Source of the DNA: Octopus vulgaris
Taxonomy: Eukaryota
Assembly (NCBI GenBank): GCA_951406725.2
Contig: OX597818.1
Coordinates: 87,544,001 to 87,608,000, forward strand
Length of the DNA stretch: 64,000 nt
Direction: 5' to 3'
Below the pieces are notes generated by a model, which saw only the letters and a list, made by a program, of their open reading frames with translations, did no database searches and was not told the DNA's origin. A program made the position numbers and the translations under genes. Shown in pieces: positions 1 through 64,000 of this stretch (positions are counted from its first letter, which is position 1; every line of letters starts with the position of its first letter).

Positions 1-345
1 TTTCAATGACCCCAGTAGTAACTGGTACTTATTCAATCGACCGCAAAAGCATGAAAGGCAAAGTCGACCTCGGCGAAATTTGAACTCAGAACGTAGCGGC
101 AGACGAAATACCTATTTATTTACTACTCGCTAGGGGCTAAACACAGAGAGGACAAACAAGGACAGACAAACGGATTAAGTCGATTATATCGACCCCAGTG
201 CGTAAATGGTACTTATTTAATCGACCCCGAAAGGATGAAAGGCAAAGTCGACCTCGGCGGAATTTGAACTCAGAACGTAACGGCAGACGAAATACGGCTA
301 CGCATTTCGCCCGGCGTGCTAACGTTTCTGTCAGTTCACCGCCTT
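1..345 (-). mobile_element. tRNA-derived SINE family A (Meta-domain-like core), one near-full copy plus an adjacent partial copy
   Basis: The reverse complement reads GGCGGTGAACTGACAGAAACGTTAGCACGCCGGGCG...GAGTTCAAATTCCGCCGAGGTCGACTTTGCCTTTCATCCTTTCGGGGTCGAT, with A/B-box-like motifs. The same sequence recurs many times in the window. Confidence 0.85.
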
Positions 346-449
346 ATTTTCCTCTTACATAATAAACAGATAGTTTGATTGGTACGGTCACAATAGACAG
401 AGTGGTATATATAATATACACACACGCACACACATGCATGTATATGTTT

Positions 450-597
450 ACCAGTCTCAGTAATTGGAATCTGGCCATGCTGGGGCATCGCCTGAAGGGG
501 TCAGTCGAATAAATCGATCCCAGTACTTGCTCTCAAAGACTGGTACACCAGCCCCAGTTGCTAAGCTGTGGCGGGGAGGAAAGACACAGACACAAAG

Positions 598-671
<74 letters not shown>

Positions 672-830
672 GTACGTATACGACGGGCTTCTTTCAGATT
701 GCGCCTACCGAATCCACTCACAAAAATTTGATTGATCCGGGACGATAATAGACGACGCTTGACGACACTTGAATGGAACTGAACCCCGAGCCATGCGGTT
801 GGGAAGCAAATTTCGTAACACACAGCCATG
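450..830 (-). mobile_element. tRNA-derived SINE family B with internal (CA)n tract (diverged)
   Basis: Matches the recurring family GGCTGTGTGGTAAG...GGTAGACGGAAACTGAAAGAAGCCCGTCG-(microsatellite)-...CCAGCATGGCC seen at 15401-16098. Confidence 0.7.
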
Positions 831-831
831 T

Positions 832-876
<45 letters not shown>

Positions 877-1595
877 CACGCACATATCTCTTATTATAAA
901 AGGCAGATTTTATCTGCCTCCCTTTGGGAGTTATACAAATCTACAATATAGGATTTCTTCAATTACAATTTACCTAGCAGTTTTAAGAGTACAATGCATC
1001 GCGTCATGCCAGGTCCAGTTTTTAAAATTTAAACTCCAATTAAGCAAAATTTACAGAAAACTCACATTCTGGTGTGTGTGTCAAATGCTTTTCTTAGTCT
1101 GGTTTACACCACACGCAAACGCACACACACAGTGTGCTACGAATAAAGTGAAACTAATTCAGTGTGTTGACAGGTAGACAATAGAATGCGATGACGACTA
1201 TGACGCTGATAGATACATGAGTAAAATGTATGGGAAGCTAACACATAAGAGTGAGTGAAAATGTTCTTGGAAGAGAGTAAATAGCCAGAGATTAATAAAG
1301 TAAACATACACTCATACATACATACATACATACATACATACATACATACATACATACATACACACATACACACACACACATACATACATACACACACATA
1401 CATACACACATACATACATACATACATATACATACATACATACATATACATACATACATACACACACACACACATACACACACACACAGTATTGAAGCTT
1501 GAGAACAATCAGATACATCTGCAACACATCTGTTGAAAATATTATTGTTCACACACATACATATACATATATACATACAGAGAGACAGACAGATA

Positions 1596-1643
<48 letters not shown>

Positions 1644-1767
1644 ATCCAGCATGGCCACAACCTCAAGGCTGAAACGTATAAAACAATAACAGAATATAAA
1701 TGTGTGCATGTGTGTGAGAGAGAGTGTGTGTGTATATGTATGTATGTATGTATGTATATATATATAT

Positions 1768-2360
1768 AATAATGCGGTTTTTTCAACAGCTTGAACTAAA
1801 TGTCAGAGGGGAATGGGATAAACTACTTATATTAACTTGTTATAAAAGCAGGTAGTAATTTTATCTTGTCCTTATTCATAGTGCAAGTTTTGAAGAGTGC
1901 ATTTCGATTTTAACAGCTATTTTTTTCAAAGCTATATTGGAAGTAACAAAGGAGCATATTTGGCATATTTTGCTTTATGAGTTCAATAAAGACAACAACG
2001 CAACGGAAAGTACAAGAAATATTAATGCAGTATATGGGGATTGGACAATAAGCGTAAGGCTGTCAATGGTGGTTCCAGAAATTCCGAGCCATAAACTACA
2101 GCTTAGAAGACGAGCCTCATCCTGAAAGATCTGTAGAACTCGACAAGGACATCCTGAAAACCCTGGTGGAACAAAATCTCATCGTAACTGTTGAGGAACT
2201 AGCAGAGAAGCTTGGATTTGGTCATTCAACCATTCATTGAGACCTGTGTGCTATCGGAAAAGTCAGCAAATTGGGTCAATGGGTTCCTCACGAACTTTCC
2301 GAGTCTAATTGCATGCAGAGAGTGAATGTATGCTTTTCTTTGCTGTCACATCTCACCACT
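1768..2360 (+). mobile_element. mariner transposon relic, 5' part (frameshifted HTH region of transposase)
   Basis: ORF MEVTKEHIWHILLYEFNKDNNATESTRNINAVYGD; downstream frames give VEELAEKLGFGHSTIH and SKLGQWVPHEL (mariner WVPHEL motif). Confidence 0.85.
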
Positions 2361-2375
2361 ACTGCGCTATGTATA

Positions 2376-3011
2376 TCTATATATATAAAACTGTAGTTGT
2401 GTGAGTGTCTGTCCCCTTCGATTTAGATTCCTAACTACTCCCACATTTTGCGGTGCAGTTTAACCAAATTCGGGTAGCTTATAGTCGTGATTCATATCGA
2501 GCCCGTCTGACTATTAGCGCGCGTCAACGATGAGTCTACGATTTTAAAAATAATTTAACATCATTTTTTATTCCATTTTAATGCATAATTTTTCGTGTGT
2601 CGATGGCGGCGGAGTTGGCGTCCACGCTCACACCTGCACCTGTGGGGAAGGGAGTGTAAGGAAATCAACGTCGTAATGCGTTGTGAAGGAGACCAGCGTT
2701 CTTTTAGAACAACGACTTCATGGCTTGAAGACACCAAAACAGAAATGGCTAAGAAAGCGTCTACATGAGTCTACGATTTAAAAAATATTTACCATCGTTT
2801 TTTTCCATTTTAATGCATTTTTTCGCTATTATATAAGGGAAGTAACTCTCTAAAAATGTCTACGATGAGTCAACGATTTAAAAAAAAAATTTACCATCAT
2901 ATTTTTTCCATTTTTAATGCATTTTTTGCTATTTTTTGGCTATAACTCTCTAAAAATGCTTATATAGTTATTTCCCTTACAAACCCGAGCAACGCCGGGC
3001 GATACTGCTAG
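2376..3011 (+). mobile_element. non-autonomous Helitron
   Basis: 5' TCTATATATATAAAA, subterminal hairpin CCCGAGCAACGCCGGG, 3' CTAG; inserted between A and T with no TSD; internal tandem repeats of GAGTCTACGATTT... Confidence 0.85.
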
Positions 3012-3345
3012 TATGTATATAAAGAAATGGCTTCTTTTGGTCCCTGCTTACTAAATCCACCCACAAGCTTTGGCTGGTCTCAGATTACACTTGTCAAAGG
3101 TGTCATGGACTGGGACTGAACCTGCAACAATGTAGTTGGAAACAAACTTCTTACCACACAACTATACACACACACACATGTCTATATAAAGGGTGAGAAG
3201 AACATGTTTCATTTAGCGAAAATGCAATTTCTTTTATTTAAACATGAAATCTCTAATGTAAAATTATTTAGATATACATGTGTGTGTGTTTGTGTGTTTG
3301 TGTGTGCTTTGTGTGAGAAATGAATGTGATTTGTGGTCATACCAC

Positions 3346-3492
<147 letters not shown>

Positions 3493-3575
3493 CTGCTTGT
3501 CGGTTTGTCCGTCTGTCGCTCTGTCCGTCTATCTGTGCAGATGTATATACAAATATACATATATCGAGAAAAGGA

Positions 3576-3649
<74 letters not shown>

Positions 3650-3785
3650 GTGTATATATGTATGTGTGTATATATTCACGCATATATGCATATGAGAATA
3701 TATGTATATAAATATGTACACACACACATATATGTAAATTTATATGTATATCTGTATATATGTATATATATATATAAATATGCAG

Positions 3786-3843
<58 letters not shown>

Positions 3844-3859
3844 ATATATGTATATCTGC

Positions 3860-3890
<31 letters not shown>

Positions 3891-4250
3891 CAATATATAT
3901 GTACATATATACATATAAATATATATATACACACAGATATATACATATATATTTACACACATATAAATATGTGTGTATGTATTCATATTTATATACATAC
4001 TTAAGTGTTTACACAGCGTATAGACATATACATGCTCACAAACGCATTATTTCTCTCTTTCCCACAGATATGCATACACCGACACACAGACACCGCCGCC
4101 TTATTAAAATTTTAAGTGTATTTTGTATGAATAGCCAAGAGCATTCCTAGTTATGGAACCGTGATTGCAATCCAATCATTTGAATATATGCATACATTAT
4201 TGTATGTGTGTATGTGAGCGCGCGCGTGTATATATACTTTTATATATGTA

Positions 4251-4299
<49 letters not shown>

Positions 4300-4922
4300 G
4301 TATGTATATATTTATATATATATATATATATTTATACATACATACACACTCATACAGACCGACAAACACACAAATGTGCTTATACATACATACACGTTTA
4401 TGCGCATATATGTACATATATACACATATATATATATACATACATATACATTCATGCATTTATTTGTATTTGTATTTATTTGTATGTACATTTGTGCTCT
4501 CTATTATGAATGAAGCGGAGTGCATCTTAATGTGGCTGTACACACATACACTATACAGACACAGACACATACACACACACACATGTAGATGCATAAATGT
4601 TTACCAATGCACCCATATGTGTGTGGGTACAATTGTAATAGCTTGTATAAATATAGAGATACAAATATATGCATGTATATGTGTGTGTGTGTATTCATAT
4701 GTATATGTATAAGAGATTTACATTTACTAGTAGTAATATCATATATATTATGTGAATGAGTATGTGTGCAATTGCAAACGAAAAAATATTTCTGCCTGTC
4801 TATATATATATATGTTCATTTGTTTGCTTACATTCACATACTCACACGTTACTACACGGATTCATATGTATACTTAGATGCATCTCTACAATAACACTGC
4901 ATATAATGTGTGTGTGCATGTG

Positions 4923-4965
<43 letters not shown>

Positions 4966-5040
4966 CGGAGATGTACTTGCATAGTAAGTGACCTGATCTG
5001 AGATCGTGTGTTGGAACGAAAACAATTGCGGCATGGAAGG

Positions 5041-5246
5041 TGTTTCTAAGCCATTTAAGAAACACACAAAAACCGTTAGATTCACTTCAACATTTAAATT
5101 TAATTTGTCAAAATATTTTCGTCGCTTTAAGACCGCGACCTGTTCAATGACAAAACTTCGTGCGACGAAAATATTTTGACAAATTAAATTTAAATGTTGA
5201 AGTGAATCTAACGGTTTTTGTGTGTTTCTTAAATGGCTTATAAACA
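5041..5246. repeat. near-perfect inverted repeat (85-bp arms, 36-nt spacer)
   Basis: 5041-5125 is the reverse complement of 5162-5246 with one mismatch. Confidence 0.9.
5104..5154 (-). ncRNA. type I hammerhead-like motif with variant core (UUGAACA)
   Basis: Minus strand: TTTGTCA-TTGAACA-G-GTCGC(ggtcttaaa)GCGAC-GAAA-ATAT-TT-TGACAAA; 7-bp stem I, 5-bp stem II, palindromic stem III. Confidence 0.55.
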
Positions 5247-5249
5247 GCT

Positions 5250-5686
5250 TGCACGCTTCCCTAATGTAATCGGTAAAACTAAGCACGTGTCTGTCTTGGC
5301 ACAGAAAGCTGGGGTTAGTTTTTCAGATTGCATTTACACTGAACTATTGCACTGATGAAGCCACGGACATTTGAATTATGTAAGTAGTTCTTTTGTTAAA
5401 GGCCGAAACCGAGGTATGCATTTAATTCTGTTTTTTATATAAATTTTCATCTGTCCTGCCCGCCAAATTTGGTTCTGGTGTTCGCTGAATTTTTCCTCTA
5501 GAGAATTTTCTTTGTAGTTTGATCGTTGATGATCTATTTCTAGCATACGGCCGACTACCTAGCAGTCTTGCCCTGCCAATATACACATATATTAGAATTT
5601 TCTCTGACTTCTCAGATTTTTTGTATGCTAGACTACTGGTTTTAAATTGATATTAAAATTAATATTAATTTATCTCCCTCATTATT

Positions 5687-5690
<4 letters not shown>
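5250..5690 (+). mobile_element. HHR-bearing pLTR-like repeat ending in (TA)n
   Basis: Contains the HHR. 5445-5672 is homologous to 15100-15400, where part of it is inverted. Confidence 0.6.
5348..5420 (+). ncRNA. type I hammerhead ribozyme motif
   Basis: TGCA-CTGATGA-a-GCC...GGC-c-GAAA-CCGAGG-TA-TGCA; predicted GUA cleavage after 5416. Confidence 0.75.
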
Positions 5691-5747
<57 letters not shown>

Positions 5748-6058
5748 ACGTACACGCTCACTCTCTCACATACACGTACACTTATGTGTAGGTGTGTGGC
5801 CTAGAGGTTAGGTGTTTCACTTATGAGCTTAAGACTGTGGTTTCACTTGTTGGATCCAGTGATGCGTTGTACCCAAAACACCATATTTCACGTTACTCGA
5901 GTCCACTCACCCGCTAAAAATGGCTTATCCTGAGACGAGCCGGCTTTTCGTCCAGGGAGGCAATATATGCATTGTTGAATACGGGAAACCAGCCTTATGG
6001 TCCTATGGCTCGGCAAGGACACTTAATCGCTGTGTGTGTATATATAACGCACACACAC

Positions 6059-6109
<51 letters not shown>

Positions 6110-6114
<5 letters not shown>

Positions 6115-6500
6115 TCTTTTATTCTTTCATCTGTTTCAGTCATTTTGACTGTGGCCATGCTGGAGCATCACCTTTTAGTCTATGAAATCGACCCCAGCAC
6201 TTATTCTTCGTAACCCGTTACATATACTATCGGTTTCTTTTGTCGAACCGCTAAGTTATGGGGTCCAACATTGGTTGTAAAGCGATGGTGTTAGTGGTGG
6301 TGGGGGACAAACACAAACACACAAGTATATATATATTTATATATACATATATATACGTCGGGTTTATTTCAGTTTCCGTCTACCAAATCCACTCACACGG
6401 CTTTGGTCGGTCCGAGGCTATAGTAGAAGACACTTGCCCAAGGGGTCATGTAGTGGGATCGAACCCGGAACCATGTGGTTTAGAAGCAAGCTTCTTACCA
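6110..6500 (-). mobile_element. SINE family B
   Basis: Homologous to 15401-16098 in reverse orientation. Confidence 0.75.
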
Positions 6501-6564
6501 AATAGTTTTAAAATCCAATTGCGGTAGAATGAACAGAAAAAGATACTCCATCCACTGAGAGATA

Positions 6565-6908
6565 AAAGGGGTAAAGACCCCCTTCGGTCATGAATGACCA
6601 TGGGATTGCACCTAGAAAGTTACCCTCCTAGACACAAGTCCGGGCAAGGTTGTTTATGGAAGACCAGCAGTCGCCCATGCATACCAGCCTCCCCTCTCCA
6701 CGCCACCAGTGTTATCCAAGGGAAAGACAAAGGTCGATACAGCTTGGCACCAGTGACGTTGCAACTCATTTCTAAAGCTGAGTGAACTGGAGCAACGAGA
6801 AATAAAGTGCCTTGCTCAAGAACACAACACGCAGCCCGGTCTTGGATTCGAGCTCACAACCTCACGATCGTAAGCTCGACGCTCTAACCACTGAGCCATG
6901 CGCCTTCA
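6565..6908 (-). mobile_element. tRNA-derived SINE family C (CORE-like)
   Basis: The reverse complement starts GAAGGCGCATGGCTCAGTGGTTAGAGCG...GAGCTCGAATCC (A/B boxes), then GTGTTCTTGAGCAAGGCACTT. Confidence 0.7.
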
Positions 6909-6930
6909 TGAATTTAAATACACAGCCGAA

Positions 6931-7020
6931 AGAGCTACTAATAGTTTCATGCTATTATGATACTTGAACAGGCATATTTATAAAATACGCCACGTATCTG
7001 AAAGCAATCATTCAGGCTCT
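6931..7020 (-). ncRNA. type I hammerhead motif with 8-nt core (CUGAAUGA) and long stem II
   Basis: Minus strand: AGAGC-CTGAATGA-t-TGCT..GATAC..GGCGTATTT/AAATATGCC..GTATC..AGCA-t-GAAA-CTATTAG-TA-GCTCT. Confidence 0.65.
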
Positions 7021-7364
7021 GTTTAAACATTTTATACAATTTAAAAATAAGATGCTGGTCAGTAAGAAAATAAGGAAAGGCGTGTAAAAAAAAAAATGAA
7101 AAAGGTGCAAGAAATGGAACGAAAAACGAGAAACGAAATCAAAAGAATTTAAAAAACTAAGATTCTGGTCTTCCCTAATTGCTGAAATTTAATTAAATAC
7201 AACTGGCTAGCAACTCCTGCTCGTTCCATCTTTTGGATTGATTAATGTAAGTAATATAATATTAATATAAATAATATAATGGGGTGGTTACCGCCCCTGT
7301 CAGTATATGTATATATTTGCGTTCTTCTTAGAGCATTAAGAGTACTTTTACTGTTACATACTTT

Positions 7365-7658
7365 TATACTTTTACTTGTTTCAGTCACCTGCCTGCTGCC
7401 ACGCTGGAGCACCGCCTTTTTCGTCGAGCAAATCGACCCCAGGACTTATTCTTTGTAAGCCTAGTACTTATTCTATCGGTCTCTTTTGCCGAATCGCTAA
7501 GTTACGGGTACGTAAACACACTAGCATCGGTTGTCAAGCGATGTTGGGGGGACGAACACAGACACACAAACATATATATACATATATATGACGGGCTTCT
7601 TTCAGTTTCCGTCTACCAAATCCAGCCACAAGGCTTTGGTCGGTCCGAGGCTACAGTA
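7365..7658 (-). mobile_element. SINE family B (5'-truncated) inserted in an older repeat
   Basis: Family B sequence. The flanks 7285-7350 and 7659-7765 join into a repeat also present, uninterrupted, at 8605-8768. Confidence 0.75.
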
Positions 7659-7835
7659 TTTTAACTCTTATTTCTAGCAATGTCAGTGCTGCGGCGCACT
7701 TAGTCACTCTTAGTGACAATTGAATTTTTCCATTTTGGTATCACATTGCGCCTGGCTGTTTATATTAACTTTTAGTATACGTATTAACATTTCGCTAATC
7801 CTCCATAAATTTTGATGGTAAATAAATATATGTAT

Positions 7836-8272
7836 ATATATTGCAAATAAGAAAATGGAGGAAAACAATAGTTGGTTCATCAACTTTAGGATATTAAAAA
7901 TGTTAACTTATTATTTATTAAACTGATAATACTAATAACATACATACATACATATAGCATATTATTCTGTGCATTAGAATAATATGCTATATGCATGTAT
8001 GTTATAATTGTCAGTTTAATAAATAAATAAGTTAACATTTTTAATGTCCTAAAGTTGATTAACCAACTATTGTTTTCCTCCATTTTCTTATTTGCAATAT
8101 AAATTAATGGTAAAATATCTCTTTACCTTCACCCATTTAATACACTAACTAATGTAATTGCAATTCAATAAAAAAACACTTGTGTATTAATAATTGGGTA
8201 TTCTACCAACAGTATATTGGATAGATATTATCCCTTGGTGGGTTGAACTCACAACCCCTAACTTTCTTGGAG

Positions 8273-8275
<3 letters not shown>
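7836..8275 (+). mobile_element. PLE tail-like fragment with inverted duplication (IR 7836-8101)
   Basis: The arms are about 125 bp. 8070-8275 resembles 32840-33040, the end of the GIY-YIG element (GTATATTGGATA..TTATCCC.TGGTGGGTTGAA..CAACCCCTA). Ends in (TA)n. Confidence 0.65.
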
Positions 8276-8314
<39 letters not shown>

Positions 8315-8425
8315 ATCCGGTTCTTGACTGAAGACTGAGGGTTTCGAATGTCCTGTCCGTGTTTATTGTATCGTCTTCTAAGAGTTATACGTTCTTGTCC
8401 ATGTTGTATTTTTCTACATACCTTA

Positions 8426-8495
<70 letters not shown>

Positions 8496-8865
8496 GCAAA
8501 CGGAACTAGTCCACCACGAGCCGTTGAAGCAGTCGCCACTGACGATGTTTACCGTATAGAAAAAAATAAGGCCTAGTCTGTTAATTCTCGAGACAGTTAT
8601 ACAGCGATTACCACTCCTGTCAGTATGCGCATATAATTGCGCTATTCTTACAGCATTAAGAGTATTTTAACTCTTATTTCTATCAAAGTAGATGCTCTGT
8701 TCCTTTAGTCACACTCAGTGACGACAGAATTTTTCTTTTAGAGTTTCACGTTGCGCCTAGGTGTTTATATATATATATATATATAATAAAATATTAGGGA
8801 ATAAATCCAAATTTACAGGGAAAAATCAGATTTAGGATTGAATCCAATTTTATAGTAAAATATTG

Positions 8866-9176
8866 TATAATATTAATTAGAGACAAAACCACTATTTTGT
8901 AAATCAAACAAGGAAAGACTTAATACATAAAAAAATTTTAATATAAAGTAAATAAATCGCCACTACAATTGTTTCCTGTCTTCAAATGGCATTCATCAGG
9001 TGGATTTCATATCTTCCATTCAATTTAAATTGAATGGAAGATATGAAATCCACCTGATGAATGCCATTTGAAGACAGGAAACAATTGTAGTGGCGATTTA
9101 TTTACTTTATATTAAAATTTTTTTATGTATTAAGTCTTTCCTTGTTTGATTTACAAAATAGTGGTTTTGTCTCTAA

Positions 9177-9187
<11 letters not shown>
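8866..9187. repeat. perfect 322-bp spacerless palindrome carrying two divergent hammerheads
   Basis: Centre CAATTT|AAATTG at 9026/9027; the 161-bp arms match by eye; the cassette lies between (TA)n tracts. Confidence 0.9.
9050..9093 (+). ncRNA. minimal type I hammerhead motif (mirror copy at 8960-9003 on -)
   Basis: CCAC-CTGATGA-aTG..CAg-GAAA-CAATTG-TA-GTGG; palindromic stem III; stem II is weak. Confidence 0.7.
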
Positions 9188-9222
<35 letters not shown>

Positions 9223-9278
9223 CTGTTCTGTGATTGATGGTAAGATAAAAAAAATATTATATAATAAACACAATTTAT

Positions 9279-9360
9279 GTGCTACTATTAGTTTCATATG
9301 ATGAGAGTATGCCAGACAGCATTTTCAACACGTCTGGTATCCTAGCACTATCATCAGCTA
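9279..9360 (-). ncRNA. degenerate hammerhead motif related to 6931-7020
   Basis: Minus strand: CTGATGA...CCAGAC/GTCTGG...GAAACTAATAGTAGC; stem I is disrupted. Confidence 0.4.
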
Positions 9361-9438
9361 TCTGATGTTATTAACTCGGGTATCATCAACATTCACTATG
9401 GTTAGCCGGCATTGGAAACCGATTTAAGACGAAACACG

Positions 9439-10371
9439 TTAACCGCCAGGATTATACATCCCTTTGAAATCATTTGTATATATATATATATATATATATA
9501 TGGCTTTCGAACGTTCTCCTAGAATATTCCATACATTTTCAATAGGATTGAGATCTGGGCTTTGACCTGGCCAATCCATAACAATAACCTTTTCAGCCTT
9601 GAGGAAGTTCATGACCACCTTAGCCTTGTGACATGGGGCATTGTCCTGCATGAATATGGGTGGTCGCTTAGTTGAATTTCTCAGCACAGGCAAGACATGA
9701 TCTTTTACAAGTTGTTTATAAACTCCTGCATTTACCTTTCCATGTAAACGCACCAAAGGGCAAACACCATCTCCAGATATCATCCCCCAAACCATGACAC
9801 TTCCTCCACCGAATTTAACACTAGTCTTAAGGTATTTAGGCGACAATTTTTCACCTACTTTTCTACGAACATACCTTTTCCCATCTGAGCCAAATAACAT
9901 AAACTTAGATTCATCACTGAAATGCACCGTTTGCCATTTTTCTTGAGACCACAACACATGTTTGGTTGCAAAGGTAAGACGACACGTTTTATTCTTGGAG
10001 CTGATCAGTGGCTTCACTGCAGGTGCTCTTGCTTGTAGGTCATGTTCAACTAAACGACGAGACACAGTTTTTCGAGATAAAGTTTTCTTCAATACGATGC
10101 TCATTTTCCGAGAAACAGCAGCAGCAGCAGTTTTAAATCTGTCCTTTTTAAACAACTTTACCATAGCACGATCTTCTCTCTTGGTCGTTTTTCTTGGCCT
10201 ACCTGTAAACGTTCTTACTTCACACGAACCACAATCATCGTAGACCTTAAGAATACCATGTACAACACTTTTTGACTTGTTAACAATATTTGCAATAGAT
10301 CCAATACTTAAATTATCCTTCCTTCGAAGCTTAATAATCTGCTGACGAATTGGTAACGGAGTAAGTGGCAT
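9439..10371 (-). CDS. Tc1 DD34E transposase, uninterrupted frame but C-terminus lost (runs into TA repeat)
   Basis: HTH, GRPRKTT, FSDESKF, VKFGGGSVMVWG, FMQDNAPCH and WPGQSPDLNPIENVW motifs; 34 residues between the second D and E. Confidence 0.85.
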   Translation of the reverse strand: MPLTPLPIRQQIIKLRRKDNLSIGSIANIVNKSKSVVHGILKVYDDCGSCEVRTFTGRPRKTTKREDRAMVKLFKKDRFKTAAAAVSRKMSIVLKKTLSRKTVSRRLVEHDLQARAPAVKPLISSKNKTCRLTFATKHVLWSQEKWQTVHFSDESKFMLFGSDGKRYVRRKVGEKLSPKYLKTSVKFGGGSVMVWGMISGDGVCPLVRLHGKVNAGVYKQLVKDHVLPVLRNSTKRPPIFMQDNAPCHKAKVVMNFLKAEKVIVMDWPGQSPDLNPIENVWNILGERSKAIYIYIYIYTNDFKGMYNPGG

Positions 10372-10713
10372 TATATTAACAAAGTACACTGCAAATATTC
10401 TTACTAACGTTTAGTAAACGAACCGTCACGTAAACAAATTCAAAACATTAGAGTTCGCCGGTTAAATATACTAAAACACGGAGTAAAAGCAACCATTCTG
10501 ATCATTTTGGCCGCCATGGGTTTTGCAGTAAATCACTAAATCATCCATAACTTTTGTATTATCCTCTCAAATTACACCAAAATCTCAGGCAATAACAAAT
10601 AATATCGTATTTATTTTCTGTGAAAATTATAGAATATATAACAAGTTTGATAAAAAATCATATCTACTTTTCTGACGAAGACAATGCCGTTCTGAACATT
10701 TTGGCCGCCACTG
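9501..10713 (-). mobile_element. Tc1-family DNA transposon, 3'-truncated at (TA)n
   Basis: TA-flanked terminus CAGTGGCGGCCAAAATGTTCAGAACGG at 10713; inner direct repeat at about 10493-10517 (IR/DR architecture); transposase ORF present. Confidence 0.92.
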
Positions 10714-10742
10714 TATATATATATATCTGTAAATATAAATAT

Positions 10743-10950
10743 ATCTGCAAATATAATATGTGACAATTATTTGGCAGCCAAGATAAAACTCTGAATTTCG
10801 GATGCCGAGGTGGAAATCCACACCACCATCTCTTCAGTTATCCGATGGCGGATAACTGAAGAGATGGTGGTGTGGATTTCCACCTCGGCATCCAAAACTC
10901 AGAGTTTTATCTTGACTACCGAATAATTATCACATATTATATTTACAGAT
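10743..10950. repeat. inverted repeat (102-bp arms, 4-nt loop) carrying two divergent hammerhead motifs
   Basis: Each arm reads GATAA-CTGAAGA-GATG...CATC-C(G/A)AAA-(T/C)TCAGAG-TT-TTATC. The minus copy (10782-10842) keeps CGAAA; the plus copy (10851-10911) has CAAAA. Confidence 0.85.
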
Positions 10951-11012
10951 AAATTCCTCTATTTACATAATATTGAGGTCTCTTTCTTTCTTTTGTTATC
11001 TTACCGTTTTTA

Positions 11013-11120
<108 letters not shown>

Positions 11121-11599
11121 TGGAATAATATATACCTGTTAACTCGGAAGCTTACTATAGATCCCTAGCTCCAGTCTCAGCTGTAAACCTGGGACCTAAC
11201 GGATGACCATTTATCCAGCGTACCTCTACGTTTTGATAACCAGTGAAATAAACATCTTATATTCTATGTGTGTGTGTGTGTGTGTGTGTGCATATGCGTA
11301 TATATACATGTGCCAGTATATATAGTTGTGTGTGCATACATACATGAGCCTGTATATATATATGTGTGTGTGTGTGTGTCTGTGCGTGCGCCACGTGTGT
11401 TTGTGTGTGTGTGTTTGCATGTGTGTATGTGCGTTTTATGTTTGTACATCCCACTGTTTGATAAAGGATGCTGGTTTCTTCATATCCCCGTCACCTAGCG
11501 TTTCGGGAAAAAAAAATCTAGATGTATAACACATAAACGAACAAAATCCTCGCTTACTTCATTTCCACACTTTCACAAATGTTCTATTTCAGGCGTATA

Positions 11600-11656
<57 letters not shown>

Positions 11657-11944
11657 ACACACAAACAAACGAACATACACACATACACACACATCTACGC
11701 ACACGCACACAAATGCGAACACACACATGCACAAGCACACAAGGGGCATGACACGTAGAGATTTCATTGAAAGTCGTGAGAATCAACAGATACGTAACAT
11801 CGGTTTAGGCTCTTCACAGTTCTCAATGACGTCACATCGAGTTGAACAGCCGATGAAGAGTAGCATATGAAGTCTTTATAGGTAGAGTGTTGAAGATTCA
11901 ACATTTGCTGACTGAAATAAAAGATTTTGAAGAAATATAAACGC

Positions 11945-12106
11945 CAGCGTAGCTGTGTGGTAAGAAGCTTGTTCCCCTGCTACATAGCTCCGGGCTCCGG
12001 GCTCCGTCCCATTGTGTGCCACCTTGGGTAGGTGTCTTCTACTATAAGCTCGGTCCGACCGAAGCTTTGCGAGTGGAATTAGTAGACGGAAACTGAAAAA
12101 GCCAGT

Positions 12107-12110
<4 letters not shown>
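11945..12110 (+). mobile_element. SINE family B 5' part
   Basis: GCTGTGTGGTAAGAAGCTTG...GTAGACGGAAACTGAAAAAGCC followed by (TA)n. Confidence 0.7.
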
Positions 12111-12162
<52 letters not shown>

Positions 12163-12165
<3 letters not shown>

Positions 12166-12545
12166 GTCAAAATGTCTGGAGAATATTGGAAAAATTTTTT
12201 TCCTTTCCTTAAAATGACATAATTTTAAAATTTTTAAAGAAATTACCGGTTTCGCGTGTAGCTTTTCAAATTTCTTGTGACGTTATGTTTATATTGCATG
12301 GAGCTATCGTTGTGTTTATTAACAGGAGATTTCTAAATAAGGGGAGGTAGTGAGTGATTTCTTCCGGTGTAAGGGAGATAATCGCTTAAATTTTTTTTTT
12401 CCTTTTTCCTTGTTAATTTCTCTGTGTCAGTATGTTCGGATGGTTGAGTCTGGGTTTGTACTTTTCAATGAAGAATGTTTCCTTGTTCAGTCTCATTTGT
12501 GTTGATGATCCGAAAGCACATTGGTAAAATGGGTATCTCTTAGCT
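12163..12545 (-). mobile_element. Penelope-like element 3' fragment (GIY-YIG C-terminus plus pLTR)
   Basis: The minus frame reads YPFYQCAFGSSTQMRLNKETFFIEKYKPRLN (E..I..P.LN end of GIY-YIG), followed by an HHR and (TA)n. Confidence 0.7.
12241..12272 (-). ncRNA. minimal hammerhead with U3-A8 core variant
   Basis: Minus strand: AAT-TTGAAAA-GC(tacac)GC-GAAA-CCGG-TA-ATT. Confidence 0.6.
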
Positions 12546-12642
12546 ACCCTAAATTATAATTTTAATAATAATTATTACCTTTTAAGGTATTTATTCCCAT
12601 GCTGTCCACTTGGTAAGTTCGATATTTAAATAACGATCTGAT

Positions 12643-12695
<53 letters not shown>

Positions 12696-12807
12696 AAGGA
12701 ACACTTCGTCGGTTACAACGACGAGGGTCCCAGCTGATACGATCAACGGAACAGCCTGCTCGTGAAATAAACGAGCAAGTGGCTGAGCAATCCACAGACA
12801 CGTGTAT

Positions 12808-13760
12808 CTTTTGAATTTCTACCATTTTGGGGGTTTCCTGGTATCTGAGCTAGGTAACAATCAGCCCCTTTTGCTATCATTCCTAGGGTACCTATGACAA
12901 CAGGTAATGTTTTATCTTCAGGTTCCACATTTTGCTCATTTCTGTTTCAAGATCTTTATACTTGCTCAGTTTTTGGTAGGTCTTGACAAATACGTTTATA
13001 TTGATTGGGACAGTCATATCAATAAGGAAGCATGATTTTTGTCTGAAGTCTTTCAATATAATGTCAGGCCTATTTGCATCTATCTTTTTATCAGTTAGAA
13101 TGGTGAAATTCCAGAGGAGTGAGATGTGATCATATTCAAGCACTAGAGGTGGTTTGTGTTCCCAGCAGTTTTTATCATGGAACAGGTCCAGGTCTTTGCA
13201 AATAACCCAGTGAATATATTGTGCAGTTCTATCATGCCTGTTGAGATACTCGTAGGCGCAAGAAGACTGCACATGGAGACAACATGATCAATGGTTTCAT
13301 TTTGTTGTTGACGGTGTTAAAGGTAGCGAGCTGGCAGAAACATTAGCACGCCTGGCGAAATGCGTAGCTGTATTTCGTCTGCCGTTACGTTCTGAGTTCA
13401 AATTCCGCCGAGGTCGACTTTGCCTTTCATCCTTTCGGGGTCGATAAATTAAGTACCAGTTACGCACTGGGATCGATATAATCGACTTAATCCGTTTGTA
13501 TGTCCTTGTGTGTCCTCTCTGTGTGTAGCCCCTTGTGGGTAGTAGAGAAATAGGTTTCATTTTGTTGTTGACATACACGACATGTTGGGAAAGCCACCGT
13601 TCTTTAATATGTTGGCCTGGTAGTTTCTTGTAAGTAAGCATTGATCTTGGGATGCTATGATAAACCCTCCTGTTTCAGATTTTAAGCCACAAGCCATTAA
13701 CCATTAATGAGTAAGGGCTTTGTCAACATCGGCATTATTAGCTCTCTTTGGGTATTTGTT
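12808..13760 (-). mobile_element. RLE-type non-LTR retrotransposon (R4/Dong-like) 3' fragment, interrupted by a SINE
   Basis: YLNRHDRTAQYIHW, ANRPDIILKD, LIDMTVP and KLSKYKDL (RHD and PD..D endonuclease motifs); bordered by (TTA)n. Confidence 0.85.
13319..13552 (+). mobile_element. SINE family A with 20-bp target-site duplication
   Basis: GGTTTCATTTTGTTGTTGAC occurs at 13293-13312 and 13553-13572. Confidence 0.88.
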
Positions 13761-13761
13761 G

Positions 13762-13830
<69 letters not shown>

Positions 13831-14086
13831 GTGTTATTATTATTCTACCGATCGCATTACCCGATTGGTAGAGGGAAGTGAATACCTGACGACATTTTTG
13901 GTGCCAGACTCAAAAAGTTTTTTTTTCTTGACTCAGGTCTGCAGCTATGTGGGTTAACTGTGTCGAAAATGTATGTCTAAATAAATGGAAAAATTATCCA
14001 AATAAAACTTACTCGAAAATAAATCAGAACGGCGGGACTGAACATATAGAAACAGTCCGTATTATAACATATGCCCTAAGAATGAT

Positions 14087-14162
<76 letters not shown>

Positions 14163-14244
14163 CACACACATACATATACACATACTCAAAAATAAAAATA
14201 CGCCAGAAAGACTTGGGTGAAACTTTACACAGGCATAATAATAA

Positions 14245-14715
14245 GAAGCTCGCTTTGCAGCCAATGTTGTTTCGGGTTCATTCCCACTGCGTGGCAACTT
14301 GGACAAGTGTCTTCAGCTGTCGTTCCGTGTCAACCAATGCCTAGTGAGTGAATGTGGTAAATGGAAGATGTGTGAGAGACCATCGTATATACATATTGAC
14401 GCGCGTGCGTTCACCCTCATCGCCCACACATTCAGTAGATCGATAGGTAAATATATATGCATGTGTGTGTTTGTGTGTGTGCCTGTATGTATAACGTGTA
14501 TTTGTGTTTGTATTTATCCCCACCGCCATCGTTTGATAACCGGTGTTGGCCTGTTTACGTCCTTGTAACCTAGCGATTCAGCCAAAGAAACCCGATATAA
14601 TAAGTATCATGCTTTAAAAAAAAAATAAAGTATTGATGATGATTTGTTTGACTAAACAGTTCAAGGCGGTGCTCCAGCATGGTCGCTGTCCAATAACTGA
14701 AACAAGTAAAAGATT
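14245..14715 (+). mobile_element. SINE family B (diverged)
   Basis: Family B head, internal microsatellite and GGTGCTCCAGCATGG...CTGAAACAAGTAAAAG tail. Confidence 0.7.
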
Positions 14716-14740
14716 TAATAAAGATAGATGACGCATATTT

Positions 14741-14859
14741 GCTTACGGCTATATCACTTTGAAAGCACCGGTTCTCGTCCGATCACCGAAATTAAGCAAC
14801 GTCGAGCCTAGCTAGTACTTGAATGGGTGACCGCTTGGGACACCTTGGTGCTGTAAGCG
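14741..14859 (+). rRNA. 5S rRNA: 5S rRNA, solitary dispersed copy (probably pseudogene)
   Basis: GCTTACGGCTATATCAC...CCGGTTCTCGTCCGATCACCGAA..TAAGCAACGTCGAGCC..TAGTACTTGAATGGGTGACCGCTTGGGA..GGTGCTGTAAGC. The ends pair (GCTTACGGC/GCTGTAAGC) and a T5 run follows. There are substitutions in box A/C and no tandem array. Confidence 0.9.
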
Positions 14860-14873
14860 TCACACATTTTTAT

Positions 14874-15035
14874 AGGCGCAGGAGTGGCTGTGTGGTAAGT
14901 AGCTTGCTAACCAACCACATGGTTCCGGGTTCAGTCCCACTGCGTAGCACCTTGGGCAAGTGTCTTCTACTTTAGCCCCGGGCCGACCAAAACCTTGTGA
15001 GTGGATTTGGTAGACGGAAACTGAAAGAAGCCCGT

Positions 15036-15098
<63 letters not shown>

Positions 15099-15779
15099 AT
15101 TTAGAGGGCAAGCCACTATGTGGTCGGCCGTATGCTAGAAGTAGATCACCTACGATCAAACTACAAAGAAAAGAATGTTCTCTAGAGGAAAATTCAGCGG
15201 ACACCAGAACGAAAATGCGGGCAAGACAGATGAATATTAGTTTGATCGTAGGTGATCTACTTCTAGCATACGGCCGACCACATAGTAGCTTGCCCTCCAA
15301 ATATACACATGTATTAGAATTTTCTCTGATTTTTCAGATTTTTGTATGCTAGGCTACTGGTCTTAAATTGATGTTAATTAAATTAATATTCAATTTATCA
15401 CAGGAGTGGCTGTGTGGTAAGTAGCTTGCTAACCAACCACATGGTTCCGGGTTCAGTCCCACTGCGTGGCATCTTGGGCAAGTGTCTTCTACTATAGCCC
15501 CGGGCCGACCAAAGCCTTGTGAGTGGATATGGTAGACGGAAACTGAAAGAAGCCCGTCGTATATATGTATATATATGTATGTGTGTGTATGTTTGTGTGT
15601 CTGTGTTTGTCCCCCTAGCATTGCTTGACAACCGATGCTGGTGTGTTTATGTCCCCGTCACTTAGCGGTTCGGCAAAAGAGACCGATAGAATAAGTACTG
15701 GGCTTACAAAGAATAAGTCCCGGGGTCGATTTGCGGTGCTCCAGCATGGCCACAGTCGAATGACTGAAACAAGTAAAAA

Positions 15780-15870
<91 letters not shown>

Positions 15871-16098
15871 CGTGCGTGTGTATATGTTTGTGTGTCTGTG
15901 TTTGTGCCCCAACATCGTTTGACAACCGATGCTGGTGTGTTCATGTCCTCGTAACTTAGCGGTTCGGTAGAAAACGATAGAATAAGTACTTGGCTTACAA
16001 AGAATAAGTCCTGGGGTCGATTTCTTCGACTAAAGGCGGTGCTCCAGCATGGCCGCAGTCAAATGACTGAAGCAAGTAAAAGAGTAAAAGAGTAAAAG
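14874..16098 (+). mobile_element. cluster of SINE family B copies (14874-15040, 15401-15780, second tail to 16098) with an embedded fold-back fragment
   Basis: Head GGCGCAGGAGTGGCTGTGTGGTAAG...GGTTCAGTCCC; CCTTGGGCAAGTGTCTT core; internal (TA)n(GT)n; GAGTAAAA repeat tail. Confidence 0.85.
15098..15400. repeat. fold-back copy of the 5445-5672 repeat (IR arms about 15098-15163 and 15238-15308)
   Basis: The inverted segment is joined to a forward segment of the same family. Confidence 0.75.
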
Positions 16099-16964
16099 GG
16101 TATATAAGGAAAGTATCAGCAGTAGGCAATATCACTCGGAGAATACAATGCATCAAAGGTCAACACAATAGAACATAACAAAACCTAACACTGAGCGTAC
16201 CCAGGGTACCTAGAGCTGTACTTGGCTGTGTACTGAAAGCATGTATAATAAATAAGACTACTGAGGGGGAAAAATTAATAATAATGTCACCATTAACAAC
16301 ACCGTTGTAGAAAAATCTAAAATGTGATGAAGAAGCTTAAAGCGCGAGAAAAGGAAGAAAATACCTTAAAAAGAATTTAAATGGATAAATATAATTGAAA
16401 GAAAAACCGACCCTTCCTTTTCCAGAAGTCAGAAGAAAAATTATAAAAAGGAAGAAGGAAAGCGAATAGTGAACAAACGAAAATAAATAAAATGTGTATC
16501 TGCGCCATTTTCTTAGACTACCAGGTGCCATATTTCGCTGAGTTGTTTCTTTGAAGATGCTATTAAAATAATATTGGAGATAACAAAAATAACGACTAGA
16601 ATGACAACAGTAGCAACAGCAGCAATAACAACAATAACAACGGCAACGATGTTGAGGATGAAGATGATGATGACAACAACAATGGCGATGACGACGACGA
16701 CTACAGCAACAATGAGTATGGCGGCGGCGACGACGGAAACCGACGATGACGACGACGCTGACGCTGGCGTTAAACAACAGCAGCAAAACTCTGCATATAG
16801 CAGCAGTGGCAGCAACAACAACAACAACAACAACAATGACATTTGCGGTAACAAAGATGAGAGTGACGTCAGCATAACAGCAACATAAAAAAAATAGCAG
16901 TAATTAGAAGGACGATGACGACGATCACGACGATCACAATAACAACGACAACAACAACAGGATG

Positions 16965-17152
16965 TGGAGGCGCAATGGCCCAGTAGTTAGGGCAGCGGAC
17001 TCGCGGTCGTAAGAACGAGGTTTCGATTCCCAGACCGGGCATTGCGAGTGTTTATTAAGCAAAAACACCTAAGCTCCACGAGGCTCCGGCGGGGGTTGGT
17101 GGTGAACCCCGCTGTTCTTTTTCACCACAACTTTCTCTCACTCTTTCTTCCT
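16965..17152 (+). mobile_element. tRNA-derived SINE (family D), 5' part
   Basis: GGAGGCGCAATGGCCCAGTAGTTAGGGCAGCGGACTCGCGGTC...GGTTTCGATTCCC is a tRNA-like head. Confidence 0.6.
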
Positions 17153-17708
17153 ACTTCTTCCACAAAGCATGGTGTAACCGACTATGGTGTGGTAAACTTT
17201 CAGACCCTAGTCTAGATTGCGAATCCTCTGCACTCCCATGATGGTTCAGCTCTCCACCCGTTAAAAGCCACCGTTTACGGAATGAGGATAACAACGTAGC
17301 ATTCGCACCCATGGAAGCGCCAGTCTATCGCGTGTGGTGGGTCGATCTTCAAGTTGCTACACGCATTCTTAGTAGCTTAGAGTAGGCTCGAATTAGAGAT
17401 TATTGTTTGTGGCTAATGGCGTGAGTCCTGATTGGAAGAAGAAGAAGAAGAAGAAGAAGACAACAACAGGACCAGGATAGAAAACGTACTGTGAAGGAAG
17501 CAACGATGACGAAGACAATAGCAACATGCTTAGCAGCATTTCGTCAGTCTTCATGTTCAGTGTTCAAATTCCGCCGAGGTCGACTTTGCTTTTCATCCTT
17601 TCGGGGTCAAAAAATTAAGTACCAGTGAAACACTTGGGTCGATATAATCGACTAGTTCCCTCCCGCAAAATTTCAGGCCTTGTGCCTACCGTGGAAATGT
17701 TTTTTTTT

Positions 17709-17742
<34 letters not shown>

Positions 17743-17783
17743 CCACCACCACCACCACCACCACCACCACCACCACCACCACC

Positions 17784-17844
<61 letters not shown>

Positions 17845-17899
17845 CCACCACCACCACCACCACCACCACCACCACCACCACCATCACCATCACCATCAC

Positions 17900-17984
<85 letters not shown>

Positions 17985-17988
<4 letters not shown>

Positions 17989-18512
17989 TTATTGTCTTTG
18001 CACAGCTTCTAACGTTAGAGATGTACTACGGTGTCAGCTGTTCACTACCAGTGAACTGAGGTAATACCCCTTATTTTTAGAGCACTATACAGAGTATTCG
18101 AGCAGTTCCAAGTAGTGCTGTTTTCTGCAAGTGCTCCAGCCTTATTGCAACCCTATTTGATCCATGTACTTCTCAAGATTTTTACTCACTGTTCCCAAGG
18201 CTCCAACAATTATTGGTACTACTACCACCTTTTTCATCGACCACAACTGCTTAACCTCCCAAGCTAACCTATCATATTTATCGACTTTACTTTCTTCCTT
18301 AACGCATACCTCATTGTCAGCTGGGCATGCTATATCTATGATCCAACATCGTTTGCTTTATATCTCAATTAACTCTATGTTTGGTTTTATATTTTCCATC
18401 TCACGGTCGCACTGAATCATAAAATCCCATAGGATCTTTACATGATCATTTTCGATGATGCTTTCGGGCTTATGTTCGTACCACGTTTTTGCTCTGTCAA
18501 GCCCATACTTTG

Positions 18513-18513
<1 letters not shown>
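17985..18513 (-). mobile_element. RLE-type LINE (R4/Dong-like) 3' end
   Basis: WYEHKPESIIENDHVKILWDFMIQCDRE..KP, IIDIACPAD and VVPIIVGALG motifs; (TAA)n on both sides. Confidence 0.85.
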
Positions 18514-18588
<75 letters not shown>

Positions 18589-18629
18589 CATCATCATCAT
18601 CATCATCATCATTATTATTATTATTACCA

Positions 18630-19113
18630 GTAGTATATTTTTTATATCGTGCTTTCACTTCACTACCGAGCGCAGCTCTGTGTGCCTTGGGTATGTGCTG
18701 TGATATGTTGTGATGCTCTGATGGTTATTGTATGGAAAGTGTTCTGCGTAGGATGTGTGCAGTGCTTAGTAGTGCAATTTTCTGTATGTTATATGTGTTT
18801 GTAAGTCCTTGTGTTTTTGTTATGTATTTGTCTGAATATTTTTTTATCATGCCTAATGCACCTATTATGATAGAAATTGTTTCTGTTTTTAGATTCCACA
18901 TTCTGGTTACCTCTATTTCCAGGTCTTTGTATTTTGAAAGTTTCTCCATTTCTTTTAGAGACACGTTGTCATCCGCTGGTATTGATACATGAATTAGAAA
19001 ACATTTTTTTTCTTCATGATCTCTGACAACTATATCTGGTCTGTTGGCCTTAATTTCTCTATCTGTGTGTATTGGCATATCCCAGAGTATGGTTGCTTTC
19101 TCGTTTTCTGTGA
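18630..19113 (-). mobile_element. RLE-type LINE (R4/Dong-like) 3' end
   Basis: IKANRPDIVVRD, EKLSKYKDLEIE and IIGALG..HILRRTLSIQ* motifs; (TAA)n on both sides. Confidence 0.88.
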
Positions 19114-19125
19114 CCTTATTATTAC

Positions 19126-19244
<119 letters not shown>

Positions 19245-19247
19245 TAT

Positions 19248-20462
19248 TATTGTCATTTACTTTTAATCTGCATGTTTGATGCAATCACTTGCCGGGGCAC
19301 ACCCAGCGCCCTAGGGCAAGTGAAGGTTAAGAGTTGTTGAAATATAGCTGAAAGCTAGGGGAGGGGAAGTTGAGAAATATCTCCATGTAATACAAACACA
19401 AACATTTACATTGATAGGGTTTTTCTAAGGATGTGGGCAGTAATTGTTAGCACAATCTTTTGGATTTCCTTGAGACATGGTTCTCCAGGGATATTGTCTA
19501 GGTGTTTCTGACATCCGTTTTTTATCATACCTAGGGCACCTACAATAACAGGAACAGTTTTTGTTTTAAGATTCCACATTTTGTGTATTTCGATTTCCAG
19601 GTCCTTATATTTACTAAGTTTGTCAAATTCCTTTACAGATACATTTTTATCAGTGGGGACGCTGACCTCTATTAGTCTGCAGGTATTTTCTTCCCTGTCT
19701 TTAACAATTATGTCTGGTCGATTAGCCTTGATTGTTCTGTCAGTGTTGACTGGAAAATCCCAGAGGATGGTGACATTTTTACCTTCAACAACTGGCTGAG
19801 GATGGTGTTCATACCAGTTAGCAGGAGTGCCGAATTTGTAGTGTTTACATATCTTCCAATGTATATACTGTCCTACCCTATCGTGGCGATTTTTGTATTC
19901 GTTTGGTGTCAGCACAGGACATCCCGAAACGAGATGGTCTATTGTTTCGTCAAATGTGTCGCAGAATCTGCATTTAGGGCCAGTACCGTTTCGGAGAACG
20001 TTAGCCTGGTAATTTCTGGTAAACAAGCTTTGATCTTGTGCTGCCAGTATGAAGCCTTCAGTCTCTGCTATCAATCCAGAACTCTTCAGCCACTGATGGG
20101 TTGTTGCTTGGTCTACATCAGCATTTTGGCTTCGGAGAATATATTGTCCATGCAGGGGCTTCTGGCTCCACCGCCTCTCAATTTGATTCTGCCCGTTCTT
20201 TTTTGCAGTCTGCTTGATTCGTTTTGCTTGCTTGGTAGCAGTGGTTTCCGGCTCTTCATTCAAGGTTAATGTCTAGTTCCCTTTCGAACGTATAAGCTTC
20301 CTTGACAATAGAATGCAGCTTTTTGCTGCTTTCGTGTTCGCACACAAGTCGCAGCATCCAGTCCTTTGTACTAGATAGGTACCTGTTCATTCCTACAGTA
20401 GAGGTCTTATAGCACAGCTCTAATTGCATCATTCCTCTCCCCCCGCTGCTTCTAGGTAGGTA
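19248..20462 (-). mobile_element. RLE-type LINE (R4/Dong-like) 3' portion with open zinc knuckle plus endonuclease frame (19406-20263)
   Basis: CRFCDTFDETIDHLVSGC (CCHC), RHD, NRPDIIVKD, EVSVP and KLSKY motifs; upstream LPRSSGGRGM; (TAA)n on both sides. Confidence 0.92.
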
Positions 20463-20467
20463 TAATA

Positions 20468-20590
<123 letters not shown>

Positions 20591-20921
20591 GAGTGAGAGA
20601 GCAGTTCATGCCATCAAAGTGACACTGGGGTAAAATATACGAAGCCCAATATACCCATCATGACTACCCGTCTGATAAAGGTACACCAGGCACATGCATC
20701 ACAACCATATGTGCGCGACATGGTGATCTCATATCAAGATAAACAGCACATGACCTTGCAGGTGGGGCCCAGTTAGAATTTTCTTCAGGTCGAGTAGCCC
20801 ATCCCGCTCAAACGGTCCCTGAATAAGGGTTGTTTAAGGATGTTGAAAGAACCACCCATGTTTCCAGAGGTGAACTATTCAAACCCCAAAGAATCCCTCT
20901 CAACACATGGCTATGATGCTC
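20591..20921 (+). mobile_element. non-coding (TAA)n-embedded repeat, partial copy
   Basis: Homologous to the reverse complement of 48280-48604; both copies are flanked by (TAA)n/(TTA)n. Confidence 0.75.
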
Positions 20922-21075
<154 letters not shown>

Positions 21076-21539
21076 GGCGGCAAGTTGGCAGAATCGCTAG
21101 CACGCCGCACAAAATTCTTCGCAGCGTTTCGTCTGTCGCTACGTTCTGAGTTCAAATCCCGCCGAGATCCACTTTGCCTTTCATTCTTCTTTCGGGGTCG
21201 ATAAAATAAGTACTAGTTGAACAGTGGGGATCAATGTAATCGACTTAGCTCCTCCCACGAACTTGCTGGACTTGCGCGGAAGTTTGAAGCCATCATTAAT
21301 GCTGACGATGAGTGCATGCAAAAACAACAACCACAACAACACTAATAACAACGGTAAAAATAACATATTTTGAGTCAAGGTGCATCGTCGACAACGAATA
21401 CAACCACAAACAACAATAATTATTGGGGCGGAAGTGATGATGGAAACAAACCGGAAAGAATGATCATCATTTCCATCATCAGCGTCATCATCGTCATCAT
21501 TATCGTCATCGTCCTCATCCTCCTCATTATCATCGGCAC

Positions 21540-21575
<36 letters not shown>

Positions 21576-22896
21576 TATCATCATCACCACCACCACCACC
21601 AACACCACCACCACCACCAACATCATCATCATCATCATCATCATTGTTTTTGATTATGCTCAAATAAATATTGTACGTTGTAGTAACAGTACTGTTTCAA
21701 AATGTGCATACATGTATGTATGTATGTATGTATGTATGTATGTATGTATGTATGTATGTATGTATGTATGTATGTATGTATGTATGTATGTATGTATATG
21801 TGCGCGTGTACGTGTGTGCGTGCATGTAAGTACTTAAATTAGAAATAATAATTTGAGGTTGTACACAGAAAGAAAAGCTGGTCAAGGAAATCAGGAAAAA
21901 CTGTTGTAATAAAAGATTTACTTCATTAAGTATGACACTGTATGTTCAGAAAAACCTAGAAGGATATGTTATTACAGCCATGTTCACAAACAGACTCAAT
22001 GAAGGAGCATCTAAATTATATTCAGTAATATATAATGCACTGTGCAGTGTATATATACAATGTATGAAATGTAAATTATGGATAAGTGCTGCAAATATGT
22101 GTCATCATAAAAAATTGCAAGATATTTCATACGGTAACTCACTTATACTAACCACAGAAAATATATGCATTGAACATATATTGAATAAAATTTGTATATC
22201 GTGATGTGAAGAGCTATAGGTTTATATGTCAAAATGAAACTGATATTACATGTGTATACAAAATATGCATAATTATTCTACATTGACAGAATATGATATT
22301 TTTTGAAAATGAAGTTTGATCATAACCTATCCTTGTAACATAGGATGCGTTATAGAACGTCTTTATCAAGTATGCGGAAAGTCTGTCAATGCAGTTATTT
22401 ATTATCAAATTCCAAAATATTTGATTAAAAATATCATAATTTTTGACGATGCAGCTATAATAGTATAATGTAATTTGCGTTTCATAAGTTTCTAAAAATA
22501 AAAAATTCATAATTTTCCATATTTAAGGAGAGTCCTCACAAGTTCTTATTTACATGAAATTCATCGCTGGTATTAAAAAGGTTTCCTGCTATTGGCATTG
22601 ATAAAGGCTCCCCCCGTTAGCTTAAAGTAGTATCTAAGTTTGTTTAGTAATGTTTTAATATTAAAAAAAATATAAGTTGATATGTATATACAGAGACATA
22701 CATCCACACACATACACACACAAACACACACATACATATATAATACATACATACATACTCATACTATATAGAAATAAATATACTAATATACATATATACA
22801 CACACTTATAACTTCTTATACATTATAGATGTTAATATATATACATATGCATATACATACATACACAAAAACGCATATATGCATATATATATATAT

Positions 22897-22943
<47 letters not shown>

Positions 22944-22952
22944 CACACACAT

Positions 22953-22985
<33 letters not shown>

Positions 22986-23025
22986 CACACACATATATAT
23001 ATATATATATACATACACACACACA

Positions 23026-23060
<35 letters not shown>

Positions 23061-23314
23061 TGTGGCCCTAGATTCCATATCTATGTCTAGAATCTGTTTT
23101 TTATTTCTCACCTTTAACACTCATACACAAATCATACGCATACACGGGATACATAGATGCACACAGACACGCACAAATATATTTTTTTATATTGGATAAT
23201 AATGCGTATAGATAAATTGGTAGATAAATGGAAGGAGATATAGCACACGCATACACACACATACACACACACATATACATGTATCAATGTATATATTTAT
23301 ATATATGTATATAA

Positions 23315-23378
<64 letters not shown>

Positions 23379-23383
23379 ATAGG

Positions 23384-23416
<33 letters not shown>

Positions 23417-23759
23417 TGAGAGAGGTAGATATATGTATATATATATGTATGTATGTATCTATTTATCCACATGCATATGTGTATGTGTGTGTGTGTGTGT
23501 ATGTGTGTGTGTGTATGTGTCTGTTGAAATTGGCTTATTCAAATTGTCATTTAAGTTCTAATTTGATTTCGTGAAATTTACACATGCATAGACATAGACA
23601 CGCGCACGCACACACACATGCACACACAAACACGCACACACAGACACATGCATTCACACACATACGCACATATGCATATATATATATATATATAAAATAT
23701 ATATGTACATATATATATATGCATATGTATATGTGTGTATATATTTGTATATACATACA

Positions 23760-23855
<96 letters not shown>

Positions 23856-23992
23856 CGTGTGTGTGTATGTGTGTGTGTGTGTATACATTTATAAACATAC
23901 ATATACACACATGCGTGCACGAGCACAAACACATACATATCTAATCGCAGACATTTGCACAAATACATGCATACATACATACATATATACAA

Positions 23993-24222
23993 AGGCGGCG
24001 AGCTGGTAGAAACGTTAGCACGCCGGGCGAAATTCGTAGCCGTATTTCGTCTGTCGTTACGTTCCGAGTTCAAATTCCGCCGAGGTCGACTTTGCCTTTC
24101 ATCCTTTCGGGGTCGATAAATTAAGTACCAGTTACGCACTGGGGTCGATGTAGTCGACTTAATCCCTTTGTCTGTCCTTGTTTGTCCCCTCTGTGTTTAG
24201 CCCCTTGTGGGTAGTAAAGAAA
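23993..24222 (+). mobile_element. SINE family A, full-length
   Basis: GGCGGCGAGCTGGTAGAAACG...GTGGGTAGTAAAGAAATA. Confidence 0.88.
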
Positions 24223-24605
24223 TATATATACATATATACAAGCCCGTATACAACCATAGAAACATCTATACACACATAGAGGCATACATACATATATATA
24301 TATGCTTGTCTTTGTGCGCATATATATATATATGTGTGTGTGAGTGTGTGTGTATGTACTGCGTATGTGTTTGTTGATGTTTGCGTTTGTAAATACACAC
24401 ACATATGCATACATACAACTATACACGCATAAACACACACACACAAGACACACATATATCCATTTATATACATACATATATTCATACACGCACACATATA
24501 TATGTATGTATATATATATATACATATATATATGTGTGTGTGTATGTATATATATACATACATACATACATATACACATACATACATACACACATACATA
24601 CACAA

Positions 24606-24640
<35 letters not shown>

Positions 24641-24960
24641 TATATATATACCTTATATAAACATTCAAACATTTAAATATTTAAGTCCATATAGATAAAG
24701 CAAGCTAAACTACCGTTTGGCATGATATACTGGTAATGCACATATTGACGTAATATTACGAATGTGTGTGTGTGTGTGTGTCTCAATGTGTTTGTGTGTG
24801 CGCGTGTGCTGAAGGAAGCTTTTGAAAACTGTTGAAATAAACATCATTAATTTGATTAGTCTGTTCCAATTTTTGATAGTGTGAAATATCGATATTGAAT
24901 GTCATTTCATTTAACCTCTGTTTGGATATAACCACCATAGAATGAGTCTGTTACGCGTTG

Positions 24961-24991
<31 letters not shown>

Positions 24992-24993
24992 AA

Positions 24994-25071
<78 letters not shown>

Positions 25072-25082
25072 GTCTATCTATC

Positions 25083-25128
<46 letters not shown>

Positions 25129-25129
<1 letters not shown>

Positions 25130-26620
25130 GAGAAGATCTATCGATCTAGGGTGGTCACTCTCGCCCGGCAATGGGCCGAGAGGAAACTGTCCCTATCGAG
25201 CGGAGGTATACATCGCGTCCGTCATCTATACCGCCTGACCGTCGTATCTACCATCACCAAACTACAACGCATCCTCTTTCGCTTCTGGAAAGGATCGTAT
25301 GGTCAGGCTATCATTTGCTGTCAACACCCTTAAAAGGAGGGCTGGTCATGCCGTGGTTGATGATGCGAAGACACGCGCTGAGACTGCGGCATCTCTGGCT
25401 CTATGTAGACGACGGTGAACAGGTCTGGTCGCCGTTTGTGAGGCACGCTTTCCCGCAGCTCGTCTCCATGACCGAACTGCAGTCGTGGATCAAAAAGAGG
25501 CCGAGGAAGGGCGAATGGCACCGCGAGTGTCGCGTTGCTCTCAAGCAACTCTGCCGTCCTGGGTCGACCTTAAGTGACTTCAACACAACCAAAGCATTCT
25601 ATAGGGGTTTAGTGGAGGGGAGGTACGACGACGAGCTCGGGGCGAACCTGGACGTCGACGAGGAGTACCTGACCCGCCTGTTCAGGACGACTTTCGGGCC
25701 AGGGCCCATGGACAACTTCCAGAGATCTGGCAGTGCTACCGAGAAGCGCTACCCGTTCGGGATAAGCTCTACAGACACGGCTCGAGAAACACGGGGCCGA
25801 CCTGCCCGAGATGCGGTCAGAGCGACGAAACCGTTCTGCACGCACTCGTTCAGTGTCCAACAATTTCCGACCTGTGGGCTTATGTCGAACAACTGCTGTC
25901 ACGTGTGGGACGAGTCGGTTTATCAGCTGAGTCTATCGTCAATATTGTCACGCCTCCTTCCTTCAAACGGGAAGGAAGAGCTATTTTCATCATCCTTGTG
26001 GCTATGGCGAAAGAATGTATCTGGTGGACGCGTCTGAAAGGATTGGAGACAAACACTTTCCTCTCTGGTCAATCTCTCATCAACTTCTTCAAGTACCACT
26101 TGAAAAGGAAAGTGAGAGTAGAGAGGCAAGTTTTGTCTAGCGAATGTTTTAAAAAAAGATGGGTGAATGTAGCAAGAATGGCACGTATGAATGACGAAGC
26201 CACCTTGAGCATAGTCCTATGAACCCAGAAATCGAAAACAGAGAGTTGCTTATTTGCAAAAAAAAAAAAAAAAAAAAAGAAATATAAAATGTGACTTTAT
26301 TGACCGAGGTTACCGTGGTCTTTTCCGTAGGCTTTTCTTTCCACGAGTAAACCTCACCTGTCCTCCCCTTTACACTTCATATTGACATTTCTGTGATAAC
26401 GATCCCTATTGATCAATTTTTTTTTTTTTTTTTTTTTTCCTCCCCACCTTTTTTTTAAACCCCCTTTTTTTTGTCCTCTTTCTCTCCTTTTACGATCCCT
26501 TTTGATCGAAACCCCTCCTTCCTTTTTTTTTTTTTTTTTTTTTTTAAACCTTCAAAAGAAAAGCTCTACCTTGTAATTTGTTCTATCTGTGTGCAGCCCT
26601 GTGTGGCTAATAAAGAAACA
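25129..26620 (+). mobile_element. L1/Tx1-type LINE, 5'-truncated, inserted in (TATC)n
   Basis: KGGLVMPWL; after a frameshift ALPVRDKL..TCPRCGQSDETVLHALVQCP (CX2CX7HX4C knuckle) and KECIWWTR; stop at 26222; pyrimidine-rich 3' UTR, AATAAA, then (TATC)n. Confidence 0.88.
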
Positions 26621-26708
<88 letters not shown>

Positions 26709-26774
26709 CATCTCTCTATCTATCTATCAGCTAATTCTTCATTAAAACATTTTATTGTGACATAGCATCATTTC

Positions 26775-26877
<103 letters not shown>

Positions 26878-27129
26878 CATCTCTCTATCTATCTATCAGC
26901 TAATTCTTCATTAAAACATTTTATTGTGACATAGCATCATACAATTAGGCATATACATAGACTTGAAATATTTATACGTTGCATTGAATCCCTCAAATCT
27001 TCAGGTTCTACCATAATTTATACAGACAAATATGCCACTATATTGAGGTACATAAAAGATACATAAAAAAGGAAACGGAAAATACACTACTAATTTCAAT
27101 ATTATTCAAAATATTCGTATATTTCCCCT

Positions 27130-27410
27130 TAAAGACCGTAAATTTAACGCTTATCGTATCAAGCATGTAACGCTAAGATTCAGAACTCCAAGTTTCTCGA
27201 TAGCATCGAATGCGGTTTTATTCAATTTTTGTTATCATTCCTTAGCTGTCGTAAAGTGTTTGATAAAAGAAAAACACGGGGGTAAAATACGTTACGATAA
27301 ACGACGAGCGACAGCGAAAATAGAATAAAATCGCATTCGATGCTATCCAGAAACTAGGAGTTCTGAACATAGGTATTCAATGCTTGTGTTATTTTAAAAT
27401 TTAGTCGTCT
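27130..27410. repeat. imperfect long inverted repeat (MITE-like)
   Basis: TTCAGAACTCCAAGTTTCTCGATAGCATCGAATGCGGTTTTATTC pairs with GAATAAAATCGCATTCGATGCTATCCAGAAACTAGGAGTTCTGAA. Confidence 0.7.
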
Positions 27411-28004
27411 ATTCCCAACGATATTGAGGTCTACTTCTTTGGTAGTTACATGTGGTTTATTGGTATGTATGTTTTGTATGCATGTATGTATGTATGCATG
27501 TATGTATGTATGTATGTATGTATGTATGTATGTATGTATGTATGTATGTATGTATGTATGTATGTATGAATGCATGTATGTATGTATGTATGTATGTATG
27601 TATGTATGTATGTATGTATGTATGTGTGTGTGTGTATGCATGCATGCATGCATGTATGTATGTATGTATGTATGTATGTATGTCATTGTTTAGTTTTCAG
27701 TATGTCATTATTCAGTTTTCAAGATTTCTTGCCAATAGAGAAAGAACCGGTTTCTAACCTAGATCCTAGTTTCCTTCATTGGAATTTCAACACCAACAAC
27801 AGGGCATTTTTTATGTATGTATGTATGTATGTATGTATGTATGTATGTATGTATGTATGTATGTATGTATGTATGTATGTATGTATGTATGCATGCATGC
27901 ATGTATGTATGCATGTCTGCATGTATGTATGTGCAGATCTGTATGTTTTATGTATGGATTTTCATGCATATAGTTGCATATCTCGACATGCTGATATATA
28001 TTCA

Positions 28005-28405
28005 AATAGTGAACCAGTGAGATATCCTTCAGACTTCATTAACATGAATGACAAGGGATTGACAGAAAATATAAACAACATCACAGACAAGCTGTCTCCT
28101 GGGAATATGCCTTTGCAATACTGTATTCTCTCCGTGAGAATACAGTCACGCTTTGTGTTTAACTTCAAGATGGTGGCCCACGATGAAGTCAGGTCAGCTA
28201 TGGCATTAACTATTCTCACTGGAGCTTTAACAAGTTGAAGGGCTTCTAGCATCCACGAGTGGGGAACAGAGTCAAAGGTTTTCTTGCAGCCTAATCATAT
28301 TGAAACTAGGTTCTTCCTATGCTCTCGTACCTTTGACATTACAGTTTTGTTGATTAACAATTGCTCGGCACATGCCTAGACTCCCTTCTTCCCAGGTTTC
28401 CCAGA
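28005..28405 (-). mobile_element. RT-domain fragment of R4/Dong-like LINE
   Basis: KKTFDSVPHSWMLEAL...KGIFPGDSLSVMLF (RT motifs for KAFD and GI.QGDSLS). Confidence 0.85.
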
Positions 28406-28508
28406 TGATCGTTCTGTTATGTATGTGTGTATGTATGTATGTATGTATGTATGTATGTATGTATGTATACACGGACACACACAGTCACACAGACACACAG
28501 ACACACAG

Positions 28509-28575
<67 letters not shown>

Positions 28576-28585
28576 CATACATACA

Positions 28586-28621
<36 letters not shown>

Positions 28622-28629
28622 TATATATC

Positions 28630-28806
28630 AAGTGAGAATTTACAAAAAACAAAGGACGAACACGGGTGTGTAAACAACAAACAGATATATTAGTTTAACG
28701 ATCGGGAAGTGAGAAAGTCTTTTACGTTTCGAGCCTACGCTCTTAGACAGAAAGGAACACAGTAATAAACAGCGAGAGAAAATAGAAAAACGAAATTGTA
28801 GTCTGA
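28630..28806 (-). mobile_element. short (TA)n-flanked element with hammerhead-like motif (28719-28754, core damaged)
   Basis: Homologous to 38905-39082; minus strand CTTT-CTGTCTA-A-GAGC(gtag)GCTC-GAAA-CG-TA-AAAG. Confidence 0.65.
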
Positions 28807-28831
28807 TATATATATATATAAATATGTATAT

Positions 28832-28884
<53 letters not shown>

Positions 28885-28963
28885 TACATATATGCATATA
28901 TACATACATACACACACACATATATATATATATACATATACATATATGCATATATACATACAT

Positions 28964-29016
<53 letters not shown>

Positions 29017-29029
29017 CATACATACATAT

Positions 29030-29097
<68 letters not shown>

Positions 29098-29806
29098 GTA
29101 CATACATAATGTATACTTTAACAAGAAGAATGGGGTGAGAAATTCGTTTTATTTCATAATCCAAAAATTTTCATCGGATTTATATGTAGACATAAAGAGT
29201 CGATATTTTCAAGCACTGCAGGAATATTACTGATTTGATGTATTATTTCGTATATTACATAGTAATATTCCAGTAATAAAGTTTTGGTAAAATGTCGATG
29301 AAAGAGTTGTTGAATAATGCAATAAAATAGGTTGCCCACTCTACTTTCTTCTTAATATATATATATAAACTCTCTGGATATTTACAGATTTTCGGATATC
29401 ATCAGTGAAGCGATCCATTTTCGTTAGATGATAGCATCTGATAGCCGATACAAGTAGACGAACTTAATCAAGTAAACTCAAAGTTTGTATGTTGAATGAT
29501 ACAAATATGGAGACTCACATACAACACTTCAAGTTTGTGGTCAACGATATGATGATCGCTGCATATCTTCAGCTGTCGTAAGCTTAGTGACATATACAAA
29601 ATAAAGAAAAAAAACACGTATCACTAAAGAATATTACAGCCGAATAAAGAAAATTTGGACCTCAGAAGTCTCTGCATTCAATAGAACAGTGACCCTCAAT
29701 GTATTTGCTGTGCAAGTACTCATACCAACATTTGCACAGCTGATATGAAGACAAAACTCCCCTCTGATCGTGCGAGGGAAGCATCTCTTTTCAGTTTGAT
29801 TTGTCA

Positions 29807-29887
<81 letters not shown>

Positions 29888-29891
29888 TATG

Positions 29892-29920
<29 letters not shown>

Positions 29921-29922
<2 letters not shown>

Positions 29923-31175
29923 AATTGCAGAAACAGAAATAAATGTGTGTTTGGTAATCAATGCCTCAGGAAAGAGGTAGTTTACCAATGCACTGTGGAT
30001 AAACAATTTAGTAGTAGGGTGTATATTGGAGCAACTATGAATAGCATGAAACAGAGACTTAATTATCACAGATATACTTTTAGAAATAAAAATAGGATGT
30101 ACTCTACAGGGTTAAGTGCATACATTTGGGAACTCAAAAGTAAGAACTTGGATTTTAGATTAAATTGGAAAATACTAACTTCGGCACCTGTGTATAATGG
30201 AAAAAAATAAAAAATGCTCTCTATGTATTAATGAAATTTTTTTCATTATCAAAGCGGGTAGGCATATTATTAACAACATAAATGAAAAAAATTTTTTTTG
30301 CATTCATAGACTACCGTACACTTTTTCTAGATTCAAATAGAACTTAGCATTTCTACTGGTAATATTTTAACTCCCTTCTGTATCTAACTATACTAGTGGT
30401 CTTCTACAATTCTAAAACATGCAACTTATCAACTTATAAATCTATAATTTTTTATAATTTTGTAGCTACAAATGTATAAAAATATATATGTCCAGTATTA
30501 ATTGCTTTTTGTATATGGGGTTTTTTGTCTTGTTTTTTTTTAGGGTAATACACTATGGCATGAAATATTATATTCATTTTGGTATTTGCTTTGTAATATG
30601 TGATTCTTGAAGTTTTCTAATATTACAGAGTGTGTATGAATATCATAGTTAGATACCTAGCCCCTGATAATATAATACTATTATGTAATATATGAGAGTC
30701 TTTTGGGAGTTTGTTTGTATATGTTGAGAACTTGGGTTTTTGTATGTGTTTATTTGGCAGGCTTATATATTGTAAATTTGGTGTATCTTTGTACTCACCT
30801 TAATCTGTATCTTAGGCTTTATTAACATACCTTTTCATTTTACTCACATTTGGCTCTATAAATATTAGCAGCCTTATATATTTAGTCTGTATTTATAGTC
30901 TTCTGGATTTGTACATTATGTTATTCATCTATTCTTTTTTTACTCATTATCTATAGGTATAAATTTACATAATATTAGCCTGTATACTAAGTTTATATTA
31001 GTACTTTCTTTAATATATATCTTCACTTTATTTATGTTATTTATTTACATATATACTCTTTTAAGCATATATGGATATATACATATTAGCATTACTACAT
31101 ATTAGGTATACCTGCATTTATGCATTTATCTGATTTTGTTCTCTAGTGTATCTATCTATTCATTTAGTCATCTAC

Positions 31176-31219
<44 letters not shown>

Positions 31220-32170
31220 TTATTTAAGTGTAGATATATACATATATATAAATTTTTTTATTTTAATAATTAATATGTATACATGTATACTGGTTTGTAC
31301 TTATATTATGTATTTAATTTTTAATTATTTCTTCTTTTTTATTTTTTATTTTATCACATTTTTAACTTAAGTATTTACAATTTATTAACTTATAATTAAT
31401 TTAATTTCTGTTATTTACTTATATTTAACTGTATTAGTTAGTCCCCGGTGCGTTTGTTTACATCTGATAATACACAAGAGTATGTATATCTGAGTGTAAT
31501 TCTATTAGCTCGTAGGTTAGGTTCCTTGTTGGTTAAATATTAATATTATAATGGCACTGGATTTATTACGTTGAAAAGAGATATATATTTACTATAAAAA
31601 ATTAATCTATAATTTATAACTTAGCGTACATGCGATTATAACAAATTACCGTGTAATTAGTAATCGTTATGTTGACTACGGAAAATAACCGGTGTTCACA
31701 TACTGCGTATACCCTGCAAAAATAACATTCGATGTCGTGATATATAAATATATGTATCTTTAAAACAAATATTTTATGGAAATATATGAGTAGATCTATG
31801 TTGTTATTTTGTGGCATGTTTTTAGTTTTGAGAAGCTCAATGCCTGCATGGATGGGATTATACCTCTTTTATTATTTATTTGTTTATTTATTTATTTATG
31901 TGTTGGATTTGATTTGTGGATATGTATGTGTATGAGTCTATGTGTGTGTGTATACATATAATTATGTATGTATGTGCGATTGATCTGTGGATGTGCGTGT
32001 GCGTATGTGCGTTTCTTGACTAACTAACCGTAAAATTTCTTTTGTGATTCAAATTTTAAACTATAAGCCAATCGAATTAATCTAGAATAATCAATATCAA
32101 GCGGACAGAATAACCAGACACTTAGATATGTAGATATCCGATGGATGTACTTGGTGCAGACATAACTGTA

Positions 32171-32213
<43 letters not shown>

Positions 32214-33038
32214 ATTAATAGTAATTATTATTGACTTTTACAGGTTTATAATTTTATGAACTGAAATGTGGTTTTTTATTACTTTTCATGTATAAGTCTG
32301 ATTTTAATTTAAATGTGAGTGTGCATATATCTTCTTGTGTGGTAGTCTTTAGAACTATTAACTCAATATGTAGAATAACTGAACTTATTAATATATATTG
32401 ATACATATTTTGTTTTATTTTGTTTTGTGTATCTTGTATTATTGTATTAATGAATATATATATATATATGTAGTATTATGGTGTCTATGCACACGTTTTT
32501 ATATTTTACATTTTTATATTGATATGTATAGGGAAAAAGTTTTTTTTCACAATTATAATTTATTAAATTCTCTGAAGAGGCCGTGGGGCATCCTTGTTAA
32601 TGTCTCATTTATACCTGCCTTATATGGCTTATAGGTTAAATGAGGCATGATTGCCCTTACTGCCGAAACAGCTGTCAGATATGATATAATTACATATTAT
32701 ATTTTATATTTTATATTTCTATTTCCTTGTCTAATTATATTTACAATATATTATGTATAATGCCTTTACTGTTTTGTAATGGTGTAATAAAGTATTGATT
32801 GGGTATCATCTGTTGGTTGATGTTTGATTGATTTAAGTATGTTTCTCCATTTTCTAATTTTGTAGAATTAATTTACGGTAATATTTTTACCTTTGCCCAT
32901 ATAATACAGTAGATGGACTAATTGCTTGGCAATTTTTAACATTTATGTATTAGTCTTGTTGGGTACCTCTCGAGAAGTATATTGGATATATGTTATCCCA
33001 TGGTGGGTTGAATTTTCAACCCCTATCTCATTTTATAA

Positions 33039-33042
<4 letters not shown>
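29921..33042 (+). mobile_element. Penelope-like element 3' part: GIY-YIG endonuclease remnant (29923-30340), long AT-rich UTR, HHR-bearing pLTR
   Basis: CRNRNKCVFGNQCLRKEVVYQCTV..VYIGATMNSMKQRLNYH..STGLSAYIWELK..WKIL; frameshift in an A-run; then KCSLCINE..CIH..FK*. Ends in (TA)n. Linkage of the UTR and pLTR to the ORF is inferred. Confidence 0.8.
32569..32679 (+). ncRNA. type I hammerhead ribozyme with extended stem II
   Basis: TCT-CTGAAGA-GGC..GGGCA..ATGTCTCATTTA/TAAATGAGGCAT..TGCCC..GCC-GAAA-CAGCTG-TC-AGA; GUC cleavage site after 32676. Confidence 0.85.
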
Positions 33043-33090
<48 letters not shown>

Positions 33091-33099
33091 TATAGATAT

Positions 33100-33307
33100 A
33101 TATCCACTCCGCCATCTCTTCAGTTATCCGGCCATCGAAAAAAATTTAAAGAGACCTCGATGTTATGTAAATAGAGGAATTTATCTGTAAATTTTTTCCG
33201 ATGGCCAGATAACTGAAGAGATGGCGGCGTGGATTTCCTCCCCGACATCCGAAAATCGGAGTTTTATCATGGCTACCGAATAATTGTCACATATTACATT
33301 TACAGAT
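33100..33307 (+). mobile_element. rearranged copy of the 10743-10990 HHR family (HHR at 33208-33268)
   Basis: GATAA-CTGAAGA-GATG...CATC-CGAAA-ATCGGAG-TT-TTATC, preceded by inverted pieces of the same element; (TA)n on both sides. Confidence 0.75.
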
Positions 33308-33378
<71 letters not shown>

Positions 33379-33793
33379 CACACATACACATATGTGTGTG
33401 TGTGTGTGTGAGTACTACCGCCATCAGTCACATGTAGGTATGACATGGTAGCATATATTATACTTTCGTAAATTGCTTTAGGTACCAATTTAGCTGTGAA
33501 TGGATGTTTTCTCTTTCAGAGTTTCTAACTATACCACTACAGCGTTATCTTTAAAACTTTATTGTGAACTAAATTCGGTGAAAACGCGTTTCCAACTGTT
33601 TAATATGTTGCATTCACGATCGCGACAGCGTGGATTTGAATCCAGGACCGGGCGAAAGACTTCACCTCGTCTTGCCTCAGCCCACTCAGCTGCAAATGAG
33701 TAACCCTGCGACATGCTGGCGTTCCATTCAATCTCGTTCTCTTATACTTCATAGAGATCGGGTAACCCTAGGACTCGCGACTATAATGTCAGA

Positions 33794-33841
<48 letters not shown>

Positions 33842-33877
33842 AACGATGATGAGGATGACGACGATGATGACGACGAC

Positions 33878-33924
<47 letters not shown>

Positions 33925-34494
33925 CGATGATGATGATAACGACGACGACGATAATGATGATGATGACGAGGATAACGATGATGATGATGACGATGATGAC
34001 GATGATGATGATGATGATGATGATGATAATGATGATGATGATGAATAATTAAAGTACAGTCACTTTAACCTAATTATCAATTCATGATACTCAGCACTTT
34101 AAATTATTTTCTCTTGCTTCATTTAGTTTTAATTATGCAAATTTCGCTTGTCCAAAATGTACTAAAATCTTTATGTCTTTTTATATGTGTGTTTTTGTTT
34201 TTGTTTTTGAGAGGGATTTTATTATCATTTTTTTTTTGTCATTCCTTTACAGAATTCAAACCGGTCAATAACGAAGTAGCAAAGTTCTTTGTTTTTAAGT
34301 CAAGACGGCTCTTGGGGTTTCGTGGTTATTTGAATCGATTTGGTGGATGCATATAAGTGTATGTGTACATGTGTGCGAACATATGTGTGTGTATGTGTAC
34401 GTATGTGTAAGCATATGTGTGTGAGTGAGTGCATGTGTGCATATAGTGAACTCAGTGGGTGTGCGTGCTTCATTTTCTGTTTATGTGTGTGTAT

Positions 34495-34539
<45 letters not shown>

Positions 34540-34701
34540 CAAACAGTTCATATATATATATATGATTTTGTGCATGTGTTTCACCGTATGTATGTTTACG
34601 TTTAGATATGCATGCAGACACATACGCGCGCGCGCACACACACAGACTCTCAATCGTACATATATATGTGCATAAACATATATACATAGACACATAAATA
34701 C

Positions 34702-34742
<41 letters not shown>

Positions 34743-34861
34743 TACATACCTTCTAACCTACATGTGTACATATATAACCATATATGTGTGCGTATATATG
34801 TATGTGTGTGTGTGTGTTCGCGCACATGCGTATGCATGTGTATAAATGCATACATACAGAG

Positions 34862-34909
<48 letters not shown>

Positions 34910-35046
34910 GAGAATTTAATTTTTAAAATTAATTCGTAATTTATTGAAATTATTCCTCTTTCCTTCGATCTCTTTCTTCACTGTAGAGTATTGATAGGTT
35001 TTTCATTTAATTTTTCAAAGAGAAAGATTTCAATTCGTTCAGCAGT

Positions 35047-35077
<31 letters not shown>

Positions 35078-35149
35078 CTTTGCATACATCATTCAGTCCA
35101 TTCTAACATTCTTCACTGAATCTCACTCTAAGACATTGACTGGTGTTTG

Positions 35150-36042
35150 TAGAATTCATACCAGGTGTTGGAGTTAAATTTGAGACTTTGAGCAAAGGAA
35201 ATGAAAACATAATATCCCATTCAAAAATAGATGTATTAAAAAAAAATTAATATATCAGTTAGATTATGGGTAGGAAATAACAGTTTACTCAAAAAGTAGC
35301 TGCCCTCGACTTCAATCACGGCCTCAAGACGGCTCTGGAACTAGGCGCATGGGTTTCTCACTGAGTCGCTCGAATGATACCCGAATGCTATGATCTTGAC
35401 AACCAGCTCGTTCTTGATGTTGCAGGCAGAGTATTTGGTGTAGTTTTCAACTGCACCCCACATATAGTAATCCATGGGGAAACAATCGGGAGAATTAGGA
35501 GGCCAGAACTTGTGGTGGGTGAGGTTGTAGGAATTTTTCGACAACCACGTCTGGCTCTTTCCCGGAGTATAGCAAGGAGCCGAAATTCAGCTGCCACATA
35601 CATATGGCCACCCAGCAGCAACCCTCTCCAGCCAAGGATTGGCCATAGTCTCCAGATGTCTGAATTGAGCCTAAGGCACTGTTCAAAGATGTGGGTTTAA
35701 ACTCTGGCGTGCGGACGCAGTCAGAACGGCTGCCGTGTTCCTTCCCGCTGACTACGGTTTCGTAGTCTCCGTTGCAACCGTCCATGTCACGTCTTACAGC
35801 CTTTACAGCGTTCACAGAGCATTAAGCAACAGTTACGAGGTCAGTATTTTGATACCCGGCACGAACCATCATGATGCAGGTAACTCTTATCCAATATTAA
35901 GATGGCTTCCTGTCTTCCATGTCAGCTAACTTTTTCTCAACTAGAATTTTAATCCTTATGCTCTCCAATATTGCTGACTATTCACCATAAGATGTTCCTG
36001 AAGGAAACAAAAATATCGTCAAATTTATCCCGTACATCGTAC
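35150..36042 (-). mobile_element. Tc1/mariner superfamily relic (DDxD type), internally deleted
   Basis: FWPPNSPDCFPMDYYMWGAVE and RSDCVRTPEF motifs; multiple frameshifts. Boundaries are approximate. Confidence 0.75.
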
Positions 36043-36340
36043 ATATATAGTATATATGTAGAGTATGTAATTGAGTGTCAAATAAATCGTTGTTTTTTTT
36101 TTTTTTACTCTACTTGTATTATTTCAAATATTTGAATTAACGCGACAAATATTTTTTTTTATCTTAGAGTTGCATGGTTTTTGTAGCGCTCTTCTTTACA
36201 ACTTTCCTTTAAGGTTTTAAAATTTGAATAAATGTTACCTCTTTTCAGACAGATAAAGAAGAAGTGCCAAATGGTAAAAAACAAAACAAGAAAAGAAAGA
36301 ACAAAAATGAACGAAAGGCGAATCTATCTGACAACCTAAG

Positions 36341-36388
<48 letters not shown>

Positions 36389-36506
36389 ATATCTTTTAAA
36401 CTAGTTTACAGGAAACATTTTGAATATGCAAATAAAGCTTCTATTCCATTAACTAGTTTTTTTTTTGGGGGGGGGGGGGGTTACATGATATTATGTAGGT
36501 AAATAA

Positions 36507-37180
36507 AGCGGCGAGCTGGCAGAAACGTTAGCATGCCGGGCGAAATGCTTAGCAGTATTTCCTCTGCCGCTATGTTCTGAGTTCAAATTCCGCCGAGGTC
36601 GACTTTGCCTTTCATCCTTTCGGGGTAGATTAAATAAGTACCAGTTACGCACTGCAGTCGATGTAATCGACTTAATATCTCTTTGTCTGTCCTTGTTTGT
36701 CCACTCTATACTTAGCCCCTTGTGGGCAATAAAGAAATAAGAACCGTTAGCACGCCGGACAATAGGCTTTGCGGCATTTCGTCTGTCTTTACGTGCTGAG
36801 TTGAAATTCCGTCGAGGCTGACTTTACCTTTCAACAACCCTTTCGGGGGTGGAAAAAATAAGTACCACTGAAACACTGGGGTCAATGTTATCGAGTAACC
36901 CTTTCCCACCAAAATTTCATGACTTGTACCTTTAGTAGAAAAGATTATTTGGAACTTAGAAGACAGCGAGTTGGCAGAATTGTTAGCACGCCGAACAAAA
37001 TGCTTAGCAGTATTTTGGCAGTCTTCATATTCTAAGTTCAAATTCCACCGAGGCCGACTTTACCTTTCATCCTTTCGGGGTCGAAAAAGTAAGTATCAGT
37101 AAGACAACGGAGTCGACGTAATCGACTTACCTCTTCCCCACAAATTTCATACCTTGTACCTTTAGTAGAAAAGATTATTT
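36507..37180 (+). mobile_element. three consecutive SINE family A copies
   Basis: Repeated GTTAGCACGCCG...GAGTTCAAATTCC...CCTTTCGGGG units. Confidence 0.8.
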
Positions 37181-37424
37181 AGAACTCAGCATTGGATGTT
37201 CTCAGTGTATTTGGACGCCTAACTGCAACAGATTATCAGGAAAAACACTTTATTGTAATCTGTTACAGAGATCTAATACTTGTCAGACACATAAGCATTA
37301 CAAAATATTTTTTTAATGCTAAAATACCATAATAAAAAAAGGGAAAACAAGACCATGTTCTAACTTTATTCATCTGAAATATTCTATACACATTCACACA
37401 AAATCGAATATATATATATACACT

Positions 37425-37621
37425 CTTTTTACTTGTTTTAGGTATTTGACTGCGGCCATACTGGAGCAACGCCTTTAGTCGAGCAAATCGACCCCAGGAC
37501 TTATTCTTTGTAAGCCTTGTACTTATTCTATCGGTCTCTTTTGCCGAAGCACTAAGTTACGGGGACGTAAGCACACCAGCATTGGTTGTCAAGTGACGTT
37601 GGGAGGACAAACGCAGCCACA

Positions 37622-37705
<84 letters not shown>

Positions 37706-37868
37706 CGACGGGCTTCTTTCAGTTTCCGTCTACCAAATCCACTCACAAGGCTTTGGTCGGCCCGAGGCTATAGTAGAAGACACTTGCCCAATGTGTCACG
37801 CAGTGGGACTGAACCCGGAACCATGTGGTTGGTAAGCAAGCTACTTACCACACCGCTACTCCTGAGCC
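37425..37868 (-). mobile_element. SINE family B, full-length
   Basis: Reverse complement of the family B consensus with internal (CA)n(TA)n. Confidence 0.85.
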
Positions 37869-38169
37869 TATATATATATATATATATCTTGACTCTTCTT
37901 CCTCTACAACTTTTGTTTATTATTTTTGAAATTTGAATAGTTCTACCTTTTTTCAAACATAACGAAGGGGTGCCAAGCCGGAAAGAAAACAACAACAAAA
38001 TAAATAGATAAATAAAAAAGCTTCCGAGCTTAACTATCTATCCAATCGTAGTTAAAATATATGAAGTATAGTTAGTCATATTGTCTATCTCCAGGTCAGG
38101 TTTGATCAAACAGAACTATGTTCAAAGACGTTCAAACTGTGATAATTTCGCCATGTTTTTAAAAAAAAT

Positions 38170-38405
38170 CTTTTATCTTTTATCTGTTTCAGTCATTTGG
38201 AGTTCAGCCATGCTGGAGCACAACCTTGAAGAGTTTTAGTAGAATAAATCGATCCCAGTATTCAAGTTCTTTTTTTTTTCTTTCAATCTGGTACTTATTT
38301 TATTGATCAGTTTTGCCGAATCACAAAGTTTTGGAGACGGAAAGAAACCAACTCTGGTTGTCAAGTGGTGTGGGTAGACAAACACACACGCTCATGCACG
38401 CACGC

Positions 38406-38475
<70 letters not shown>

Positions 38476-38610
38476 GCACACACACACACATATTCGACGG
38501 GCTTTCAAACAGTTTCCGTCTACTAAATTCACTCACAAGTTATTAGTCGACCCAACCCAGAACTGGAGTAGAAGGCACTTGTCCAAGATGCCACGCGGAG
38601 TCGGGAACAA
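38170..38610 (-). mobile_element. SINE family B, diverged
   Basis: Same family landmarks as the other copies. Confidence 0.7.
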
Positions 38611-38974
38611 ACACGAAGAAATATACATTTATGCATGCACACACACACGCAAACTTACACACATATACTTACATACACACACACATTTACACACACATAC
38701 TTACACACGCATGTTTACACACATACGCACATATATAAATAAGAGGATGTCAAGTATTAATACTAATACTTGACATCCTGTTACTTATTTTGATTCTATT
38801 CACCTTATATCGAGCTGTGCGTATAATACCGTACTGACTTGGGGCCTCAACTTAAGTACTTAATTTAACTGAATCTTAAATATATATGTATATATATATA
38901 TATAGTTGAAATTTACAGAAAAACAAAAGACGAAGACAGGTGTATTAGTTTGACGCTCGGGAAAGTGAGAAAGT

Positions 38975-39010
38975 CTTTTACGTTTCGAGCCTACGCTCTT
39001 CAACAGAAAG
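38975..39010 (-). ncRNA. minimal hammerhead-like motif with U at position 6 (within element 38905-39082)
   Basis: Minus strand: CTTT-CTGTTGA-A-GAGC(gtag)GCTC-GAAA-CG-TA-AAAG. Confidence 0.6.
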
Positions 39011-39095
39011 GAACACGAAGAAATAAATAGCGAGAGAATAAAAAATAAACTTGTGGATTTAGCGATCAGTCATGGCGACTGATATATAAATATAT

Positions 39096-39957
39096 ATAAG
39101 ATCATTAAGAATGAAATGTTCGATTTTCTTATTCAACAAGTTTGACAGTTGTGAACTCTAATGGTTTATCCTGACAATTCTTTGTTTTACATCATTGAAG
39201 AGTTACATCATCACATTTCGAAATGCAATTCATGGTGTCTGATTATATTGTGACTTTTCTCTTATAAATCAATTTTTCTGAACCCACAGATCAATAAAAA
39301 AATTCGTGTTGTTTATGAATATGAGTTCTGTCATGGAACCAATGCATCACAGACAGCTCGAAACATCAATGAGGTGTTTGATGAAGATGTAGCGAATGAG
39401 TGCACTGTTCATCGATCGTTTGAGAAGTTCCACTCTGGTGACTTTACTCTTGAAAATCAAACCCGTGGTAGACTTGAGACCAAGGTGGATAATGATAAGC
39501 TGGAAACTGTAGTGGAAGCGGATACATTTCAAACTACGCGTGAGTTAGCAGCAAGATTTGATGTTTCAATTCCAACTGTATTGGACCATCTGAAACAAAT
39601 TGGTATGGTAAAGAAGCTGGACAACTGGGTACTACACCAACTGAAAGAGCATCAAATGAGATGTCGTCTTGAGACTTGCTGCTTTTTGCTGTCATGGCAT
39701 AAAGCAAACCATTTTTGCAACGTATTGTTACGTGTGATGTAAAATGGATTCTTTTCAACAATAGCAAGTGTTCTGCACAGTGGTTGGATAGATAAGAAAT
39801 GCCAAAAGACAATCCAAAAAAGAATATTCACCCCAAAAAGCTAATTGTGTCTGTTTGGTGGTCCAGCACTGGTGTCATCCACTACAGCTTCATGAGACCT
39901 GGTAAGTCAATTACAGCGGATCTATACATCAACCAACTGGATGAAATGATGAGTGAA

Positions 39958-39960
<3 letters not shown>
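39096..39960 (+). mobile_element. mariner transposon relic truncated at (TA)n
   Basis: YEF..GTNASQTARNINEVF, KKLDNWVLHQL, VTCDVKWILF and [19 protein letters not shown] motifs; frameshifted; the catalytic C-terminal part is missing. Confidence 0.88.
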
Positions 39961-40037
<77 letters not shown>

Positions 40038-40077
40038 AGTAGCATGACTCGAACCATTGATCTCTCGGTTAATATAC

Positions 40078-40118
<41 letters not shown>

Positions 40119-41143
40119 TTTCTGCATGGCCGTCAAGCCAAGTCAATTTGGGACGCCCACTTCTTCAAAATCTCTAAATTTGGCCCTGTTTTGGCGCCGA
40201 TGTTTTCATAAAATTTTCCGAAAATAAAAGTAAAATAATTTAACAAGCAGCTAATGTTTGAATAATAAACTTAATTACAATTTAATGAGTGGAATCCATT
40301 ATAAGATTTAATTGATCGAGCTTCCACATTTCGCAACTGAAAATATTTTGATGCCATATATTGTTATTGTTGGTGTTGTTGATAGTCTTATTATCGTTAT
40401 TATTGTTGCTGTTGTTGTTGTTGTTGTTGTTGTTACAGATTTTGTTTTGTATTTTTTAAAAACACTTTTTCTCATTTTTGTTGTTTGTATTGTTGGTGAT
40501 AGTAGTGGAGTTGATGATAGAGGTGGTGGTGGTGGTGGCAGTGGTGTTGATGTTTGTGATTTTCGTAGAAATCAAAATCGAATTTGGCAGGTAAATATAT
40601 TTTAGAACGCTGCAGGCACAAACGGATTTCCCATGTAAATATATTTCATTTCTCTAAATTCAGTTGTTTTGTGTCCTGAAGAAACAACACAGAAGCCTAT
40701 ACGTGGTAACAGAAAATGCTAGAAACCTCAGCCAATTCTACCCCATATCACAATTTTCCCTTATGATATCAACCCGCCTGAAATTTTACAAGGTTCTATG
40801 ACACACAATTTCTGTTTAAAGTAATGAAAGTGAAAACATCCCATCAATGTTTTATGGTAATTTCGGTTCCAGGTTCTGGTTTAATAGTTTTTTCCTCTTG
40901 TTTCTGACATTGGACTGTGGCCATGCAGGAGCACCACCTGGAAAGGTTCAATTGAACAAATCGACCCCAGTACATTCTGTAAGTCTTGTTTTTATTCTAT
41001 CGTTCTTTTTTGTTAAACCGCTAAGTTTCGGGGACGTAAACAAACCAGCACCGGTTGTCAGGCAGTGAAGGGGAACAAGTACACACCCAAAGACACAAAA
41101 AATATCTATATGTGTATATATGAATATATATATATATATATGC

Positions 41144-41175
<32 letters not shown>

Positions 41176-41483
41176 ATGTTTATGCAATAGAAACAATTGT
41201 TGGATTTTTAAGGTATGATCTAAAATAAAGATATGATTTTCTTCCTACATATTATTGATTATTGTTAATACACAGAATTTCTTAAAATTGTGCATAAGGA
41301 TTGTTGGATTTACCTGTCATACATGAGGATTTACCCGGAACTTGCATTCTACATACATTTACTTGTATCTGCTTGTTGGAAATTTGAATTTATTCTTTTA
41401 TACTGAGTGCTTGTTTGATATCTGCCAGGATTTTTTAATCCCATTTTTCTTATACACACACATATACACACACAGACACACAC

Positions 41484-41544
<61 letters not shown>

Positions 41545-41547
41545 CAC

Positions 41548-41607
<60 letters not shown>

Positions 41608-41774
41608 GATGGGCTTCCACACTGTTTCCATCTACCAAATTCACTCACAAGGCACTGGTCGGTTCGTAGATATTATAGAAAAGACTTGCTCAAGGTATCG
41701 CGCAGTGGTACTGAACCGGAAAGCAAGGATTGTAAAATGAGCTTTTGAAGCAAAAAACCTTGCCATTATATATC

Positions 41775-41922
<148 letters not shown>

Positions 41923-42089
41923 GTTATAGTAAAAATCCCAAATCTTGTTAAATACAGCTACCCAGGGAATCCTAGTCGAAATAATTTATTTCGCCAGTTT
42001 TGTTTGTGATCATTATTTAGGCTTGAAAAAATGATGAAATAAATTATTATTTCGATCAGGAAACCTTGGGTAGCTGGTATGTAAACAAT

Positions 42090-42860
42090 AATGAATTGTG
42101 GGCACACTGTATTTTGTTATGCAACCATAATATACTATAAAGTATATTTAATGCTTTTTATAACTCAATACCATGCTCTGCTGTGTTAGCAGTGTTCTTA
42201 CATTACTTGTTAAGCTTATCTACAGATATTCTATAGAAATTGTTGCTAGCACTGATTTTTGTGACAACGTTTCGCATCCGAGACGTCAAATATAAACAAG
42301 GAAAGCGAAGATGAAAAAAGGGCAATGGGCTTATATACCATGTTTCGGGAGTTTTTAATCCTTCATCAGTATCTATCTGACCCATTAATCATCCATGAAC
42401 ACATGGCTTAGATAGCCACTAAATACAACGGTGTAACGTTATTTGATATACCAGTTTTACATATTTACGTACCACCTTCCAGGAATGTGTTTAATACATA
42501 AAATTAGTACATCAAATAACGTTCACCACTGTATTTAGTGGTTATATAAGCAATAGACGATTAAAGGGTTAGGTGGATGTTGATGAAGCAGCAACCTCCC
42601 ACGAAATATGGCCTACACGCCCATTACCCCCTTTTCATCTTCGATTTCATTGTTAGTTTACACGTGACGTCCACGGTACGAAACGTCGTAACAAAAAACA
42701 GTGCTAATTTCTGTATAATATCTATAGAGATGACCTTAACAAGTGATGTTAAGAGCACTGCTAACACAGTAGAACGCAGTGTTGATATATAAAATCGTAT
42801 AAAATACCTTTTATTATATTATAGTTGCATAACGAAATTACGCATCCCTACAAGTCATCA
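42090..42860. repeat. long diverged inverted repeat (arms about 370 bp) containing a hammerhead
   Basis: Colinear complementary blocks along both arms (e.g. CTGTGTTAGCAGTGTTCTTA / TAAGAGCACTGCTAACACAG; CACTAAATACA / TGTATTTAGTG). A second hairpin lies at 41940-42090. Confidence 0.8.
42333..42373 (-). ncRNA. minimal type I hammerhead motif
   Basis: Minus strand: ATA-CTGATGA-a-GGA(ttaaaaac)TCC-c-GAAA-CATGG-TA-TAT. Confidence 0.7.
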
Positions 42861-43646
42861 ATAAAATACTAGGAGCAGGAAAGTAACAATTACGGTCTGC
42901 CTATATAAAGTATCAGATGTTTTTCTGTCGCATCGTGTATATGCACTTTTTAAGTAGCAGTTGATGATATGTGCGATGTACTACTCCCTATAAAAATGGT
43001 GCATGCGGAAATTTACAGATGTTTCTTGCTTAACACAGATTTTTTTTATTTCTACTGTTACATGCTGAGCCTATAGGATTCCTCTATGTATTGTCTAATG
43101 ATGTCATTTCTTTCTTATGAGAGATGACAATTGAAAGATGCAGAAAAGTGTCTACTGTCTAACGGTTTTCATATAACATACATACGTATATATGCCTATT
43201 TGATTCTCCTCTTTGGCTCTGTCTCTCTCTGTCTCTCTCTCTCTCTCTCACTCTCTCTCTCTCTCTCTCACTCTCTCTCTCTCTCTCACTCTCTCTCACA
43301 CACACACTTTATATATATGTATATAGCAAAACATACGTTTTATATATACATATATATATGTGTGTGTATATATACATGTATGCTTGTATACACACACACA
43401 TATATTTACAGACATACACATACATGTAGGCAGAAAAAAATACAGAGATCGATAGGTAGAGACAGAGAGGGCGACAGAGAGAGAGAGAGAAAGATGGAGA
43501 TTTGTACATCAATGGTTTTTTTCATATTACACATATATTTGAGAGTATATCTATCTATTGATCTATTTGTCAGTCGGTCTGTTTGTCTGTCCGTCTGTCT
43601 GTATACAGTTGGATGCATATAAATGTATATACATACACACACACAT

Positions 43647-43678
<32 letters not shown>

Positions 43679-43784
43679 TTCTATAAGTATATTTGTGTCT
43701 GTGTTTGAGAGGGTATATATATAAATATATGCATGTATGTATTTGCAAGTGTATATCGAAGTATTTATTTGCTTGTGTGTATGT

Positions 43785-43852
<68 letters not shown>

Positions 43853-44267
43853 GTGTATGTGTGCGCGCACACGCACGTGTGTGTTTGGTTGTTATGTATC
43901 TGTACATGTGGTATGCAACCATAAATATTTAGATAAGGGTATGCATATTTATGTTTTAGCATCTCCAATAAATATTACGAGACAAAAACATGGTTATGAG
44001 TGTATATATATGCGATTCGGCCCCGGATTACATTTATATTATATACACGTCCTTGTATATACACATGCATACAAGTATCAACCGGGATGTATATTCTTGT
44101 ACGAATACTTATCGGTGTTTCTATAAATGCATGAGTATAATTGCGATGTGATGTATGTATTTACGTACATACATATACATAAACATACATACATATATAC
44201 ATGAATACATATGAATACATATATATATTTATATAAATACATATATACACACACACATGCACACACA

Positions 44268-44303
<36 letters not shown>

Positions 44304-44402
44304 TCTGTGTATATACAAATATATACAACATATAAATGTGCATATATATGTATGTGTGTGTATATTATGTATGTGTGTGTGCATATATATATATGTATTT
44401 AT

Positions 44403-44446
<44 letters not shown>

Positions 44447-44495
44447 ATGTATGTATACGCACATACACTATCAGCTTCACAGGTTCATGTACATA

Positions 44496-44532
<37 letters not shown>

Positions 44533-44568
44533 TTATGTATGTACACGAACACACACATATCTACATAC

Positions 44569-44621
<53 letters not shown>

Positions 44622-44627
44622 ATATAT

Positions 44628-44694
<67 letters not shown>

Positions 44695-44793
44695 TATATA
44701 TGCTTATACATAGGTATATAGATGGATAGATGGATGGACAGACTCAAAGAAGACATAGATAAATAGGCAGACAGACTGATAGATCGATCAATC

Positions 44794-44874
<81 letters not shown>

Positions 44875-44979
44875 TTAGATAGATGTATAGAGCGAATGAC
44901 CGTGAGATAGCCTTGCTTTTATAATCTTGGTTTCCTGTCTGCAGTAAGATGTGTAAATGAATATTTATGCACGTGGGCG

Positions 44980-45029
<50 letters not shown>

Positions 45030-45349
45030 GAGTGAGAGAGAGGAAGAGAGAGAGTATGAATGAGAGACCATGTGAGCTTGTGTAAGTGTACAGCGATGTG
45101 CACATATTTGTATGTGTGAGTGTGTGTGTGTGTTTGTGTGTGTGTTCTTTTCGTTTGTACGTCAAAGATTCATTACAAGTAAATGCATGTCTTGTACGTT
45201 ACGTTCATTTTAACAAATAATAACATCCACAATAACATGAAGAATAATAGCATATTCTGTAAATGATAACACCGGATAGATTAACAGCTCCATATCAACG
45301 TCGCCGTCGCCGTCGTTGTTGTTGTCGCCATCCTCATCGTCATTACCAT

Positions 45350-45632
45350 TATCGTCGTCGTCGTCATTTTGATCGTTATCTTCATCATCATTAACATCGT
45401 CATCACCACTATCATCATCATCATTTTGATCATTATCTTCATCATCATTAACATCGTCATCACCACTATCGTCGTCATCATTTTGATCATTATCTTCATC
45501 ATCATTAACATCGTCATCACCACTATCGTCGTCATCATTTTGATCATTATCTTCATCATCATTAACATCGTCATCACCACTATCGTCGTCATCATTTTGA
45601 TCATTATCTTCATAATCATTAACATCGTCATC
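45350..45632. repeat. 57-bp minisatellite (about 5 copies) built from degenerate TCA/TCG triplets
   Basis: Unit ATCATTTTGATCATTATCTTCATCATCATTAACATCGTCATCACCACTATCGTCGTC. Confidence 0.85.
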
Positions 45633-45867
45633 GTTGTCGTATATTGTCATCCTAGTCGTCCGTGCCTTGTCCTCTTCGCCTCGTCGTTGTCGTTATCATC
45701 ATCATCGCCATCCTCGTCATCCTCGTCGTCGGCACGTCCTTGTCATCATCAGCATCGCCTTCGTCATCATTCACCACCACTACCATCATTAGTGATGATA
45801 TAAAAAAACACAAATGCTTATAACAAAACAGAAAACCATGACAACCACCACCACCACCACCACCACC

Positions 45868-45900
<33 letters not shown>

Positions 45901-46044
45901 GCAACAACAATAAGAACAAAATCACAGCAACTACGATATCAACAATCGTTGCTTGTAATTCAAGTACGACAAGTAATTTTTAGTGTCTGTCAGTGTTAGT
46001 AAATTACACAACTCCTGTATTTGACTGGTACTTTATTTTATCTA

Positions 46045-46600
46045 AACTGTGCGGTAGGTGCATTTGTTCTAGAATCTTTTCCTCCTCTTCCATTTCGATC
46101 TAGAGGAGGATATCTACTGTGGTCTCTGACCAAAACATCCTATCATTTCGCTTCACTTCGAGAGGGGTTTCACTACCCTCTAGATTGACACACGCCAGGA
46201 ACCATCAAATGTCTAACTCAGGCGGAACGCATTCCATCTTAACGTGACAAGTATGTCTCCTTAAATAGGTTATGTAGAGGGTGAATTCAATACGAGTGAT
46301 TCTCTCTTGAAGGGGTTCTTTACGCTCCTAGACTGTCTTGCCCTCTTCACATGATCTCTTTCCACTTAGGCGTATATCACTACTTCTAAGCGTCTGGTTT
46401 TAGTCGATACACGTTGATTCGCGACCGTCTTCCGAGCAGTTACTGCTAAGTCCTCGGCTGTCATAGCAACTTGTACTCTTATCCCATTCAACTTCATAAG
46501 TTTCTTCGCTTTTGAGAGTCGTGCCTCCTTATCGCTTAGCGAGAGCGAAAAATATTGCATTGATTTTTCAGCCATCCCTGCAAAAAATTGTCTGCATATG
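46045..46600 (-). pseudogene. degraded coding-like fragment, possibly LINE ORF1
   Basis: High-complexity island with stop-interrupted frames (QVAMTAEDLAVTARKTV; TYLRRHTCHVKMECVPPELDI*WFLA). Similar islands occur at 17160-17432 and 47420-47760. The assignment is tentative. Confidence 0.35.
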
Positions 46601-46654
46601 GTTTCCTTCATCCACTTGCTTGTCGTCATCGTCATTCATGCTGTTATTGTCATT

Positions 46655-47153
46655 TTGTTATCATTCTGCGTGCGTAAGCGAAAACAGGGTATTGTAATCA
46701 TTCATCTTTGCCTGTCTGTGTGTTTGCAAAATTACCGGAAAACGGCAGAACGGATTTTTACCAAATTTGGCAGAAATACTCATTGGGAGAGTGGCTCAAA
46801 ATTATGAAAATTTGATTCGATTATCTTCAAACTTACATATATACATGCATAAATATGCGACTCTGTGTGTGTGCGTGTGTACAATGATAATAATGGTGAT
46901 ACTTAAAATAAAATAGTTTTTTTTTTTTTTGAAGTTGAACTTACAAATTTGCCGATAAGCAGGTGGTCATATTATTTATATCCTACAACGAACTACAGTA
47001 CATTTGACTCATTTTATGCTATCTTTCTCTATTTTTAATTCAAAACACCCTAAAATAACATTGAAATTTCTTTGCCAACTCGTTTTTAACGTTTTCGCGA
47101 AAAAAAAATTTATCTGCGCGTAGGGTATGCATCACCCCCTCCGATGCCTTTTT
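46655..47153 (+). mobile_element. Helentron-associated non-autonomous element (HINE/DINE-1-like)
   Basis: T-rich flanks; 5' ..CAGGGTATTGTAATC..CTGTCTGTGTG..GAACGGATTTTTACCAAATTTGG; 3' GTAGGGTAT plus a GCATC...GATGC hairpin and TTTT. Confidence 0.55.
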
Positions 47154-47831
47154 CTTTCATTGTTAGTGTTTTTGCCGTTGCCATTGCTTCTTTTGATGTC
47201 GTTGTTGTTGTTGTTGTTGTTGTTGTTGTTGCCTTCAGTGCTGTTATTTTTGCTGCTGCTATTCTGCCGCTGTTATTACCACTTCCGCCTCTGCTGCTGC
47301 TGCTGCTGCTGCTGCAGCTACTACCGCTGATGTTGTTACTACTTCTTTGTTGCTGCTGTCGTTCCTTTTGCTTATTTTGTTGTCGTTGTATTTGTTGCTG
47401 TTACTGCTACTCTCATCTACCGCTAAGTAGAACTTTGAACTAGTTGAGCTTTGAACTTTGAGTAAAGAAATTTTCTCTTCTACTTTCGTGAACAGAACGC
47501 TCTCTCCGCTAACAATGCTGATGCTGCTTATGTCGCTTTTGCTAATGTTATTACTGTTGTTCTCGAGTCCCTGCTCTCTAATGAGACTGGTAGCGGTATG
47601 ATGCTTTTCTGCTACCTCCTTATTGAAATAGATGGCTTTAACAACACCATAACTTAAAACATAAGTTCTCCCCTTCACAAGCGAACTGAGATGCGAGTTA
47701 AGCTCTAAGAAAAGTTAAAATAGAGTAAACAAATCATTTCCAACAAAATTCAACAAGCCTTACAGAGTCGACGCAGACACGTGTAAGCAAGACGACGACG
47801 ATGATGATGGTGGTGGTGGTGGTGGTGAGGA

Positions 47832-47865
<34 letters not shown>

Positions 47866-47870
47866 GTTGG

Positions 47871-47904
<34 letters not shown>

Positions 47905-47908
47905 AATG

Positions 47909-48032
<124 letters not shown>

Positions 48033-48046
48033 TAATAGTAATAATA

Positions 48047-48604
48047 AATGCCCTGATGTAGTACCAGGCAGTGGCTCTCATGGCTTCTAATCTTAACTGA
48101 CTGGAAGTGTTATCATGTACATTCTTTTGTCTTGGTATAAAAGATGGTCTACAGCAAATATTCTGCTCAATACTACAAATTTGCTTGTCAATTGTTTGAC
48201 CATAATCAGTTGAGCATGTCCCTTAGTGGCTGACGATATGTGCATCTCTGATCACGAGCAGAAGGAGTGGGGAAGCATCATAGCCGTGTGTTGAAAGGAA
48301 TTCTTAGAGGTTTGGATAATTCACCTTTGGAAACATGGATGGTTCGTTCAACATCCGTAAGCAACCCTTATTCAAGGACCTTTTGAGCGGGATGGGCTAC
48401 TCGACCTGAAAGAAATTCTAACTGGGCCCCACCTGCAAGGTCATGCGCTGTTTATCTTGATGTGAGATCACCATGTCGCGCTCATATGGTTGTGATGCAT
48501 GTGCCTGGTGTACTCTTATCAGACGGGTAGTCATGGTGGGTATACTGGGTTTCGTATATTTTACCCCAGTGTCACTTTGATGGCATGAACTGCCCTCTCA
48601 CTCA
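48047..48604 (-). mobile_element. non-coding (TAA)n-embedded repeat, longer copy (about 560 bp)
   Basis: Homologous to 20591-20921; pure (TAA)n on both sides. Confidence 0.78.
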
Positions 48605-48605
48605 G

Positions 48606-48674
<69 letters not shown>

Positions 48675-48689
48675 TAATAATAATAATAG

Positions 48690-48912
48690 CTTCAAATTTT
48701 TCCACAAGGGCACCAATTTTTGGAGGCAGGGGATGAGTTCATTACACTGACTCCATTTTTTCACTGGTACTTGTTTTATCGACCCCGAAAGGATGACAGG
48801 CAAAGTTAACCTCGGCGGAATTTGAACTCAGAACGTAAAGACAGACGAAATGCCGATACGCATTTTGCCCGGCGTGCTAACAGTTCTGCCAGCTCGCTGT
48901 TTAATAATAATA

Positions 48913-48982
<70 letters not shown>

Positions 48983-49365
48983 TAATAATAATAATAATAA
49001 TAGTAATAATAAAAATAATCCTTTCTACTATATGTACAAGGCCTGAATTTTTGGGGAAGAGGACTAGTCGATTACATCGACCCCAGTACTTGACTTGTAC
49101 TTAATTTATCGACCCTGAAAGGCAAAGTCAACCCCGGCGGAATTTGAACTCAGAACATAAAGACGGAAGAAATTTCGATAAGCGTTTCGTCCGGTATGCT
49201 AACGTTTCTGTCTACTTGTCACTTTAATAATAAAAATGATAACCTTTCCTACTATAGGCACAAGCCCTGAAATTTGAGAGGAGGGGAACTGTTGATTACT
49301 TATTTTAGTCGACCTCGAAAGGGTGTTAGACAAAGTCGACCTCGGCGGAATTTGAACTCAGAACC
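48690..49365 (-). mobile_element. SINE family A copies interleaved with (AAT)n
   Basis: Reverse-complement family A cores. Confidence 0.75.
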
Positions 49366-49794
49366 AGAAGAAATGTTGCCATGTAACAAGAACGAGTTAA
49401 TTTTTTCACTCTATTGTCTCGCGTCCTGGTTAACTGGACTGTGCCTAAGAAATATTCCCGCAGACACAATAATAATTTTTGTAGCGAGATTTGGAAACAA
49501 ATATACATAAAAAAAAAGGCGCATCATTGTGCTAACTGCAGAAAACATCCAGAAGTATATAGAAACACCCAGAAAGTTGCGGAAGTGTACTTAACACCAT
49601 CTTGTTTTTAATCAGACGGCAGTGATGTTTTGCCTGTCAAGGAGGACATAAAATAAATGGATTTAGCAACGAGGGAAAAAGAAAAATGTGGCTTTATTTT
49701 TCATAATTTGATCAACTATTGGCGTATGATTTATAACATTGTCAGTTTAGTTGATAGTCTGTAGATATCGCTTTTTATTATTTGTGTTTTGGAA

Positions 49795-50815
49795 AGGCGG
49801 CGAGCTGGCAGAATAGTTAGCACGCCGGGCAAAATGCTTAGCGGTATTTCGTCTGTCGCTACGTTCTGAGTTCAAATTCCACCGAGGTCGAGTTTGCCTT
49901 TCATCCTTTCGGGGTCGATTAAATAAGTACCAGTTACGCACTGGGGCCGATATAATCGACTTAATCCGTTTGTCTGTCCTTGTTTGTCCTCTCTCTTTTT
50001 AGCTCCTTGTGGGTAGTAAAGAAATAGCTTTTTCATCTTTCGCTACGTTCTGAGTTCAAATTTCGCCAAGGTCGACTCTGCCTTTCATCCTTTCGGGGTC
50101 GATTAAATAAGTACCAGTTACGCACTGGAATCGATATAATCGACTTAATCCGTTTGTCTGTCCTTGTTTGTCCTCTCTCTGTTTAGCCCCTTGTGGGTAG
50201 TAAAGAAATAGCTTTTTCATCTATCGCTACGTTCTGAGTTCAAATTTCACCAAGGTCGACTTTGCCTTTCATCCTTTCGGGGTCGATTAAATAAGTACCA
50301 GTTACGCATTGGGGTCGATATAATCGACTTAATCCGTTTGCCTGTCCTTTTTTGTCCCCTCTGTATGTAGCTCCTTGTGGGCAGTAAAGAAATAAGAAAC
50401 GTTAGCACGCCGGACAAAATGCTCAATGGTAGTTCATCCGATTTTAAGTTCTGAGTTCAAATTCCGCCGAGATCGACTTTGCCTTTCATCGTTTCAGGAT
50501 CGATAAATTAAGTAACAGTTGCGTACAGGGGTCGATCAAATCCACTGGCCCTCTCCCCCAAAATTTCGGGCCCTGTGCCCTAGAGTAGAAAAGGATCTTT
50601 GTATAAAACGAGCTGGCAGAAACGATAGCACGTTGAGCGAAATGCTTAGCGGTATTTCGTCTGTCGTTACGTTCTGAGTTCAAATTCCGCCGATGTCGAC
50701 TTTGACTTTCATCCTTTTGGGCATGATAAAAAAAATACCAGTTGCATACTGGGTCGATCTAATCGACTGGTCCCTTCCCCAAATATTTCGGGCCTTGTGC
50801 TTAGAGTAGAAAAGA
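49795..50815 (+). mobile_element. tandem array of SINE family A units (about 184-bp period in 49857-50395)
   Basis: Repeated CGCTACGTTCTGAGTTCAAAT...GTAAAGAAATAGCTTTTTCATC junctions. Confidence 0.85.
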
Positions 50816-51055
50816 ATATTTCTATAATAGAATCGATTATGTTATTAGTGCTGTTGCTAAGAACCCCGTTTTATAGGCCATAGTTTCTGTAAACATCTTT
50901 GTTTACATCTCGTGTCTAATCAGGTGTGAGCTTTTGTCGAGATTAAAAGAAGTTTCCAGTGGAGAGGATTCAATAAGGGCGATGGAAACCTCCAAGTAGC
51001 TTGTCCGTGTTGCTCCACATCTCCATATTCCCTTCTTCTTCTCTCTGCATATGTT

Positions 51056-51108
<53 letters not shown>

Positions 51109-51246
51109 GTAACCGCTGCCGCCACCACCTCCACCGCCTCCACTGCCTCCACCACCACCACCACCACCACTTCGACTGCTACTACTACCACGACTAACGC
51201 CGTTACTACTAATACTACTACCACCACCACCACCACCACCACCACC

Positions 51247-51326
<80 letters not shown>

Positions 51327-52199
51327 CGTACACATCGCATTACTGCAGCCATTGCAACAACGATTCTTGCAGATACATCTCTGCAACTACCACCATACAA
51401 CTACAGTCAACACTACTACATTATTACAGCTGGTACTACAACAGACCTTAAGTCTTACCACCACAATACTATAGTCCACACCAAAGCCTATACTACACTA
51501 CAATCTCTTGGCTACACTTCTGCTGTTGCTGCTGCACACATCACAACAAACCACACCACTCTACAAGTCCCAAACTGCAACAATCTTAATATTTCTACTA
51601 CTACGCCCACACCTCTACAATTACCACCATACTACTACAGCCAATACTACAATACTATTGTCTGTGCTATAATATTTCCTACAGTTACTTGTCTGCATTC
51701 ATCAACTCTTCGCTACAGTTACTACCACAGCACTGTAACCATTACAAAACTATATCTACAATTACATTTAACAACTGCAACCTAACCACAACGGCGAACA
51801 CCACACTAGCACTTCCACTACCATAGTCAATACAACTGTTGTTATAGCTACATTTCTACACTGCAACCATACTACTACTGTTCATACCACAGTACTACAG
51901 CCAACCCACAACCACTCTTACAACTACATTTCAGCAAGTACAACCGCACCGTTACCGCCAACATTACGCTACCACTTCCACCACTACAACCAATGCAATT
52001 ATTCTTACAACTACATTTATACACTACAACCACCCCACTACAGTTCGTACCACAGTACTACAACCAGCACACCACTATCCTTATAGCTACATTTTAACAA
52101 CAACAACCGCATCACTACCACCAACATTAACTACAAATACCATAACTACAAACTTAGCCAACACAACTAGTCCTACTGTTACATTTCTACAGGTACCAC

Positions 52200-52802
52200 C
52201 TCATTACACAGCTATGCTCTTTCACCACACAACTACAGACAAGAACACAATGCTACAAGTTTCACGGCTTCCCTCTAATATGTTGCCCAACCACACAACT
52301 ACATCCAACACAGCAACACTATATCTTAGATATAGTTACATAACCAGGAATAAAGTTATATATTTAACCAGGGGTTATTGCCCTGCTGTCTGCTTCAACA
52401 GATTTCATTGCTCTTTCACCACACAAAACTACAGACAAGACCGCAGTGCTACAGCTTTCACGGCATCCCTCTACTATGTTGCCTCACCACACACCTGCAG
52501 CCAACACAACAACACTATATCTTAGATATAGGAATAAAGTTATATATTTAACCAGTAGTTGTTGCCCTGCTGTCTGCTTCAATAGATTTTATGGCTCTTT
52601 CACCACACAAAACTACAGACAAAACTACAGACAAAACCGCAATGCTACAGCTTTCACGGCTTCCCTCTACTATGCTGCCTCACCACACAACTACAGCCAA
52701 CACAACAACACTATATCTTAGATATAGTTAGATAACCAGGAATAAAGTTATATATTTAACCAGGAGTTATTGCCCTGCTGTCTGCTTCAATCGATTTCAC
52801 GG
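52200..52802. repeat. tandem repeat, about 3 copies of a roughly 200-bp unit
   Basis: ACACTATATCTTAGATATAG...AGGAATAAAGTTATATATTTAACCAG...TGCCCTGCTGTCTGCTTCAA occurs three times. Confidence 0.85.
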
Positions 52803-53613
52803 TAACGAGTAAATATTCTGTTTACTTTTTTCACTAACATTTCAAATATTTACTCTCTATACTACTATAGAAAACGTGTATTCCTTGTATTAGCGTTAAA
52901 CTATTTACTCTTCCTGATATCATTGTTTAATCTTTGTTTACTCGTTTCTCTATCATCGAACATCAGTCGAGAGGTTCTCTTTTGATGTGAAAGTTTAAAA
53001 ATTTGTTGTTGCAATGTAAATCTAATTGGTTAAGTCACCGTTGACTGATGCCACATCTTCTGTGATTACTGTCTGCGAAACCCATGGCTTTGCTTTCACA
53101 GTAAACTGGCAATGGCATACGTTTTGATTTGACAAACATATTCCAGACTAAACAGTCGAACAATCATAGCTGAATGAACACATGTTTCCTTTAACGTAAA
53201 ATTTTCAACCGTGATGGTCACACTCGAGGGGTTAGCACTCAATGAGTTGAATTCGTGTATTCTATTCCTCTTTGGAACTATTTCTCTTGATTTACGCCAA
53301 TAATGATCTTAGGAAATGGACAAATGTACAAATTTCCCATTTCCTATTCACAAACAACCCTTAAACATTATATAAAATTCAGTTTAACTTATATTTCATT
53401 TTCTTATTTTTAGTTTAATTTTTAAGACTGTATACATTCTGTATTTTAATAAGGAAACCTCTACATATGATTCAGACAATATTTGAAATCTGGATATGAG
53501 ACGTTTTGGCATAGCCGTTTCGGTGCCTGCCTATTCGGTGTCGCTAATTTGACACTGAATTATTTGGCATCAGAACTTTTAATGTTTCTCTCGTTTTACC
53601 CCTGTCTTTCTTT

Positions 53614-53663
<50 letters not shown>

Positions 53664-53724
53664 TTTTTTTTTCTGTTAATATGTTTGAGCATATTTCGCT
53701 TTATGTGAATATGTGAAGCATATT

Positions 53725-54182
53725 CCTCTACAAAAGTTGAGACCTTTGTTAAGTACTGCTTCTTCAGAGCTTTCTAGATGTGGACTACTTACATTAATTA
53801 CTACTTTCACAGGTGGGTGACGGACTTAATCTGGCGTGTCTTTACCATTTCAAATTCTTTCATGTACAACTTTTCTAGATCTTGTTGGATTCTCTTTCTA
53901 TCATCATCTCTGGTTATTTTCCTAAGTAATGAAGATAACCTCTCTTTGATTTCGTTATTTAATTGATGTTTTTTTCCCAACGGTTGTAATGGATCCTCTC
54001 ACGGACGAGGATATATATAACCAATATATACATGAAATACTTCGAGAATTTGGCTTTAGGATCAACACCACTAAAACCAACCCTATGGTTGCGATGTTGA
54101 TGACACCTTTATACTCTGGCACCACCAGTAAGATATCCAAGTGCTGTTAGATCATGTGAACTCAATAAAGCCATCCATACAG
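53725..54182. mobile_element. Penelope-like ORF fragments in opposite orientations
   Basis: Minus 53725-53975: VINVSSPHLESSEEAVLNKGLNF (PLE N-terminal motif). Plus 53985-54182: NIYMKYFENLAL..KPTLWLR/VDDTFILW..LLDHVNSIKPSIQ (RT YVDD region, frameshifted). Confidence 0.8.
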
Positions 54183-54656
54183 ATCGCATGTCCGGCAATT
54201 TTACTGTATCCAGTGCGAAGAAGATAGCTTAAAGTGGTTGGATAACATTGAACAGTTAACAGATTATTATTGACTTAATTTAATTTAATTTAACTGAAAT
54301 AATTCAAATTCCACAGTGGTCAGCTTTACATTTAAACTTCCTTGGGTCGAAAATTAAAGTACCAGTCAAGTACTACGGTCGTTACTTTCGACTGACTTTC
54401 AACCACGAAAAATTATTGACCTTGTGCTTAAATCGGACACACTATATTTAATCAACTTAGCGGCATTTCGTCCGTCTTTACGTTCTGAGTTCAAATTGCG
54501 CCGAGGTCTACTTTGTTTTTCATCCTTTCGGAGTCGATAAAATGAGTTATAGTCAGGTACTGGCGTTGATGGAATCGACTTATTCCCCCCAGCGAAATTA
54601 CCAGCCCTGACCCAAAATTTTAAACCAATATATTTAATGTAATTTATTTAAACATC

Positions 54657-55246
54657 ATGTCCGGCAAGTTCACCCTCATCAGTTCACCGCAGGGATAGTT
54701 CACCGTCATCAATTCACCGCAAGGAAAGTCCATCGTCATCAGTACTCTGCAGGGATAGTTCACTATCATCAGTTCACCGCAGGGAAAAATTCATCGTCAT
54801 CAATTCACCGTAAGAAAAGTTCAACGTCATCAATATTCCGCAGGGATAGTTCACCGTCATCAACGGAAAGTTCAACTTCCTCAAATCACCGCAGGGAAAG
54901 TACAACATCCTCAGTTCACTGCAGGGTAAGTTCACCGTCATTAATTCATCGCAGGAAAGTTTACTGTCACCAATTCATCGCAGGAAAGTTTACTGTCACC
55001 AATTCATCGCAGGAAAGTTTACTGTCACCAATTCATCGCAAAGAATGTTCAGTCATCAGTTTACCGCAGGGAAAGTTTACCGTCATCAATTCCCCGCAGG
55101 GGCAGTTCATTGTCATCAATTCACCATTTTTTCCCATTAGAATGATTTTTAACTATTAATGGTGAGATACTATATATATATTTTCTCGGTAAACTTTCCT
55201 CGCGGTGAACATTTTTCACGATGAATTGATGGCGGTGACCTTACCT
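54657..55246. mobile_element. foldback/MITE-like element with about 15/30-bp internal tandem repeats
   Basis: AGTTCACCGCAGGGAT/AGTTCACCGTCATCA array at 54665-55127; inverted units (GCGGTGAAC, GATGAATTGATGGCGGTGAC) at 55185-55246. Confidence 0.65.
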
Positions 55247-55879
55247 TTAAAAATAGTTCAAATCCCGCCGTGTATATAGTGTAAATACTTAGTGTTAGCA
55301 TTCAAATACCATCTCTCTCTTTTCAAGTCCTGCTGTATTTCACATGGAAGTTTTAATTCTCCTAAGTTGACCTTTTTCTTTTTTTGCTGTAAACTTTGGG
55401 CTGAAACATTCGACTTGTAGCTCAGAAAATTAAGTATATAAGAAATCAATATCATTTAATTTGATGCTGTATTTCTAAGCAGTTTTGGAAAGGCAAACCC
55501 ACATATCCTCAAATGAAAATCATGCACAAAATTTGCTTTTTATCTCTGTTTTTTTTTTTTTTGCTTGAGTCATTGAACCGCGGCCATATTGAAGCACCAC
55601 CTTGAAGGATTTTAGTCGAATAAATCGAATGTTTTTTAAAGCCTGGTACATATTCTATTGGTCGTCAAGCGGCAGAGTGACAAACACTGACACAAAGATA
55701 CGACAGGCTTCCCTACAGTTTCCACCTGCCAAATTCATTAACAAAGTACTGCTCGGCCCAGGACTATAGTAGAAGATACTTGCTCAACGTACTGCGCGAT
55801 GGATATGAGCCCGAAACCACGTCGTTGCAAAGCAAGCTTCTTAACCAAAGGAAAGATCTGGAAAATGCTTTTGTAAAGT

Positions 55880-56480
55880 AAAACTAGGAGCAAAATGCTT
55901 AGCGGCATTTCGTCCGTCATTACGTTCTGAGTTCAGATTCCGCTGAGGTCTTCGTTGCTTTTCATTCTCTCGAGGTCGATAAAAGTAATATCAGTTGAAC
56001 ACTGGGGGTCGATTGAAATCGACTTACACCTCCCCGAAATTACTGGCCTTGTGACAAAAATCTGAAACCCATATTCAGTTACAAAAAGGCAGGGGACTGG
56101 CCGAATCGCTAGCACGCCGGGCAAAATGCTCAACGGTATTTCGCCTGCCGCTACGTTCTGAGTTCAAATTCCGCCGAGGTCGACTTTGCCTTTCATCCTT
56201 TCGGGGTCGATTAAATAAATACCAGTTACGCACTGGGGTCGATATAATCGACTTAATCCGTTTGTCTGTCCTTGTTTGTCCTCCCTGTGTTTAGCCCCTT
56301 GTGGGTAGTAAAGAAATAGGTATTCCGTTCATCTATATATCCTAAGTTCAAATTCCGCCGATGACCTCTTTGCCTTTCGTCTTTTCAGGGCCGATAAAAA
56401 AAGTACCAGTTGAACACTGATACTTATTTTATTGATTTATCCCCTCCCGAAAATATTGGTTATATGCCAAAATTTGAAAC
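55880..56480 (+). mobile_element. SINE family A cluster
   Basis: Three consecutive family A cores; further copies at 54300-54620, 57640-57855 (-) and 59930-60800 (-). Confidence 0.8.
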
Positions 56481-56917
56481 GAGTATTCAATTGGAAAGAA
56501 CGAATAAATTCAGTTGGGTTGATTAAGGAGATCCGTTCATGGTTTACTGCACAAACTTTCACTCGCTGGTTCGCTACATAGAAATTTCTTTGTTCGTATA
56601 CTGCGCCGAGGTCTTCTGTTGTTACCAGTTTCTTTTTTATTCGTGTATAACAGGATTAAATTAATAGGTCGACTGCCTAATAGTTCAGATAATCACACGT
56701 ACAAACACACACATCCACACACACACACACACACTCATATATATACACAATTGTAGTTATACGTGCATCCATCCATCTATACATACATACATACATACAC
56801 ACAAACACAAATAGGTGCATGCTTGTATACATATATATTCCTAAAAGTAAGCGAAGTCATATATGTGTGTGTGTATGTGCTTGTGTCGGCATATGTGTAT
56901 GTCTGTATTTATATATA

Positions 56918-56972
<55 letters not shown>

Positions 56973-57129
56973 ATGTATATATATATGCATGTATTTATAT
57001 GTATATATGCATATAATTACATACCCGCATTTATAGATAAATGTATGTATGTAAATATATATTCCTAAAAGCAAGCGAAACCATTATATATGTATACACA
57101 TATATATACATATACACATACAGTATATA

Positions 57130-57162
<33 letters not shown>

Positions 57163-58263
57163 TTATATATATATATATATACATACAAACATACATACAC
57201 GCACACATTTGCTCAATCACAGAGTGCTGCGTGCTTATTTAATACTTTAGTTCGAGATAAGATATCAGAAAAAGAGCATTGAGTAATGTCAATGAGTGAA
57301 TGTGAAGTACCAGATGGCAGGATGATGGTTGGGGTGATGGTATAATGGGGGGATTGTAACAGGTCAAATAATTCTACACTCTAAACTTGTTAGAATCAGT
57401 GCCCAAGTACACAACTATTGATAAAATTCGAATTATGCAATAGAGACAGCCTTAGAATAAATTCTTTATCTATGCGACATACTTAGCCTATGTGTGTAGT
57501 TGAAACGCCAGAAGTTGCGGTTTTCATCCGGAATAAATCTCTTTATGGAAGTATTGTGTTTTAAGCCCCCCCCCAGTAAGTTTCTGGTTGTTCAACGATA
57601 TACATATCTTAACAATGTCGTATAAATACATATTAGCTTCAAATATTGGCAGAAGGCCGTCCATTTTGTGGGTGTGTGTATGGCGTAAGTCGATTACATC
57701 GACCCCAGTACTCAGCTGGTACTTATTTTATTGATCCGGTAAGGATGAAAGGCAAAGTTGACGTCGGTAGCATTTGAACTCAGGACGTAAAGACAGACGA
57801 AATGTCGCTGAGTATTTTGTCCCGCGCGATAACGATTCTTCCAGCTCGCCGCCTTACCTAACCCTCACACACACACACACGCACACATACACACACATGC
57901 ACGCACACACACACATGCACACAAGCACACACCTTGTGTGGCGGTCATATATCTTGAGATTTGGGGTTTCAACCTGTCAAGATTATTGATAAATCCAGCA
58001 CTATTCATGTGATTTATAACTTGGTCGAAAGTATCAAAAGGCCCAGTAGCAAGGTAGCTGGAGAACCACCAGTCGAAATATTGTTGGTCCCTGACTTAAC
58101 AACAGCGGCAATAAGCTGTAGTTAACTGTATACATATAAATCCAGCAGAAAACCAGAAACCAGCGTCAGCGTATGTTAATAGATTATCAAGAGTTTCAGA
58201 AAAAATAAATAGGAGTACAAGGTAAATAAATATCTGAAGCTGTAAGTAGGGAATAAAGGATAA

Positions 58264-58297
58264 TTTAACGTTTCGGAAAATGGTCCTTCGTCAGAAA
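58264..58297 (-). ncRNA. minimal type I hammerhead motif
   Basis: Minus strand: TTT-CTGACGA-a-GGA(ccattt)TCC-GAAA-CG-TT-AAA, next to (GA)n. Confidence 0.65.
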
Positions 58298-58305
58298 CTT
58301 TAAAG

Positions 58306-58391
<86 letters not shown>

Positions 58392-60471
58392 GGAGATGGA
58401 GAGAGAGGGGGAAGTGATAAAGAGGTGATTTTGCTTAAAGTTAATCTACAAAACTAAAATGTTTCCGGTAAAAATGTCAAAATTTGACCTCTGCTTTGTT
58501 AATTCTTTTTTAGTGTAAAATCATCTACTTTAACATTTTTTTTGTTCCTGAAACTGTTTATATCTATTCCCAGAACTATTAATTCTGGATGACTCACTTG
58601 ATTGATCTACCAATAAGTCCCATAGATTAGTTAATGTATTTTCCTTTCTAATAAAGCATCACAAAAAAGAAAAACAAACGACAAAAGATAACACATATCC
58701 ATCTTACAGTGAACAAGAGTAGGATGTAAATGTTTACAGAATATTTTGCACTGAAAGGAAGAAATAGTGTAGAATTTTACGTTTCGAGCCAAGCAATGTT
58801 TTGTGAGTGAATTTGCTAAAGGAAAATTGTTTCGGAGCCTATAGTAAGCAGTATGAGTCATTTAAAAAATCTACCTCTTTAGCTTTCAACCATTATAATC
58901 TAAATGGCATTTGGCCCGATTTATTCAATGAGTCAGTCAACCGAAATTACAACTCCATTAGCTGCAAAGACCCTGTTGACTATCGGATCGAATCAAGCGA
59001 AATTACAAACACTTTAGCTCTAAACACCCTGTTGACTACCAGACCGAGTCGTTGGTCATTCAGTGAGTAAACTGAAATTGCAACCACATTAGCTCCAGCT
59101 GGCCAAATTAGTTATCGGACAGAATTATTCTACTAGCTACCTGAAATAATTCGCAAACACCATCTGCATGAAAAATGTATTAATAAATGAAAAAGAATGA
59201 ATTTAGTTTATTGATAACATATTTGATGGCATTGAGCATAAAAATTAATAAATATGCAGTGATAGAAAAAGAGTAAAACAGAAAAAAACCTAACTAGTTA
59301 TTCTTTTATTATTTTACATGTTTCAGTCATTTGACCGCAGCCATGCTGGTGCACCGCCTTGAAGGGTTTTAGTCGAAGAAATCGACCCCAGGACGTATTT
59401 TCAAAGCCTAGTACTTATCCTTATCTGAACCGCTAAGTTAAGGGGTTGTAAACACATCAATACCCGTTGTATATATACATAAATATGCCTGTGTGTGTAT
59501 GTGTGTTTGTCCCTCAGCATCGCTTGATAATCGATGTTGGTGTGTTTCCGTCCCCAAAACTTGGAGGTTAGGTAAAAGAAACTGATATAACAAGTACCAT
59601 GTTCAAAAAGAAAATAAGTACAGAGGTTGACTCGATTGACTCATATTCTTCAAGGCATGGGTTCTCCGTCGGTCTGGATTACGAGCATTCAGTTTGTTCG
59701 ACCAACGAAACATTTCTACTGGTGAAAATAAATGTAAATGGCTGTGTCTTCCACGGACATGTGTACATGACTTCAACATAAATTCTAAAGTCTAATCAAC
59801 ATTGAACAAGACGATGCTGGGCGTTTGAACTACATATACTGGCTATTTATAAAAAACAAAACAAAAACCAAAACAAAAAAAAACAAAAAAAACAAAAAAA
59901 AAACAAACAAAGAAGAATCGATTCCGAAAGAGATTACACGCAAAGGTTATCTTGGTAGGGTTTGAACTCAAAATGCAGAAACGAATACCACAATAACAAA
60001 GCAATTTACCTAACACTTTACCATTTCTGCCAATTCTTCCTTATCTGACTAATTTAATCCCTAAATCCATTCCTTCTTGCTACAGGCATAAAGAATGAAC
60101 ATTTTAAAGAGAGGGGGCTAGTCGATCACATAGACCCCATTGCTCAACTGGTACTTATTTTATTGACTCCGAAAGGATAAAAGGCAAAGTCAACCTCGAC
60201 GGAATTTGAACTCAGAACGTAAAGTCGGAACGAGTGCCACTAAGCTTTTTGTCTGGCGCGGTAGATTCCATCAGTTCGCCACTACTAATAATCCTTTCTA
60301 CTATAGGCACAAGGCTTGAAATTTGGGGAGGAGACTAGTTAATTACATCGACCCCAGTGTTTCACTGGTATTTAATTTACCGACTCTGAAAGGATGAAAG
60401 GCAAAGTCGATCGCGGATGAATTTGAACTCAGAACGCATTCTGCCCGGCGTGCTAACATTTCCGCCTTGTT

Positions 60472-60551
<80 letters not shown>

Positions 60552-60566
60552 CAACAACAACAACAA

Positions 60567-60600
<34 letters not shown>

Positions 60601-61275
60601 AATAATAATAGTAATCCTTTCTACTAATAATCCTTTCTACTAAAGGCACAAGGCCTGAAATTTTGGGCACTTAATTTATTGAGCCTGTAAGAATAAAAGA
60701 CAAAGTCGACCGCGGTGGAATTTGAACTCAGAACGTAAAGACAGACAAAAAGCCGCTAAGCCCTTTGCCCGGCGTGCTAACGATTCTGCCATATCGCCGC
60801 CGTAATCTAATCTTTAAATAAAAGCAAGACAGCGGCCGAAGTACTTCAACTCTATCATTTGTAGAGGGGGTTGATAATTGAAGTCCTGAGATAACTGGGA
60901 GGATGGTGGTGAGGGGGCTATCAGAGAAATTGGGGTTGGAGTTGGGGATATAGAAATGGACTGGTCCACCTTAGTTGCCATGGTAATTGCAATGCACTAA
61001 TGATAATTGGCTGCATAACGCTGTTGATGAAGTAAATTGTAGCTATTTTCAGAACAGTTAATTCGAAATTTCAACATTTCTGCAAGAATGTGTGTATATA
61101 TTTATGGACTTGTGTGTATGCCTGTGAATATGTATATGGGTACGTATACATACATACATACATACATACATACATACATACGCACACACACACAGACACA
61201 CACAAACATATATGCATACATAGGTGCCAACATACATACATACATGAACATATATATATATATATATATACGTGC

Positions 61276-61342
<67 letters not shown>

Positions 61343-61629
61343 CATGTAGGCAAACATGTATACATGTATGCGCTCACATACACTATGGCACACAGATACG
61401 TATGTATGTGTGCATGCAACCATAGGCGTATATATAATATATCTTTGCATTTAAACATTAATATTTGTTAACTATCATGAGATTAATTGGACACAATGTA
61501 TAGTACGTATATATGTATGATGGTGGTGGTGCGTGCCTTCAGGTGTGCGCGCGAATATATGTGTGAGATATATACATGAATAAACGAACGTTAGTACTGT
61601 CAGCTTCAGTATTTTAAGCGTATACATGG

Positions 61630-61665
<36 letters not shown>

Positions 61666-61872
61666 TGTGTGTGTCTATATAGATACATATATGTAGGCAT
61701 AACTGTGTATATGCACTGGCATGGATGTGTGGGTAAAAACCTCGCCTTGTTGTAACATGATTTCGGGTTCACGCATGCCTTAGGCGGCTCCTTAGGCAAA
61801 TGTCTTCTAATATAGCACCGTTCCAACCAATGCCTTATGAGTGAATTGTGAATTCTGTAGACGGAAACTGTG

Positions 61873-61937
<65 letters not shown>

Positions 61938-61938
61938 C

Positions 61939-62006
<68 letters not shown>

Positions 62007-62042
62007 GATGATGATGATGATGATGATGACGACGACGACGAC

Positions 62043-62078
<36 letters not shown>

Positions 62079-62299
62079 AATTATCTATGAGTGAAATTTT
62101 AAAATATTTTATCGCTAAGCGCGTTTCTACAAATTACATGCTTTTGTGACCATACACCACATTCCTGGGATGACTACAGAACAATATGTGATATCCATGC
62201 TAGGATATCCATATCCTGTAATATCCATATCAGGTGGGTCTTTATTCATGCGTTCATTTCTTCAGGCGTTATATATATATATGGTGCTGGTGAAGGCGT

Positions 62300-64000
62300 C
62301 GCCACCTTTACCAACGCCATCATCATCACCGTCATCACTACCACCATTTCTACCACTACCGCCACCATCATCACTACCACCATCATCCCCCCGTCACCCC
62401 CACTACCATAACCACCACTATCACCGCCAATAGCATCGCTACCATCACCACCACATCACCACCACCACCATCATCATGATTACCAACATCACGGCCTCCA
62501 TCATCACCATCACCACCACCACCACCTACACCACTCTAACAGTAACACTAACGCTACCACCGCGTTGCTAGACAACACGACACTACATCCCACACTACCA
62601 CACTGTGATAAGACAACTATGCAACTGCCAAAACACCACGCCCCAACACTACTTCTACCCTTCAACCACACCACAGTATCATCATACAGAACCAACACAT
62701 AACTACACATACCACACCGTGGTACTTCTTCCATCACTGCACTATGATACTACTACAGTAAGACACCACTGTGTTACACCACGCTACATCAACATACCTC
62801 ACCCCGATATCACTGACACCACCTTACTACACCAACCAGAGATGCAGCATACAACATCACCACCATATTATGCGACACCGCCACATCGACATACGTTTCA
62901 CCTCGGTACTACCGCACTACACAACATCGATGTACACCATGCTTTGGCACTACCTCATTACACCACTCAAAGATGTTGCACACAACGGCACCGCCAAACT
63001 ACATGACACCACCACATCGACGTACGTTACACCTCGGCACCATCACACTACACGACTCTGATAGATTCCACACTCGCCACCACCATATCAATGTAGCTTA
63101 TGTCTCGATACCACCCAAAGATGCGGTACATTTAGGCGATGCTAATCTACACGACACTTCCACATCGACGTAAGCCACATCATGGCTACTTCACACATCG
63201 GCACCATTACACTACACTGAGAGACACCGCAGCCACCACCGTCATTCGATAGACGCTGCGTCTCGGTACCATCTTTCTACAGCACCCAGAGAGGCAGCAT
63301 GCAACAGTACTCCCATACTACACGCCTCCACCACATTGGCGTACATTACACCTCGGCACTACCAGAATACACGACATTGAGAGACTCCAAACCTGGTCCC
63401 ACCATATCGATGTATTCCACACTACGGCACCATTACATTGACGTATGTCGCATCACGGTCCGACCTCATTGCGCCACATCGAGAGCTGCCACACCACGGC
63501 ACCATCACATTAAACCACATGACACCTCGTCTTCGATGTACCCCCCAATAAGGCACTGAGAATACATCCTCACTACACCTCACAAAGATAAGCCACATTG
63601 CGGCAGCATCATATTACACCACCACAGCACGGCAACACCACACGGCGGCGCAGAAATACCCTAACACCGTGCCACCATTATACTTCATCACTGTATCACT
63701 ATAAACACCACCATCACTACTCTCAGCACTATAATCACCACCACCATCAACAACAACAATAGGAACAACAAAAATACCATCACCAACAAGGCATCACCAC
63801 CACCATCACCATCACCACCACCGCTACCATCATCATCTCCACCCCAGCACGATAACTGCCACAACTACAGCCACTCCCAGCACTATAACCTCTACCATCA
63901 CCACCATCACCATTACTACAACCATCCCCACCATCCTCACCGTCACCACCAGCACCAGTACCACCATCGACACCACCACCACCACTCTCAGCACTATAGT
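62300..64000. repeat. degenerate CAC/CAT/TAC-rich low-complexity tract
   Basis: Strong C/A strand skew and cryptic triplet repeats; a similar tract lies at 51055-52200. Confidence 0.75.

Follow-up and report, generated by a model that had tools for sequence, protein, structure and literature searches.

The window analysed here, a 64,000-nt stretch of the Octopus vulgaris assembly GCA_951406725.2 (contig OX597818.1, positions 87,544,001 to 87,608,000 of the forward strand), carries near its beginning an inverted-repeat hairpin in which a hammerhead motif with an unusual core can be recognised on the minus strand. The features of the region are as follows, in coordinates of the window and, for the motif, with the usual hammerhead numbering:

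4930..4962, no strand: (TA)n microsatellite at the 3' junction of the element, the usual insertion context of the family
4963..5163, minus: direct copy of the element 3' end (pLTR piece), with hammerhead, AT-rich spacer, ORF start and tail
4965..5054, minus: beginning of the element ORF, some 30 codons, at 56 nt past the predicted cut
5031-5125 and 5162-5256: arms of the inverted-repeat hairpin, 95 nt each, 96% complementary, with a 36-nt spacer
5104..5154, minus: type I minimal hammerhead motif, identified by fold, descriptor with shuffles, alignment and covariation
5154-5148/5110-5104, minus: stem I of the motif, 7 bp
5147 to 5141, minus: core of the window copy from N3 to A9, UUGAACA
5147, minus: position 3, U in the window copy, a private mutation (G in 1,813 of the 1,866 family copies counted with C8 fixed)
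5142, minus: position 8, C, the family state and pairing partner of G3
5140, minus: extra G of the window copy between A9 and G10.1
5139-5135/5125-5121, minus: stem II, GUCGC..GCGAC, 5 bp with a 9-nt loop, closed by G10.1-C11.1
5120-5118, minus: GAA of the window copy
5117-5112, minus: stem III of the window copy, palindromic AAUAUU
5111, minus: U17, with the predicted cut between 5111 and 5110
5162..5256, plus: inverted, 5'-truncated second copy, beginning in the 3' strand of stem II and holding the 3' half of the hammerhead only

Judged from its sequence, the hairpin consists of a 3' end (pLTR) from a Nematis-like Penelope-like element (PLE), joined to a 5'-truncated, inverted copy of the same, the direct copy and the inverted stub overlapping by 2 nt (5162-5163). 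The preliminary description of the locus had proposed a minus-strand hammerhead with a stem I of 7 bp, a stem II of 5 bp, an AATATT stem III and a UUGAACA core, as well as a right arm that duplicates only the 3' half of the motif from GCGACGAAA. The fold in all these parts, and the start point and content of the right arm, are confirmed here; the extra G between A9 and G10.1 and the arm ends at 5031 and 5256 were absent from that description. As it stands in the window, the motif has no Watson-Crick pair between positions 3 and 8, which read U·C.

Stems I and II are formed in the minimum free energy (MFE) fold of 5100-5160 (-13.8 kcal/mol, z -1.95), and the motif becomes sequestered once the upstream arm is included in the folding, the long inverted arms dominating the fold of the window copy. 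A relaxed hammerhead descriptor, in which N3, N7, N8 and N9 were left free, gives one match in the window as against a mean of 0.06 over 100 dinucleotide shuffles, and none of the 100 shuffled windows contains a match with stems I and II together of at least 12 bp. The same descriptor matches 3 of 20,000 shuffles of the 61-mer from the window, and in the reversed loci used as a control (711 kb) it finds 12 matches, none of them as strong as the window motif. At gathering score, Rfam reports no hammerhead in the window, its sole report there being a 5S rRNA gene or pseudogene at 14741-14859 (plus strand, 98 bits).

Other repeats lie in the same stretch. A second hammerhead-like motif (5348-5420, plus strand), situated inside an older, different repeat at about 5258-5680, combines a canonical core (CUGAUGA) with a loop II that is long and a stem III that is short; its relatives include a 76%-identical copy elsewhere in the genome (L220) that keeps CUGACGA...GAAA, and partial head-to-head copies at 15092-15399 of the window. 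Additionally, two SINE-like repeat copies interrupted by microsatellites are found at 6111-6425 and 7356-7658.

The earlier recognition of a hammerhead family holds, and its host element, which the preliminary description had left unnamed, can now be given as a PLE whose pLTR carries the motif. The element to which the window copy belongs runs 5' into an ORF with reverse transcriptase (RT) followed by GIY-YIG, seen in frames of 530 aa (L135) and 1,025 aa (L159), in which PF01541 scores above its cut-off and the RT is identified by its YVDD motif and its similarity to the RT of another PLE (E 2e-9), the RVT_1 profile having given no match. In 8 of 8 young ORF-bearing stretches (L159-L166, at 7 places, with frames of 630-1,025 aa) the core and stems of the motif are exact, and loop II differs from that of the subfamily with a 9-nt loop. 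The final 90 nt of the element code for the beginning of the ORF, which in the window copy is broken by a premature stop at codon 3. A pLTR with a hammerhead, a tail of about 55 nt and inverted 5'-truncated copies are all present, as in PLEs. Further, a CX2-5CxxC linker lies close to the GIY-YIG domain with a short spacing resembling the Nematis rows, the Nematis assignment being one made by eye from the spacing of this linker motif and not from a tree with reference RTs.

Most copies of the family are about 150 or 210 nt long and run out into (TA)n or AT-rich DNA; a longer form of the element has 1,109 matches genome-wide. The 125 recorded 3' ends of copies gather at two places downstream of the ATG, 53 of them at 30-39 nt and 62 at 85-94 nt. 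An inverted stub is frequent at the 5' side of the copies, with a junction that is different each time, and many copies are without an inverted arm. The inspected copies are dispersed, solo or head-to-head, and head-to-tail tandem monomers, a trait of non-LTR retrozymes, were not seen among them.

Several other routes to the parent element were tried and rejected. A genome search with RVT_1 listed only strong RT hits, likely of LINE type; a GIY-YIG genome search gave Neptune-like families, one locus of interest (L059) being a chance neighbour of the element; and the clustered copies L095-L098 proved to be carried along in larger duplications, or to be unrelated neighbours, and led to no parent ORF. 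In a set of loci (L069, L078-L082, L092; L095, L096, L098) one hairpin copy of the element rides in a repeat of about 2 kb that has been amplified on its own. The Neptune-like PLE family is itself abundant (L038-L057 and other GIY-YIG loci), with 781-aa frames and U3-A8 minimal hammerheads that have an ACAUGU palindrome (13 matches), and there is one chimera (L100:1-1400) in which the end of a Neptune-like ORF is followed by the 3' region of the present family together with its G3-C8 pLTR. Further hammerhead families, U3-A8 or C3-G8 and with palindromic stems III of 4-8 nt, were noticed at L116, L153, L176, L167, L069 and L164.

Positions 3 and 8 of the hammerhead form a tertiary Watson-Crick pair, which matters only in the active fold. 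From the window alone it had been predicted that the family consensus should read GUGAACA, with G at position 3, and that the window copy is a mutant at this position; the genome-wide counts bear out both predictions. In the 2.8-Gb genome a 33-nt pattern with position 3 free and C8 fixed, a design that places copies with G3 and a changed position 8 outside the count, finds 1,866 copies. Exact matches with G3-C8 make up 1,813 of these, a lower bound because the patterns cover only the subfamily with a 9-nt loop II, and the reversed control gives 0. The other 53 have A (31 copies), U (17, including the window copy) or C (5) at position 3. Both positions are changed in four copies, none of which is C3-G8 or U3-A8. 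Loci fetched regardless of the state of positions 3 and 8, with queries taken from upstream, from the protein or from downstream, supply 60 distinct copies; of these, 57 have G3 and 55 have C8, and U4 G5 A6, A9, G12 A13 A14, A15.1-U16.1, H17 and G10.1-C11.1 are each kept in 53-60. The family does not have the literal C3 and G8 of the classic core, and it does have a Watson-Crick pair between the two positions, in the form G-C.

Contigs from four runs with four other organism labels, taken at 80% likeness, show no variant at 5% or more at positions 3 or 8, the motif variants listed in them concerning loop II, a CpG in stem II or a G·U in stem I. No further G3-C8 family was found among the older, diverged loci L169-L180. 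The expectation that standard searches would overlook such a family is likewise upheld, with no Rfam hammerhead either in the window or, for loci of the family and its sister (L026, L157, L160), within the 150 best of the 211 hits.

The sister in question, a younger family with 1,312-aa frames found by protein search, shares 54% protein identity with the G3-C8 family over 814 aa. Its pLTR contains a homologous hammerhead with C3-G8, placed 101 nt upstream of the ORF start as against 56 nt in the G3-C8 family. The N-terminus of the ORF is similar in the two families, with a peptide score that is reached by 5 of 10,000 shuffles, and an unguided DNA alignment sets the two motifs in register. In this single comparison of two lineages, 5 of 15 named pairs change on both sides, namely two pairs of stem I, a single pair in each of stems II and III, and the 3-8 pair itself (G3-C8/C3-G8), as compared with 0-1 two-sided changes when the structure is slid by 1-3 columns as a control; three outer pairs of stem I fail in the sister motif. 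Conservation of the stems is found both within the family and, as covariation, in the comparison with the sister. Because the sister family and the published motifs carry a pyrimidine at position 3, we infer that G3-C8 is the derived state. At position 9 the sister hammerhead (L157:6385-6432 and L158) also carries C in place of A, which makes it the second unusual core of the clade, and on account of this C the cores in the clade may be relaxed rather than tuned.

The ends of the dispersed copies give some indication of the RNA from which they were made. As the 5' half of the motif is retained in nearly all copies, the family fits uncut RNA as the main template. There are 48 copies in which two non-reference bases immediately precede the predicted 3' product, candidates for copies starting at the cut, which are few beside the 1,813 copies with an intact core. 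Inspection by eye of 30 of the 48 gave 16 clean 5' junctions at the predicted cut, 6 inversions via stem I microhomology and 8 internal changes or a one-locus repeat; at a control site 20 nt downstream of the cut, 8 of 19 were junctions. Normalised by 22 and 17 of 60 intact matches, these become about 26 at the cut and about 10 at the control, an excess of about 2.5-fold obtained with one usable control, classification by hand and junctions having 1-2 nt of microhomology. A lower contig depth 5' of the cut was considered as a sign of cleavage and discarded as an artefact of the reference subfamily. Contigs of runs presumed to be RNA display neither a splice joint nor an accumulation of ends, features that would be invisible in contigs in any case.

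Among the 35 5' junctions listed, AG directly precedes ATGCAGCAC in 19. In 9 of the 19 a G stands where the parent has C or T, which points to a capped start at the common 5' end, the G having been copied from the cap. Alternatively, this common end may be a 3' splice site, the spot resembling a branch point, pyrimidine tract and YAG. One parent sequence (L135:7650-7665) has a branch-point-like ACTAAC, a pyrimidine tract and a YAG that is CAG in older and TAG in the youngest copies.

The predicted structures speak against efficient cutting. The MFE fold of G3 copies extends stem I by a G3·U17 wobble, a possible inactive trap; the AAUAUU duplex alone is predicted to be nearly unstable (-0.2 kcal/mol); and the MFE fold of the dimer exchanges stems I and II and is without stem III. 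In favour of activity, U17 avoids a G3-C17 pair, which has been suggested to lower hammerhead activity, on data not shown there (PMC3884650).

Taken together, the window probably holds a dead-end insertion of a PLE 3' end with an inverted stub, in which the U3 copy is likely inactive, and the G3-C8 motif of the family at large is likely a slow cutter, predicted to need a second copy or the protein of the element. The window copy itself is probably dead because of the U3·C8 mismatch, the sequestration of the motif in the hairpin and the stop in the ORF start. For intact members of the family, transcription would start some 20 nt before stem I, motifs would associate in twos via the palindromic AAUAUU of stem III, and cutting after U17 would take place 56 nt upstream of the start codon of the ORF, at a rate that may be low by analogy with published minimal PLE hammerheads (PMC4209133). 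Reverse transcription, for which uncut RNA would be the usual template, would start at two sites about 30-39 and 85-94 nt into the ORF and would yield the short copies in (TA)n and their inverted 5' stubs. More tentatively, and with somewhat less than even expectation, the wild-type G3-C8 hammerhead may be active in vivo, cutting the capped transcript of the element some 60 nt after its start with the aid of the element protein and leaving footprint copies that begin at the cut, in a clade that explores core variants.

The evidence set out above bears unequally on other explanations of the motif. That the hairpin is a MITE or a miRNA-like structure with a hammerhead likeness arising by chance, as the dominance of the long inverted arms in the window-copy fold might suggest, is hardly credible and largely refuted: the inversion junction varies by copy, an inverted arm is lacking in many copies, the element extends on its 5' side into the RT/GIY-YIG ORF, and a chance likeness is excluded by the shuffle controls and the compensatory changes. 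A fast monomeric ribozyme, stabilised by tertiary contacts of loop II with the flanks of stem I, would be in keeping with a stem I of 7 bp, long in comparison with the 2-6 bp of published minimal motifs (PMC4209133); however, the subfamilies differ in loop II, stem III consists of A-U pairs alone and such a ribozyme would leave few full uncut copies, making this a very improbable account.

A hammerhead-derived fold that does not cleave, and that is kept for protein binding or RT positioning with catalysis dispensable and the swap tolerated, has to be weighed more seriously, although we regard it as rather unlikely. It agrees with copies made mostly from uncut RNA, with the G3·U17 trap and the very weak stem III, and with the C9 of the sister. 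Hammerhead mutants are, further, without effect on PLE insertion in vitro (PMC11167929), by reason of which selection on cleavage may be weak. Against this, U4, G5, A6, G12, A13, A14 and A15.1-U16.1 are common to a family 46% diverged in protein, although loop II and the flanks differ; two transversions have restored a Watson-Crick 3-8 pair, relevant only in an active fold (PMC3088659); and there is the weak excess of copies that begin at the cut. The slow, assisted cutter remains the reading that we prefer.

Neither the class of the ribozyme nor that of the element is changed by these observations, and the copy in the window is a mutated relic. In the single genome at hand, at least 1,800 motifs escape both Rfam and CUGANGA descriptors. 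Should the family cleave, it would provide a natural inverted 3-8 pair of a kind found in the literature searched only as a laboratory rescue mutant, and the occurrence of C3-G8, U3-A8 and G3-C8 families in one genome would amount to an evolutionary confirmation of the tertiary pair. If the active reading is true, PLE hammerheads would be undercounted, because descriptor and Rfam searches miss the core variants of the clade, and the core consensus would be widened to any Watson-Crick 3-8 pair. The family is also suited to testing whether PLE hammerheads are selected for cutting or ride along.

In the family we see a known ribozyme with a conserved variant of its core, carried by a retrotransposon of a known class. 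Apart from the literal C3 and G8, the motif as predicted has the features of minimal type I PLE hammerheads: with those described from metazoan PLEs (Cervera and de la Pena 2014, PMC4209133, in the parts covered here, as for the other papers cited) it shares the location in the pLTR, type I topology, an extra base between 9 and 10.1, G10.1-C11.1, a short palindromic stem III and a UH cut site, and the elements have in common thousands of solo copies and close opposite-strand pairs. Unlike those motifs, the octopus family pairs G3 with C8, none of the 56 rows of Fig. S3 there beginning with GUGA, and base 9a is G in the family as against H in that consensus, with G in 1 of the 56 rows. The element resembles the Nematis type of C-terminal EN+ PLEs (Craig et al. 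2021, PMC8557442) in the order of RT, CX2-5CxxC linker and GIY-YIG with short spacing, and PLEs at large in its pLTR, tail and inverted 5'-truncated copies. It differs in having DKS instead of DKG, the clade being judged by eye, and in a tail of about 55 nt versus the published 30-40 nt.

As to the pair itself, the only compensated 3-8 variant in the covered part of PMC4209133 is the U3-A8 of Cercyon PLEs, natural U3-A8 hammerheads having been published also by Perreault et al. (2011, PMC3088659). The octopus family shares with these a natural compensatory change at 3-8 and differs from them in that the pair is inverted to purine-3/pyrimidine-8, which takes two transversions. A natural G3-C8 pair was not found in the literature searched, where it occurs as an engineered form (PMC11167929, PMC3884650), a provisional result in that Lünse 2017 and supplements could contain the variant; the swap is likewise unmentioned in the passages of PMC6765202, PMC6155905, PMC12192606 and bioRxiv 10.64898/2026.07.22.740005 that were covered. 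The closest parallel is offered by the Poseidon element of Anolis (PAc), in which the engineered C3G/G8C partly restores hammerhead cleavage (Frangieh et al. 2024, PMC11167929). Cleavage by the PAc hammerhead needs the element protein, the uncut RNA is the main template, and the RT starts at two sites inside the ORF start. The octopus family thus resembles the PAc mutant in having the same base swap in a PLE hammerhead together with two RT starts inside the ORF start, and differs from it in that what is there a laboratory mutant of a Poseidon element is here the wild type of a multi-thousand-copy family.

What the first reader, a model, noticed from the sequence alone, without database searches (positions are those of the whole stretch)
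41930..42860. About 770-nt imperfect rod with a hammerhead in one polarity and a relic in the other
Seen: after a long (TA)n come a hairpin of about 150 nt and two arms of about 370 nt that are complementary end to end but much more diverged than the other palindromes. There is an HHR on minus (42333-42373) and a degenerate counterpart on plus (about 42577-42615, TTGATGAAG..CGAAATATGG). Established: viroid-like circular RNAs are rods with paired opposite-polarity ribozymes. Inference: this is either an ancient inverted pLTR duplication or an element that propagates as a rod-shaped RNA.
Basis: partly seen in the sequence, partly recalled or inferred. Interest (0 to 1): 0.7.

Follow-up and report, generated by a model that had tools for sequence, protein, structure and literature searches.

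The report
Back-to-back hammerhead mini-retroelement insertion
The 790-base rod is two old, decaying copies of a common 413-base repeat that carries a hammerhead RNA motif, joined head to head, likely in a single Penelope-type jumping-gene insertion; it is an ordinary scar and not a viroid-like RNA that spreads as a rod.

Summary
The rod is real (z -39), but it is not the replicating unit. Each arm is a copy of a ~413-nt non-coding repeat (2570 first-look candidates) with a type I hammerhead of the minimal Penelope-like (PLE) kind. The rod's centre junction occurs only here, against 215 head-to-tail junctions. Head-to-head pairs are common in the family (13 of 30 loci picked by the hammerhead alone), and none of the 36 others shares this breakpoint. 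The arms are no closer to each other than unrelated copies (76.7% vs 77.6±2.8%). In same-locus contigs from other runs, 0 of 24 substitutions are compensated. Random copy pairs fold better in 32 of 40 trials. Both hammerheads are decayed. The 150-nt hairpin belongs to a separate repeat family. The layout is a known PLE insertion shape, and this scan noted it before on other DNA of this genome. No coding partner was found, so the PLE link rests on anatomy. Side findings: two fixed 3' ends about 120 nt apart, and arms that abut on a dimer template as twin priming predicts.

The parts
42461..42863 (+). Right arm: full copy of the 413-nt repeat unit (unit 408-413 plus 1-410), 82-84% identical to the family majority sequence
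42072..42465 (-). Left arm: inverted, 5'-truncated copy (unit 27-413) that reads 11 nt on into the next unit start; 87-89% identical to the family majority sequence
42461..42465 (.). Inner head-to-head junction; 5 bases (ATATT) fit both arms (microhomology); unique to this locus
42325..42376 (-). Type I hammerhead motif of the left arm: core letters intact, helices partly broken (4/7, 3/4, 3/4 pairs)
42573..42624 (+). Hammerhead relic of the right arm: C3U, U16.1C, helices 6/7, 2/4, 2/4
42072..42076 (.). Outer left junction: 5 bases (AGCTG) fit both the hairpin family's arm and the rod unit's start; no target-site duplication seen
41921..42076 (.). Small hairpin of an unrelated repeat family (head-to-head ~80-nt arms, ~52-nt tail at one end in other copies); here the outer ~40 nt of its right arm are missing, replaced by the rod
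41776..41920 (.). (TA)n microsatellite flanking the hairpin

Best explanation
The rod is two copies of a 413-nt non-coding, hammerhead-bearing repeat joined head to head, likely written in one insertion event by Penelope-like (PLE) retrotransposon enzymes and decaying without selection on the pairing since. Shown: the unit, its dispersal, fixed 3' ends with ragged 5' ends, head-to-tail partial tandems, head-to-head pairs with locus-specific breakpoints, a unique junction here, and no compensatory change. Inferred: mobilisation in trans by a PLE reverse transcriptase and GIY-YIG endonuclease; hammerhead processing of multimeric transcripts of source copies; and formation of this rod by reverse transcription primed from both target strands. 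The likeliest form is twin priming on one longer-than-unit RNA: left arm 27-413+11 and right arm 1-410 are adjacent on a dimer, and both junctions have 5-nt microhomology. Priming on two RNAs is the alternative.
For: Family: 2570 candidates, 40 scored, best hits one arm long; unit 413 nt; 23 copies 81-90% from the majority sequence, with CpG sites three times as diverged (0.35 vs 0.12). Junctions: rod pattern 3 matches (self plus 2 with no family sequence; control 1) against 215 head-to-tail matches (control 0). Head-to-head in 13 of 30 hammerhead-picked loci and 37 of 93 distinct loci; only the window has the 27|1 junction. Arms: 76.7% identity vs 77.6±2.8% for 253 unrelated pairs; shared derived changes 4 vs 5.9±3.2; transition share 0.60 vs 0.60. 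Same-locus contigs: 0 of 24 substitutions compensated; of 21 that could be polarised, 14 break, 4 create and 3 leave pairing (hand count; consistent with neutral expectation, p 0.29 and 0.11). 32 of 40 random copy pairs fold better than the real arms. The hammerhead has the extra base after A9, G10.1-C11.1 and a near-palindromic stem III, as in PLE minimal hammerheads (PMC4209133). Inverted 5'-truncated copy, head-to-head layout and a tail at one end are described PLE traits (PMC8557442; PMC3846280).
Against: No coding partner found: the unit profile hit none of 30 GIY-YIG loci (best E 3.8; 30 of 148 matches examined), and 23 PLE-like ORF pieces hit none of 69 plus 30 family loci. In 16 head-to-head pairs with enough overlap (window included), arms are on average somewhat closer than controls (mean z +0.86; L080 and L092 share 15 and 18 variants), but this pair is not (0.763 vs 0.772), so common origin of its arms is not shown. 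Both arms end near 413 here, true of only 3 of 37 head-to-head loci, while 18 end at 292/413. The family-wide test for arms abutting on one template was not significant (10 vs 6.4 expected, p 0.07 at ±15 nt; 13 vs 11.0, p 0.26 at ±30 nt). No target-site duplication, and part of the neighbouring hairpin arm is lost. Pair-creating changes are slightly above expectation (4 of 21).
Confidence: 0.85

Rival explanations
1. Two independent insertions of the same repeat (or a later rearrangement that brought two copies together) happen to lie head to head.
For: The arms are no more alike than unrelated copies. The left arm has a 4-nt deletion seen in 4 of 23 other copies but not in the right arm. Both ends are at ~413, which is rare (3 of 37).
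Against: The arms abut with no spacer and with 5-nt microhomology. Head-to-head pairs make up 13 of 30 hammerhead-picked loci, far more than chance adjacency among a few thousand copies in 2.8 Gb would give. The family is nearly star-like, so arms from one event would also look unrelated after this much decay. The deletion lies in a short tandem and may recur.
Confidence: 0.1
2. The rod is itself a replicating viroid-like or retroviroid-like RNA with ribozymes in both polarities, captured as DNA.
For: Rod fold in both polarities and hammerhead motifs facing each other on opposite strands, as in many viroid-like circles (bioRxiv 10.1101/2022.07.19.500677, passages).
Against: Single-copy junction; no compensation; fold no better than random copy pairs; both ribozymes decayed; no wobble bias towards one strand (17 vs 28, p 0.14); both arms are copies of one monomer that travels alone or head to tail; only 2 of 30 hammerhead-picked loci carry the motif in both orientations.
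Confidence: 0.02
3. The insertion was co-opted by the host as a long hairpin (dsRNA, small-RNA or editing substrate) and is kept for its pairing.
For: Present at the same site in contigs about 3% diverged; 4 of 21 polarised changes create a pair, against about 2 expected (p 0.11).
Against: 14 of 21 changes break pairs and none is compensated; arm identity equals that of unrelated copies.
Confidence: 0.03

Closest known systems
Insertions of endonuclease-bearing Penelope-like elements with inverted pLTR and tail (PMC3846280, passages; PMC8557442, passages)
   Same: Fixed 3' ends, 5' truncation, partial head-to-tail tandems, an inverted 5'-truncated copy at the 5' end (head to head), and an extension at one end only (18 of 37 loci end at 292/413).
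   Different: No ORF: the whole element is 413 nt. The one-sided extension is about 120 nt rather than the 30-40 bp described. In this rod both arms carry it. No target-site duplication seen.
Minimal type I hammerheads of metazoan PLEs (PMC4209133, parts 1-2 of 4 read)
   Same: Extra base between positions 9 and 10.1, G10.1-C11.1, bulge in helix II as in Drosophila virilis Penelope, palindromic helix III, mostly dispersed single motifs. The paper already reports pairs 100-700 bp apart on opposite strands in Schistosoma; here they are about 210 nt apart.
   Different: Helix I is 7 bp and helix II only 4 bp in the majority sequence; helix III has 4 bp. Activity untested.
Metazoan non-LTR retrozymes (PMC7229834, passages; bioRxiv 10.64898/2026.07.22.740005, part 1 of 5 and passages)
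   Same: Non-coding unit of about 400 nt, low GC, type I hammerhead, head-to-tail junctions; the majority sequence is self-paired as a circle (z -7.2). The preprint derives retrozymes from PLE pLTRs.
   Different: Mostly 1-1.5 units rather than tandem arrays (two or more junctions in 2 of 69 loci); PLE-type rather than canonical hammerhead; old and decayed; circRNA not shown; frequent inversions.
Viroid-like circular RNAs and retroviroid CarSV (bioRxiv 10.1101/2022.07.19.500677, passages)
   Same: Rod fold with hammerhead motifs on both strands.
   Different: Here the rod is a one-off inverted DNA duplication of one monomer; no evidence of replication, circularity or selection on pairing.
LINE-1 twin priming and dual priming (PMC2837659, passages)
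   Same: Two oppositely oriented pieces, adjacent on the template, with microhomology at the second priming site and at the inner junction.
   Different: Described for L1 with poly(A) priming and target-site duplications; here it needs a longer-than-unit template, and no duplication is seen.

Membership tests
Penelope-like element (non-autonomous derivative) | 5'-truncated partial tandems forming pLTRs, with fixed 3' ends | tested here: met
   215 head-to-tail junctions; 3' ends cluster at ~292 and ~410-413, other 5' starts scattered
Penelope-like element (non-autonomous derivative) | Inverted 5'-truncated copy adjoining the 5' end, with variable breakpoints | tested here: met
   13 of 30; 37 of 93, none sharing the window's breakpoint
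Penelope-like element (non-autonomous derivative) | [quoted passage not shown] | tested here: inconclusive
   One-sided extension in 18 of 37 loci, but about 120 nt long; present on both arms of this rod
Penelope-like element (non-autonomous derivative) | Minimal type I hammerhead in the repeat | tested here: met
   Core and helices in the majority sequence; A-U to G-C covariation in 4 of 23 copies in helix II; no Rfam match
Penelope-like element (non-autonomous derivative) | Shared ends with an autonomous RT plus GIY-YIG element | tested here: inconclusive
   None among 30 of 148 GIY-YIG matches, and no ORF piece within 1.5 kb of family copies; the sample is dominated by young families
Autonomous PLE | ORF with RT and GIY-YIG endonuclease | tested here: not met
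   The unit is 413 nt with 413 joined to 1; no PLE protein match
Non-LTR retrozyme | 150-450-nt non-coding unit with type I hammerhead | tested here: met
Non-LTR retrozyme | Tandem arrays with two or more complete hammerhead-bearing units | tested here: inconclusive
   Junction in 41 of 69 loci, two or more junctions in 2 of 69; at this locus the two units are inverted, not tandem
Non-LTR retrozyme | Self-cleavage and accumulation as circular RNA | not testable with these tools
   Needs a cleavage assay and RNase R / outward RT-PCR
Viroid-like / retroviroid-like RNA | The rod itself is the propagating unit | tested here: not met
   Junction single-copy
Viroid-like / retroviroid-like RNA | Pairing maintained by compensatory change | tested here: not met
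   0 of 24; shared derived 4 vs 5.9
Viroid-like / retroviroid-like RNA | Intact ribozymes in both polarities | tested here: not met
   Plus motif has C3U and U16.1C; minus motif has 5 of 15 helix pairs broken
Viroid-like / retroviroid-like RNA | Circular RNA of both polarities | not testable with these tools
   Only contigs were available

The most novel reading that the evidence does not exclude
The 413-nt unit is a retrozyme-like circular or multimeric RNA that PLE enzymes prime at two fixed sites about 120 nt apart, and this rod is a flipped dimer: one longer-than-unit RNA copied from both target strands by twin priming. That would tie PLE inverted pLTRs and tails to twin priming on a circular or multimeric template. 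It would also show how a genomic retrozyme yields, in one step, a rod with opposite-polarity hammerheads, the raw layout of a viroid-like RNA.
Probability: 0.3. Interest if true: 0.5.

Novelty: new member of a known kind. Interest (0 to 1): 0.22.

Why it matters
Mostly as a caution: a viroid-like layout (rod plus facing hammerheads) arises for free whenever a PLE-type hammerhead repeat inserts head to head, so such genomic rods are not evidence of RNA replicons. The family's two fixed 3' ends about 120 nt apart and its longer-than-unit insertions give a countable handle on how PLE inversions and tails form, which the papers read call unresolved. Had the rod been a replicon it would have been a retroviroid-like element in an animal genome; the tests here speak against that.

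Tried and rejected
Rfam scans: no hammerhead model matched in the stretch; the whole-window scan listed only the best 150 of 308 matches, a 5S rRNA and microRNA-model hits on simple repeats. Folding each hammerhead alone: z -0.05 and -0.36. Wobble strand bias: 17 vs 28, not significant. Expression: no RNA holder listed among 24 runs; this is no evidence either way. Autonomous partner: not found; the stop-free scan was cut in output and showed none in the part seen. Two other matches to the rod-junction pattern have no family sequence and were rejected as chance. A strong 5' stop at the predicted cleavage site (unit 160/161) is not seen: 6 starts in 140-159 and 2 in 160-169. Family-wide single-template test: inconclusive. 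Target-site duplication around the rod: none seen by eye. 'Tail-to-tail' tags come from a small internal palindrome (unit 347-368) and were disregarded. Hairpin and rod as one element: rejected; 0 of 14 other hairpin-family loci carry the rod unit. Look-up of earlier notes by sequence: nothing. Not-in-print check: searches listed no paper describing this family; Repbase and Dfam were not available, and no supplements were read, so it may already be catalogued.

Full report
1. Observation. The stretch 41930-42860 folds into a small hairpin plus a long rod at -392.3 kcal/mol against -190.2±5.1 for 20 shuffles; the other strand folds about as well (z -35.4). The arms align with 279 matches, 80 mismatches and 23 gap columns. 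The hammerhead letters are present: CUGAUGA from 42369 on minus and UUGAUGA from 42580 on plus. Rfam does not recognise either at E<=10.

2. What the arms are. A search of the own genome (2.8 Gb; earlier notes call it an octopus, which I did not test) gave 2570 candidates, 40 scored, and the best hits cover one arm, not the rod. An alignment of 23 copies defines a 413-nt unit. Copies are 81-90% identical to the majority sequence and CpG sites are three times as diverged (0.35 vs 0.12), so the family is old. The right arm is unit 1-410; the left arm is unit 27-413 inverted, reading 11 nt on into the next unit start. The majority hammerhead is a type I motif with an extra A after position 9, G10.1-C11.1, a variable bulge in stem II and a near-palindromic stem III; one stem II pair switches from A-U to G-C in 4 of 23 copies. 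The core is intact in 9 of 25 copies; core columns differ at 22 of 273 cells (8.1%) against 11.8% elsewhere, not tested for significance. These traits match the minimal hammerheads of metazoan PLEs, and that paper already notes pairs on opposite strands 100-700 bp apart (PMC4209133, parts 1-2 of 4).

3. Is the rod the unit? No. A 24-letter pattern across the rod's centre found the window and two sites without family sequence (control 1); the matching head-to-tail pattern found 215 sites (control 0). Among 30 of 54 loci picked by the hammerhead letters alone, 13 are head to head, 10 show the head-to-tail junction and 2 carry the motif in both orientations. Among 93 distinct loci (111 before removing duplicates; a sample biased by my queries), 37 are head to head and only the window has the 27|1 junction within 10 nt. 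Inversion is routine in this family, and breakpoints are locus-specific.

4. Is the pairing under selection? No sign of it. Arm identity is 76.7% against 77.6±2.8% for 253 unrelated pairs; shared derived changes are 4 against 5.9±3.2; the transition share is the same. Wobble-type mismatches do not favour a strand (17 vs 28, p 0.14). Contigs from runs X4-X7 bridge the centre junction at about 3% divergence, and separate contigs run into the right flank. X5, X6 and X7 are nearly the same haplotype, so these are about two lineages, not four. Of 26 substitutions, 24 have a partner position and none is compensated. Of 21 that could be polarised against the family majority, 14 break a pair, 4 create one and 3 change nothing (hand count; 3 unclear rows and 2 loop rows left out); this is consistent with neutral expectation (p 0.29 and 0.11), with a slight excess of pair-creating changes. 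Joining random unrelated copies head to head in silico gave a more stable fold than the real arms in 32 of 40 trials.

5. Mechanism. Shown: fixed 3' ends (near 292 and 410-413), scattered 5' ends, partial tandems and inverted 5'-truncated copies. This is the insertion anatomy described for endonuclease-bearing PLEs, including the head-to-head bias and a tail at one end (PMC8557442 and PMC3846280, passages). Inferred: the unit is a non-autonomous element moved by PLE enzymes, close to the non-LTR retrozymes, which a 2026 preprint derives from PLE pLTRs. The majority sequence folds well as a circle (z -7.2, 40 shuffles), while 8 real monomers give only -0.5 to -5.3 in sense. For this locus, the two arms are adjacent on a dimer template (27-413+11, then 1-410), with 5-nt microhomology at the centre and at the outer left junction. 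That is what twin priming predicts (PMC2837659, passages), and L080 shows the same layout. The family-wide test is inconclusive (10 vs 6.4, p 0.07; 13 vs 11.0, p 0.26), so priming on two RNAs remains open.

6. Against this reading. No coding partner was found (30 of 148 GIY-YIG matches; tblastn), so PLE dependence rests on anatomy and hammerhead type. In some other inverted pairs the arms share source variants, but not here, so one event is likely but not proven. Both arms end near 413, a minority layout (3 of 37). There is no target-site duplication, and the neighbouring hairpin has lost its outer end.

7. The small hairpin is a different family (186 candidates). None of 14 other loci carries the rod unit; 7 of 14 have two long head-to-head arms, 6 of them with a ~52-nt tail at one end.

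8. Comparison and novelty. It works like a head-to-head PLE insertion of a retrozyme-like mini-element. It fails three tested features of viroid-like RNAs and lacks the ORF of an autonomous PLE. Membership among non-autonomous PLE derivatives is met on three features and inconclusive on two. Earlier unreviewed notes of this scan report the same shape for other families in this genome. My reading was set down before I saw them; they gave me the lead to PMC3846280 and prompted the arm-origin test. Searches listed no paper on this family, but repeat libraries and supplements were not seen. Verdict: real feature, new member of a known kind, interest 0.22. The ~120-nt one-sided extension and the dimer-template junction are the parts worth a genome-wide count.

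Noticed in passing
family loci L003-L158 (e.g. L017, L054, L132): The family has two fixed 3' ends, near unit 292 and 410-413. In 18 of 37 head-to-head loci one arm ends at each, a one-sided extension of about 120 nt, longer than the 30-40 bp PLE tail in the papers read.
   Followed up: partly
L080:1509-2139: A second head-to-head locus with both ends near 413, where the left arm reads a few bases into the next unit and the right arm starts at unit 10, the same abutting layout as the window. Its arms share 15 variants.
   Followed up: partly
window 41921-42076; L032-L045: Separate hairpin family (186 candidates): 7 of 14 other loci have two long head-to-head arms, and 6 of these carry a ~52-nt tail at one end only, again PLE-like. 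A PLE-like RT relic lies beside L041, which may be coincidence.
   Followed up: partly
window 8866-9187: Perfect 322-nt palindrome with a hammerhead-like CUGAUGA...GAAA motif on both strands; likely a young insertion of the same shape from another family.
   Followed up: no
window 10728-10967 and 33102-33262: Two related palindromic repeats with a CUGAAGA...CCGAAA hammerhead-like motif and a long stem II.
   Followed up: no
window 5031-5256, 7834-8104, 15092-15309: Further imperfect palindromes (85, 88 and 75%) with no match to my hammerhead pattern.
   Followed up: no
window 14741-14859 (+): 5S rRNA match, 98.2 bits, full model length; gene or pseudogene not examined.
   Followed up: no
window 12443-12535 (-): Short match to a PLE-like ORF piece (71% over 31 aa).
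   Followed up: no
window 41605-41765: Abundant short interspersed repeat found in many fetched loci; its likeness to cephalopod SINEs is recalled, not tested.
   Followed up: no
L105 (G000:C16:20838796 region): The genome holds many near-identical 781-aa open frames ending in a GIY-YIG domain, a likely young PLE-type family with no detected similarity to this unit.
   Followed up: no
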